Shown here: piece by piece, positions 1 to 62,000 of the stretch
Numbering within the stretch: position 1 is the first letter of the stretch
Layout of the letters: each line of letters starts with the position of its first letter
Origin: Chiloscyllium plagiosum
Taxonomy: Eukaryota
DNA: 62,000 nucleotides
Assembly (NCBI RefSeq): GCF_004010195.1
Contig: NC_057749.1
Location: forward strand, 11,127,745 to 11,189,744
Direction: 5' to 3'
Program-made: the position numbers and the translations under genes
Notes under the pieces: generated by a model
What the model was told of the DNA's origin: nothing
The model's database searches: none
The model's input: the letters and a program-made list of their open reading frames with translations, nothing else

Positions 1-310
1 CGGGAGATGGAGCGAGAGAGAGAGAGAGAGCGAGAGAGAGAGAGAGGTGACGGAGGGACGGACGGAGTGTCGGACAGAGGAAGGGATAGACGGAAGGAGG
101 GGCAGATGGAGGGACGGATGGTTGGAGGGACAGAGTGACAGAAGGATAGACGGAGGTACGGACGAGCGGAGGGATGCTCGGATGGACGGAGGGACAGATG
201 ATGGAGGACGGATGGAGGAATGGAGGGATGGATGGAGGTACAGAGGGACAGATGGAGGGATGGATGGTCGATGGGACAGACGGAAGAACAGACGAATGGA
301 CGGAAAAAGG
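1..310. repeat. (GA)n microsatellite grading into a degenerate GGAC/GGAT purine-rich simple repeat
   Basis: Visible directly; the two ORFs over it are low-complexity artefacts. Confidence 0.9.
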
Positions 311-519
311 AAGACACTTAAGTAAGAGCAATCATCGAGTAAGGAAACTAGCCACAGTAAAAAGTAACTAAAGTTTGATAGAAAAAGTTGTAGCTGAACA
401 TTGGGTGATTTTTAAGGAATTGCTGGTTTCGGGTATAGGTAAGGTGAATTCTAAAAGAAGAACAAATTAGAAAACGGAAGTTAGGGATGCTTGCATGACC
501 AATGAGATAAAGATGACAG

Positions 520-1796
520 TAAAATGAAAGAAAATGTGTACAAATGTTTGGGTACGAATGTGTTAGAATTCTTTGAAGAGATAACTAGTAGGTTAGACAA
601 GGGAAACCCATCGGGTGTTATCTATCTAGACTTCCAAAAGGCCTTTGATAAGGTGCCTCACAAGAGGCTGCTGAGTAAGGTGAAAGCCCATGGTGTTCAA
701 GGTGAGCTACTGGCATGGATTGAGGATTGCTGTCTGACAGAAGGCAGAGAGTTGCGATAAAAGGTTCTTTTTCGGAATGGCAGCCGGTGACAAGTGGGTG
801 TCCCACAGGGTTCAGTGTTGGGGCTGCAGCTGTTCACTTTATATATTAATGATCTGGATGAAGGGACTGGGGGCATTCTAGCAAAGTTCGCTGATGATAC
901 AAAGTTAGATGGATAGGCAGGTAGTTCTGAGGAGGTGGGAAGGCTGCGGAAAGAGTTAGACAGTTTAGGAGAAAGGTCCAAGAAATGGCTGATGAAATTC
1001 AATGTGAGCAAATGCGAGGTCTTGCACTTCGGAAAAAAGAACACAAGCAAAGACTATTTTATAAACTGAGAAAATTCATAAAGTCAAAGTACAAAGGGAT
1101 CTGGGAGTGTAGTACTGGATTTTCTAAAGGTTGACTTACAGGTTGAGTCCGTGGTTAAGAAAGCAAATGTAATGTTTCAAGAGGGTTGGAATGTGAAAGC
1201 AGTGAGGTGGTACTACGACTTGATAAAGCTCTGGTTGGGCCGCTTTTAGAATACTGTGTCCAGTTTTGGGCCCCACACTTCAGGAAGGACATACTGGCAC
1301 TGGTGCGTGTCCAGCGGAGATTCACACGGATGATCCCTGGAATGGTAGGCCTAACATAGGATGAGCGGCTGAGGATCCTGGGATTGTATTTATTGGAGTT
1401 CAGACGGTTGAAGGGAGATCTAAAAGAAACTTACAAGATAACACAAGGCTTAGAAAAGGTGGATGCTGGGAAATTGTTTCCATCAGGCGGGGATACTAAG
1501 ACTCGTGGGCACAGCCTTAGAATTAGAGGGGGTCAATTTAGAACGGAAGTGAGAAGACATTTCTTCAGCCAGAAAGTGGTGGGCCTGTGGAATTCACCAC
1601 AGAACGCAGTGGAGGCCGGGACGTTAAATGTTTTCATGATAGAGATTAATAAATTCTTAAACTCGCAAGGAATTAAGAGATACAGGGAGAGTGCGGGTAA
1701 GTGGCGTCGAAATGCCCATCAGCCATGATTGAATGGCAAGAGTGGACTCAAAGGGCCGAATGGCCTTACTTCCACTCCTATGTCTTATGGTCTTAA
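520..1796 (+). mobile_element. CR1-clade LINE, 5'-truncated ORF2 (RT) plus 3' end, decayed
   Basis: [22 protein letters not shown] and FADDTK motifs; C-terminal TRGHSL..FFSQKVVGLWN; ends in tcttatgg-type tail. Confidence 0.93.
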
Positions 1797-2183
1797 CAGA
1801 GGGACCTTGGAGTTCAAGTGCATGGTAGTCTGAAAATGGAGTCACAGTTAGACAGGGCAGTGAAGAAGACTTTTGGCACACTGGCCTTCATCATTTAGGG
1901 CATTAAGTGTAGAAGTTGGGAAGTTATGTTGCAGAGTTGTACAGGATGTTGATGAGGCTGCACTTAGAGTATTGTGTTCAGTTTTGGTCACCTTGCTGTG
2001 GGGAGGATGTTATTAAACTGGAAAGAGTGCGGAAGAAATTTGTAAGGATGTTGCCAGGACTCAGGAGACTGTGATATGGGCCAAGTGCAGGGAAATGGGA
2101 TTAGCATGGATGGACATTTTGGTCAGGATGGACCAGTTTGAGCCAAAGGGCCTGTCTCTTTGCTATAGGACTCTATGACTCTA
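1797..2183 (+). mobile_element. CR1 3' fragment
   Basis: LEYCVQFWSP-like coding remnant and ctctatgactct tail. Confidence 0.8.
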
Positions 2184-2364
2184 AGTTACTGACTTTTGGA
2201 GAGCTGTTTGCTCTCTCCTCAAGATGCTGACTGTTGGAGTACAGTTTGTGCTCTTCTCAAGTTTGCCTTCTCAAGGTTCGGACTTGGGGAAGAGTTCCCC
2301 TATCAAATTGCTGATTGTTGAGATAGAGCTTGCCCTCTCCTCTGCTGACTGGTGGCATACAGTC

Positions 2365-2845
2365 CTGGTGGCGATTGGAGTGTTGAGGTTCAAGGGTGGA
2401 GGTGTGGGAAGTGGAGGAGATGCGGTGGAGAGCATCGTCGACCACGTCGGAGGGGAAATATCAGTCTTTGAAGAAGGAGGCCATTTGAGTAGTTCGGTAG
2501 TGGAATTGGTCCTCTTGGGAGCAGATGAGGCGAAGGAATTGGGAATATGGGATGGCGTTTTTACAGGGTGCAGGATGGGAGGAGGTGTAATCTAGGTAGC
2601 TGTGGGAGTCGGTCAGTTTGTAGTAAATGTCTGTGTTGAGTCGGTTGCCCGAGATAGAATGGAGAGGTCTAGGAAGGGGTGGGAGAAGTCTGAGACGGTC
2701 CAGGTAAATTTGAGGTTGGGGTGGAAGGTGTTAGTAAAGTGGATGAACTGTTCAACCTCCTCGTGGGAGCATGAGGGAGCACCAAAACAATCATCGATGT
2801 AGCGGAGGAAAAGGTGGGGGGTTGTGCCAGTGTAGCTGCAGAAGA
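2365..2845 (-). mobile_element. Penelope-like element RT fragment
   Basis: Minus-strand FLRYIDDCFG...FHPNLKFTW...PFLDLSI, typical of PLE reverse transcriptase. Confidence 0.85.
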
Positions 2846-5665
2846 AGGTAGGACCATTCAAGGATAAAGGAAGGAACTTGCACATGGAGGCAAAGCATGT
2901 AGGCGAGATTCTAAATGAATACTTTGCATTGGTATTCACCCGGGAAAAGGACATGGAGGATAGTGAAATTTGAGTGGAGCATGCTAATATGCCAGGGCAT
3001 TTTGAGATTAAGAAAGAAGTGGTGTTGGGTCTCTTGAAGAGCACTAAAGTAAATAGGTCCACAGGGTCCGATAGTATCTACCCCAAGTTACTGGGAGAGG
3101 CAAGAGAGAAGATTGCTGGGGTCTTGACCAAGATCTTTGCATCCCCATTAACCACTGGAGAGATCCTGGAATAATGGCAAGTAGCTAATGCTGTTCCTCT
3201 GTTTAAGAACGGAAATAGGGACAATTCAGGAAACTGTAGACCGGTGAGTCTCACACTGGTGGTTGTGAAGCTAACTGAGAGAATTCTTAGTGAAGAGATT
3301 TACGCACATTTAGAAAAGCATGGCCTAATTAGGGACAGTCACCGTGGTTTTGTGCAGGACAGGTCACATCTTACTAACTCAATTGAATTTGTCAAGATGG
3401 TGACAAAGGTGAGCAATGAGGCTAGAGCAGTGGATGTTACCTACATAGATTTTAGTAAGGCTTTCAACAAGGTCCCTCATGGTAGGCTCATCCAGAAGAT
3501 TAAGATGCATGGGATCCAAGGTGACTTGGCTGCATGGATTCTGAATTAGTTTGCCCATAGAAAGCAGAGGGTAGTGGCAGAAGGGTGATTTTCAAGGAGG
3601 TCCATGACTAGTTGTGTTCTGCAGGCAACTATACTGGGACCTCTGCTGTTTGTGATTTATATAAATGACTTGGATGAAAATGTAGATGGATGGGTTAGTA
3701 AATGGACAGACAATACAAAAATGAGTGGAGTTGTGGATAGTGTAGAATGTTATCAAAGGATACTTCAGGATACAATCAGTTGCAGATATAGGTGGAGAAA
3801 TGGCAGGTGAAGTTTAATTTGTGACAGTGTGATGTCTTGCACTTTGGGAGATCAAATGTTAAGGAAAAGTATATAGTTAATGGCAGGACCCTGAACAGCA
3901 TTTATGTATTTAGGGATCTTGGAGTTCAAGATCCCCATGCAGCTCCTTAAAGTGACAACACAAGTGGATAGAGTAGTAAAAGTGTGGGCAAAGTCTTAGA
4001 GAGAATTGTAAGGGATAGGATTTATGAACATCTGGATAGGAATAATGTGATCAAGGATAGTCAGCATAGTTTTGTGAAGGGCAGGTCGTGCCTCACAAAC
4101 CTTATTGAATTCTTTGAGAAGGTGACTAAGGAGATGGATGAGGGGAAAGCGGTAGATGTGGTATATATGAATTTTAGTAAGGCGTTTGATAAGGTACCCC
4201 ATGGTAGACTACTGCAAAAAACACGGAGGTATGGCATTGAGGGTGAGTTGGAGGTTTGGATTAGGAATTGGCTGGATGGAAGAAGACAGAGGGTAGTAGT
4301 TGATGGCAAAGTTTCTTCATGGAGTGCCGTCACTAGCGGTGTTCCGCAAGGATCTGTTTTGGGACCATTGCTGTTTGTCATTTTTATAAATGACCTGGAA
4401 GAGGGGTTAGAAGGTTGGGTAAGCAAGTTTGCGGATGATACGAAAGTCAGAGGAGTTGTTGACAGTGAGGAAGGATGTGGCAGGTTACAGCAGGATATAG
4501 AGAAGCTGCAGAGCTGGGCAGAAAGGTGGCAAATGGAATACAATGTAGCTAAGTGTGAGGTGATTCACTTTGGGAAGAATAACAAAAAGATGGGGTACTG
4601 GGCTAATGGTCGGATACTTGGTAGTGTGGATGAGCAGAGGGATCTTGGTGTCCATGTACACAGATCTCTGAAAGTTGCCACCCAGGTAAATAGTGCGGTG
4701 AGAAAGGCATATGGCGTACTGGCTTTTATTGGTAGAAGAATTGAGTTCCGGAGCCCTGAGGTCATGATGCAGTTGTATAAGACTCTGGTGCGGCCGCATC
4801 TGGAATATTGTGTGCAGTTTTAGTCGCCATACTATAGGAAGGATGTNNNNNNAGGGTGGTGCGTGTGTGGAATGAGCTGCCAGAGGAAGTGGTGGACTCT
4901 CCCTCATTATGGGCATTTAAGCGGGCATTGGATAGGCATATGGAGGATAGTGGGCTAGTGTAGGTTGGGTGGGCTTGGATCGGCGCAACATCGAGGGCCA
5001 AAGGGCCTGTACTGCGCTGTACTCTTCTATGTTCTATGTTCTATAAAGAAGGCATTTGGCCTTTACTGATCAGAGAACTGTGTGCAAGAGTCAGGATGTC
5101 ATTCTTCAGCTTTATAAGACTTTGGTCAGGCCACACCTAGAATATTGCATTCAATTCTGGTCGCCACACTACAGGAAGAGTGTGAAGGCTTTGGAGAGGG
5201 TTCAGAAGAGGTTTAGCAAGATACTGCCTGGATTAGAGAGTATGAGCTAGAAGGAGAGGCTAGAAAACTCGGGTTGTTTTCTCTGGAGCAGCGGAGACTG
5301 AGAGGATACTTGATTAAGTCTGTAAAATTATTAGATGCATAGATATGGTTCATGGTCAGAATCTTTTCCCCCCAGAATTGAAATGTCTACAACTGGGGGA
5401 GGGGGGGCGGGGGGCATGCATTTAAGGTGAGGGGTGAAAGTTCAAAGGAGCTGTGAGGGGCAAGTTTTTTTTTCCACACAGAGAGTGGTAGGATTCTGGA
5501 GTGCGCTGCTGGGGTGGTGGTGAAGGTAGGGGCATTTATGGGGCTTTCAGATGAAAGCATGAATAAGCTAGGTATGAAGGGATCAGTATAATTTAGTGTC
5601 ATTTTCGGCATAACATAGTGGGTCGAAGGGCCTGTTCCTGTGCTGTATTGTTTTACATTCTATAT
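2846..5665 (+). mobile_element. Old CR1 ORF2, split by a younger CR1 at 3983-5044
   Basis: RT motifs with stops; the host sequence gtagtaaa|agaaggcatttggc resumes after the insertion. Confidence 0.85.
3983..5044 (+). mobile_element. Younger CR1 RT fragment with a 279-aa open frame (3984-4823)
   Basis: [34 protein letters not shown]; (ttctatg)n tail. Confidence 0.93.
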
Positions 5666-6264
5666 TACAGAGGTGGTGGTACTGGACGTCTTAAAACACA
5701 TAAAGGTGTATCCAAGAACTTTGTGGGAAGCTAGGGAAATGATTGTTGGGCCTTTTGTTGAGATATTTGTATCATCACAGCCATAAGTATGGTGCCATTA
5801 TTTCAGAAAACTGCCAGGAAAAGCCAGGGAAATATAGACCAGTGAGCCTGACAAGTTGTGGTGGATATGTTGTTGGAGGGGATTCTGAGGGATAGGATCC
5901 ACAGGTCTTTGGAAAGGCAAAGACTGATTAGGGATAGTCAACATGATTTCATGCATGGAAAAACTTGATTGAGTTTTTTGAAGAAGTAACAAAGACTACT
6001 GATGAAGGCAGAGCTGAGGATGTTGTCTATATGGACTGCAGCAAGGCATTCGACAGGTTCCTCATGGTAGACTGGTTCGCAAGGTTAGATCACATGGAAT
6101 CCAGGGAGATCTAGCCAATTGGATATAAAACTGGCTTGAAGGTAGGAGACAGAGGATGGTGGTGGAGGGTTCCTTTTCAGACTGGAAGCCTGTGACCAGC
6201 GGTGTGCCACCAGGATTGGTTCTTGACATTTATAAACATAATTAGAATGTGAATACCAGAAGAA

Positions 6265-7665
6265 TAAGGACAGAACAACTAGGAGCAGGAGTAGGCTGTC
6301 TGGCCCTTCGAGCCTGCTCCACCATTCAATAAGATCATGGCTGATCTTTTTGTGGACTCAGATCCACTTACCAGAGCTCTCACCGTATCCTTTAATTCCT
6401 TTACTGTTCAATAAATATCTACCTTTGCTTTAAAAACATTTACTGAAGTAGCATCAACTCCTTCACTGGTCAGGAAATTCCATAGATTAACAACCCTCTA
6501 GGTGAAGAAATTCCTTCTCAATTCAGTCCTAAATCTGCTCCTGCTAATCTTGAGTCTATGCCCTCTTGTCCAAGCTTCACCTGCCAGTGGAAACATCCTC
6601 TCTCCTTCTATGTTATCTGTTCCCTTCATAATTTTATATATTTCTATAAGATCCCCCTCAATCTTCTGAATTCCAATGAATATAATCCTAATCTAATCAG
6701 TGTCTCCTCATAAACCAACCCCCCTCAACTCCGGAATCAACCTAATAAACCTCCTTTGCACCCCTCCAGTGCCAGTACATCCTTTCTCAAGTAAGGAGAC
6801 CAAAAGTGCATGCTGTACTCCAGATGTGGAGAAAGTGAGGTCTGCAGATGCTGGAGATCAAAGTTGAAACTTTATTGCTGGAACAGCACAGCAGGTCAGG
6901 CAGCATCCAGGGAACAGGAGATTCGACGTTTCGGGCACAGGCCCTTCTTCAGGAGGGCCTGTGCCCAAAACGTCGAATCTCCTGTTCCCTGGATGCTGCC
7001 TGACCTGCTGTGCTGTTCCAGCAATAAAGTTTCAACGTACTCCAGATGTGGCCTCATCAGCATCTTGTACAGCTGCAACATAATCTCTCTGCGTTTAAAC
7101 TCAATCCCTTTAGCAATGAAGGACAAAATGCTACTTGCCTTCCTAATTACTTGTACCTGCAGACCAACCTTCTGTGATTCATGCGCAAGGACACCCAGGT
7201 CCCTCTGCATAGCATCATGCTACAACTTTTTACCATTCAAATAATAATCATTTTTACTATTATTGTACAAAAACGTATGACTTCACATTTATTAACATTG
7301 TATTCCATCTGCCAGACCTTTGCCCACTCACTCAATGTATCTATGTTCCTCTGCAAAGTTTCACAGTTTTCTGCACACTTTACTCTGCTACTCATCTTAG
7401 TATCATCTGCAAACTTTGACACCTCACACATGGTCCCCAATTCCAAATCATCTATATAAATTGTAAATAATTGCGGTCTCAACACCAATCCCTGAGGCAC
7501 ACCACTAATCACTGATATCCAGTCAGAACAGCACTCATTTATCCCAACTCTTTGCTTCCTGTTAGTCAACCAATCCGCTATCCATGCTAATACTTTACCC
7601 CTAACGCCATAAATCCTTATCTTATGCAGCAGCCTCTTGTGCATCACCTTGTCAAGGCCTTTTGG
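6265..7665 (-). mobile_element. CR1 LINE 3' half, antisense
   Basis: Minus-strand GVPQG..PQLFTIYIDDL, SKFADDTK, RPHLEY. Confidence 0.88.
6830..7036 (-). mobile_element. Penelope-derived fold-back mini-element with hammerhead core
   Basis: 15-bp TSD gtactccagatgtgg (6815-6829 / 7037-7051); long inverted repeat; CTGAAGAAGGGCCTGTGCCCGAAACGTC on the minus strand. Confidence 0.88.
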
Positions 7666-9145
7666 AAATATGGCTAGTAAGTTTGCAGATGGCACTACAA
7701 TTTATGGTACAGTGGATGGTGAAGAAGGTTATCTCAGAGTACAGCGTGACCTTGATCAGATGGGCCAGTGAGCCGAGGCGTTGCAGATAGAGTTTAATTT
7801 AGATAAATGTGAGGTGTTACATTTTGGTAAAGCAAAGCAGGGCAGGACTTATTCACTTAACGGTGAGATCCTGGGTAGTGTTGCCGAACAAAAAGATCTT
7901 TGTCTGCAGGTGCATAGTTCCTTAAATGTGGAGTCACAGGTCAACAGGGTAGTGAAGAAAGCATTTGCAACACTTGCCTTTATTAGGCAGCACATTGAGT
8001 ATAGGAGTTTGGTTGTCATTTTGCAGCTGCACAGGACATTGGTTAGGTCACATTTGGAATACTGCATTCAATTCTAGATGTTGTTAAAGCTGAAAAGGTG
8101 CAGAAAAGATTTGCAAGGATGTTGATGGGTTGGAGGGTTTGAACTAGACAGAGGCTGAATAGGCTGGGGCTTTTCTTCTCCCAGAGTGTTGGAAGCTGAG
8201 GGATAACCTTATAGAGGTTTATAAAATCATGAGGCACATGAATAGGGTGAATAGCCAATGTCTTTCCCCATTGTAGAGTATTCCAAAACCAGAGGGCATA
8301 GGTTTAAGGTGACAGGGGAAAGATTTAAAAGGGACTTGAGGGTCAATTTTTTCATGCAAAGGGTGGTGTATGTGTGGAATGCACTGCCAGGAGTGGTGGA
8401 GGCTGGTACAATTACAACATTTAAAAAACATCTGAATGGGTACGTGAATAGCAAGGGTTTAGAGGGATAGGGGCCAAATGCTGGTAAATGAGACTAGATT
8501 AAACTAGTATATCTGGTCGATTTGGACGAGTTGGACCAAAGCGTCTATGTCCAAGCTGTACAACTCTACGATTCTATGACTAGGGGATACACATGTAAGA
8601 ATGCAATGGGATGTAAGGAATTGTGAAACAGATTAAATTGTGTTACTGAGAGCTGGCATGGGCTTAATGCGCCCAATTGTGTCTTTCTGTGTCATAATGA
8701 TGTGCAGGCTTAAGATTTTAACTAGGATAATTCAGTAATATGTTATCTATAACAAACAGAAGTTACAGAGGTTAGAAAGCAAGATAGATTATTTGGAGGA
8801 GTTTCTTTCTGATGTACACAGAGGACCCATGAAACACAATAATGACCAGCCCAGAGCATCAATACTGCCAGCAGAATGTAATCATATCACTACAAATTTC
8901 TTTTACAAATATAGTTCCAGGAAGCTATTATGGAGAAAGGATGCATAGAATTGTGACAATACAATGACAATAATAAGTATAGTTTAAAGACAGAAAAAGC
9001 ACGCAAACCTAACATTTTTCTACAAGCTGAAGTGTGCATTTTCTTCTTTATGTATTTTCTTTGTTTATAAGCAAATATCTTCATTCACTCAGGATCCTGA
9101 AAATTACACACACACACCACGTTTTCCCTATTTCAAAATACTCAC

Positions 9146-9251
9146 CTATCTAAATTTAGCCGATCAGAATGTTCTGCCCTTTCCTCAGGTGTGCGGTACA
9201 CAACAGGAATTCCAGGAGTTGATGGTGTCTCAGAAAAAATTACATGATCAC
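9146..9251 (-). CDS. LRRC49: LRRC49 internal coding exon, 106 bp, phase 1 to 2: (G)DHVIFSETPSTPGIPVVYRTPEERAEHSDRLNLD(R)
   Basis: ttctag|GT...ATAG|gtgagt splice sites; peptide resembles recalled human LRRC49 GDHINLVSSSLSSFPILQRSSEEKILYSDRLSLER just before the LRRs. Confidence 0.88.
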
Positions 9252-9277
9252 CTAGAAGACATTAATTGCACCGATTA

Positions 9278-9491
9278 CAGGGTAACCCCCATATCCGTGG
9301 GTCCTGATACCGCAGTTTCAGTTACCTGCGGTTTACCACGGCCCGAACATATTATAGGGAACCTTCCAGAACCAGGAGGCTGCGGGAAGGTATGTTTCCC
9401 ATTTAAATGAATGGGTTTGCACTCATCTGCAGTTTCAGACTTCCGTGGTAGGTCTTGGAACATATCCCCCACAGTAAGGGGAGATTACTTG
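9278..9491 (+). mobile_element. Tigger/MER44-like (Tc1-mariner/pogo) MITE
   Basis: TA on both sides; 5' CAGGGTAACCCCCATATCCGTGG..GTTTCAGTTACC and 3' GTCTTGGAACATATCCCCC..TAAGGGGAGATTACTTG resemble recalled MER44/Tigger7 ends. Confidence 0.75.
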
Positions 9492-9714
9492 TATAGAGAA
9501 ATTCACTATCTATTTAGAACTAGAGTATTAAAAGACACATTAATTGCTTTGCACACCTCATTGAATATACTTTTAAAATCCATTAAATAGATATTTCAGA
9601 ACTGACTCAATCCTTTAGGCAAGAGACAAGAGGTGAAAAAGGGGGAGAAAAAGTTATTTTAGCATTTCTTTTAAGTAAAGATAATTTTCAGCTCATGACA
9701 AAATTTATTGAAAC

Positions 9715-10260
9715 AAGAGGAGGCCTTCAGCCTCCTGAGCCTGTTTATCATCCAGTTAGATCATGGCTGATCTAAACATCAATTCCATTTGATTATCTTG
9801 GTTCCATAATTCTCAATACCCTTGCCAAACAAAGTACATTCAATCAACACCCAGCCTCAACATCTTTTTGGAGAGAGTGAATACTAGATTTCCACTAACT
9901 GTTGTATGAAGAAATGCTTCTGCCATCATTCAAGATTATTATTCCTTATCCTGAATGTTCCTCAATACAGGAAATCGTTTTATTCTCGTTTCCCCATTAA
10001 ATCCTGTGATCAGCTTAAATACATCAACAAGATCTTTGTAAAATAGGATTCCTCCATAATCTTTTGTATTCAAGGAAACAAAGGTCCAATCTGTGAAGCA
10101 AACTATTCGCTTAATTTTAAACATTTTATGTATCATTTTGAAGAATCTGTGATACTTGAGACATCTATGTATACAATAAATAAGGTTCAATGTCCAATAT
10201 TGGACATATTACTGGAAATAGGATCTAAGATGAGCTCTGCAAACTACATTCCAATTGTCT
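9715..10260 (-). mobile_element. Highly decayed CR1 3' fragment
   Basis: ggcc..tcagcc...atcatggctgatct 3'-UTR signature and DLVDVFKLITG remnant. Confidence 0.6.
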
Positions 10261-10324
10261 TAAGATAGAGGCCAAAAGTCCTTCAGCCTTTTTACAAACT
10301 GAAACAGAATGATTTATGAAGTAC

Positions 10325-10498
10325 CTGGTAAATACGGCAAAGTTCCTTGACTGTGAGATGGGGAAGGGACAGCACTACGAGAGCCCTGTCGTGACTTGCA
10401 TTTTACTGAAAGGGGAACATACGATGATACATCTCCAGCTGATACCCGCGACATTGACTCCGAGTAGTAGTGAGTTGGATCATCATGGCACATTGTGT
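10325..10498 (-). CDS. LRRC49: Probable LRRC49 exon, 174 bp, symmetric phase 1-1: (D)TMCHDDPTHYYSESMSRVSAGDVSSYVPLSVKCKSRQGSRSAVPSPSHSQGTLPYLP(G)
   Basis: tttttgtcatttacag| acceptor and CCAG|gtac donor; stop-free and in phase with both neighbouring LRRC49 exons; non-repetitive. Confidence 0.7.
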
Positions 10499-12099
10499 CT
10501 GTAAATGACAAAAACTGGATACAGCATCTTCGCGTATGCAGTTTGCTTCACTATAACTTGCGTACTTAACACACTGCTTAGTGTGAAGCTCTAACAATTT
10601 ATATTCAACTATTTTAATTGATCACTAACAAGAACTGATTTTAACTGTAACAATGAAAAAAAACATGCAATAGTCAATGATAGAAAATGTAATTGTTTAT
10701 TGTATTTCTCATTTTTTGTTTGTTGAGTTCTCCTAGAGATCGAAGTCTTACTTTTCCAAGAAGCAATAATATCCAAAATTAATATTAGCATTTGATTTAC
10801 TGGAATCCAAAGTGCCTCAGCAATTTTGTACTGAACTATTCCCTTACATTTTAATATGAATTTCCATTACATCATTAGAGTTCAATAATTGAAAGATGTT
10901 TCTGATCTTCTGCTTTTTACAACTTACATTGCCGGAGTTTCCTGTGGCTATCCCCATCTCAAATAATTACGCTAATTTGTAAAATATAGGGGATGATTGA
11001 CTCTCATGGGAATATGACAATACTAAAAAATTGCGCAGTTCAATGATTGGCTTAAATTAACAAGGCAGACTTCAAATATGTGGATCTTAATATGTGGACA
11101 TCAATACTTCCAAGGAGGAAATGAATCTACACGGAAGGTCCCATCAAATTCCATTGAAGTCAAAAGACAATGTAGCGCAGTGGATACTGTTGATAGTCAA
11201 CTAGGAGTCACTGCTGAGGTGACACCATATTTATAGATAAAATTAAGGGGTAGGTTAGGAACCTGGCCAGGAAAGCATCAAAGCAGTCGTCTGCAAGTGA
11301 CAAAGGTGTAATGCACAGCAGTTTCACTGACAAATTACTGAGGAAGAGGCAGAGGTGCAAGTAATCAACCTTGGAGAGAAAGGATGTGAAGCTGGGATTT
11401 CAGTTCAAAATCCAACAAGCGGGAATCAAATCCATGACAGGTAGACAGTCTGTGACAATTGATGATGGCTTAAATTTTCCAAAGTTTGATTTGAAGAAAT
11501 TCTGGATTATTCAACACTGGACTTTGGAACAGTAGTCTTGCAATATAGAGAGAGTGGATGTCTCAGAAGGCTTTGGGAAGTGTTAGCACATCAGCTGACA
11601 TGGGAGACATTAGGCAATTGTCTGCAAAGTTAGAATGGGGTTTAAGGAGCAGAGGGTGAATTTAATGGATGAGTAAAGTGAGGATAATAGTAACAGATTT
11701 GATAACATTACAGATCAAATGAGTAAACAAATGGCAAAGAATATTCAATGGCAGAAGTGTGAAAGGATGCAAATTGGAATTCAGATTGAGGAGCAAAATA
11801 GAATGTTACAAAATAAAAAGGGAAAAGGAAGACAGATCAAGAGGTTCTCACAAACAAATTTTACAGCTGATACATTTATTAAATGTACTACCCATAGTAA
11901 TGGCAAAGGTTTGGTTGACATTAGCAACCATTTGAAAGATGCGGCAGCAGAAGCAACCTCTAACGGGGATCTTATGGTTGTGCCCAGAATGATGAGGCAG
12001 ACTACAAATTCTAACAAGAACCAGTCTATTTCAGATAAATTAATGCCAACTATCCAATATGTTGTTAAACTTCAGGGGTCACCCCTGACACTGATAAAC

Positions 12100-12990
12100 T
12101 GTTATGGTCCAATTTGGGCTGTTTGTATGACGCTCAACTTTGGACTACTCCCGCGGGTCAAACTTGTATGTCTGACGATCTTGCTTTATCGGTTATTGAC
12201 TGTGTGCATTATGCAACTCACTGTGATGCCCGTTCGGTCGCCGACCTTCTCCTGACTGCTTGGTGGCATCCCCGCCTCCAACAACTAGCCCAAAGGGTTA
12301 GTGACTGGTGTCTTATTTGTCAGGAACATAACCCTGGAAAAGACTTACCTTACACTCTGGGTAGAACTCACATGCCGGAGGGCCCCTTTAAGACACTTCA
12401 ACTGGACTTCATTGAGTTGCAGAAATGTCAGTGCTATATATGTTTTGGTTATTGTTAATGACTTTTCTAAATGGATTGAAGCCTACCCTACTACTAACGC
12501 TACTGCTGAGACTGTGGTGAAAATTTACTCAAGGAAATTATTCCCCAATTCGGTATACCTGCGCACATTAGTTTGGACAATGGACTGCACTTTGTTGGTA
12601 ATATTAACGAAGAACTCTGTTCCCAGCTTTCTATTCGTCAACAACTGCATTTTGCTTATCGTCCTCGGGCTGCCGGCCTTGTTGAATGTTTTAACTTTTA
12701 AGATTAAACTTGTCAAATTAATAGCTGAGACTGGCCTCTCCTGGGTTACGCTACTCCCTGTGGCCTTACTCCAGATGAGATCCACGCCTGAGGGCAGACA
12801 CCCCAGTCTCCAGCTGAGATTCTCTAAGAGTGTCCGCTCCGTACCCCTTGGAACAATTCGACTCCGTCCTCAGTCCACTACCACCACATGACCGAAGAAA
12901 CGATTGGATATGTTCTTGCTCTAAATAACGTTATGCATGCTTTTCACCCCCAGGTGCGCGTGGCCTACGGCGATGTTCCGTCCCTTTCAG
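12100..12990 (+). pseudogene. ERV1 integrase, frameshifted
   Basis: HHCC motif and catalytic-core motifs spread across ORFs 12114-12458 and 12301-12891. Confidence 0.85.
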
Positions 12991-13249
12991 CCTCGTAACG
13001 GGTGGAGCCAATCAAAAGGGAGCAGAGGAGGAGAGAATGCTGGAATTCTAGGAAACCCAGGGGATCCTGTCCTTTTGGGATTTTCAATTTTGGTGTTGTT
13101 TTAATGCTATTCTTCTTACAGATACTTGAACTAAGAGAGACGTGGGGGATCGCCTCCCTGCTGACCTGTTTGACCACATACAACTTCCTGATGGGGAAAG
13201 CCACTAAGTATTGATGAGATCCGGAACAATCCGAGACTAACCACCACCT

Positions 13250-15143
13250 ATGCCGAGGAGATGTTGTCCAGTGCACTGCACCAGACACCTTCAAAGTGTG
13301 GAACATGACGAAAATTGACTATTGCAATGGACTCTAACATCAGAAAGACCGAATGGTCCATCTGGACAACAGAAAACAGTGGGAATTACCATGTCGTTAC
13401 TGAACCAGTCTTTTTGATGTTTCCTGCAGACGCAAGCCGAGTGAGGATAATAGGAGGAGGCCCGGGAACAACATCCCTTTTTGCAGGACGGGCCTACTTG
13501 AGAAAAGAGAAGCCTGATAGGGGAATCCACAAACAACTTATTTATACAGGCCCACAGAACACACTGACCCCAGAGTCAGTAGTATGCTACTCCTAGTGAG
13601 TTTTGAGAATATTTGTTAGTCCTTTCTATCAGTAGATGACATACTTGCCCTGTCCCCAGTCCCAATCTATTCGTCAGACTCCCTACTGCCGACCCTCTGA
13701 AGAGAAATATCACTTTCCAATACTGTATTAAACCTCCTGCCACCTGTTTGCTGATGTCTTTTAATTCTACTGCAGGGTCGTATGAGAATTGTTTTAATGG
13801 AACTGGCTATGGGTGTGCAATTGTTCATGTTCCAAATAACATCTCCTGCCTATTTGAGACTTGTCTCATCCACTTGTCTAAGTAAAAGGAGCCTTAAATT
13901 TCCTGCCCGTGTATACAAACAGCTTGCTTTCCACTGGCTGAGGGACAACTGGCCTTATGCGGCATAAGTTACTATACCCATCTTCATGTACTGACCCGGA
14001 ACGGAACCCTTCCCTTGTGCATTTATAGGTCTTTTCTCTTTTCAGAATCTGATACTGTCACCAAGACTATGTGCAATAGAGCTAAGGGAGAGTCTAAAGG
14101 GAACAGAATTCTGAGGACTATTGTTTACCATACAGTGCGAGCGCTCAACAGTCAGTTTGCCCATTTTTATGGTGCTCAAGCGACACCACTTGCAAAATGT
14201 CGGCCCTTTACTCCTGTAGACCTGACCAGAACCCTGCTGTTACACTTCAGTAACCTATTTTTAACAAACCCTCCCTCTTATACACCAAACCAGGCTATTA
14301 TTTTCTCCAGCCAAGGTAAAGCTACTAATTTCCTTGTCCTTGATAGCAAAGATTTTCCCCATAAGGTCACAATGGAGCCCTTGTTCCCACAACAGTACCT
14401 TGTCCTGGCCAGTGGACAAGTCGATGTAAACTTCATCTGAGAAGGACGCAGCGGCTGGTCTCAGCCCACTTTTGCTCCAATTGGAAGGATCCCAAGGGAC
14501 TGGATGAAAATAGGTGACACTCAATAGGCTGGGGAATCCTGAGTACCCTGGGTTTGGGAGGATTGGCAAGGGTGATAAATCAAAAGAATCGCAACTACCT
14601 CATCTGCGGCCTGACCATTCTAGGAGATAAGACTAAAGAGGTTCTGGAACAGATTAAACTGGGATTATCAGATCTGCATCTTTATGCAGAATCAGTACGC
14701 CTTAAACTATATACTAGGAAGGCTGGGTCTGTACAATTGTCCGAGATAAATGCATTATGGGCATTCCCAATCACACTGGCAATATTACTAAGATACAAGA
14801 CGAGATCCAGGTGTTCCTTGATGGAATGACTGAAGGGACCAGTTGGGGAAACTGGGGATCGGGCTCTTGGTACAATTGGCTTATCAATTTAGCTATGTAT
14901 ATCGGAATCATTCTCTTCTGTCTGTTTGCCGGTATATCTATTGTTAAGTTTTTAATTGCTAAGCTTGTGAGCTCCCTTAGTCATATAGATTTGCCCCAGA
15001 AGAGGCTCCTTTTGCAATCCAATGGCTCACCCACATGTGTTGATGGTGATGATAAATGTGACCAGGTGAGTGGTGAAGATGGTGGTGCCACTCTAGAGGA
15101 TGTTGATGGCTGGAATGCCTTGAAAGCCATTTGTTTGGATTAG
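13250..15143 (+). pseudogene. ERV1 envelope (SU+TM), frameshifted; 5' boundary uncertain
   Basis: Basic LRRTQR putative cleavage site near 14437; heptad-like region; GVCTIVRDKC (CX6C); NHT/NIT sequons; Trp-rich WGNWGSGSWYNW followed by a hydrophobic anchor. Confidence 0.75.
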
Positions 15144-15183
15144 CCTTCCCTTTTAGAGATCGCGGAGTGATCAAAGGGGGGAA

Positions 15184-15733
15184 TGAGCATATGAGTCTCT
15201 GGAGGGTAGGACAACATGGTTGAAGGAGATGCACAAAATGGCTTCTGCATTGCTAAGTTAGATGGCACTGAACCAGACAGAGACAAGAAACCGCAGACTG
15301 ATGTAGATCTGATAAAATACTGTAAATGTAGAAGTAATGGTATAACCCTAACCATTAAATGCAGAAGTAACGGTTTACCCCTAATCACAGGGCAGGCCAT
15401 ACAGGATTCTGAGAACAGGTTGTTTACAAGAAATCGAGATGGGCTAAGGCAAAAGTGCACGTGGACCTCAGGGAATCTGATTGATTGTTACTATGCGATC
15501 GTGCTCCATGTCTGAGTATGAACAATGTACATAAACTCTATGCAAACTCTGTAAGTCATCGGATTCTTTTGGTGATCTAGGAGTACTCATACTTCTGGGC
15601 TGACCAGAGTCTACTGACCCGGCCATATCAAAAAATGAACGATTGCTTGTGTGATTGACAAAGAATCGTTTACAAGTATGCTTACTGACCGATCCCACTA
15701 ACCCGAAGACCAGGACAGTAATCCGGATCATCA
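15184..15733 (+). repeat. ERV1 3' LTR
   Basis: Follows PPT aaaggggggaa; begins TG and ends CA; CR1 sequence starts immediately after. Confidence 0.75.
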
Positions 15734-18700
15734 TAGGGAATACTGGATGACTACAGAAATTGAGGTTTTTGTTAAGAATAAGAAGGGGAAATTCAAGATG
15801 GCAGCGACCCAGTAGTTCTGCCCTGCTGAGCTCTGCACCAGAACCCAGCCAAAGTGGGGCACTCACCCTCTCTTTATTACCTAATCTAGTAGAAATAATT
15901 TTTTTTTGACCCTGAGAACTGTCCTGTGTTAGTTTAAAATTATTAGGAAAATGGCCAAAGGGAAGGGAAGGCGAGGATCTCAACAAGCAGAGAACCCCCC
16001 TCCCCTCCCCCCGCACCAATAATCATGCCCATGGCCGCAGTGTCGGCCTCCGCGATTGCCTATGGAACAGAGCCTGATCTTAGAGTTTGTGAAACTCAGA
16101 GAGAAGATTGATTCATTGATGGAAGAGACTCAAATCGATCTCGACGTGAATAATATGGACAATGATGTTTATTTTTGGTTTTTCTCTGTTATTTGCCTGG
16201 TTTACCTGGTTGTTGGAGCGGGGGTCTTTTTTTTTTAAATATATGCCAGGGTCATAATTTTTTCCTTTGTCCTTCTTTTTCCTCTCTCCTCTCCCTTTTT
16301 CTCTTCCTTCCTGTCATCCTTTGTTTCCCTGTTTTTTTCTTATTTCCTTTTGTTCTTCTTTTCTGGTGTGGGATGGCGGGGGAGGGGGGTGCATTTGGAG
16401 GAAGAGGTTACATATTTTTGTTCTACCAGGAGTGCTGAGGATTACAATGTGGAGGGGACAGGTTGAGTGCCCATTTTTAACTTTCTTGTTATGTTTGTAT
16501 TTTTTTCTTACTTTGTGTTGTCTGGGGTGGGGGCATGGCTTTAGCTAGAAGGAGTCATGGTGGGGCTAATGGGTGGTATGAGCGCCCTCTGTGGGCAAGG
16601 GGGAAAGTCTCCTTTCATTTGCGTTATATGTCGGTATATTGTAGAAGTAGCTATTAGAAGTTTTGACTTGGTAGTTTTGGAAGTTGCATTTTAAAATTTA
16701 TACAAACTATTTATGGTTTTCACTCAGTGTGCTATGAGTGGGGGGGGGGGGGGGGGTGTCATGGACTGTTTCGGACGATCATGGCTAGCCATTCGTTTAA
16801 ATAGTGCACCTGGAATGTTAAGGGGAGTCATTCACCAATTAAGAGAGAAAAGATACTGTTAAGCCTTAGAAAAGAGAGGATCGATGTAGCCTTGCTGCAA
16901 GAAACACATTTAACCGATAAGGAGCATTTGAGGTTGCAACATGGAGGGTTCGGAGAGGTATTTTTCTCATCCTTTAATTCGAAAAGTAGAGGAGTTGCTA
17001 TTCTCATTCGGAAGAACCTCCCATTTAAAATGTTTGGCCAAATCAAGGATGAGTGTGGGCAATTTATAATTCTTAAAGCTTTAATACATGGAGGTGAATA
17101 TGGGACATTGAATGTATACTGCCCATCCCCGGCATGCCCCCTTAAATTTTTAACAGATGTGCTTTCCAGATTGATGGCCCTTGGGGCACGTCGTACAATT
17201 GTAGGGGGAGACTTTAATCATATTATTGACCCTAAAGTGGACAGGATGCCTCGGGGTCTTGCAGGTGTGTCTCCACACTCCAGGCAGTTGGTGGACCTGA
17301 ACAAGGAGCTGGGGTTGGTGGACGTGTGGAGATGTCTTACCCCAAGGTAAGGATTTCACCTTATTTTCTAATCCACATAAGAGATATACTAGAATTGCCA
17401 TTTTTTTTGTCCCATCAATCTTTCTGAATTCAGTGCTGTCCGGCAGAATAGGGAATATAGTAGTTTCCGAACATGGGGCAGTGTACATGGAGGTCAAGAC
17501 AATGATTATAGGACAGGCTCCTGACACAGGTGCACGGACCGTTTCTTCCTGAAAGATAGTAAGTTTATTGAGTCCTTTTGCGGGAATTTAAAATCTTTTG
17601 GGATATTAATTAGGGTATGGCCAGTAATCCATCGCTGCTTTGGGAGACTTCCAAGGCCTATGCACAGGGTTTGATTATTTCTTACTCTGCGATCCGGAAG
17701 CGGCAGAGGGGAGAACAGCAACATTTGCTCAAGACTCGCCTGAAGACAGCTGAGACAGCATACTTTGACAGACAGACTGTAACCAAATTGCAGCGGATTG
17801 CAGCCCTCTGGGCTACTTTGAACACTGCACTCAACTAGAAAGCAAAGAGGGAAATCTCTTTTGCAAAACAGAGATTATTTGAGTATGGTGATAAACCAGA
17901 TAGATATCTAGCATACTTGGCCAGAAAGAAGAATGCCCCCCCAATCTATTGCATCTATCAGAGAGAGTGCTGGTACTCTTACTTGCAATGCCAAAAAGAT
18001 TAAATGCAGCATTTAGGAAGTTTTACTCTGAGCTGTACCGGTCGGAGGGCTATGAGGACAGATTGATGCAGATGGAATCTTTTTTTAAGACCCTGGATCT
18101 TCCGGGTGTAACTTCAGAGCAGGTATCCTTTCTGAATACCCCCCTGACAATTCAGGAAATACAGGAGGCGGTGAGGCTGCTCCAGAGTGGTAAAGCGCCT
18201 CGTCCAGATGGATTTCAAAGTGAGTTTTGTAAGGAGTTTATAGACATGCTGGCCGGGCCACTCTTGGATATGTACAATTACTCATGCAATCAGGGCTGCC
18301 TCCCATCTTCTTTGAGAGAAGCAAATATTTCTCTTATTCTTAAGAAAGGAAAAGCCCCAGAGGATTGCACTTCGTACAGACCCATGTTGTTACTGAACAT
18401 GGATGTAAAATTCTGCCGAAAATGCTGGCGTTAAGGCTGGAGAGGGTATTACCTTTCATTGTAAAGGAGGATCAGACAGGTTTTATCAAGGGTCGTATGC
18501 CTACCAACAATATTAGAAGAGTATTAAATATGGTCCAAGTATGCCAGCAAAGATTGATTCCAGGTTTGGTTGTCTCCCTGGATGCAGAGAAGGCATTTCA
18601 TCGGGTGGAGTGGCTGTATCTTTTTTATGTCCTGGAACGGTTTGGTCTTGGTGGGGTTTTTGCCAAGTGGGTGGCAGTGATATATAGTGACCCGAAAGCA

Positions 18701-19933
18701 GTGGTTCTCACTAATGGCATAAGGTCAGATAGTTTTAGTGTCGACAGAGGCTGCCGACAAGGTGCCCTCTCTCACCACTATTATTTACAGTGGTGATTGA
18801 ACCGCTGGCGGAGGCCATCCGGAGGGATCCCAACATAATTGCCCCAGAGGTAGGATCGGGCAGGCATAAAATTACCCTTACGCGGATGACATCCTTCTTT
18901 TCTTAACTGATCTAATGACAACTGTGCCCTGTTTAATATAAGTGATTAATCTATTTGTTCTCAGGGTACAAAATTAATTTCATGAAGTTGGAGGCCATGC
19001 CTGTGGGGGGCCTTACTAATATATCTGATTTTGGTGATGGAACCAGTTTCCCTTTCCGGTGGTCACAGGGAGGCTTCCTGTATTTAAGCATTTTATCATC
19101 CCGGTCTTCAATCAATTATATAAAGCTAATTATGCGCAATTGCGAGAGAAGATAAGGCAGAACCTTCGGCACTGGGAAGATCTTCCGATATGTTGGTTGT
19201 GAAGAATAGATCTGGTTAAAATGAATGTTCTTCCTCGCTTATTATATCTCGTGTGAATGCTCCCTTTGATGCTGCCAAGGAAGGACTACAGAGGCTTTAC
19301 AGCTGGTTCAGATCTTTTATCTGATGTCATAGGTGGCCGCTTATTAAGCTAGATAAATTGCAGCTCCGGCAGGAGAAGGGAGGTTTGGATTTCCCGGACT
19401 TTAAGAAATATCAATTGAATTCCTTACTATCTTATGTGGCTGACCGGGCCTGCCAGGACCTGCGATCAATCTGGTTGGACATTGAGGCCTCCCTGACAAA
19501 ATGCCCCTTCATCAATTTGCTATTTATGGACAAGATGAGGACTGTTACGGACCACTGCAGAAACCCAATTGTCCGTACCACAGTTAAAGCATGGAGAATA
19601 ATGCAGCAAGGTGAGGGCAACTTACAAAAAACTTCCCCTTTCACACCCATAGTGGGAATGTTGGGATTCTGGCCAGGTGGACTCTGGCTTTACGTTCTGA
19701 GAGTCGAGGGGAATCTCCCGTTTGGGAGATTTCTTTGATGGGGAGGTCATGATGTCTTTCGAGCAGCTAAGTCGGAAATTTGAGTGACCTAGGAGAGACC
19801 TCTTTTGTTACTTCCAGGTTAGGGACTTTATACAAAAAAAAACTGCATTGATGGTTAGTCCCTGTAAGTCGGATATGGAAAGGAGAGTGCTCCAGTCTAC
19901 GGGAACTCTCTCAGTCAGCACCCTCTATCACTT

Positions 19934-21214
19934 TCTGGATCAGTGTGCTGGAAGAGCACAGCAATTCAGGCAGCATCCGACGAGCAGCAAAATCGACGTT
20001 TCGGGCAAAAGCCCTTCATCAGGAATAAAGGCAGAGAGCCTGAAGCGTGGAGAGATAAGCTAGAGGAGGGTGAGGGTGGAGCTAGGCAGGTCGGACAAGT
20101 CCGCACTGTCCGCTTGACTTGTCCGGACTTGTCCGACCTGCCTAGCTCCTTTTCCACCTATCCACTNNNNNNNNNNNNNNNNNNNNNNNNNNNNNNNNNN
20201 NNNNNNNNNNNNNNNNNNNNNNNNNNNNNNNNNNNNNNNNNNNNNNNNNNNNNNNNNNNNNNNNNNNNNNNNNNNNNNNNNNNNNNNNNNNNNNNNNNNN
20301 NNNNNNNNNNNNNNNNNNNNNNNNNNNNNNNNNNNNNNNNNNNNNNNNNNNNNNNNNNNNNNNNNNNNNNNNNNNNNNNNNNNNNNNNNNNNNNNNNNNN
20401 NNNNNNNNNNNNNNNNNNNNNNNNNNNNNNNNNNNNNNNNNNNNNNNNNNNNNNNNNNNNNNNNNNNNNNNNNNNNNNNNNNNNNNNNNNNNNNNNNNNN
20501 NNNNNNNNNNNNNNNNNNNNNNNNNNNNNNNNNNNNNNNNNNNNNNNNNNNNNNNNNNNNNNNNNNNNNNNNNNNNNNNNNNNNNNNNNNNNNNNNNNNN
20601 NNNNNNNNNNNNNNNNNNNNNNNNNNNNNNNNNNNNNNNNNNNNNNNNNNNNNNNNNNNNNNNNNNNNNNNNNNNNNNNNNNNNNNNNNNNNNNNNNNNN
20701 NNNNNNNNNNNNNNNNNNNNNNNNNNNNNNNNNNNNNNNNNNNNNNNNNNNNNNNNNNNNNNNNNNNNNNNNNNNNNNNNNNNNNNNNNNNNNNNNNNNN
20801 NNNNNNNNNNNNNNNNNACATGGAGGTCCTGGGCCTCCTTCACCGCCGCTCCCTCACCACCAGACGCCTGGAGGAAGAACGCCTCATCTTCCGCCTCGGA
20901 ACACTTCAACCCCAGGGCATCAATGTGGACTTCAACAGCTTCCTCATTTCCCCTTCCCCCACCTCATTCTAGTTTCAAACTTCCAGCCCGCACTGTCCCC
21001 TTAACCTGTCCGGACTTGTCCGACCTGCCTAGCTCCACCCCCACCCTCCTCTAGCTTATCTCTCCACGCTTCAGGCTCTCTGCCTTTATTCCTGATGAAG
21101 GGCTTTTGCCCGAAACGTCGATTTTGCTGCTCGTCGGATGCTGCCTGAATTGCTGTGCTCTTCCAGCACCACTGATCCAGAATCTGGTTTCCAGCATCTG
21201 CAGTCATTGTTTTT
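19934..21214 (+). mobile_element. Penelope element (5'-inverted PLTR, N gap, GIY-YIG-domain C-terminus, 3' PLTR) inserted in the L1
   Basis: 14-bp TSD accctctatcactt; VLGLLH..RRLEEERLIFRLGTLQPQGIN at 20825-20925; inverted terminal repeat. Confidence 0.88.
21087..21123 (+). ncRNA. Minimal type-I hammerhead ribozyme in the Penelope PLTR
   Basis: CTGATGA-A-GGGC TTTT GCCC-GAAA-CGTC core with stem II hairpin and palindromic ACGT stem III. Confidence 0.75.
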
Positions 21215-22191
21215 ACCCTCTATCACTTGTTAAGAAGTAATGTTACGAAAGACATTGAGAGGCTATGCAGAATCTGAACTCAAGAACTGGCAGTGGAAAT
21301 CTCATCAGCGATATGGGAGGATATTTAGGAGCACGTTTGGAAGATTTTGATTTGTAACAGGATCAACTGAAGATACTCCACAGGAGTTATTTGGCACTGA
21401 AATTCAAGACAGGAGTGTCCCCAGTGTGCCCCAAATGTGAAAGGGATGTTGGCACTCTTACCTATTGCTTGTGGTCATGCACAAGCTTCACAGGTATTGG
21501 GATGCCATAATGAGCGTTTTGGAAGAAGTTTTAGGAACTAAGGTTAAGTTGGATCCGGTGTCCCTCCTTTTGGGTCTTCCAAATCTCCCCTTTTTGGACG
21601 TGCATGGAAAGAAATTGCTTAATATTCTTTCATTTTGTCAGAGGAAGAAAATTCTAATGAGCTGGGTGTCAGAGAATCCCCCAGGACCTTCAGGCTGGCA
21701 TAGTTTAGTTATGGAGCACATCCCCCTGGACTTCCTTACAAGTATGGTGAACCAGAAAATGGAACTGTTTCACAGAACATGGCGGCCCTTTCTGAATTAT
21801 ATTGAAAGAGACTTGTTGGCTATATTGATCAGGGCCTTTGTGTAGTCATGAGTGCTATGTCTGGCGGTCTGGGAGGAAGAATCCTGAATAAATACGGGTT
21901 TGCTTACTAATGCTCCCAGTGGTGGGGTGCTTCGGTGGGATTGCGATGTGTCTAGTAACTTAATTGAATATAATTTGTTACCTTTATGTTTTTTTTTTCC
22001 TTTAGTCATTTATTGAATTGTAGTTTCTGTAAGTTTTTTTTTCTCTCTCATTTCAGTGATTCGTGGGGTAGGAGTTTGTTTCCTGTTATTGTCATTATAT
22101 TATAAAGTTGTCACACTAATTTGTAATGATTTTGTAATTTTGTAAAAAACCTAAACTCTTTTTCTCAATAAAAATATTTACAATAAAAAAA

Positions 22192-24025
22192 AATAAGAAG
22201 GAAGCATATGTCAGGTATGGACAATAGGGATTGAGTGAATCCCTGTGGGGTATACTTAAGAGGGAAATCAGGAGGACAAAAAGGGGACAAGAGATAGCTT
22301 TGACAAATAGGGTTAAGGAGAATCCAAAGGGATTCTATAAATATATTAAGGACAAAATGGTAACAAGGAAGAGAATAGGCAGCCTATAGGTGGAGCCCCA
22401 GGAGATGGGGGAAAGATACTAAACAAATATTTTGCATCAATGCCTACCGTGGAAGATAGCAAACGTGGGGAAATAAGTAGCGACATCTTGAAAAATTTCC
22501 ATATTACAGAGGAGGTGGTGTTGGACATCTTAAAATGCATAAACGTGGATAAATCCCCAGGATCTGATCAGATGTACCCGAGAACTGTGTGGGAAGCTAG
22601 GGAAATGATTGCTGGGCCCCTTGCTGAGATATTTGTATCATCAATAGCCCCAGGTGAGATGATGGAAGACTGGAGATTGGATAACATGGTGCCACTATTG
22701 AAGAAAGTGGTAAAGAAGAGTCAGGGAATATAGGCTGGATAGCCTAACATTGGTGCAAATTGTTTGGGAGAATCCTGAGGGACAGGATTTACATGTATTT
22801 GGAAAGGTAAGGACTGATTAGGGATAGTCAACATGGCTTTGAGCATGGGAAATCATGTCTCACTAACTTGATTGAGTTATTTGAAGAAGTTATGGAGAGA
22901 TTGATGAGGGCAGAGCTAAATGTGATCTATATGGACTTCAATAAGGCATGGTGGACTGGTTAGCAAGGTTAGATCACATGGAAGAGGAAGAACTAGCTAT
23001 CTGGATACAGAACTGGCTCGAATGTAGAAGACAGAGGGTGGTGGTGGATGGTTGCTTTTCAGACTGGAGACCTGTGACTAGTGCTGTACCACAAGGATCG
23101 GCGCTGGGTCCACTCCTTTTCATCATTTATATAAATGATCTGGATGTGAACATAGGAAGTATGGTTAGTAAGTTTGCAGGTAACACCAAAATTGGAGGTG
23201 TAGTGGATAACAAAGAAGGTTACCTCAGAGTACAACAGGATCTTGATCAGATGGGTCAATGGGCTGAGGAGTGGCAGATGGAGTTTAATTTAGGTAAATG
23301 TGAGGTGCTGCATTTTGGAAAGACAAATCAGGGCAGCACTTGTGCAGGTTCATAGTTCCTTGAAAGTGGAGTCACAGGTAGATAGGATACTGAAGAAGGC
23401 GTTTGGTATGCTTGCCTTTATTGGTCAGTGCATTGAGTTTAGGAGTTGGGGGGGTCATGTTGCGTCTGTACAGAACATTGGTTTGGCCACTTTTGGAATA
23501 CTACTTGCAATTCTGGTCTTTCTGCTACTGGAAGGAGGTTGTGAAACTTGAAAGGGTTCAGCATAGATTTAGAAGGATGTTGCCAGGGTTGGAGATTTTG
23601 AGCTATAGGGACAGGCTGAATAGGCTAGGGCTATTTTCCCTAGAGTGTTAGATGCGGGGGGAGATGACCTTATAGAGATTATAAAAGAGGTTTATGTTCA
23701 GTTAAGTAGACAAAGTCTTTTCCCCGGGGTGGGAGAGTTCAAACATAGAGGCCATAGGTTTAAGGTGAGAGGGAAAGAATTTAAAACGGACCTAAGGGGC
23801 AGCTTTTTCACCCAAAGGGTGCTGCATGTATTGAATGAGCTGCCAGAAGAAATGGTGGAGGCTGGTACAATTACAACATTTAAAAGGCAGCTGGATCAGT
23901 ACATGAATAGGAAGGGTTTAGAGGAATATGGGCCGGGTGCTGGCAAATGGGACTTGATTTGTCGGGTTGGCCTGGACAAGTTGAACCAAAGGCTCTGTTT
24001 TGGTGCTGTATATCTCTATGACTCT
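22192..24025 (+). mobile_element. CR1 LINE ORF2 and 3' end (host of the L1; its upstream stub is 15734-15786)
   Basis: KSPGSDQMYPR, VPQGSALGP, SKFAGNTK and ctctatgactct tail. Confidence 0.9.
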
Positions 24026-24609
24026 CCTTAAAAATGTGAAAAATGCTGGAATACTACATGTCAGTGACTAAGAAAAGTTTTCTCATTTCAGGTGGTACAA
24101 AATATTCAAGGCTGATGAAGCCTCCTGATTGGATGTTAGTTAAAATCTTCCTTAAGTGCTGACTGCCCTGTTACAAAGTTGCAGCAAGTGTGGTCAGTGC
24201 TCAGTTGTACCCTCTCCTGTGCTCAGTGTGATTTGATTAGATTCCCTTCAGTGTGGAAACGGGCCCTTCAACCCAACCAGTCCACACCAGACCCATGGGC
24301 AATTTAGCATGGCAATTCACCTGACCTGTACATCTTTGGACTGTGTGTGTTGTGCCCTGTACCCTCCCTCATGCTCAGAATGGATTGTGCCTTCTACTTT
24401 CTCCCAAGCTGAATATGGGTTGCCCCCTGTACCTTCCCCCACACTTAGTGTGGGCTGCATTCTGTACCCTCTCTTAAGGCTTCACAAGCATGGTTTTCTG
24501 AATCACCACTATAAACATTTCACTAACGGGGAAGTGTCTACAATTACCCACAACCGAATCACATGATCTGAGGAACTAGTTACAACTAAATATTGCTGAA
24601 GTATCTTAC

Positions 24610-24697
24610 CTGATTTATAAAGAAAGTTTTTGTCACCATCTATATTTAAGACCTTATTATGTGCAGGGAGTAGCTCCTTGTTTAATCTACAGTCAAC
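24610..24697 (-). CDS. LRRC49: LRRC49 internal coding exon, 88 bp, phase 0 to 1: VDCRLNKELLPAHNKVLNIDGDKNFLYKS(G/D)
   Basis: tttttattttgcag|GTT...TCAG|gtaaga; resembles recalled human VEFKLNKDTSSFPGRLLQHDLERNYSSRQG. Confidence 0.82.
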
Positions 24698-25144
24698 CTG
24701 CAAAATAAAAAAAATGTATGTGGATTTGGATAAATGGAACACCAGCCCTGAATTCTGAATTTCTTTCACAGCTCTGATCAATGAATGAAATCAAAAATAG
24801 TTAGATGCTAGAATAAAATGAACAGATTTCTACAGTTTTGATGACAAGGACTAGCTGTGATTGAAGACCAACACATTTGTTCCAAAAAGATATGGAGCAC
24901 TTCAATTCAGGTCAATATCACACAATTATAATCAAGATTGAAGGGTGTAAATTAAAATCTAAGATACACAGATGAGAAGAGTTAAATAAAACATTTCACT
25001 GTCACCCCATCACAATGAATGACCTCATCACAACTGCAGCAGCTGAGAAATGAAAATCTGGTGAATAATTACTTATTACATCTGAAGAATTTGTCTGTTA
25101 AGCAAGTTAATATAAAACAAACAGTGGAACAGAAGTCAAAAGTT

Positions 25145-25595
25145 TTTAAAAATTCATTCATGGGACGTTGGCACTGCTGGCTAAGCCAACATGTATTGCC
25201 CATCCGGGGCAGTTAAGAGTCAGCTACATTGCTGTGGGTCTGGAGTCGCATGTTGTCCAGACCAGGTAAGATGGCAGTTTCCTTCCTCCTAAAGGACATT
25301 TAAAAGACATTTAGATACGTACATGAGTAAGAAATGTTTGGAGCGATATGGGATATGGGCCAAGTGCACACAAGTGGAACTAGTCGCATAGTCTGGACTG
25401 AAGGATCTGCTTTCATGCTAGTGAATCAGACGGGCTTTCTGACAACCAAAAATTGATTCATAGTCATCATTAGACTCTTGATTCCAGGTTTTTATTGAAT
25501 TCAAATTCCATCATCTGCCATGGCAGATCTGCAGCACAGTATCTGTATCTCTAGATTAATAGCTTAGTGATAATACCATTAGGCTATTGCCTTGC
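25145..25595. repeat. Interspersed repeat (aattcattcatggga..ccaggtaaggatggcagtttccttc..), with a related copy at ~50880-51200
   Basis: Two similar copies within the window; family not identified. Confidence 0.55.
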
Positions 25596-25885
25596 ACATT
25601 TCCATGAAATGCTCATACTAGCATGTTCCCACAATGGGAAAAAGTGGGTCAAAAATGTCAGAGGTTCCTAGAAAATGAAAGGGATAGAGAGTAAAACAAA
25701 GTAGGAAAAGGGAGTATATGACAGATGTCAGATTCATAATAAAAGTGTGAATTGTGCTGAATATAAGGAGGCCAGACAGGAGGTGAAACTGGAGATAAGA
25801 GGAGCAAAATATGAGAAGAGACTGGCAGCAAACAGAAAGGAGTATATAAACGTTTTCTACAAGTATATAAATATTAAGAACATGG

Positions 25886-26577
25886 TGTTATGACAGGGGG
25901 TAAACTCTCCTGCTTCAGCAACACTGAAAAGATTTAGCCCATGCAGTAATCCGTGAAATTTCAAGAGGCCAAGAACTATTTAAAGATTAACAACTTCATT
26001 TCTTAAACTTTAACAGAGAATGGTTAACAATTTACAACTCCTACCTCTAACCTATCTTTTACCTTCCCTTCTAGAATACAAGTCCGATAAAACATCCAAA
26101 TTAAGATTTATAAAACAAAACTTCTTATCTCAAAGCCAGGCAATTTTGGTTCTTCTCTGCATTCCTGTCTTCTTTTCTTCTTCTTGGGGAATTCTGCTTC
26201 ACAGGTTATTGATCGATAAAGGTACCTTTAAGACAGTTATTCTCTGTACTGTTTGCAGATATTGTTGGTTTGGCAGTTCTCATCCCAACTGTCCAATTTT
26301 CCCCAGTTTTATACCCTCAAAGCATCGGATTGTGTCATTGGCTTTTAAGACTATCAGTATACTAAATTCAAACTTGATTGGAGTTTAGTTTCTTTTCAGG
26401 GTATAATTTAAACTGATTGGCCTAATTCAAATTTGTTTTTGTCTCCAGGCAACCAGCTACCCTAGCTACCCCAGTAGCTGGACCTTATGTTATATTTTGT
26501 CTTATTGAGAACACTTGGTGCTGTCACTGCTAGCTTTTAATTCTCTTACAGATACAGTACACCCATATCTTCATAAC
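25886..26577 (-). repeat. Gypsy 3' LTR (PPT at ~26578-26595)
   Basis: TGTTATGA...TCATAACA inverted termini; adjacent cctccccacttaagaaaaa is the reverse complement of a PPT. Confidence 0.88.
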
Positions 26578-26654
26578 ACCTCCCCACTTAAGAAAAATTA
26601 ACCATCATAATGAAAAAATGGCTTCTATTTTTCTACATTTTAAACACATTAACT

Positions 26655-27462
26655 TAACATAGAAATGTACAGCACGGAAACAGACCCTTTGGTCCAATGC
26701 GTCCATGCCGACCAGTTATCCCAACCTACTCTAGTCTCTTTTGCCAGCACTTGGCCCATATTCCTCCAAACCTTCCCATTCACATACCCATCTAGCTGCG
26801 TTTTAAATATTGCAATTGTACCAGCCTCCACCACTTCCTCTGACAGCTCATTCCATTCACGTACCACCCTCTGAGGGAACAAGTTGCCCCTTAGGTCTCT
26901 TTCATATCTTTCCCCTCTCACACTAAACCTATGCCCTCTCATTCTGGACTCCCCCACCCCAAGGAAAAGACTTTGTCTATTTATCCTATCCATACCCCGC
27001 ATGTTTTTATAAACCTTGATAAGGTCACCCCTCAGCCTCTGATGCTCCAGGAAAAACAGCCCCCGTTATTCAGCCTCTCCCTGTAGCTCAAATCCTCTAA
27101 CCCTGGCAACCTCCTTGTAAATCTTTTCTGAACCCTTTCAAGTTTCACAACATCCTTCCGATAGGAAGGAGACCAGAATTTCACGCCATATTCCAACAGT
27201 GGCCTTACCAATGTCATGTTCAGTTGCAACATGACCTCTCAATGCCTATACTCAAAACTCTGACCAACAAAGGAAAGCATACCAAACGCTGCCTTCATTA
27301 TCTTACCCACCTGCCACTCTACTTTCAAGGAGTTACGAATCTGCACTTCAAAGTCTCTTTGTTCAGCAACTCTCCCTCGGACCTTACCATTAAGTGTACA
27401 AGTCCTGCTAAAATTTGCTTTCCCAAAATGCAGCACCTCGCGTTTATCTAAATTAAACTCCA
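26655..27462 (-). mobile_element. CR1 3' fragment, antisense
   Basis: FNLDK.EVLHFG, RPLLEY..FWSP, RGHRFSVRG. Confidence 0.88.
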
Positions 27463-27529
27463 TCAAATGGAATAGAATTGAAGGTTTTGAGGTGTTTTGA
27501 AACATGTGAGTCACACATACATGGAAGTG

Positions 27530-30500
27530 GTTACACATTGGAATCTAATCGAGAGGGTTCTGGGTGATTCATATAATCGCGACAGTGGGGAAACAAGCCC
27601 TTCAGCCCAATAAGACCACACTGACCCTCAGAAGAATAACCCATCCAGAGTCATTTCCCCACATTTACCCCTGACTAATGCACCTCATCTACACATCCCT
27701 GAACACTGTGGGCAATTTTAACAGGGTTTGGATTGGATGGTTAATATATAGAATAACAGATACCCAGGAGTGTGATACAGACTAGAATCTAATCAAAGGA
27801 TTGAGGTGGCTAATGTACAGAGTCCCTTAAAAATGGAAGTCAGTTACAGATTGGAATTTTATCAAGGGGATTCGGGATGATTATGTGTAGAATAACAGAT
27901 ACCCAGGACTGAGCTGCAGACTGCAGTCAAATTGAGCGGGATTGGGTGATTTATAGACAGCAACGGGATACGAGAGGGAAGAAAGCAGAGGAGAAAGTAC
28001 CCACCATGGACCAACTCAAAAATGAGCTGATCCAGACAGGATTCAACTGCTGTATGTGGAGGTTTCCAGGTGTTCTGAAAGATGGGAGAGAAACAGGCAG
28101 ATACTCACACTTTCTATGATGTTGCAGTCAACTTGCTGAAGGACAGGGAATCGCTAATCAGAGACGCAGAGTTAAACTCAGTTTAAAAACTCTCTCCATC
28201 ACACACACACCCACACATAGGAACTAAATATAATGTGGAGAAATATCCATGTGCAGCATAGATTTCCAAACTAACTCAATGACAGACGAAAATCCCCGTT
28301 CTCTGCCCAGTCCACTCTTCCAGACACAGGGAGGTTTTGTACCTGAGGGAGGGAAGGTTTCTGACTGGATATTATTACACTGCAACATGTAGGTACTGAG
28401 TGTAACAGTTTGCTACATACCATCATGCCATCTACTTTGCTGTCAGTGTTTTTTGAATTGTATTTAAATCATTGGCAGGTGGAACAGCATATACTGGAAC
28501 GTGATTTGCAGGGGGAATAGAAAAAGCACAATGTTTGTGTTTAAAATGGTGAGAAATTCTGAAACGGTATTGTCCAGGGGGGTTTGGCTGATCTTGTACA
28601 TAAACATCTGAAAGTTAACATGGTGGTAGAGCCAGCAGATAGGAGGGCAAGTGATACATTGACTGTTCTTGCCAGGAGGTTTTGCTAGGAATAAGAGTTT
28701 AACACGACAGGGATTGAGTTACAGACTGGAATCTAATCAAGGGGTTCAGGGTGTTTTATATACAGAATAACAGATCCCCAGGAGTGAGTTACACATTGGA
28801 ATCTAATCGGGTGGTTTCCGAGTGTTTCATATCATCCATCAGTGGGTAACAAGTCCTTCAGCCCAACAAGACCACACTGACCCTCAGAAGAATACCCATC
28901 CAGACCCATTCCCCACATTTACCCCTGACTAATGCACCTCACCTACATATCCCTGAACACTATGGGCAATTTTAACAGGGTTTGGATTGGATGCTTAATA
29001 TACAGAGCTGAAAATGTGTTGCTCAAAAAGCACAGCACGTCAGGCAGCATCCAAGGAGCAGGAGAATCGACGTTTCGGGCATAAGCCCTTCTTCAGGAAT
29101 CATGAGCCCTTCTTCCTGACCTGCTGCGCTTTTCCAGCAACACATTTTCAGCTCTGATCTCCAGCATCTGCAGTCCTCACTTTCTCCTGTTAATATACAG
29201 ACCAACAGATACCCAGGAGTGCGAGTTTGGAATCTAATCAAAGGATTGAGGTGGCTAATGTACAGAGTTCCTTAAAAATGGAAGTCAGTTACAGATTGGA
29301 ATTTTATCAAGGGCATTCGGGACGATTATGTGTAGAATAACAGATACCCCGGAGTGAGTTACAGCCTGGAATCTAATCGAGGGTTTCAGGGTGGTTTATA
29401 TACAGAATAACAGGTAGCCCGCGTGAGTTAAAGTCTGGAATCTAATCTAGGGGTTCAGTGTGGTTTATGCACAAAATAACAGATGGCCCGGAGTGAGTTA
29501 CAGCCTTGAATCTAATTGAGGGGTTCAGGGTGGTTTATATGCAGAATAACAGATACCCCAGAGTGAGTTACAGCCTGGAATCTAATCGAGGGGTTCAGTA
29601 TGGCTTATGTACAAAATAATAGATAGCCTGGAGTGAGTTTAAGCCTGGAATCCAATCAAGGGGTTCAGTGTGGTTTATATACAAAACAACATATACCCCA
29701 AAGTGAGTTACAGACTGGCATCTAATCGAGTGGTTCAGGGTGGTTTATATACAGAATAACAGATACCCCGGAGTGAGTTACAGCCTGGAATCTAATCGCG
29801 GGGTTCTGGGTGGTTTATATACAGAATAACAGATAGCCCGTCGTGAGTTACAGCCTGAAATCTAATTGAAGGGTTCAGGATGGTTTATATACAGAATAAC
29901 AGATACCCCAGAGTGTGTTACAGCCTGGAATCTAATCAAGGGTTATGTGAAGCTTTTTATGTGGAATAGCTTGAAACTAGGAGGGAGTCACAAAGTGGTT
30001 TCAAATCTTAATTCACATAAATGTAATGCAGTCACAAACTACACGACTTTACTGACTCCCCACGGTCCTAGATTGAAGACTATCCTCCTCTGTTTTCCCC
30101 TTTCACTGAAGATATTTATATACCTTTTATAATGTACTGCCATTCTGATTACAGTGCTGCCTATCTCTCACTGTCTCATTTATCCTGTTGAAAGACACTG
30201 AAACCAACAGACACACAAAGTTCCAGAAAGAGCTTTGTTTAATTGCAGGTGCATTATTTTCTTTTATTTGTAGACAACACACAATTTGAACTCACAGAAG
30301 GTCAGTGTGGGATTTGAGAAACCCTTGAAATTGGGATAAGGCCTAGCCAGGCGGGTTTCTGATCCAACGCTGCAAATCTACAATTCAGTGGCTGAGCTAT
30401 TTCAGGTTTTGTATATTATGTTTCTCTCATATATTAGGAAAGTAAGTCAGACTTTACTGGAATGTCACATTATCTCTCTGCATTCACTGTTCACAGGTTC

Positions 30501-31370
30501 TGGGATTTGCATTTTAATCACCTTCTCCATTTTCTATCTCTGCTAGCATCAATGAATGGAATTGGCTTTTAACACATTGCCCCCTCTCCCTTGCTGAAAG
30601 TATTCCTGACACAAATCAGTCAGGCAGACATCTTAGATTTGTCCACAGCCACCATTTTAAATCAGCACAGCGATGACATTGAGTTTATAAATAAGGAAAA
30701 GCAAGAGAGACTGGCAACATCAATACAGTTTGAAAATATTTAACATTGAACTCGCACACAGAATCACACACGAACAGACAAAAACAGACACAGAATCAAA
30801 CACACAGAGATACAAACACCTTCAAAGAGCTGTCTCCATTTCCTATCTTGCAAGGGAATTCATGTTTTGACAATGCATTCATGCAAGACAGTAAACAGCT
30901 TTTGAGACTTTCCCCATTGCGACAGAAATTCAGCCCCATTCTGAAACTTGGAGAAATGTAACAGAACAGAAATGAACCAGCAGCTTTCTGTGTTCCTGCT
31001 CCCAATGTAACATTTGACCATTCAGTTTATCTTATCTTCAGTCTAACATCCAACAAGAATCACTTCACAGATCCAATAACAGATCCCCAGGAGTGAGCTA
31101 CAGACTGGAATCTAATTGAGGGGTTTATGGTTTATATACAGAATAACAGATACCCATGAGTGAGTTACAGACTGGAATCTAATCGAGGGGTTTAGGGTTT
31201 ATATACAGCATATCAGATACCCAGGATTGAGGGACAGACTGGAATCTAATTGAGGGGTTTAGGGTTTATATACAGCATATCAGATACCCAGGAGTGAGGG
31301 ACAGACTGGAATCTAATTGAGGGGTTCAGGGTGGTTTACTTACAAAATGACAGGTAACAAGGAGTGAGTC
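27530..31370. repeat. ~70-bp satellite-like repeat (cagatacccnggagtgagttacagnctggaatctaatcgaggggttcagggtggtttatatacagaataa): arrays at ~29330-29945 and ~31075-31370 plus dispersed units
   Basis: Period of 70 nt counted directly (e.g. 29341 to 29411). Confidence 0.9.
29007..29189. mobile_element. Penelope-derived fold-back mini-element
   Basis: 12-bp TSD ttaatatacaga; hammerhead core on the minus strand; ctgcagtcctcactttctcc tail. Confidence 0.85.
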
Positions 31371-31540
31371 ACAAAATCGCGGAGTCATACAGTCATAGAG
31401 ATGTACAGTACGGAAACAGATCCTTTGGTTCAACCCGTCCGTGCCGACCAGATATCCCAGCCTACTCCAGTTTCTTTTGCCAGCACTTGGCCCATATCCC
31501 TCCAACCTTCCCATTTTCTTTCTTGCATGCACACACATGT

Positions 31541-31830
31541 GGGCGACACAGTGGTTAGCACTGCTGCCTCATAGCGCCAGAGACCCGGGTTCAATTCCTG
31601 CCTCAGGCGACTGTGTGGAGTTTGCACATTCTCCCCGTGTCTGTGTGGGTTTCCTCCCACAGTCCAAAAAGGTGCAGGTTAGGTGAATTGGCCATGCTAA
31701 ATTGCCCGTAGTGTTCTGCAAAGGGGTAAATGTAGGGGAATGGGTCTGGGTGGGCTGCGCTTCGGTGGGTCAGTGTGGACTTGTTGGACAGAAGGGCTTG
31801 TTTCCACACTGTAAGTAATCTAATCTAATC
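31541..31830 (+). mobile_element. HE1-type tRNA-derived SINE
   Basis: A box (cagtggttagc), B box (gggttcaattcc), CR1-like 3' end and (taatc)n tail. Confidence 0.88.
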
Positions 31831-31849
31831 AAATAAGATTGCACGTGCA

Positions 31850-32820
31850 GTCTCTTTCTCTTACACACACACTCACTCTTTCTTGCAACCACACACACTC
31901 TCACACACATGCAGTCTCCTTCTCTCATGGAGGTAACACAATCGCCCTCTCTCCCATGCCCTCACACGCTCTCTCGCGTTCGCACGCGCACACTCTCACG
32001 TTCGCGCACCCTCTCTGTCTCTCTCTCTCTCTGTCTCTCTGTTTCACTGTCTCTCTCTCTCTCTGTCCCTGTATCTCTCTGCCTATCTCTCTGTCCCTCT
32101 GTCTTCCTCTCTTTCTGTCTCTCTCTGTCCCTGTATCNNNNNNNNNNNNNNNNNNNNNNNNNNNNNNNNNNNNNNNNNNNNNNNNNNNNNNNNNNNNNNN
32201 NNNNNNNNNNNNNNNNNNNNNNNNNNNNNNNNNNNNNNNNNNNNNNNNNNNNNNNNNNNNNNNNNNNNNNNNNNNNNNNNNNNNNNNNNNNNNNNNNNNN
32301 NNNNNNNNNNNNNNNNNNNNNNNNNNNNNNNNNNNNNNNNNNNNNNNNNNNNNNNNNNNNNNNNNNNNNNNNNNNNNNNNNNNNNNNNNNNNNNNNNNNN
32401 NNNNNNNNNNNNNNNNNNNNNNNNNNNNNNNNNNNNNNNNNNNNNNNNNNNNNNNNNNNNNNNNNNNNNNNNNNNNNNNNNNNNNNNNNNNNNNNNNNNN
32501 NNNNNNNNNNNNNNNNNNNNNNNNNNNNNNNNNCTCTCTCTCTCTCTGTCCCTCTCTCTCTGTCCTTCTGTCTCTCTATCCACCTCTCCCTCTGTTCCTC
32601 TGTCTCTCTGTCCCTCTATCTCTCTCTGCCCCCTTCTCTGTCTGTCTGTCTCTCTCTGTCCCTCTCACTCTCTCTGTCTCTCTCTCTCTCTCTCTGTCCC
32701 TCTCTCTCTGTCCTTCTGTCTCTCTATCCACCTCTCCCTCTGTTCCTCTGTCTCTCTGTCCCTCTATCTCTCTCTGTTCCTCTCTCTGACTCTCAGTCAC
32801 TCTCTCTCTCTGTCCCTCAT
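31850..32820. repeat. (CA)/(CT)-rich microsatellite spanning an N gap (32138-32533)
   Basis: Visible directly. Confidence 0.92.
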
Positions 32821-32879
32821 CCTACCTGTATATATAACATTAAATAAATACAAATCTCACCTAAACTCTATCAATTAAA

Positions 32880-34210
32880 TTAACGATAACGCATCTGTGA
32901 TTACATTCTTGTGACCCACTATATGTATGATTTTTAAATTAAGAGCATGTAACATGACTCCAGCAAATTAGTCTCATATTCTTGTCTTTAAAACATTCTA
33001 TGAATATAAGCAGATTATGATCCATGTACATAACCGTCTCTGACACATTGTTCGTGACATACACACTAAAATGTTGGAATACCAGTACCAAACTCAATAG
33101 TTCCTTTTCGATTGTGGAGTATTTCCTCTGGTGGATGTTCATCTTCTTCGAAAAGTTACCAACTGCCAGTTCAATCCCATCTTCATCTTCCTGTAGGAGT
33201 ACAGGTCCAATTCCTATGTCACTAGCATCGATGGCAACTTTAAAAGGTTTTGAAAGGTTTGGTGTAGTTAAAACTTGTTTGGTGGCTAATATTGATTTTA
33301 AATGACCGAATGCCTCCTGGCATTGTTCTGTCCACCGAAACTTTGTGTTCTTCTTCAGCAAATCGGTTAATGGTGCCACTACACTGCTAAAGTTTGGAAC
33401 AAACTTCCGATAGAATCCACTGAATCCGAAGAATCGAAGTACCATTTTCTTTGAGGTTGATCGTGGAAATTCCTTAATGGCCTTCGTCTCTGCTTTCCGT
33501 GGAGTCCACCTTCCATGACCGATGTTATGTCTTAAGAACGTCACCTCTGCTTTCGCGAGTTCAGTTTTGTTTAAGTTTATCACCAGTTTTGCTTCTCATA
33601 GATGTTCAAAGAGCTCTGCCAATTGTACCGTGTGATCTTTCCAGGACTTACTAAAGATCACTACATCGTCCAAATAGACTGCAGTTTGATAAGCCAGCCA
33701 CAACTCTGTTCATGAGTCTTTGGAATGTGGCAGGTGCATTCTTCATTCCAAAGGGCATCACTTTAAACTGATACAGCCCACTTGGGGCTACAAATGCAGT
33801 ATGTGATAAAGGTACCTGCTAGTAACCACGTATCAAGACCAACTTGGTGATGTAACTGTCTTGTCCTACTCTCTCGAAACAGTCCTCCAATCTAGGAATT
33901 GGATAGGAGTATGAATTTGTAACGGCATTGACCTTTTGATAATCCACTCAGAATCGTTGAGTCCCGTCCGGTTTTGAAACCAAGACGATTGGAGAACTCC
34001 ACTCGTGCTGGCTTGTTTCGATGATGCCCTTGTCAGGCATGCCCTCCACCTCAACGGGCATGACCTGTCTGGCTTTGAAAGGATTAAGCCAATAGGGGTG
34101 TTGTTTTATCAAAGCAGTATTCCCTATGTCTACTTCAAGTACAATAGCATTAGTCCTCCCCATCTGATTCTTATATATATCCTTATAATGCAGTAACACA
34201 ACTTTCAATT
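32880..34210 (-). pseudogene. Gypsy RT-RNaseH
   Basis: [71 protein letters not shown]. Confidence 0.92.
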
Positions 34211-34329
34211 GCTTTCTATTTTCCTGAGACAGATAGCTTGCTAACCTATCCCACTCCTCAAGGATTTCTTCATTTTTAATCTATTTTCAGGTACATCATA
34301 ATTCACATCTGAATTTGATTCCTCACTGC

Positions 34330-35450
34330 GGGGCAGTAACTAACACCTATTGCTCCAGTTTTCTCACTAGTATAATACAGTTTCAACATGTTCACATGAC
34401 ATACTCAATACCTTTTTTTAATCTGGCATCTTTACTAAATAGTTCACCTGACTCAACTTTTTCTCAATTTGATAGGGGGCCACGAAACCTGACTTTGAAG
34501 AGATTTCCTATCACTGGTAACAGTACTAACATGTCATCCCCTCAGGAAAACGTCTGAGTCTCGGAGCTTTTATCTGCCACCTCCTTCATTCTACACTGTG
34601 CCCTCTTTAACTGCTGTTTAGCTAACTCACCTACTCTATTTAATCTCTCCCTTAGCCCCAATACATAATCCAAGTGTGAGATCTCCAAATTTGATCCTGT
34701 CAATTTTTCCTTCATTAATTTCAAAGGGCCTCTCACTTCATGACCGAGTATTAACTCAAAGGGAGTGAACTGAGTAGATTTACTTGGGGCATTTCTAATG
34801 GCAAACAACACAAATTGGATACCTTTATCCCAATCATTCGGGTAATCCTGACAGTATGCTCTCAACATGGTTTTCAAGGTCTGGTGCCATCTTTCTAAAG
34901 CTCCCTGGGATTCAGGATGATATGCACTGGATTTAAAGTGCTGTATACCTAAGCTATCCATAACCTCCTTAAACAGTCTAGCAGTAAAATTTGACCCTTG
35001 GTCCGGCTGAATCTCTCTGGGTCGCCCATACCATGTGAAGAGAGCTACTCACTCCTCTCCCGCCTTTTTTGCCTTGATACTCCGTAATGGAATTGACTCT
35101 GGAAATCTGGTAGACACATCCATTATGGTTAACAAGTACTGGTTCCCACCTTTAGTTCTCAGGAGGGGACCTACACAATCAATTATAACCCACATGAAAG
35201 ATTCTTCAAAGGCTGAAACTGGTAACAAAGATGCTGGTTTTATTACTGCCTGTGGCATACCTACCACTTGGCATGTATCTTATGTACAGCAGAAGTTAAC
35301 CACATCTTTGTGCATTCCAGGCCAATAAAAATGTTTTTGTACCTTAGCCTGAATCTTTCGTACCCCGAGGTGAACTCCTACAGGTCATTCATGCTCTACC
35401 CATAACACTTCCTGTCTGTATGCTACTGGCAACACAATCTGGTGCACTTC
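34330..35450 (-). pseudogene. Gypsy integrase, upstream of RT
   Basis: IIDCVGPL..TKGGNQYLLTIMDVSTRFPE; DQGSNF; SSAYHPESQGALERWHQTLK. Confidence 0.92.
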
Positions 35451-36024
35451 GGCCCATTGCTCCTCTGCACTAACTTGCCATGGTCTCCATTTCTGTCTTA
35501 CAATTCTGTTGTTCAGATAACAACCCTCCAGCATATTCTCTCCTCCTTTTCAGAGTATGCATCGACATATATATCTTTCATTGTCTTGTCGTGCTATTGC
35601 AAGTCCCTTAGCCTTTCGGGCCTAAACACTTCTGTCTGACCCTCTGCCTATTCAGATTTTTCATGCACTCAGGGTATCCACTAACTGAACCTCAGCTCCT
35701 TCATCTTTCCCTTTACTTTTCACTTTGTGCTGGGGGATCTGGTTATGATAGTGAGATCTGGTTACCACACAGTCTGGGAAATTACCAGGATATTTCTGTT
35801 TTAACTCCTCAGTTTCTTGGTCTTCATTGGGCTTCTCTACAACATGGGATGTCACTCCCATCTTGGATCCTACTAAATCATTCCCAGGCACAAACTGAGT
35901 ACCTGGAACTGACATTCTGTCAATCACTCCCACGGTAACTTCCCCAGACTTGAGCTGGCACTCCAACGTGATCTGACATAGAGGAATGCTAAATTTCTGT
36001 CCATCTATCCCACAAATTACCACA

Positions 36025-37814
36025 ATAGACAATAGGTGCAGGAGTAGGCCATTCTGCCCTTCGAGCCAGCACCACCATTCATTATGATCATGGCTAATCA
36101 TCCTCAATCAGTATCCTGTTCCTGCCTTATCCCCATAACCCTTGATGCCATTATCCTTAAGAGCTCTATCCAACTCCTTCTTGAAAGGATCCAGAGACTG
36201 GGCCTCCACAGCCTTCTGGGGCAGAGCATTCCACACACCCACCACGCTCTGGGTGAAGTAGTTTCTCCTCAACTCTGTTCTTCGTGGCCTACCCCTTATT
36301 TTAAAACTGTGTCCTCTGGTTCGGGACTCACCCATCAGCAGAAACATGCTTCCTGCCTGAGTGTCCAATCCTTTAATAATCTTATAAGTCTCAATCAGAT
36401 CCCCTCTGAGCCTTCTAAACTCAAGGGTATACAAGCCCAGTCGCTCCAATCTTTCAACATAAGATAGTCCTGCCATTCCAGTAATTGACCTCGTGAACCT
36501 ACGCTGCACTCCCTCAATAGCCAGAATGTCTTTCCTCAAATTTGGAGACCAAAACTGCACACAATATTCCAGGTGCGGTCTCACCAGGGCCCTGTACATC
36601 TGCAGAAGAACCTCTTTGCTTCTATACTTAATTCCTCTTGTTACGAAGACCAGCATGCTATTTGCTTTCTTCACTGCCTGCTGTACCTGCATGCTTGCTT
36701 TCATTGACTGATGTACAAGAACACCTAGATCTCGTTGTACTGCCCCTTTACCTAACTTGACTCCATTTAGGTAGTAATCTGCCTTTCTGTTCTTGCCACC
36801 AAAGTGGATAACCACACATTTATCCACATTAAACTGCATCTGCCGTGCATCTGTCCACTCACCTAGCCTGTCCAGGTCACCCTGTAATCTCCTAACATCC
36901 TTCTCACATTTCACCCTGCCACCCAACTTTGTATCATCAGCAAATTTGCTAATATTATTTTTAATACCATCATCTATATCATTAATGTATATTGTAAAAA
37001 GCTGAGGTCCCAGCACTGATCCGTGTGGTACCCCACTGGTCACTGCCTGCCATTCCGAAAGGGAGCTGTTTATCACTACTCTTTGTTTCCTGTCAGCCAA
37101 CCAATTTTCAATCCATGTCAGTATTTTGCCCCCAGTAGCATGCACCCTAATTTTGCTCACTAACCTCCTATGTGGGACTTTATTAAAGGCTTTCTGAAAG
37201 TCCAGGTACACTACATCCACTGGATCTCCCTTGTCCATCTTCATTTACATCCTCAAAAACATTCCAGAAGATTAGTCAAGCATGATTTCCCCTTCATTAG
37301 TCCATGCTGACTCTGACCTATCCTGTTACTGCTATCCAGATATGTTGTAATTTCATCCTTTATAATTGACTCCAGCATCTTTCCCACCACTGAGGTCAGA
37401 CTAACTGGTCTATAACTCCCTGCTTTCTCTCTCCCTCCTTTCTTAAAAAGTGGGACAACATTAGCCACCATCCAATCCACAGGAACTGATCCTGAATATA
37501 TAGATCATTGGAAAATGATCACCAATGCATCCACGATTTCTAGAGCCAACTCCTTCAGTACCCTGGGATGTAGACCATCAGGTGCTGGGGACTTATCAGC
37601 CTTCAGACCTAACAGTCTCTCCAACACCATTTCCTGGCAAATATAAATTCCCTTCAGTTCAGGTCCTTCAGCCATTATTACCTCTGGGAGATTGCTTGTG
37701 TCTTCGCCAGTGCACACAGATCTGAAGTACCAATTCAACTCTTCTGCTATTTCTTTGTTCCCCGTAATATATTCACCCATTTCTGTCTTCAAGGGCCCAA
37801 TTTAAGTCTTAGTC
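36025..37814 (-). mobile_element. Young CR1 insertion inside Gypsy pol, with a 378-aa open RT frame (36108-37244)
   Basis: Full set of RT motifs; TSD taccaca (36018-36024 / 37815-37821). Confidence 0.93.
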
Positions 37815-37849
37815 TACCACACTCTTGGGTAATAGATCAGAAAGAGTGC

Positions 37850-39640
37850 ATATTCATTCATCTCTTTCTATCAGCGACTGGTTAGATCCTGTTTCTCTCA
37901 AAATTATAACTTCTTGCCCTTCTCCCCCTGTCTTTCTGAGTAAACTTTACCCTCAGAGGCAAATTCTTTGTAGAGATCAGGTGCTAACTCCATATGCAAC
38001 TCCTGCCTCGGCTGTGCACTCTCCTGCAGCTCCTCGGCTCTTCTTGGGGTCTCCTTTACTACCTTCACTAATGCCACTGGCTTAGCTTCTTTTACCACAT
38101 CTTTTTTCATAATGCTTTTCTTTAATGACCAGCACTGTGACTTTACGTTTCCCACCTTCTGGCAGTGAAAACACCCGGAGGCCTTTCAGCTCCTGTCGAC
38201 CCTCTTGGGCTTCTTTAACCCAGTGGTAAATTCTTACCAGTGCTCGCTACTCTTGGTTTCGTTGTGTAGGATCTCCCCTTCTCAGAACTGCTATCCCTCA
38301 CAGGACAAAATTCTGACTGGAAGCTTATCTTATGCACCAACATGTACTCATAGAGTCATACAGTCATAGAGATGTACAGCACTGAAACAGACCCTTCGGT
38401 CTGATTTGTCCATGCCGACCAGATATCCCAACCCAATCTAGTCCCACCTGCCAGCACATGGCCTATATCCCTCCAAACCCTTCCTATTCATATACCTATT
38501 CAGGTGCTTTTTAAATGTTGTAATTGTATCAGCCTCCACCACTTCCTCTGGCAGCTCATTCCACACACGCACCACCCTTTGCGTGAAAAAGTTGCCCCTT
38601 AGGTCTCTTTTATTTATTTCTCTTCTCACCCTAAATCTATGCCCTCTAGCTCTGGACACCCCCACAGGGAAAAGACATTATTTATCTACCCTATCCATGC
38701 CCTTCATGATTTTATAAACCTCTAAGGTCACCCCACAGCTTCTCACTTCCTGAACTTTCTGTTCCTCCAAGTGAATTCTTATCATCTCTGGAAGTGAGTT
38801 TTTAAACTCCTCCAGCAGAATAATCTCTCCTTGAGCCTCAAAATTCTTATATATTTTCAAAGCACGCATCCATCTCTCAAAATGACTATGTTTAATTCTT
38901 TCAAACTCAACATAAGTCTGACCTGGTTCCTTCTTTGTATTTCTGAACCGCTATCTATATGCTTCTGGTACCAGTTCATAAGCACTTAAAACAGCTTGTT
39001 TAGCTTCCTCATAATCTCGATACCTCATCTAACAGTGCAGCAAATACTTCACTAGCTCTGCATACCAGTTTAGTCTGAACTAGTATTACCCATAAATCTT
39101 CAGACCACTCCATTTGCCTCGCCAATTTTTCAAATGAAATAAAGAAGGCTTCAGCATCTTCCTCATCAAAATGTGGCAAGGTTTTGACATATTTATATAT
39201 ATATCATTACCTTCTCTTTTAAGCTTCATCCTCTTAACATGACTTTGCTGACTGAGTCACAATTCCTCACGCTCAAATTCTCTCTTTTTGCTCAGCTAAG
39301 AACCTTCTCTTTCATTTTCTCTCTCTCTTTCTCTCTCTCTTTGCTCAGCCAAGAACCTTCTCTCTCTCTCATTTTCCTCTCTCCCCCTTTATCTTCTAAC
39401 TCTATTGTAATGTAAGCTTTTCTAACTCTACTGCACTTGTCTGTTTCTCTGATACATCTAAGCGTTTCAATAATTCACTGACAACTTCAGCTTTACTTTT
39501 GTACTTCATTAAACCCAAATCTGACTTATTTGCTAATTCTAAAAGTATGGCGTTTTTCTTTCCTTCTAAAGTTCTTGGCAAATTTGAGAATCATCTTCAA
39601 ATCCCAGAACCTCTTTAGCAACTTTAAAAGTCATTCCTCT
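37850..39640 (-). pseudogene. Gypsy gag (SCAN-like capsid and CFHCQKVGNVKSQC knuckle), interrupted by a CR1 fragment at ~38350-38735
   Basis: PHFDEEDAEAFFISFEK, LVPEAY, ILLEEFKNSLPEMIR motifs. Confidence 0.8.
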
Positions 39641-39699
39641 CACTTTTAATTTCATCAACCACAAGGCACCGAAATTAAACAAATTGTCTCACCTACGAA

Positions 39700-42600
39700 C
39701 AGGTGTTATCAATTCTAGAAGGAGTGAATGTAGACAAGCCCCCTGTGCCGGATGGGATTTATCCGAGGATTCTCTGGGAATCTATGGAGGAGATAGCAGA
39801 GCCTTTGGCTTTGATATTTGAGTCGTCATTATATACAGGTTTAGTTCCTGAGGACTGGAGGATTGCAAATGTTGTGCCCTTGTTCAAGAAGAGCAGTAGG
39901 GATGACCCAGGTTATTATAGACTAGTGAGCCTTACTTCTGTTGTAGGAAAGGTTTTGGAAAGAATTATGAGAGATAAGATTTATAATCATCTAGCAAGCA
40001 ACAATTTGATTTCAGATAGTCAACATGGTTTCATCAAGGGCAGGTCGTGTCTTACAAACCTCATTGAGTTTTTTGAGAAGGTGACCAAGCATGTAGATGA
40101 GGATAGGAAAGTTGACGTGGTATACATGGACTTCAGTAAAGCCTTTGATAAGGTTCCACATGGTAGGCTGTCGGAGAAAATGCAGAGGAATGGAATTGAG
40201 GGTGATATAGCAGTTTGGATTAGAAACTGGCTTTCTGAAAGAAGGTAGCGAGTGATGATTGATGGAAAATATTCAGCCTGGAGTCCGGTTACTACTGGTG
40301 TGCCACAAGGATCTGTTTTGGGACCACTGCTATTTGTCATTTTTATAAATAACTTAGATGCAGGCATAGGTGGATGGATTAGTAAATTTGCAGACGACAC
40401 TAAAGTCAGTGGAGTAGTGGACAGTGTGGAAGAATGTTACAGGTTGCAGGAGGACTTGGATAAACTGCAGAGTTGGGCTAAAAGGTGGGAAATTGAGTTC
40501 AGTGTAGCTAAATGTGAGGGGATGCACTTTGGGAAGAATAACAGGAAGGCAGAGTACTGGATCGATGGAAAGATTCTTGGTAGTGTGGATATACATAGGA
40601 ATCTTGGAGTCCATGTACATAGATCCCTAAAAGTTGCCACCCAGATGGATAGTGCTGTTAAGAAGGCATAAAGTGCGTTAGGTTTCATTCGTAGAGGGAT
40701 TGAGTTCCGGAGCCGCAATATCATGCTGCAACTATACAAAACGCACTTGGAATATCGTGTACACTTCTGCTCCCCATAATTCGGGAAGGATGTGGAAGCA
40801 CTGGAAAAGGTGCAGAGGAGATTTACCAGGATGTTGCCTGGTCTGGAGGGAAGGCCTTGAGGAAAGGCTGAGAGACTTGGGTCTGTTCTCATTGGAAAGA
40901 AGAAGGCTAAGGGGGGATTTGATAGAGACATACAAGATAACTAGGGAGAGAATAGGGCCCCTCAAAGATCAGCAAGGTGGCCTTTGTGTGGAGCCACAGA
41001 AAATGGGGGAGATATAAATGAATATTTTGCATCAGTATTTACTGTGGAAAAGGATATGGAAGATATAGACTGTAGGGAAATAGATGCAGACATCTTGCAA
41101 AATGTTACAGAGGAGGAAGTGCTGGATGTCTTGAAACGGTTAAAGGTGGATAAATCCCCACGACCTGATCAGGTGTACCCTAGAACTCTGTGGGAAGCTA
41201 GAGAAGTGATTGCTGGGCCTCTTGCTGAGATATTTGCATCATCAATAGTCACAGGTGAGGTGCCAGAAGACTGGAGATTGGCAAATGTGGTGCCACTGTT
41301 TAAGAAGGGCAGTAAAGACAAGCCAGGGAACTATAGACAGGTGAGCCTGACCTCGGTGGTGGGCAAGTTGTTGGAGGGAATCCCGAGGGACAGGATGTAC
41401 ATGTATTTGGAAACTTCTTCAGTTCCTGAAGAAGGGCTCATGCCCGAAACGTCGATTCTCCTGCTCCTTGGATGCTGCCTGACCTGCTGAGCTTTTCCAG
41501 CAACACATTGTCAGCTCTGATCTTCAGCATCTGCAGTCCTCACTTTCTCCATGTATTTGGAAAGGCAAGGACTAATTCAGGATAGTCAACATGGTTTTGT
41601 GCGTGGGAAATCATGTCTCACAAACTTGATTGAGTTTTTTGAAGAAGTAACAAAGAAGAATGATGACAGCAGAGCAATAGATGTGATCTATATGGACTTC
41701 AGTAAAGCATTCGACAAGGTTCCCCATTGGAGACTGATTAGCAAGGTTAGATCTCATGGAATACAGGGAGAACTAGCCATTTGGATACAGAACTAGCTCA
41801 AAGGTAGAAGACAGTGGGTGGTGGTGGAGGGTTGTTTTTCAGACTGGAGGCCTGTGACCAGTGGAGTGCCACAAGGATCGGTGCTGGGCCCTCTATTTTT
41901 TGTCATTTACATAAATGATTTGGAAGAAGGAATAAGAGGTACAGTTAGTAAGTTTGCAGATGACACCAAAATTGGAGGTGTAGTGGACTACAAAGAGGGT
42001 TACTCCAGATTACAACAGGATCTGGACCAAATGGGCCAATGGGCTGAGAAGTGGCAGATGGAGTTTAATTCAGATAAATGCGAGGCGCTGCATTTTGGGA
42101 AAGCAAACAGGACATGACTTATACACTTAATGGTAAGGTCCTAGGGAGTGTTGCAGAACAAAGAGACCTTGGAGTGCAGGTGGGGTCGCAGGTAGATAGG
42201 ATAGTGAAGAAGGCGTTTGGTATGCTTTCCTTTATTGGTCAGAGTATTGAGAACAGGAGTTGGGAGGTCATGTTGCGGCTGTACAGGACACTGTTTAGGC
42301 CACTGTTGGAATATTGCATGCAATTCTGGTCTCCTTCCTATCGGAAAGATGTTGTGAAACTTGTAAGGTTTCAGAAAAGATTTACAAGGATGTTGTAAAG
42401 GGAGAGGCTGAACAGGCTGGGGCTGTTTTCCCTGGAGCATCGGAGGCTGAGGGATGACCTTATAGAGGTTTACAAAATTATGAAAGGCATGGATAGGATA
42501 AATAGACAAAGTCTTTTCCCTGGGGTCAGGGAGTCCAGAACTGGAGGGCAAAGGTTTAGGGTGAGAGGGGAAAGATATAAAAGAGACCTAAGGGGCAACT

Positions 42601-43078
42601 TTTTCACGCAGAGGGTGGTACGTGTATGGAATGAGCTGCCAGAGGATGTGGTGAAGGCTGGTAGATTGGGTTGGGATATTTGGTCGGCATGGACGGGTTG
42701 GACCGAGGGGTCTGTTTCCATGCTGTACATCTCTATGACTCAAGAAGATGACCAGAGAATTAGATAGGGTAGACAGTGAAAGTCTTTTTCCTAGGATGAT
42801 GACGTCAACTTGTATGAGGGGGCATAACTACGAATTGTGGGGTGATAGATTTAAGTCAGAGGCAGGTTCTTTACGCAGAGAATGGTAATGGCATCGAATG
42901 CCCTACCTCTAATGTAGTCATCTCAGCCAAATTAGGGAGATTTAAACAATCCTTTGATAAGCACATGGATGATTTTGGGATAGTGTGGGGGATGAGCTGA
43001 GAAGAGTTCACAGGTCCGCGCAACATTGAGGGCCGAAGGGCCTGTTCTGTGCTGTGTTGTTCTATATTCTATGTTCTA
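39700..43078 (+). mobile_element. CR1 copy split by a second CR1 (~40939-42745)
   Basis: Two complete runs of RT motifs; the first copy resumes at ~42746 and ends in a ttctatgttcta tail. Confidence 0.88.
41414..41550 (+). mobile_element. Minimal Penelope PLTR insertion, essentially hammerhead plus tail
   Basis: 13-bp TSD atgtatttggaaa; CTGAAGAAGGGCTCATGCCCGAAACGTC. Confidence 0.88.
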
Positions 43079-43177
43079 CATTTTATTTAAAGATCTAGGA
43101 CATTAACCTGCAAGTGTTTAAAACTGCTGGGAACGTCCGTACCCCAAAACTATTCAAATCTGTCTATACCAGTCCAA

Positions 43178-43195
43178 GTCCCTGACGAGCCCCCA
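43178..43195 (-). promoter_or_regulatory. Gypsy primer-binding site, tRNA-Pro
   Basis: Reverse complement TGGGGGCTCGTCAGGGAC, a 16/18 match to the canonical Pro PBS, next to the LTR end. Confidence 0.82.
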
Positions 43196-43280
43196 AACAG
43201 TTATGACATGGGATAAACTGTCTTGCTTAATTTAAACAAGCAACACAGGAAAGATTTATCCCAGACAGTGATCTGTGAAA

Positions 43281-45440
43281 GTGAGTTTTGAGAAGATTTG
43301 TAGCTCAGGTTGAGGTTCTGGATATAGATATGCTCACTGAGCAGGAAGGTTTGCTTTCAGATGTTTCATCACCAGACTAGGTAACATCATCAGTGGGCCT
43401 CCGGATGAAGCACTGGTGGTATAGCCTGCTTTTTATTTATGTGTTTAGATTTCCTTGGGTTAGTGACATCATTTCCTGTTATTTCCTGTGGTGATGTCAT
43501 TTCCTGTTCTTTTTCTCAGGGGTTGGCAAATAGGATCCAAGTCAATGTGTTTGTTGATAGAGTTCCAGTTGGAATGTCACGCTTCTAGGAATTCTCGTGC
43601 GTGTCTCTGTTTGGCTTGTCCTAGGATGGATGTGTTGTCCCAGTTGAAGTGGTGTCCTTCCTCATCTGTATGTAAGGATACTAGTGAGAGTGGTCATGTC
43701 TTTTTGTAGCTAATTCATGTATCCTAGTGGCTAGCTTTCTGCCTGTTTGTCAAATGTAGTGTTTGTTACAATTCTTGCAAGGTATTTTGTAAATGACATT
43801 AGTTTTGCTTGTTGTCTGTGTACAGTCTTTCAAGTTCATTAGCTGCTCTTTTAGTGTGTTGGTGGGTCTGTGGGCTAGCATGATGCCTACAGGTCTGAGT
43901 ACTCTGGCAGTCATTTCCGAGAAGTCTTTGATGGAGGGGAGAGTGGCTAGAGTTTCTGGGTTTTGTTTGTTTGGGTTTGTTGTTGAGAAATCGGCGGACA
44001 GTGTTCATTGAGTACCTGTTCTTTTTGAATACTCTATGTAGGTGATTTTCCTCTGCTCTTCATAGTTCCTCTGTGCTGCAATGTGTGGTGGCTCGTTTAA
44101 ATAATGTTCTAATGCAGCTTTGTTTATGGATGTTGGGAAGATTGCTTTTGGAGTTCAGTATTTGGTCTGTATGTATTGTTTTCCTGTGGAAGCTGGTTTG
44201 AAGTTCTCCATTGGCTGTTCGCTCTATTGCGACATCCAGGAATGGCATTTTAAGCATTCCTTTAACTTGTTTCGTTTAGTGATGACAAAGGTGGATGCAC
44301 ATGGCAGACCCAAAGTTTGGGTTGGATGGTTAGCAGAGCTGTTTGTTGAGTCTCTGCATTACTGCATCTGCTAAGAATCCTTATATTGGAGATCCCATGG
44401 GCGTTCTGTTGGTTTGTCTGCAGTTTTTGTTGTTGAAGGTAAAATGGATGGTGAGGCATAGGTCCACTAGCTTGACGATCTTGTCCTTGCTGATGAAGTT
44501 GGTGCTGTTTGGTGTATGTGTCTTTGGTTCTTCTAATAATGTAGTCAGTGTTTCCTTGGCCAGGTTCATGTTGATGGATGTGAGCAGGGCTATTACGTCA
44601 AGGAGACTATTATTTTATCCTCTTCTATCTTTGATGGTGATCAGGAATTCCTGGGTGCAGTGGATGGAGTGGCGTGAGTCTTTGACTAAGTATTTTAGTC
44701 TTTGGCTAATCTGTAAATTGGTGCTCCAGGTAGTGATATTATGGGTCGTGGGGGGTTCCTGGTTTGTGAATTTTGGGTAAAATGTAGAAGTGTGGTGTGT
44801 TGGATCCGTCTGGTTCAGTTTTTGAAAGTCGGTCTTATTTATTTTTCAGATTTCTGAAGTTTTTTGAGTAAAGCTGTGATTCGGTTCTCTAGTTGTGGGG
44901 TCGGATCTATCGCTTCTTGTTGGTAAGTCTTGGTTTCTGCAAGCAGTGCGTTCACTTTCTCCAAGTAGTCTCTTTGATTTAAAATGGCTGTCAAGCGTCC
45001 TTTGTCTGCAGGTAGGATAACAATGATTTTTTTTAGTCCTCCTAGTGCTTTCCTTTCTTGTGTATTGCGTGTGTTGCCTTTCTTTTTCCTGCTTAATGTT
45101 GGTGCGACTGTCTGTCTGATGGTTTGACTGTGACAACACATCCATCCTAGGACAAACCAAACAGAGACACACGCAATAATTCCTAGAAGCGTGGCATTCC
45201 AAATGGAACTCTATCAACAAACACATTGTCTTGAATCCCAATTACCACCCCCTAGGGAAAAGAACAGGAAATGACATCACCACAGGGAATGATGTCACCA
45301 ACTCAAGGAAACCTAAACACATAAGTAAAAAGCGGGGCATACTACCAGTGCTTCATCCGGAGGCTCACTGATGTTATCAAGTATGGTGACAAAACATCTG
45401 AAAACGAACTTTCCAGCTCAGTGAGCAAACCTACATCCAG
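43281..45440 (-). mobile_element. Penelope-like element (second family), RT/GIY-YIG remnants with inverted PLTRs
   Basis: ILPADKG, TPMGSPI, MPFLDV..FHRKTIHTDQIL; 14-bp TSD agt(g/a)atctgtgaaa; hammerhead core CTGATGA-TGTTACC..GGTGAT-GAAA-CATC on the minus strand at ~43360-43393. Confidence 0.9.
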
Positions 45441-45605
45441 AGTAATCTGTGAAAATTCGAGAGGCCAAGAACTATTTAAAGTAAAAATTAACAACTTTAA
45501 GTATAACAGAGAATGACTAACCAACTATTTACAACTCCTTCCTCTAACCTATCTTGTACCTTCTCTTCTATACTACTAGTCCGATAAAACTCCCGAACAA
45601 GATTT

Positions 45606-45998
45606 TGTAATGGAAAATTAATAAATTTAACATTTACTGTGAAATATGAAAGAGAATGCTTTTCTAAATTTAATGCTGTGCTGACTGCTGAGTCCTGCAG
45701 CCAGGAGACAGCTTGTCTTTGTTTGAACTTTGTAAACATTCAACTTGACCTTGCGACAGTCAAATTCAGCAAAAGCTGAGGAAAGCATAAGAACAGTTAT
45801 GTCCATGACCAAGGGATGAAAAAATAACAACTTAGGTTTTCCCAGTCTTTGCCCTTGATAAGAATGGTACAAGAAAAGTATCTGAATTGTGCTCAAGAGC
45901 CCTTTACATGAGGCATCTGGCCAAGTGTATTATTCAGATTCTGCAGAACTCTTTGCTCTTGCTAACAGTTGAGTCGAGTCGATTTAATTTCCACGACA
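45606..45998 (+). repeat. ERV2 5' LTR
   Basis: TGTAATGGAAAATT...AATTTCCACGACA imperfect inverted termini; begins where Gypsy-LTR homology breaks. Confidence 0.8.
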
Positions 45999-46005
45999 TT
46001 AAACT

Positions 46006-46023
46006 TGGGGGCTTGTCCCGGAG
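46006..46023 (+). promoter_or_regulatory. ERV2 primer-binding site, tRNA-Pro-like
   Basis: TGGGGGCTTGTCCCGGAG, 15/18 match to the Pro PBS, 7 nt after the LTR. Confidence 0.72.
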
Positions 46024-48324
46024 CCCCGTGACTTGGTGGGATTCTGAAGATTCCCAGGAGGCGCAGGCGCCAGCGCCTTGAAGGTCATCTCGAGCGCTGA
46101 ATTGGCCCCTTTGCGCGAGAGGACTGGGAATCTGTGGATCGCCCCAGCACCAGGGTTCGAATCAAATAGGGTTGGGGTAAGAGTCGTAGCTTAAGTATTC
46201 CTACATAGACACTCATTCTAAGAATAAATGAATCAGGAAAAGGGCTCAGTAAACTCTCGCGCTGTATTTGTGCAAATCTCAAGGGAAAGGATTGCAGTCT
46301 CTGCAGTGCTTAAGAAACAGCGAGTTTAAGAGTGGTTTTAGACTTGGAGCCACCAATGGCTGAGTTGGACTCGCCAAAGACGTACCGGGTACATGGTTTC
46401 TTGGTTTACGAAAACAAGGCATTGAGGCAAACGCGCCCAATGCAAGAGGGGACCTCCAGAAGTACGAAAGCAAGTCAAAGGGAAAAGATAACAATACCGC
46501 AAGAGAGAGAGAGAGCTGAACACTTTTCCAGTTACGCTAAGAGCAAACAAAAAGAGGGTTCACAGAGGACTTGGAATGGCCAACCAAAAATACATTATAT
46601 TTTACAAAATAAATAATTACGGCTCAGAGTCTGTAAAGCAGTTAGAATTGTGGATCAAGGAATGTGGTTTTCCGGAGGCAGGAAGTTTTAGTAAAAGCCA
46701 GTTGGAAATATTGAGGTCAAAGTTGGAGGAGAGAAGGAGAAACAGAAGGGAAAAACAGAACCTGTGAATTGGAGTGCTTATAACATGTGGAAGGCTGAGG
46801 CGGATATCAGAGAAAGGAAATCTCAAGTAAAAGATAGATCAAATACACGTACAAACACCAGCGCACATCCAGAAGCACGCGGAAAACAACCTAATGAAGC
46901 TGTGCAGTGCCTTAAGTCTATTTCAGATCCTGACCTTGATGACTGCCCTCCGAGACCTACAGCCCCCACTACGAGATCCACCTGGCGAAGGTTCCAAGTC
47001 AGTGGCCGCCGCCTCAGGGTCTGCTGAATCACCGGTAGCACTTCGTACACGCAACCTACTGAAGCAAGAAGCCCAAAAGGACGGCCACTCCAAGACGGAA
47101 AGGCATCCTGGGCCTTTTTGCGATCTCCCCCCGATGGATGATGAGTCAGACGGTGAAATACTGGCGTACGATCGTCTAACCAGGTAGTTCTGCAAGCCCC
47201 AATGGTTGAAGTTGCAGGTCCAGTAGGGCATCCAGTGTTGGTCCACCGACCATGGACCATGAAGGATCTGGAAAGTGTCTATGGGCAATGCCTGACCCAC
47301 GCAAAGTTGGAGCTAATAAGTTCGCCAAAGAAGTGACAAAGTTCTGTACTGAGTTCCGTCCCACGTCACGAGAGGAGGCGTCTCCTGGGATGAAAACTGG
47401 GTGCCGATGTCACCAAAATCAAGTATAAATGGCCAGCCCTAAACATCCATGCCAGAGCAGCCAACCCACAAGCGGACAAGAACGGAGACTTTGGTGCTTT
47501 TATTGCAGCCGCCCGAAGGGAGGCATTCCCTGTGCGAATGGACATGGCCAAAATTGCAATGTGTAAACAACAAGGTGAGACAGTGTCCCAGTACCTTACG
47601 CGTCTCACTGAAGTCCATAATGCCCATCTGTGCTGTTGCAGAATCATGGGGGAAAATTGAGGCAAGTAGCATATTTTTCAGCTGATCTACACCCCGTAGC
47701 AGCAGGATTGCCTAAATGCTTGCGAGCCGTGGCTGCAGCTGAATAGGCTGTTGTAGCATCCAGGGATATAGTCGGCTATGGTGAATTGACCCTACTGGTC
47801 CAACATGCAGTATCCTTACGGCTTTCCGAGCAAAAGACCGCATACATGTCGGCAGCACGTTGGCTCAGATATAATACTGTGCTATTGGAGATGCCTAACA
47901 TTACAATAAAGCGATGTAAAGTCCTTAACCCTGCTAGCCTTCTCCCCACTGAAGGAGATGGAGACCCACATGATTGTGTCGCTGAAACTAATGAAATTTG
48001 CAGCCCCTAGACCAGATTTGCAGGATTCACCATTTCAGAATCCAGATATGGAGTTTTTTGTGGATGGGTCAGCATTCAGGAGCAAGGAGACAGGCCAGAT
48101 GTGTGTTGGGTATGCTGTAGTGACTACCTACGAGATAGTCAAAGCGGAATCACTCCCTTCTCATCTAGTGCTTCTGCCTCTTACCAAATGACGATGTTCC
48201 CTTCGTCATTTTCACTGCACACCTGACAGCCTCTGTCAGCGCAAGCAGCGGAGCTGATTGCCTTGACTGAGGCCTGTAAATTGGCTGAGGGAAAGACAGT
48301 GAATATTTACACCGATAGCAGATA

Positions 48325-48956
48325 ATGTGTTGCTGGAAAAGCTCAGCAGGTCAGGCAGCATCCAAGGAACAGGAGAATCGACGTTTCGGGCATAAGCCCT
48401 TCTTCAGGAATGAGGAAAGTGTGTCCAGCAGGCTAAGATAAGATAAAAGGTAGGGAGGAGGGACTTGGGGGAGGGGCGTTGGAAATGCGATAGGTGGAAG
48501 GAGGTCAAGGTGAGGGTGATAGGCCGGAGTGGGGTGGGGGCGGAGAGGTCAGGAAGAAGATTGCAGGTTAGGAAGGCGGTGCTGAGTTCGAAGGATTTGA
48601 CTGAGACAAGGTGGGGGGAGGGGAAATGAGGAAACTGGAGTCAAATCCCTCGAACTCAGCACTGCCTTCCTAACCTGCAATCTTCTTCCTGACCTCTCCG
48701 CCCCCATCCCACTCCGGCCTATCACCCTCACCTTGACCTCCTTCCACCTATCGCATTTCCAACGCCCCTCCCCCAAGTCCCTCCTCCCTACCTTTTATCT
48801 TATCTTAGCCTGCTGGACACACGTTCCTCATTCCTGAAGAAGGGCTTATGCCCGAAACGTCGATTCTCCTGTTCCTTGGATGCTGCCTGACCTGCTGCGC
48901 TTTTCCAGCAACACATTTTCAGCTCTGATCTCCAGCATCTGCAGTCCTCACTTTCT
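48325..48956. mobile_element. Penelope-derived long fold-back (~300-bp arms) inserted in ERV2 RNaseH
   Basis: 15-bp TSD caccgatagcagata; near-perfect inverted arms; hammerhead core on each strand. Confidence 0.9.
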
Positions 48957-51208
48957 CACCGATAGCAGATACACATTCGGGGTTGTATATGATTTTGGAA
49001 CCCTTTGAAAACACAGGGGCTTCTTGATCTCCACTGGAAAGCCCATCACACACTGTGGCCTGATTTCTGACCTCCTGGAAGTGGTCCTATTGCCTAAACC
49101 AATCGCTGTGTGTAAATGTGAAGCCCACACGACAAATAATGATTCTATTTCCCAAGGCAATGTGAGGGCAGACTCAGCAGCAAGAATGGCAGCCCAGCAG
49201 CCGCCAAGTGATCAGACTGACATGTGTATGACAAAAATTTGTACCCCAACAGCAGACGTATGGAAGTTACAGTCACATGCCACACCGGAAGAAAAGCGTG
49301 AGTGGACGAAAGCAGGATGCAGCGTGAGGGAAGGAGTATGGTATGGCCCCAATGGTAAACCCTGTCTACCACGATCATCATTATTTCCATTCTATGCCAA
49401 ACTGACACACGGTAAGGACCATGTGTCAAAAGGAGGGATGTATGACAGTATTTCGGGACACTGGTACACTAAGGGATTTACTCATTACTCCCAGAAATAT
49501 TGTGAAGGTTGTGCTATCTGTGCCACTAATAATGTGGAGAGGGGAATACAGATGAGTCAGGCAGCACACCCCCAATCCCAAAAACCCTTTGAACATTTAC
49601 AGATGGATTTTATTGAACTAACGCCCAACAAAAGGAAAAGGTATTGTCTGGTAATAGTTAATATGTTTTCCAAATGGGTGGAAGCGTTCCCCACGTCTAA
49701 ACAGGATGCCAGTGAAGTAGCCAAAGCTTTGCTATTCTCTGGGTAGTTTACAGATGTTCTTGGCTTGGTAGCTCTCCTCCTAACTGTTCAATTTGCCCCA
49801 GATTTATACCCCAAAGCATCAGATTGTGTCATTGGCTTTTAAGATTATCAATATTCTAAATTCAAATGTAATTGGAGTTTGGTACTTTTTTGGGGTATAA
49901 TTTAAATTGATTGGCCTAATTCAAATCTGTTTTTGTCTCCAGGCAACCAGCTACCCCATTTGCTGGACCACATGTTACACTGTATCTTTTTGAGAACACT
50001 TGGTGCTGTCACTGCTAGCTTTTAACTCTCTTAAAGGTATAGTACACCCACATCTTCGTTACAATGATAAAAGAAGTAATGGGTCTGATTAGATAGCAAA
50101 GGGCATGGCTAATTACTAAATGAGTACGTACTTTATTTTTGTTTGCTAAGAAGAGGAAGTTGTTGAGACACTGATTAGGCTGAAAATTAACAAAAAGGAT
50201 GTTTTAGAAATGTTGACTGGACTTCGAAAATTACTAAGCCATCAACTTTTAGGTGGCACTCGGACTGCAACATGAACAAGCATGAAAAAGAATGATAAGG
50301 ACTAAGTGCAGCCAAATGGAATTAGTTTAGACTGGCATCATGGTCAGCATGGACATGGTGGGCCATAAGGTCTGTTCCCATGCTGTACCATTGTATGTTC
50401 CAAAGCTGCATCTGATGCATTGAGGACAGTGAGGAAAATAAGAGTAGAAATTGAGGATGCACGTCCCTTAACCTTGCAATCCTTTTGAGGGATGGTGCTA
50501 TGATTCTGGAGAATTGAAGTGTTACACTGAAAAAACAGTAACTGGATAAGACCAGCAATTATAGGTCATTCGGTTTAACCTCAGCGGTGAGAGAACTTTT
50601 CTGGAATAAATTAAATTAACAGTCACTTGGACACACGTGAATTAAAGAAACCCAACAGAGTTTGTTAAGGGCAAATTTTATAAAGAAACACAAATAATTT
50701 CCTTGATGTTGCAATCGAGAGTTGATAAGAGTAATGCACTAGATGTGGCAGGTAAAGTGCCAAATAATAAGAGTAGTCCACAGAATATAGGGACAGGAGT
50801 AAGAGCAGTCAATCCATTTAACCCCTCCAGCTATTCTGGATTATAGATGGTTATCTCTTCAATGCCATTTTCCCAGACCAGCTAAGGATGGCAGTTTCCT
50901 TCCCCTAAAGGACACTTAAAAGACATTTAGATAAGTACATGAGTAAAAAATATTTGGAGGGATATGGGCTAAGTGCATACAGGTAGGACTTTTTTTTTAA
51001 TTCATTCATCGGATGAGGGCATCACTGGCTAGGCCAGCATTTATTGGCCATGCCTAATTGCCCAGAAGGCATTTACAAATCAACCACATTGCTGTAGATC
51101 TAGAGACCAGATCAGGCCAAACCAGGTAAGGATGGCAATCTCTTTCCCAAAGGACATTAGTGAACCAGATGGGTTTTTCTGACAATTGGCAACCGATTCA
51201 AGGTGTGT

Positions 51209-51239
<31 letters not shown>

Positions 51240-52021
51240 GGGTGTCAGTCATTCAATACGCAGGCAGCCAAAGACTGGAAGGCCGACAACCAGCCCATAG
51301 GAAAGCGACCCAGGGCAGTCCGGTCAGAATGCATAGCAACTGGGTGCTGGGTGGTCGATGACCAGCCTCCAGGAAAGTGGCCTAGGGAGGATCAGTCAGT
51401 ACGCAGGGCGGCCAGAGACCCGAAAGCCGACGACTGTCCTGCAGGAAGGCTAGCCAAGGACGGTCTTATTAGTACATGGTGTGGACCGGTGTCAGTTCTT
51501 TTTGGCTATGTTGGGTCTGTGTCTATGCACTGTTTCTCATTTGACTGGATAATCTTTGTCTGTCGTTGTTACTTTTTGTAATGACTGAAAGTGGGATCTC
51601 AAGTTTGTCCTCATTTCCCTGAAAACTGGTGGAACAGTGGGATTTGGCTTTGCTGCCCCTTTCCCAGAATATCGTTTTTTTTTTGTGAACTGCTGTTTTC
51701 TGTTTATTGTTAACTGTATTTACTTTTTTTATTATTTTATTAATAAACAAGAGTTTCAGACATCTTGTTCACTCTGACAGTTGGCTTAAAGGGAGCTGGA
51801 TCAGTGTCGAGGACTGTATATAAATAAAGGATGACTGGGTGACTGAATTCTGGCCTCTTTGAAGTTATTTCAACAAGCAGGACAGAAAGGAAACCAGTAG
51901 AAGTAGTAGATTTCAAAAAGGCATTTTACCAGGTACCGCACAGTCGTATATTAGGAAAGATAATTGATTGGTTAACTATTCCAATTGTCTTCCTTCTATT
52001 AAAGTGTTTTTAGAATGGCAA

Positions 52022-52365
52022 TCATAGAGTCCCTATAGTGTGGAAATAGGCCATTTGGCCCAACAAGTCCACATCGACCCTCTAGAATCCCAACCAGACC
52101 CATTCCCCTACCCTATTACTCTATATTTACTCCTGACTAATGCACCAAACCTACACATTCCTGAACACTATGGGTAATTTAGCATGGCCAAATCACCTAA
52201 CCTGCATATCTTTGGATTGCGGGAGGAAACCAGAGCACCCAGAGGAAACCCACGCAGACACGGGGAGAATATGCAAACTCCACATAGTCACCTGAGGCAG
52301 GAATCAAACCCAGGTCCTTGGCGCTGTGAGACAGCAGTGCTAACCAGTGAGCCACCACGCCACCC
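52022..52365 (-). mobile_element. HE1-type SINE, antisense
   Basis: Reverse complement of the 31541-31830 SINE family. Confidence 0.88.
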
Positions 52366-52379
52366 CTATTGTAGATGGT

Positions 52380-53045
52380 ATACACTGCTGCTACTAAGCA
52401 TCTGTGTTAGAAGGAGTGGATGGTCGTGAATGTGGTGCCAATCAAGTGGGCTGCTTTGTCCTGGATGATATCAAGCTTCTTGAGTATTATTGGAGCTACA
52501 CCCAAAGTGAGGAGTATTCCATCATACTACTGACCTGTGTCTTGTCAGCAGTGAACATGCTGTGGGAGTCAGAAGGTGAGTTACTCACTGCAGGGTTCCT
52601 AGCCTCTGACTTGCTCTTGAAGCCACAGTACTTATATGGCCAGTCCAGTTCAATTTTTGATCAATGGTAACCCACAAGATGTTGACAGTGGGAGATATAG
52701 CAATGGTGATACCACTGAGTGTCAAGGACTGGTAGTTAGATGGTCTCTTATTGGTAATAGTCATTGCCTAGAATTTGTGTGGCGCAAATCTTACTTGCTA
52801 CTTGTCACTCCAAATCTGAATGTTGTCCAGATCACATTGCATTTGGACATTGACTGCTTCAGTATCTGAGGAATCGTGAATGGTGCAGAACATTGTGCAA
52901 TCATCAGCGAACATCCCCATTTCTACCTCATGATGGAGGAAGATCAATGATGAAGCAGCTGAAAATGGTTGGGCCTAGGGCACTGCCCTGAGGAACTCCT
53001 GCAGAGATGTCCTGGAGCTGAGATGTCTGAGCTCCAACAACCATA
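52380..53045 (-). mobile_element. Old CR1/L2-group LINE RT fragment
   Basis: Minus-strand GVPQGSALGP and MFADDCTMF remnants. Confidence 0.7.
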
Positions 53046-53049
53046 GCCA

Positions 53050-53506
53050 TAGAACAATACAGCGCAGAACAGGCCCTTCGGCCCTCGATGTTGCGCCGAC
53101 CTGTGAACTATTCACAGCTCGTCCCCCTACACTATCCCAAAATCATCCACGTGCTTATTCAAGGATTGTTTAAATCTCCCTAATGTGGCTGAGTTGACTA
53201 CCTTAGCAGGTTGGGCATTCCACACCCTCACCGCATAAAGAACGTGCCTCAGACATCTGTCTTAAGTCTATCACTCCTCAATTTGTAGTTATGCCCTCTC
53301 GTACAAGCTGACGTCATCATCCTAGAAAAAAGTCTTTCACTGTCGACTGTATCTAATCCTCTGATTATCTTGTATGTCTCTATCAAATCCCCCCTTAGCT
53401 GCCTTCTTTCCAATGAGAACAGACCCAAGTCTCTCAGCCTTTCCTCATAAGACCTTCCCTCCAGACCAGGCAACATCCTGGTAAATCTCCTCTGCACCTT
53501 TTCCAA
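53050..53506 (-). mobile_element. CR1 3' fragment
   Basis: EKVQRRFTRMLPGL..RGDLIETYK. Confidence 0.88.
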
Positions 53507-53791
53507 TATATATATATATAGGCCAGGGGGTTTAGTTAATGTAGATGAGGGGAAAGGTGGCTACCTTATCTTATTTTATCTTTGTCCTTGGGAGTGGGGT
53601 TGTTTTCCCCTATTATTTTGTATTAATATATTTAATTATTATTTGTTGAGACTGTAATTTTATAGTCATATACGTTCATATATGGTATTAATATTACCAG
53701 ACATATCCAGGTGTTGGTGTGGGGGGTGGGGGATGGGGGATAGGGTACTCAAAGTTAGTTCTAGTTCAGTAGTATACTTGAATTTTCTTTA

Positions 53792-53885
53792 GTTGAAACT
53801 TTATTGCTGGAACAGCACAGCAGGTCAGGCAGCATCCAGGGAACAGGAGATTCGACGTTTCGGGCACAGGCCCTTCTTCAGGAAT
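53792..53885 (-). mobile_element. Penelope PLTR half-arm next to a CR1 stub and an N gap (53951-54603)
   Basis: Matches the 6830-7036 arm. Confidence 0.75.
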
Positions 53886-54921
53886 AAGGTTCCTCATTGT
53901 AGATTAATGGAGAAAGTGAAGTCACATGGTGTGCAGGGTGTTCTAGCTAGNNNNNNNNNNNNNNNNNNNNNNNNNNNNNNNNNNNNNNNNNNNNNNNNNN
54001 NNNNNNNNNNNNNNNNNNNNNNNNNNNNNNNNNNNNNNNNNNNNNNNNNNNNNNNNNNNNNNNNNNNNNNNNNNNNNNNNNNNNNNNNNNNNNNNNNNNN
54101 NNNNNNNNNNNNNNNNNNNNNNNNNNNNNNNNNNNNNNNNNNNNNNNNNNNNNNNNNNNNNNNNNNNNNNNNNNNNNNNNNNNNNNNNNNNNNNNNNNNN
54201 NNNNNNNNNNNNNNNNNNNNNNNNNNNNNNNNNNNNNNNNNNNNNNNNNNNNNNNNNNNNNNNNNNNNNNNNNNNNNNNNNNNNNNNNNNNNNNNNNNNN
54301 NNNNNNNNNNNNNNNNNNNNNNNNNNNNNNNNNNNNNNNNNNNNNNNNNNNNNNNNNNNNNNNNNNNNNNNNNNNNNNNNNNNNNNNNNNNNNNNNNNNN
54401 NNNNNNNNNNNNNNNNNNNNNNNNNNNNNNNNNNNNNNNNNNNNNNNNNNNNNNNNNNNNNNNNNNNNNNNNNNNNNNNNNNNNNNNNNNNNNNNNNNNN
54501 NNNNNNNNNNNNNNNNNNNNNNNNNNNNNNNNNNNNNNNNNNNNNNNNNNNNNNNNNNNNNNNNNNNNNNNNNNNNNNNNNNNNNNNNNNNNNNNNNNNN
54601 NNNGTGTGTGTGTGTGTATACGTGTGTGTGTGAAACAGAAAGAGAGTGGGTGTGTGTGTATGTGTTGTGTGGGGAGGGGATAATTTATTCAACACTCAGA
54701 GACCTTTATCTGATCATTGACGCACATGGAAGACAGTACCGTTCAGCACTGATGCACTCTGAATTAGCGTGACTCACTACTTGAACCCTGAACGCTGATT
54801 TACAATATTGTGGGCAAAATGCCTCTTTAGAAAGTTCTAATCTGGGTTGATACCCCAGTGTAGTCCTGAGCAGGGGTGTGCAGTCAGAGGCGAATTGTTA
54901 AGAAAAAAGGTCGCATCTATC

Positions 54922-55235
54922 TGGCATGGTAGCTCAGTGGTTAGCACTGCTGTCTCACAGCACCAGGGTATTGCATTTGATTCTACCGTTGGGCGACAGT
55001 ACATTCTCCCCATGTCTGTGTGGGTTTCCTCTGGGTGCTCAGGTTTCCTCCCACAATCCAAAGACATGCAGGGTACGTGAACTGGTCATGCTAAATTGTC
55101 ATAATGTTCAGGTTAGGTGCATTAGTCACGGGTAAGTATAGGATAATAGGATAGGGGAATGGATCTTCAGAAGATTGGTGTGGATTTGTTGAGCTGAAGG
55201 GCCTGTTTCCACACTGTAGGGATTCTATGATTCTA
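54922..55235 (+). mobile_element. HE1-type SINE inserted into an older Deu-domain SINE (~54836-55450)
   Basis: A/B boxes and attctatg tail; flanking ggagtt..cctggagtcctgaccaat..ttgctgtttgtgggagctt resembles the Deu core. Confidence 0.75.
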
Positions 55236-55548
55236 TCCTCTCAAGTGGAGGGAGAAGATACCATAGCACAATTTTAAAGAATAGTAAGGGAGTTAACCCT
55301 GGAGTCCTGACCAATCAACATTGCAAAAGCAGGTCACTTGGCAACTATCATATTGCTGTTTGTGGGAGCTTATTGTGCCCTGTTTCATTGGCTGAGTAAA
55401 AAAAATTTCATTGACCGTAATGAGCCTTGCTGAGGTTCATACAAATGTGACTTTCTTTCTTTATGTATTCTATTTATTCATTAACAACTTCACTGAGGGG
55501 TGGCACTACAAACAATCCATCTCTACCTTAATGATATTGTTGCATTAC

Positions 55549-55680
55549 CTTGTAAGATTGACACCCAAATCTTCCCATCGCAGATATAAAGGTCTTTCTT
55601 GAAAACATCAAACCAGAGACGGCTGGCTTCAGTCTCAGTGCAGGGTGGGTGGCTTCCAATTGTCACCTTCATGTCTGTTT
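55549..55680 (-). CDS. TSPEAR: TSPEAR or TSPEAR-like internal exon, 132 bp, phase 1-1: (E)TDMKVTIGSHPPCTETEASRLWFDVFKKDLYICDGKIWVSILQ
   Basis: aaatcag|AA...CAAG|gtaatg; resembles recalled human [44 protein letters not shown], the linker before the EAR repeats. Confidence 0.85.
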
Positions 55681-55769
55681 CTGATTTCAACACAAGAGGA
55701 GATCAACAACGTTCGTATTTACCAGAGACGAGTCATTGAGTTAGACACTGTGTGGCTTCACTATGGCTA

Positions 55770-56115
55770 GGAGAAAGTGAGGTCTGCAGATGCTGGAGAT
55801 CAGAGCTGAAAATTTCATTTCCCCTCCTCCCACCTTGTCTCAGTCAAATCCATCGAACTCAGCACCGCCTTCCTAACCTGCAATCTTCTTCCCGACCTCT
55901 CCGCCCCCACCCCAGTCTGGCCTATCACCCTCACCTTGACCTCTTTCCACCTATCACATTTCCGACGCCCCTCCCCCAAGTCCCTCCTCCCTACCTTTTA
56001 TCTTAGCCTGCTGGACAAACTTTCCTCATTCCTGAAGAAGGGTTTATGCCCGAAACGTCGATTCTCCTGTTCCCTGGATGCTGCCTGACCTGCTGCGCTT
56101 TTCCAGCAACACATT
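55770..56115. mobile_element. Penelope PLTR fragment with hammerhead core at ~56031-56060
   Basis: CTGAAGAAGGGTTTATGCCCGAAACGTC; same family as 48325-48956. Confidence 0.85.
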
Positions 56116-56149
56116 CCAATCCAGTGAGGGAAGTTGGAAGATTTAAGCT

Positions 56150-56650
56150 GCTATCTTTTTGACGAGAGCCTACTAAGTGAAGGCCTGTCTGTCCTCTAAT
56201 GTAGACATAGAAGAGCCAATGGCACTATTTTTAATAAGAGTTATAGATACATAGAAAACACAGTAAGATTTCATGCACAGAAGGTAGTCGTCTGGCACAT
56301 TATGTCCATACCAGTCGATGAATACCTCGTCACACTAATCCCACTCTCCAAATTTTGATTCCTAAACCCATTGACTGTTCCACCGCATGTTTTAATGTGA
56401 TTATGGTTTTTGCCTGTATTACCCTTTGAACTCGTGGGTTCCAGAACCTCACCACTGATGAGAAAGTTGTTCCAGGTGTCATAGTCAATATTTTTTCAAT
56501 AATTAGTACAGCATTTCTTTTTGTGGGAGCTTGCTACATGTAAATTGCCTGCTATGTGTCAACACTGACTGTACTTCCAAAGTACTTTATTGGCTGTAAA
56601 GCATTTTGGATCTTTCTGTGGCCATAACAGTTACTATATAAATGCAATTT
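56150..56650 (+). mobile_element. Old Deu-domain SINE remnant (SacSINE/AmnSINE-like), interrupted
   Basis: ggcactattt..aagag; tttgtgggagcttgct..aagtactttattggctgtaaagcatttt..ctatataaatgcaa. Confidence 0.65.
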
Positions 56651-57520
56651 AATTTTAATAACTCAATAGTTACTCATAGAAATCTAATGTTATATCACTG
56701 GGATGCTTTTTTGCCATTATTATGGCAATAATGTTTTTTTCAAATTTAAAAAAAAGTTATGATATTTCAGCTACTTTAATCCCATGTGTATCACTGATGA
56801 TTTGTATTTACTCTGTGGAAATTTTAATTGAGTAGAAGATTTTACTGCATTTTACTTTCTGATTTGCTGTTTGAGAATACTTCAGTGTAATTGGCTGCCA
56901 ACTCCCTGCGGTGATATCACTGTTACTGTATGCCTAGTGTTTGTCTTGATCTTGCACATATCAAGAAAGGGAAACTTCATGCCTCAGAGATCACTAGATA
57001 GCAGAAAATCCCTTTAATACTTCAAAGTACTCTTTTGGTATGATCCTAGATATTGAATATTGTTAGATATTATTACTGGAGCGAATCATAGATTTACATT
57101 TAAATAGTTCCCATTTCTGTCTTTGTTCACTCCTTTCCTCAGCAATATTTTGTGTTTGATTTTGTCTACTTTCTGTGGTTTTATTTACCCTAATGAAGAA
57201 GAGCATATCTTCTCAACATCACAACTATTGATCTCACCCTGCTTGGCTGTTGTATGGAACCCCCTACGTGTTAACCCCTTAAAGCCAAATACATAACAAT
57301 ATTGTCAAATTTGATGGAATTTTAATGCATTTACTTTAGGGGAAATTTGGCATGTTAATATGCTGCAGTTTTTCTTATCTGCGATGTTTTGTGTTATGTT
57401 GCTGAAAATATTACTGATGAAATACTTAGCAGTTGTAGTAAAATCATGCGTATACTTAGGATGAAGAAGATTATGAGTACCACATATGCTTGGTCCAGTT
57501 CTTGTTGGATTCATTTGGAT

Positions 57521-57965
57521 ATCAAAGTTGAAACTTTATTGCTGGAACAGCACAGCAGGTCAGGCAGCATCCAGGGAACAGGAGATTCGACGTTTCGGGC
57601 ACAGGCCCTTCTTCAGGAATGAGCAGAGAGTGTTCAGCAGGAGAAGATAAAAGGTAGGGAGGAGGGACTTGGAGGAGGGGCGTTGGAAATGTGATAGGTG
57701 GAAAGAGGTCAAGGTGAGGGTGATAGGTGGGAGTAGGATGGAGGCGGAGAGGTCAAGAAGAAGACATTTCCAACTCCCCTCCTCCAAGTCCCTCCTCCCT
57801 ACCTTTTATCTTCTCCTGCTGAACACTCTCTGCTCATTCCTGAAGAAGGGCCTGTGCCCGAAACGTCGAATCTCCTGTTCCCTGGATGCTGCCTGACCTG
57901 CTGTGCTGTTCCAGCAATAAAGTTTCAACTTTGATCTCCAGCATCTGCAGACCTCACTTTCTCCT
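57521..57965. mobile_element. Penelope-derived fold-back element with hammerhead cores on both strands
   Basis: Inverted arms; ATTC-CTGAAGA-AGGGCCTGTGCCC-GAAA-CGTC-GAAT at ~57836-57871; 3' tail. Confidence 0.88.
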
Positions 57966-58519
57966 TGAATTTTCTTTATCCTATCGTGGGATGCCTGGGT
58001 CAAGGGTGGAGCACTGGTTGGGAGAGGTCATGATGGGTATTTTTTGGAAAGGAAGAGATGCCCCCTGGGAATAAGGGGGAAGATCTCCATTTAAATACAT
58101 TTTATACTTTTTAGAAATTGTTTTTTTTATTATATTGATCTGAATGTACTAAAGAGCTTTTATTTTTGTGAATTTTATATGCTCTATATGCTCGGGCTGT
58201 TTTGGATAAATACGGGTTTTGTTGTGATCTGATGTGAACACATTCCAAGCATGTATATCACTGCTCAATTTGTGTGTTATCCGCTGGATTTTTTTTTCTC
58301 TTGAACAATGTCAGAATTTTAATGATACACTCTGGTTAGTTGTAAGTTGGATGAGTAGTTCGTTGAGTTTTGTCTTTTCTTTTCTCTTGGTATTTCTGTT
58401 TTCTTGTTTGATAGATTTTGGTTATCATTTAAGATTTAACTGTATATCAATGTTTATACTTGGGTCTTTTTTTTAGTTTTTTGTAAACTTGTGGAAAAAA
58501 AAGAAAGCTTTTTCGTTTT

Positions 58520-59700
58520 TTTTCAGGTCAGGGATTTTATTCAAAAAGGGACCACGTTTTTGACCCAGTCCTACAGATCTGTCATGGAGAAGAGGGTGTT
58601 TCATGCTCAAAGTACTCTCCCCCTTTAGTACGCTTTATCATATGTTCGGGTGCGATCTTTCAGAAGACATTGAGCGGTTTTGTGGGGCTGGGAGAAAGAG
58701 CTAGGGATTGAGATCTCTGTGGAGACATGGGAGGACATCTGTGAAAATATGAGAAAGCTTTCAACCTGTAATAGGATGCATGCCATGCAGCTAAAGATTC
58801 TGCATCGGGCCCATTTGGCCCCAAACCATCTCACAAAATTTAAGATGGGGGCATCTTCATTAATGTCCTAAGTGTAAAATAAGTATCAGTACTCTCACTC
58901 ATTATCTGTGCTGTTGCTGCAGGCTCCGTACATACTGGAGTTCTGTGGCAGGAGAAATAGAGAGGACCTTGGGGATCGAAGTTAAGAGGGATCCAACTCT
59001 CTGCTCCTTGGCCTACCCAATTTACCTTTAGACGCTCATGGGGAAAAAACTTTTTAATATTCTCTCTTTTTCTGTGAGGAAAACTATTTTGATATGTTGG
59101 TCTCTGAAAACCCCCAGGGTCTGTTGAGTTGGTGTAGGCTAATCATGGAATATATTCCTTATCCAAAGATGTGCAGCTCAGGTGAATTGGCCATGCTAAA
59201 TTGCCCGTAGTGTTAGGTAAGGGGTATGGGTGGGTTGCACTTCGGCGGGTCGGTGTGGACTTGTTGGGCCGAAGGGCCGGTTTCCACACTGTAATGTAAT
59301 TTAAACCATGCAACTGAAGATTTTTAAAAGATATGGCAGCCCTTTTTGGACTATCTGGACATATATTTATCTCTCAACTTAACTAGGGCTTTTGTGTAGC
59401 CATTACGATCTGATTTAGTGAACTTGATGCTCTTGAAGGAAGAATGTCGAATAAATTCTTGTGTAATACTCAGTGCTCTTGGGCGGAGCTAATGTTTCAT
59501 TGTGCTGAGCTGTTTTATTTATTTACTTACTTATTGCCTTTGATTTGTTTGCCTTGCACATGAGTATAGTTGTATTTGCATTAGTGTTTCTTGTTTTTTA
59601 TATTAGAGAGAGAGCGAGAGAGCGAGAGCAGTGTTTTTTGTTGGTTTATTGTTGTTATAAAATTATTAAAAATCTTTTTATTTGAATGAAAATAGCAAGT
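58520..59700 (+). mobile_element. Decayed L1-clade 3' end, with a SINE 3' fragment at ~59160-59300
   Basis: WEKELGIEISVETWEDI..QLKILHRAHL; ..RAFV stop, homologous to the 21.3-21.8 kb L1 end. Confidence 0.78.
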
Positions 59701-59714
59701 AAAATAAATATGCT

Positions 59715-60290
59715 TCCCCCCCCATCCAAATTATGTACATGGATTGCGAACAGATATGGACCTAGCACTGATCCTTGCAATGCCTCAATAATAAGTCTCC
59801 ATGAAGAATGACCTGTATTCCTGCTCTTTGCTTTCTGTCTGTTAATCAATCCTCAATACAAGCTTATTCCCCTGCAATCTCAGGCACTCTTAATTTCATT
59901 TACTAATCTCATCAAAAAACTTCTAGAAATTCAAATACACCAAATCCATTGATTCTATGCTACAAACAACATCCTCAAAAAAACTCCAAGTTTGTCAAAC
60001 GTGATTCCCTTTCATACATCAATATTGATACTGCCTAATTTTGCCATTTTTTACTAAATGTTCTGTTATCACATCCTTTATAACAGATTGTCACTTACAC
60101 TAATACTGACATCAAATTAATAAGTCTGAATGCCCCCACTCCCCTTCCTCCTTTCTTAAATAGTGAGGTTTCGGTTGCCAACTTCCAGTCAGCAAGAACC
60201 TTTCCAGAATCTGTAGAATTATGAAAGATAAACATCAATGCGTCCACCATCTCCACTGTTACTTCCTTCAATACTCTGGGATGAAGTTCA
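59715..60290 (-). mobile_element. Very old CR1 RT fragment
   Basis: LQGSVLGPYLF and RQKAK remnants. Confidence 0.6.
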
Positions 60291-60544
60291 TATGGAATTT
60301 GAGGAATAGTGGCAGCCTGGATATTAGTTTTGCGAAATGAATGAATCTTAGACTGAAGTATTTAATAGGATTCTTCAGGAACTGGATTCGGCCAACTGCT
60401 TAACTTAGCCGAGATTAATGACCTAAACCTACCTGCACTGGCCACAATGTCAAATTCTGTGGCTGACAAAACCTGGAATTGTTGTGAAATGTGAGGAAAG
60501 CATAGACGTCAAGAGGAAACATGATAGTGAAATGGGAAGACACC

Positions 60545-61468
60545 TCACAAGGAGGAGGTGTTAGCAATTCTGGAAAGTGTGAAAATAGATAAGTCCCCTG
60601 GGCCGGAGGGATTTAGAGCTGAAAATGTGTTGCTGGAAAAGCGCAGGAGGTCAGGCAGCATCCAAGGAGCAGGAGAATCAACGTTTCGGACATGAACCCT
60701 TCTTCAGGCTCAATTCTCAATTTCTCAGGAGAAACGTCAATTCTCCTGCTCCTTGGATGCTGCCTGACCTGCTGCGCTTTTCCAGCAACACATTTTCAGC
60801 TCTGATCTCCAGCATCTGCAGTCCTCACTTTCTCCTCCCGGATGGGATTTATCCTAGGATTCTCTGGGAAGCCAGGGAGGAGATTGCAGATCCTTTGGCT
60901 TTGATCTTTATGTCATCATTGTCTTCAAGAATAGTACCAGAAGACTGGAGGATAGCAATGTTGCCCCCTTGTTCAAGAAGGGAAGTAGAGACAACCATAG
61001 TAATTATAGACCAGTGAGACTGACTTCTGTTGTGGGTAAAGTGTTGAAAAAGGTTAGAAGAGATAGGATTTATAATCATCTATAAAGGAATATAGTATTA
61101 CAGCTGTGGAAAGGACGATGGATGAAGACTCGCCATCTGAGGTAGTTTGGGCTGAGGTTAGGAATAGGAAAGGTGAGTTCACCCTGTTAGGAGTTTTTTA
61201 CAGGCCTCCTAATAGTCCTAGAAACGTAGAAGAAAGGATTGCGAGGATGATTCAAGACAAGAGTGAAAGTAATAAGATGGTTGTTATGGGGGCTTTAACT
61301 TTCCTGATATTGATTGGGAAAGCTAGAGCTCAAGTTCATTAGATGGGTCAGTGTTTGTCCAATGTGTGCAGGAGGGTTTCCTGACACAATATGTAGATAG
61401 GCCAACAAGAGGTGAGGCCATACTGGATTTGGTTCTGGGTAACGAACCAGGCCAGGTATTAGAATTGT
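60545..61468 (+). mobile_element. CR1 fragments (pre-RT segment, then endonuclease segment)
   Basis: DKSPGP, GIYPRILWEAR; VWAEVRNRKG..GVFYRPPNS. Confidence 0.8.
60616..60837. mobile_element. Penelope-derived fold-back mini-element
   Basis: TSD ccgga(t)gggattta; inverted arms plus tail. Confidence 0.85.
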
Positions 61469-62000
61469 GTGGGGTGTGATCACCACCGATCGAACATGCC
61501 CTGAGGAGCTGGGCACTACTGACCAAGATGAGCCAGTGGTTACCTGGAGCCACCAGTTACCTGCTCTAATTTGCCTGCCTGGAATTATGGCATCTCCAAC
61601 ACAGGGGAGAATAGCAAACTGCATGTAAATGAGGCAACAATAGCCAGTAGTGAGATGTTAATGGTTGCAGATGAGCTTCTCACCACTGGCTGGTGAGATT
61701 CTTGGCTCACCGTTCAAACTTTGTGTGGAATATTGGAGTCAATGTTGAGAATCTAATTTTGCCAATCTCAGCATATTTTTCCCATTGGCCACATTGTTCA
61801 GAGACTGTCTCCGTTATCTACCAGGTCAGATTTCATTTTGTAGTCTGACTTGTCCAGTTCTATCATGAGCTGGTTTCATAACACTGTGTGAAAGAATGAC
61901 ATTGAGGGACATGGAGATATGCAAGTAGCTGCAGTGAAGAGAGATGATCAGCCATGGTTGAAGATGACAGGGCAATTTTGAGGGGCTGAATGGCCTATTT

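What the first reader, a model, noticed from the sequence alone, without database searches (positions are those of the whole stretch)
6830..7036. Family of tiny fold-back retroelements built around a hammerhead ribozyme (about nine copies in 62 kb)
Seen: non-coding insertions at 6830-7036, 29007-29189, 41414-41550, 48325-48956, 53792-53885, 55770-56115, 57521-57965 and 60616-60837, plus the coding copy at 19934-21214. All carry a CTGA(A/T)GA-A-GGGC-N4-GCCC-GAAA-CGT(C) core, intact or slightly degenerate, and most are long inverted repeats. They sit inside other TEs with clean TSDs, so they are among the youngest insertions. Established: Penelope-like elements carry minimal hammerheads in their PLTRs. 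Inference: these are either routine truncated PLE insertions or a self-propagating retrozyme/MITE-like non-autonomous family, which would seed ribozyme and dsRNA hairpins into host pre-mRNA.
Basis: partly seen in the sequence, partly recalled or inferred. Interest (0 to 1): 0.7.

Follow-up and report, generated by a model that had tools for sequence, protein, structure and literature searches.

The report
Hammerhead-bearing Penelope retroelement fold-back copies
These short, often hairpin-shaped insertions are tail-end copies of Penelope-like jumping genes that carry a small self-cutting RNA motif, a known kind of element, but one of them is the end-piece of a very young passenger element of about 300 copies that the same machinery appears to be spreading through this shark-type genome.

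Summary
The window has 12 hammerhead-type cores against 0.44 expected, and the genome has 92,517 against 0 for the control. The copies have 12-15 bp target duplications and head-to-head inverted arms. They are 3'-end copies of Penelope-like elements (PLEs) with the published minimal hammerhead. This scan reached the same verdict on other windows of this genome.

The tiny fold-backs are not a retrozyme- or MITE-like family.
- Junctions differ from copy to copy: at least 20 forms among 23.
- Every assessable pair has exactly one arm with the 30-40 nt "tail": 25 of 25.
- Junctions cluster at the 5' edge of the ribozyme in all three subfamilies.
- No short direct tandems were seen.

New here:
- Arms end sharply at an A four bases before the CUGA box. 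A TATA-like box lies 32 nt upstream, so these may be run-off copies of short pLTR transcripts.
- Window 53792-57965 is one 4.2-kb composite insertion with its own duplication. Its non-coding body recurs 298 times, with no mismatch in any copy listed or scored, and copy number falls toward the 5' end (298, 91, 42, 2). Its fold-back junction is shared by 199 copies.

Verdict: known kind, with a new non-autonomous member.

The parts
6830..7036 (-). Tight fold-back of subfamily a. The tailed arm is 6830-6954 on the minus strand, with a complete hammerhead core at 6928-6952. The tail-less arm is 6951-7036 on the plus strand and starts inside the core at GGGCC. The 15-bp duplication GTACTCCAGATGTGG lies at 6815-6829 and 7037-7051.
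19934..21214 (+). Longer copy of subfamily c. It has an inverted tail-less arm at 19934-20106, then a sense copy from 20107 whose coding part is withheld (N 20167-20817). The last 50 codons of the ORF are at 20820-20969, with the stop at 20970-20972. The hammerhead is at 21092-21119 and the tail runs to 21214. The 14-bp duplication ACCCTCTATCACTT lies at 19920-19933 and 21215-21228.
29007..29189 (+). Fold-back of subfamily b. The left arm is tail-less, on the minus strand, with its core at 29072-29096. The right arm is tailed, at 29112-29189, and starts about 22 nt after the cleavage site. The 12-bp duplication is TTAATATACAGA.
41414..41550 (+). Short tailed copy of subfamily b with its core at 41426-41450. 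A 9-nt inverted stub (CTTCTTCAG) precedes it. The 13-bp duplication is ATGTATTTGGAAA.
48325..48956 (+). Large fold-back of subfamily b. The tail-less arm is 48325-48602 (core 48383-48407, minus strand). A 36-nt centre follows, then the tailed arm 48639-48956 (core 48834-48858). The 15-bp duplication is CACCGATAGCAGATA. The centre junction is unique in the genome.
53792..57965 (+). One composite non-autonomous insertion of 4174 bp, flanked by the 13-bp duplication TGAATTTTCTTTA.
53792..53885 (-). Left terminal inverted arm of the composite. It is 94 nt and tail-less, starts at the upstream reverse-transcription site (GTTGAAAC) and ends exactly at the A four bases before the CUGA box. Core at 53857-53881.
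53886..57520 (+). Body 'X' of the composite. The visible part has no ORF longer than 92 aa and is AT-rich. 53951-54603 is withheld. It contains older repeats, including the carried PLE fragment at 55770-56115.
55770..56115 (-). Older subfamily-b PLE fragment carried passively inside X. It has a 42-nt inverted piece that is essentially only the tail (55772-55813) and a 274-nt tail-less arm (55842-56115; core 56032-56056, stem II with a G-U pair).
57521..57965 (+). Fold-back 3' module of the composite. The antisense arm is 57521-57763 (core 57592-57616, minus strand). The sense arm is 57764-57965, with the hammerhead at 57840-57867, the putative RNA start A at 57836, and the tail to 57965. The centre junction at 57740-57779 is shared by 199 genomic places.
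60616..60837 (+). Older fold-back of subfamily b. The tail-less left arm has a decayed core (60683-60707, GGGTTCATGTCC). The centre holds 22 nt of filler. The tailed right arm is 60731-60837. The duplication is imperfect, about 13 bp.

Best explanation
These are 3'-end copies of Penelope-like retroelements (PLEs) of three subfamilies. I call them a, b and c, after loop 2 (CTGT, TTAT/TCAT, TTTT) and core position 7.

Each full arm carries the minimal type-I hammerhead of metazoan PLEs:
- helix I, AUUC/GAAU
- the CUGA-N-GA box plus one extra A
- a 4-bp helix II
- GAAA
- a loop-less, self-complementary ACGU that can form helix III only between two RNAs
- a GUC cleavage site

Proposed mechanism (inferred from anatomy plus published in-vitro work):
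1. The PLE protein cuts both target strands 12-15 bp apart.
2. The two DNA ends each prime reverse transcription on PLE RNA, at two adjacent internal sites. One start includes the 30-40 nt tail and the other does not.
3. Both cDNAs run toward the RNA 5' end. One then jumps onto the other.
4. The result is a head-to-head inverted repeat with one tailed and one tail-less end.

Most templates are probably short transcripts that start at an initiator-like A four bases before the CUGA box of a pLTR. That would explain the mass of 95-130 nt units and the tight palindromes centred on the ribozyme's 5' edge. The ribozyme is a passenger of the template. Cleaved RNA does not seem to be copied.

Any RNA that ends in a PLE 3' arm can be copied in trans. 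A transcript made of about 3.6 kb or more of ordinary non-coding DNA followed by a fold-back PLE copy has been amplified to about 300 copies, with no mismatch in any listed or scored copy. Window 53792-57965 is one of them.
For: PLE identity
- The last 50 codons upstream of the subfamily-c hammerhead match residues 409-455 of a 486-aa shark protein (68% identity, pairwise E 4e-17).
- That protein has weak RVT_1 and GIY-YIG matches in that order.
- PLE ORF pieces also abut two composite copies: 71-78% identity over 45-51 aa.

Hammerhead
- Among subfamilies the 32-nt ribozyme segment is 91-94% identical. All differences fall at position N7 and in loop 2. The flanks are 59-77% identical upstream and 70-86% downstream.
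- A 40-nt RNA starting at the putative start folds as helix I plus helix II (-7.2 kcal/mol).
- The extra base after A9, G10.1-C11.1 and a palindromic 15.2-16.2 are the published hallmarks of PLE minimal hammerheads (PMC4209133, main text read).

Insertion signature
- Among adjacent arm pairs in the window plus 58 loci, 44 are head-to-head and 6 tail-to-tail.
- Of the 44, 25 could be scored at both ends, and all 25 have one tailed and one tail-less end. None has two tails or none. Two of the 25 are the same structures carried in a second composite copy.
- All 7 pairs in the window obey the rule.
- Published work reports inverted 5'-truncated copies and a tail at one end (PMC8557442 passages). 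It also reports that a purified PLE protein extends both strands from two start sites that bound the tail (PMC11167929 main text).

Arms are made by a second priming event, not by snap-back
- The left arms of composite copies are PLE 3' arms, although the adjacent sequence is X.

De novo junctions
- The 48325 junction is unique in the genome. The left junction of the C1 composite copy is also unique.
- The 23 tight fold-backs show at least 20 junction forms in a zone of about 15 nt, in all three subfamilies.

Sharp 5' boundary
- 49 of 156 arms start 0-8 nt before the core, and 5 of 156 start at the cleavage site.
- Genome-wide, 42,729 cores are preceded by ATTC but only 23,334 by CTCATTC.
- TTTTATCT or TTATCT starts 32 nt before that A in three of the four copies examined (subfamilies a, c and one b copy); the other b copy has it at -37 and -29.

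Composite family
- 2888 nt are 99.93% identical to a copy on another contig that has its own 14-bp duplication.
- 40 of 40 scored places are 100% identical over 1351 nt, out of 432 candidates.
- 40-mer counts fall with distance from the 3' end: 298, 91, 42, 2.
- The visible body has no ORF longer than 92 aa.
Against: - There is no RNA or biochemical evidence. Cleavage, the transcription start and the two-primer order of events are all inferred.
- Rfam's hammerhead models do not score the motif at all, even on 81 nt at E up to 10.
- The centre junction of the 6830 copy recurs in 24 places, plus 30 places with two neighbouring variants. In the 11 copies inspected the tail is on either arm: 4 left, 7 right. 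A small propagating mini-lineage is therefore not excluded.
- The window copy and one copy on contig 16 share the left arm and its junction but have different flanks. An inverted arm can thus be inherited end to end, which the simple model does not predict.
- Composite copies carry at least four different centre junctions. I can only explain these by sub-lineages or centre deletions.
- The sample was chosen on intact cores from one 1.86-Mb stretch, and BLAST boundaries are good only to about 2-3 nt.
- The autonomous partner could not be examined, because coding stretches are withheld.
Confidence: 0.8

Rival explanations
1. The tiny fold-backs are a self-propagating non-autonomous family (retrozyme- or MITE-like). 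A master fold-back is transcribed, perhaps from either strand, and copied as a unit.
For: The 6830-type junction recurs in 24 places, with two neighbouring variants in 14 and 16 places. The 11 copies inspected are near-identical, have independent duplications, and carry the tail on either side. The 57521 fold-back junction is inherited in 199 places. One left arm with its junction is shared by two copies.
Against: - Junctions of the same geometry recur in subfamilies a, b and c, which cannot share a master. The 23 tight fold-backs show at least 20 forms.
- The 48325 junction is unique.
- No transcript of a fold-back carries two sense ribozymes, so unit excision and circularisation as in retrozymes cannot occur.
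- No short direct tandems were seen among 68 cores, nor in the window's tandem-repeat scan.
- The ends are asymmetric (tail or no tail) and duplications vary between 12 and 15 bp, unlike MITEs.
Confidence: 0.12
2. Fold-backs arise by snap-back. A single first-strand cDNA reaches the RNA 5' end, folds on itself and self-primes the second arm, which stops short of the tail.
For: Tight palindromes have 0-28 nt centres, exactly one tail per insertion, and centres at a fixed RNA end.
Against: In composite copies the inverted arm is a PLE 3' arm of 94, 120 or 140 nt, although the neighbouring sequence is X. It therefore cannot be a copy of the adjacent cDNA. Some 'arms' consist of the tail alone, 31-42 nt. 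In vitro, the Anolis PLE protein extends both strands (PMC11167929).
Confidence: 0.2
3. The sharp boundary four bases before the CUGA box is not a transcription start. It is a block or dissociation point for the reverse transcriptase at the folded or protein-bound ribozyme.
For: In the composite, the 94-nt arm ends there although the composite RNA continues upstream. Tailed arms often stop a few bases inside the core.
Against: A structural block should stop the enzyme before it enters the ribozyme, not after it has copied it. The boundary coincides with an initiator-like YYA(+1)TTCC, and a TATA-like box starts at -32 in three of the four copies examined, one from each subfamily. In Drosophila Penelope the pLTR holds the start site (PMC8557442 passage).
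Confidence: 0.3
4. The X-bearing copies are segmental duplications or a DNA transposon that merely contains PLE debris.
For: Listed and scored copies show no mismatch and are dispersed over many contigs.
Against: - Homology stops exactly at PLE start sites at both ends.
- Each of the three copies with both ends seen has its own 13-14 bp duplication.
- Copy number falls monotonically toward the 5' end.
- The 5' junctions differ between copies and join to PLE arms or PLE ORF pieces.
Confidence: 0.03

Closest known systems
Insertion units of endonuclease-positive Penelope-like elements: pLTR, adjacent inverted 5'-truncated copy, 30-40 bp tail at one end (Craig et al. 2021, PMC8557442, passages read; Evgen'ev and Arkhipova 2005 and Arkhipova 2006, recalled, not read)
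   Same: Heavy 5' truncation, head-to-head inverted copies, a tail on one end only, variable target duplications, a hammerhead in the terminal repeat, and an ORF ending in a GIY-YIG-type C-terminus.
   Different: The copy number is very high (92,517 intact cores). About three quarters of the sampled CTGAAGA-type cores (34 of 45) lose homology within a few bases of the ribozyme's 5' edge. No direct partial-tandem pLTR could be confirmed in the window, because the coding part is withheld.
Minimal hammerheads of metazoan PLEs (Cervera and De la Pena 2014, PMC4209133, main text read; dimer cleavage by small variants, Lunse et al. 2017, recalled, not read)
   Same: Type-I layout with no loop 3, palindromic 15.2-16.2, an extra base between A9 and G10.1, G10.1-C11.1, and a short helix I. 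The 2014 paper already notes pairs of motifs 100-700 bp apart on opposite strands.
   Different: Helix II here is only 4 bp, against 7-8 bp in the Schistosoma families. There are about ten times more motifs than the roughly 9,000 reported for Xenopus. Activity was not tested here.
Two internal reverse-transcription start sites and extension of both strands by the Anolis Poseidon protein (Frangieh et al. 2024, PMC11167929, main text read)
   Same: Genomic ends fall at two positions about 30-40 nt apart that bound the tail. Ribozyme cleavage appears dispensable as a source of templates.
   Different: Here each insertion uses one site of each kind (25 of 25). The paper saw no strand difference in vitro. 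The genomic rule is an observation, not a biochemical result.
Non-autonomous PLE derivatives: Chlamys MRC1-type elements that share only the 3' end with autonomous families (PMC8557442 passage), and animal non-LTR retrozymes (PMC7229834, abstract only; Li et al. 2026 preprint, abstract and passages)
   Same: A non-coding body mobilised through a PLE-derived 3' end that contains a hammerhead.
   Different: There are no tandem units and no paired sense ribozymes, so a circular RNA route is not possible. The 3' module is a 177-bp hairpin that would bury the ribozyme. The body is ordinary genomic DNA with old repeats.
L1 5' inversions by twin priming, and composite or transduction-borne non-autonomous retroposons such as SVA (recalled, not read)
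   Same: Both target strands prime, giving an inverted 5' part. A foreign sequence hitch-hikes on a retroelement 3' end.
   Different: In twin priming the inverted part is a different, more 5' segment of the RNA. Here both arms copy the same 3' segment from two fixed start sites.

Membership tests
Hammerhead ribozyme (minimal type I of PLEs) | Conserved core C3 U4 G5 A6 N7 G8 A9 ... G12 A13 A14, A15.1-U16.1, and H17 not G | tested here: met
   CTGA(A/T)GA ... GAAAC GTC is present in 12 window arms. Differences between subfamilies fall only at N7 and in loop 2.
Hammerhead ribozyme (minimal type I of PLEs) | Helix II closed by G10.1-C11.1, a short helix I, an extra base after A9, and a palindromic 15.2-16.2 without loop 3 | tested here: met
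   GGGC-N4-GCCC, AUUC/GAAU, an extra A, and ACGU. These match the published hallmarks.
Hammerhead ribozyme (minimal type I of PLEs) | Recognition by curated covariance models (Rfam hammerhead families) | tested here: not met
   No hammerhead hit at gathering score, at E up to 10 on the whole window, or at E up to 10 on 81 nt around the motif. This may be because the motif has no loop-closed helix III (my inference; the Rfam models were not inspected).
Hammerhead ribozyme (minimal type I of PLEs) | Self-cleavage after H17 | not testable with these tools
   Indirect only: arm 5' ends do not pile up at the cleavage site (5 of 156).
Penelope-like element (endonuclease-positive) | A single ORF with a reverse transcriptase followed by a C-terminal GIY-YIG endonuclease | tested here: inconclusive
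   The coding part is withheld in the window. The visible last 50 codons match the C-terminus of a shark protein whose RVT_1 match (16.4 bits, cut-off 29.6) and GIY-YIG match (21.7 bits, cut-off 22.6) are both below cut-off but in the right order.
Penelope-like element (endonuclease-positive) | Insertion anatomy: 5' truncation, inverted 5' copy, tail at one end, variable duplication | tested here: met
Retrozyme (non-LTR, animal) | Tandem direct units, each with a sense hammerhead, allowing excision and circular RNA | tested here: not met
   The hammerhead pairs in the window lie on opposite strands. Among 68 sampled cores, same-strand neighbours are at least 1.1 kb apart. The 26 'direct' pairs are mostly split alignments of one copy, and none showed two cores in direct order. 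No hammerhead-bearing tandem array appears in the window.
MITE / fold-back DNA transposon | Symmetric terminal inverted repeats, a duplication of fixed length, and ends defined by a transposase | tested here: not met
   One end carries a 30-40 nt tail and the other does not (25 of 25). Duplications are 12-15 bp. The ends coincide with PLE reverse-transcription start sites.
Non-autonomous PLE-mobilised element (composite X family) | No coding capacity, a 3' end shared with an autonomous PLE, PLE-type ends and duplications, and a 5'-truncation profile | tested here: met
   The withheld 653 nt inside X could not be read.

The most novel reading that the evidence does not exclude
A PLE 3' arm is a portable replication module. 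The enzyme primes both target strands at two fixed sites on it. Any transcript that ends in such an arm is then copied and capped at its 5' side with a fresh inverted arm, even if the arm is buried in a 177-bp hairpin that silences the ribozyme. On this reading, a composite of ordinary non-coding DNA plus a fold-back arm is at present, or was very recently, one of the most active elements in this slowly evolving shark-type genome. It has about 300 copies, with no mismatch in any listed or scored copy. The tens of thousands of 'tiny hammerhead elements' would be run-off copies of short promoter-proximal pLTR transcripts, not truncation products.
Probability: 0.4. Interest if true: 0.55.

Novelty: new member of a known kind. 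Interest (0 to 1): 0.35.

Why it matters
The hammerhead motifs and fold-backs themselves are textbook PLE debris. They should not be reported as a new class.

The value lies in three regularities drawn from natural insertions:
- There is exactly one tailed end per insertion.
- The tail-less arm usually runs to a fixed RNA end, while the tailed arm often stops short.
- The inverted arm is always a copy of the PLE 3' end, whatever lies next to it.

Together these constrain the still unsolved integration mechanism of PLEs. They agree with the single in-vitro study.

The young composite family shows that a vertebrate PLE can mobilise foreign RNA in trans at scale. It gives a natural, easily traced marker for recent activity. 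It also scatters about 200 long perfect hairpins through the genome, which are potential sources of double-stranded RNA where they are transcribed.

Tried and rejected
- **Rfam.** No hammerhead family was found at any threshold. The only sizeable hits were plant microRNA-precursor models on the long hairpins at 48465-48775 and 57629-57826. All were below gathering score and are artefacts of perfect hairpins.
- **Expression.** The search for sequencing runs listed no RNA holder. Nothing can be said on transcripts, RNA ends, editing, small RNAs or circles.
- **Cleaved RNA as template.** Rejected as the main route, because 5' ends do not pile up after GUC (5 of 156 against 49 of 156 just before the core). 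The sample was chosen on intact cores, which biases against such copies.
- **Splice acceptor at the boundary**, as in Drosophila Penelope. Rejected, because no AG precedes the boundary in any subfamily.
- **Retrozyme and MITE readings.** See the membership tests.
- **Segmental duplication for the composite.** Rejected, because each copy has its own flanks and duplication.
- **X as the coding body of an autonomous PLE.** Rejected for the visible 2.9 kb. In addition, the sequence after the tail-less site is not the PLE tail.
- **Earlier notes of this scan** hold nothing on X.
- **Literature.** I found no description of such a composite, or of shark PLE fold-backs, in three searches (listings and abstracts only). 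This is not exhaustive. The supplementary figures of PMC4209133 and PMC11167929 were not read and may bear on vertebrate motif families and RNA ends.
Full report
**1. Observation**

The pattern CTGAWGA..GAAAC occurs 12 times in the 62-kb window, against 0.44 expected; 0 of 100 shuffles reached 12. Six intervals are inverted repeats with arms of 45-286 nt at 89-99% complementarity.

The flanks printed show direct duplications of 15, 14, 12, 13 and 15 bp, plus one imperfect one of about 13 bp.

The window is part of a 3.56-Gb assembly. There the strict core CTGAWGAAGGGC-N4-GCCCGAAACGT occurs 46,257 + 46,260 times, and the reversed control 0 times.

Four stretches of the window read N. One of them, 20167-20817, covers almost all of the 'coding copy'.

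**2. What the elements are**

The last 50 codons before the subfamily-c hammerhead (20820-20969) match residues 409-455 of a 486-aa uncharacterised shark protein. Identity is 68%; the database E-value is 5e-7 and the pairwise E-value 4e-17. That protein gives sub-threshold RVT_1 and GIY-YIG matches in that order. This is the order that defines endonuclease-positive Penelope-like elements.

Three subfamilies are present. They differ in loop 2 and in core position 7. Among 68 sampled cores, 9 are a, 36 are b and 23 are c.

The 32-nt ribozyme segment is 91-94% identical between subfamilies. All differences fall at N7 and in loop 2, the positions a hammerhead leaves free. The 60 nt upstream are 59-77% identical and the 66 nt downstream 70-86%.

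The layout is the minimal hammerhead described for metazoan PLEs (PMC4209133): an extra A after A9, G10.1-C11.1, a 4-bp helix II, a loop-less self-complementary ACGU, GUC, and a 4-bp helix I.

Rfam's hammerhead models do not recognise it at any threshold. I record this as a failed membership criterion. It may follow from the missing loop 3.

**3. Genome sample**

I fetched all 68 strict cores in the first 1.866 Mb of contig 1. I compared them with each other and with three natural window copies.

The sample is chosen on intact cores from one region, and boundaries are good to about 2-3 nt.

- 26 of the 68 cores lie in fold-backs: 20 tight and 6 wide.
- Among adjacent arm pairs no more than 300 nt apart, in the window plus 58 loci, 44 are head-to-head and 6 tail-to-tail. 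A further 26 are 'direct', nearly all split alignments of one copy.
- Of the 44 head-to-head pairs, 25 could be scored at both outer ends. All 25 have one end with the terminal 30-40 nt tail and one without. None has two tails or none. The other 19 were interrupted.
- Two of the 25 are the same structures carried in a second copy of the composite.

This matches the published description of PLE insertions, with an inverted 5'-truncated copy and a tail at one end (PMC8557442). It also matches the in-vitro finding that a purified PLE protein cleaves and extends both strands and starts at two internal sites that bound the tail (PMC11167929).

**4. Are the tiny fold-backs a family?**

- The centre junction of the 48325 copy is unique in the genome.
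- The junction of the 6830 copy is not unique: 54 places within two mismatches. Of these, 24 have the same junction, and 14 and 16 have two neighbouring variants.
- Eleven copies inspected each have their own flanks and duplications. The tail is on the left in 4 and on the right in 7.
- In the sample, 23 tight fold-backs show at least 20 junction forms. All lie within about 15 nt at the 5' edge of the ribozyme, in subfamilies a, b and c. The same geometries recur across subfamilies that cannot share a master.

I therefore read the recurrences as products of two hot positions, not as a propagating mini-element. A small lineage is not excluded.

Retrozyme and MITE readings fail on defining features. 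There are no direct tandem units, only one sense ribozyme per transcript, asymmetric ends, and duplications of variable length.

**5. The 5' boundary**

- Of 156 arms that reach at least 40 nt past the cleavage site, 49 start 0-8 nt before the core. Only 5 start in the five positions just after the cleavage site.
- At single-base view, at least ten solo copies begin exactly at the A of ATTC-CTGA.
- Genome-wide, 42,729 CTGAAGA-type cores are preceded by ATTC but only 23,334 by CTCATTC. That is a 45% loss over three bases.
- That A sits in an initiator-like YYA(+1)TTCC. TTTTATCT or TTATCT starts 32 nt upstream in three of the four copies examined, including one of each subfamily; the fourth, a b copy with a 5-nt duplication, has it at -37 and -29.
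- The A is also the first base of helix I. A 40-nt RNA from it folds as helix I plus helix II.

I infer that most templates are short transcripts starting there. A reverse-transcriptase stop is the rival explanation.

In tight fold-backs the tail-less arm reaches the boundary in 19 of 23 cases, and the tailed arm in only 10 of 23 (my count). This fits a leading and a trailing cDNA on one template.

**6. The composite**

The 13-bp TGAATTTTCTTTA flanks 53792...57965. Inside are:
- a 94-nt tail-less inverted arm
- 3.6 kb of AT-rich DNA ('X') with no visible ORF longer than 92 aa
- an older carried PLE fragment
- the 57521-57965 fold-back

A second copy on contig 1 is 99.93% identical over 2888 nt. 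It has its own 14-bp duplication, a 120-nt arm, and X truncated 1.2 kb further in. Its left junction is unique.

A 1351-nt piece of X has 432 candidate places. All 40 that were scored are 100% identical.

Counts of 40-mers, allowing up to two mismatches, fall with distance from the 3' end:

| Distance from 3' end | Places |
|---|---|
| 0.5 kb | 298 |
| 2.5 kb | 91 |
| 3.2 kb | 42 |
| 4.1 kb | 2 exact |

At 4.1 kb, the other 232 hits belong to an older repeat.

The fold-back junction occurs 199 times. Six X copies without it show three other centre junctions, and either a tailed or a tail-less right end.

Left ends vary:
- the same 94-nt arm and junction, with new flanks, on contig 16
- a 140-nt tailed arm where the right end is tail-less, with a 13-bp duplication
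- PLE ORF pieces in direct orientation in two copies

These features are those of PLE-type retrotransposition of a foreign RNA that ends in a PLE arm. They also show that the inverted arm is templated by a PLE 3' end and not by the neighbouring sequence. In this RNA the ribozyme would be buried in a hairpin of -367 kcal/mol.

**7. Comparison and verdict**

The hammerhead, the fold-backs, the tail and the opposite-strand motif pairs are all in print. Earlier agents of this scan reached the same verdict on other windows of this genome.

Non-autonomous PLE derivatives are also known (the 2026 preprint).

What I did not find in three literature searches (listings and abstracts only) is:
- a vertebrate composite of this kind
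- the strict one-tail count
- the start-site reading of the tiny units

No expression data could be obtained.

I class the finding as a new member of a known kind, of modest interest.

Noticed in passing
window 29334-29942 and 31075-31332: Two arrays of a 67-70 bp tandem repeat, 8.7 and 3.9 copies at 83-92% matches, just downstream of the 29007 fold-back.
   Followed up: no
window 53890-53929: The 5' end of X belongs to an older repeat family. There are 232 genomic places with 1-2 mismatches to this 40-mer and only 2 exact. The adjacent 653 nt are withheld.
   Followed up: partly
L078/L080/L082 centre junctions and L086 (contig 1 copies): The region about 170-230 nt upstream of the subfamily-a hammerhead contains the reverse complement of a 28-nt piece of the PLE ORF. 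That piece corresponds to residues about 214-223 of the shark protein. It could be a chimeric junction or a natural internal inverted repeat; this is unresolved.
   Followed up: partly
window 48465-48775 and 57629-57826: The long perfect hairpins score up to 118 bits against plant microRNA-precursor models, below gathering score. This is a trap for automatic miRNA annotation.
   Followed up: partly
window 54905-55135: A stretch inside X looks like a tRNA-derived SINE (GGTAGCTCAGTGGTTAGCAC...). The label is from recall. No Rfam hit was listed there.
   Followed up: no
window 25350-25383 / 26731-26764: A 34-nt inverted repeat, 76% complementary and 1.3 kb apart, unrelated to the hammerhead copies.
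   Followed up: no
window 21095-21148: In subfamily c the ATG inside CTGATGA opens only a 17-codon frame in this copy. In the Anolis element the ORF is reported to begin at helix II. Subfamilies a and b have no ATG there.
   Followed up: no
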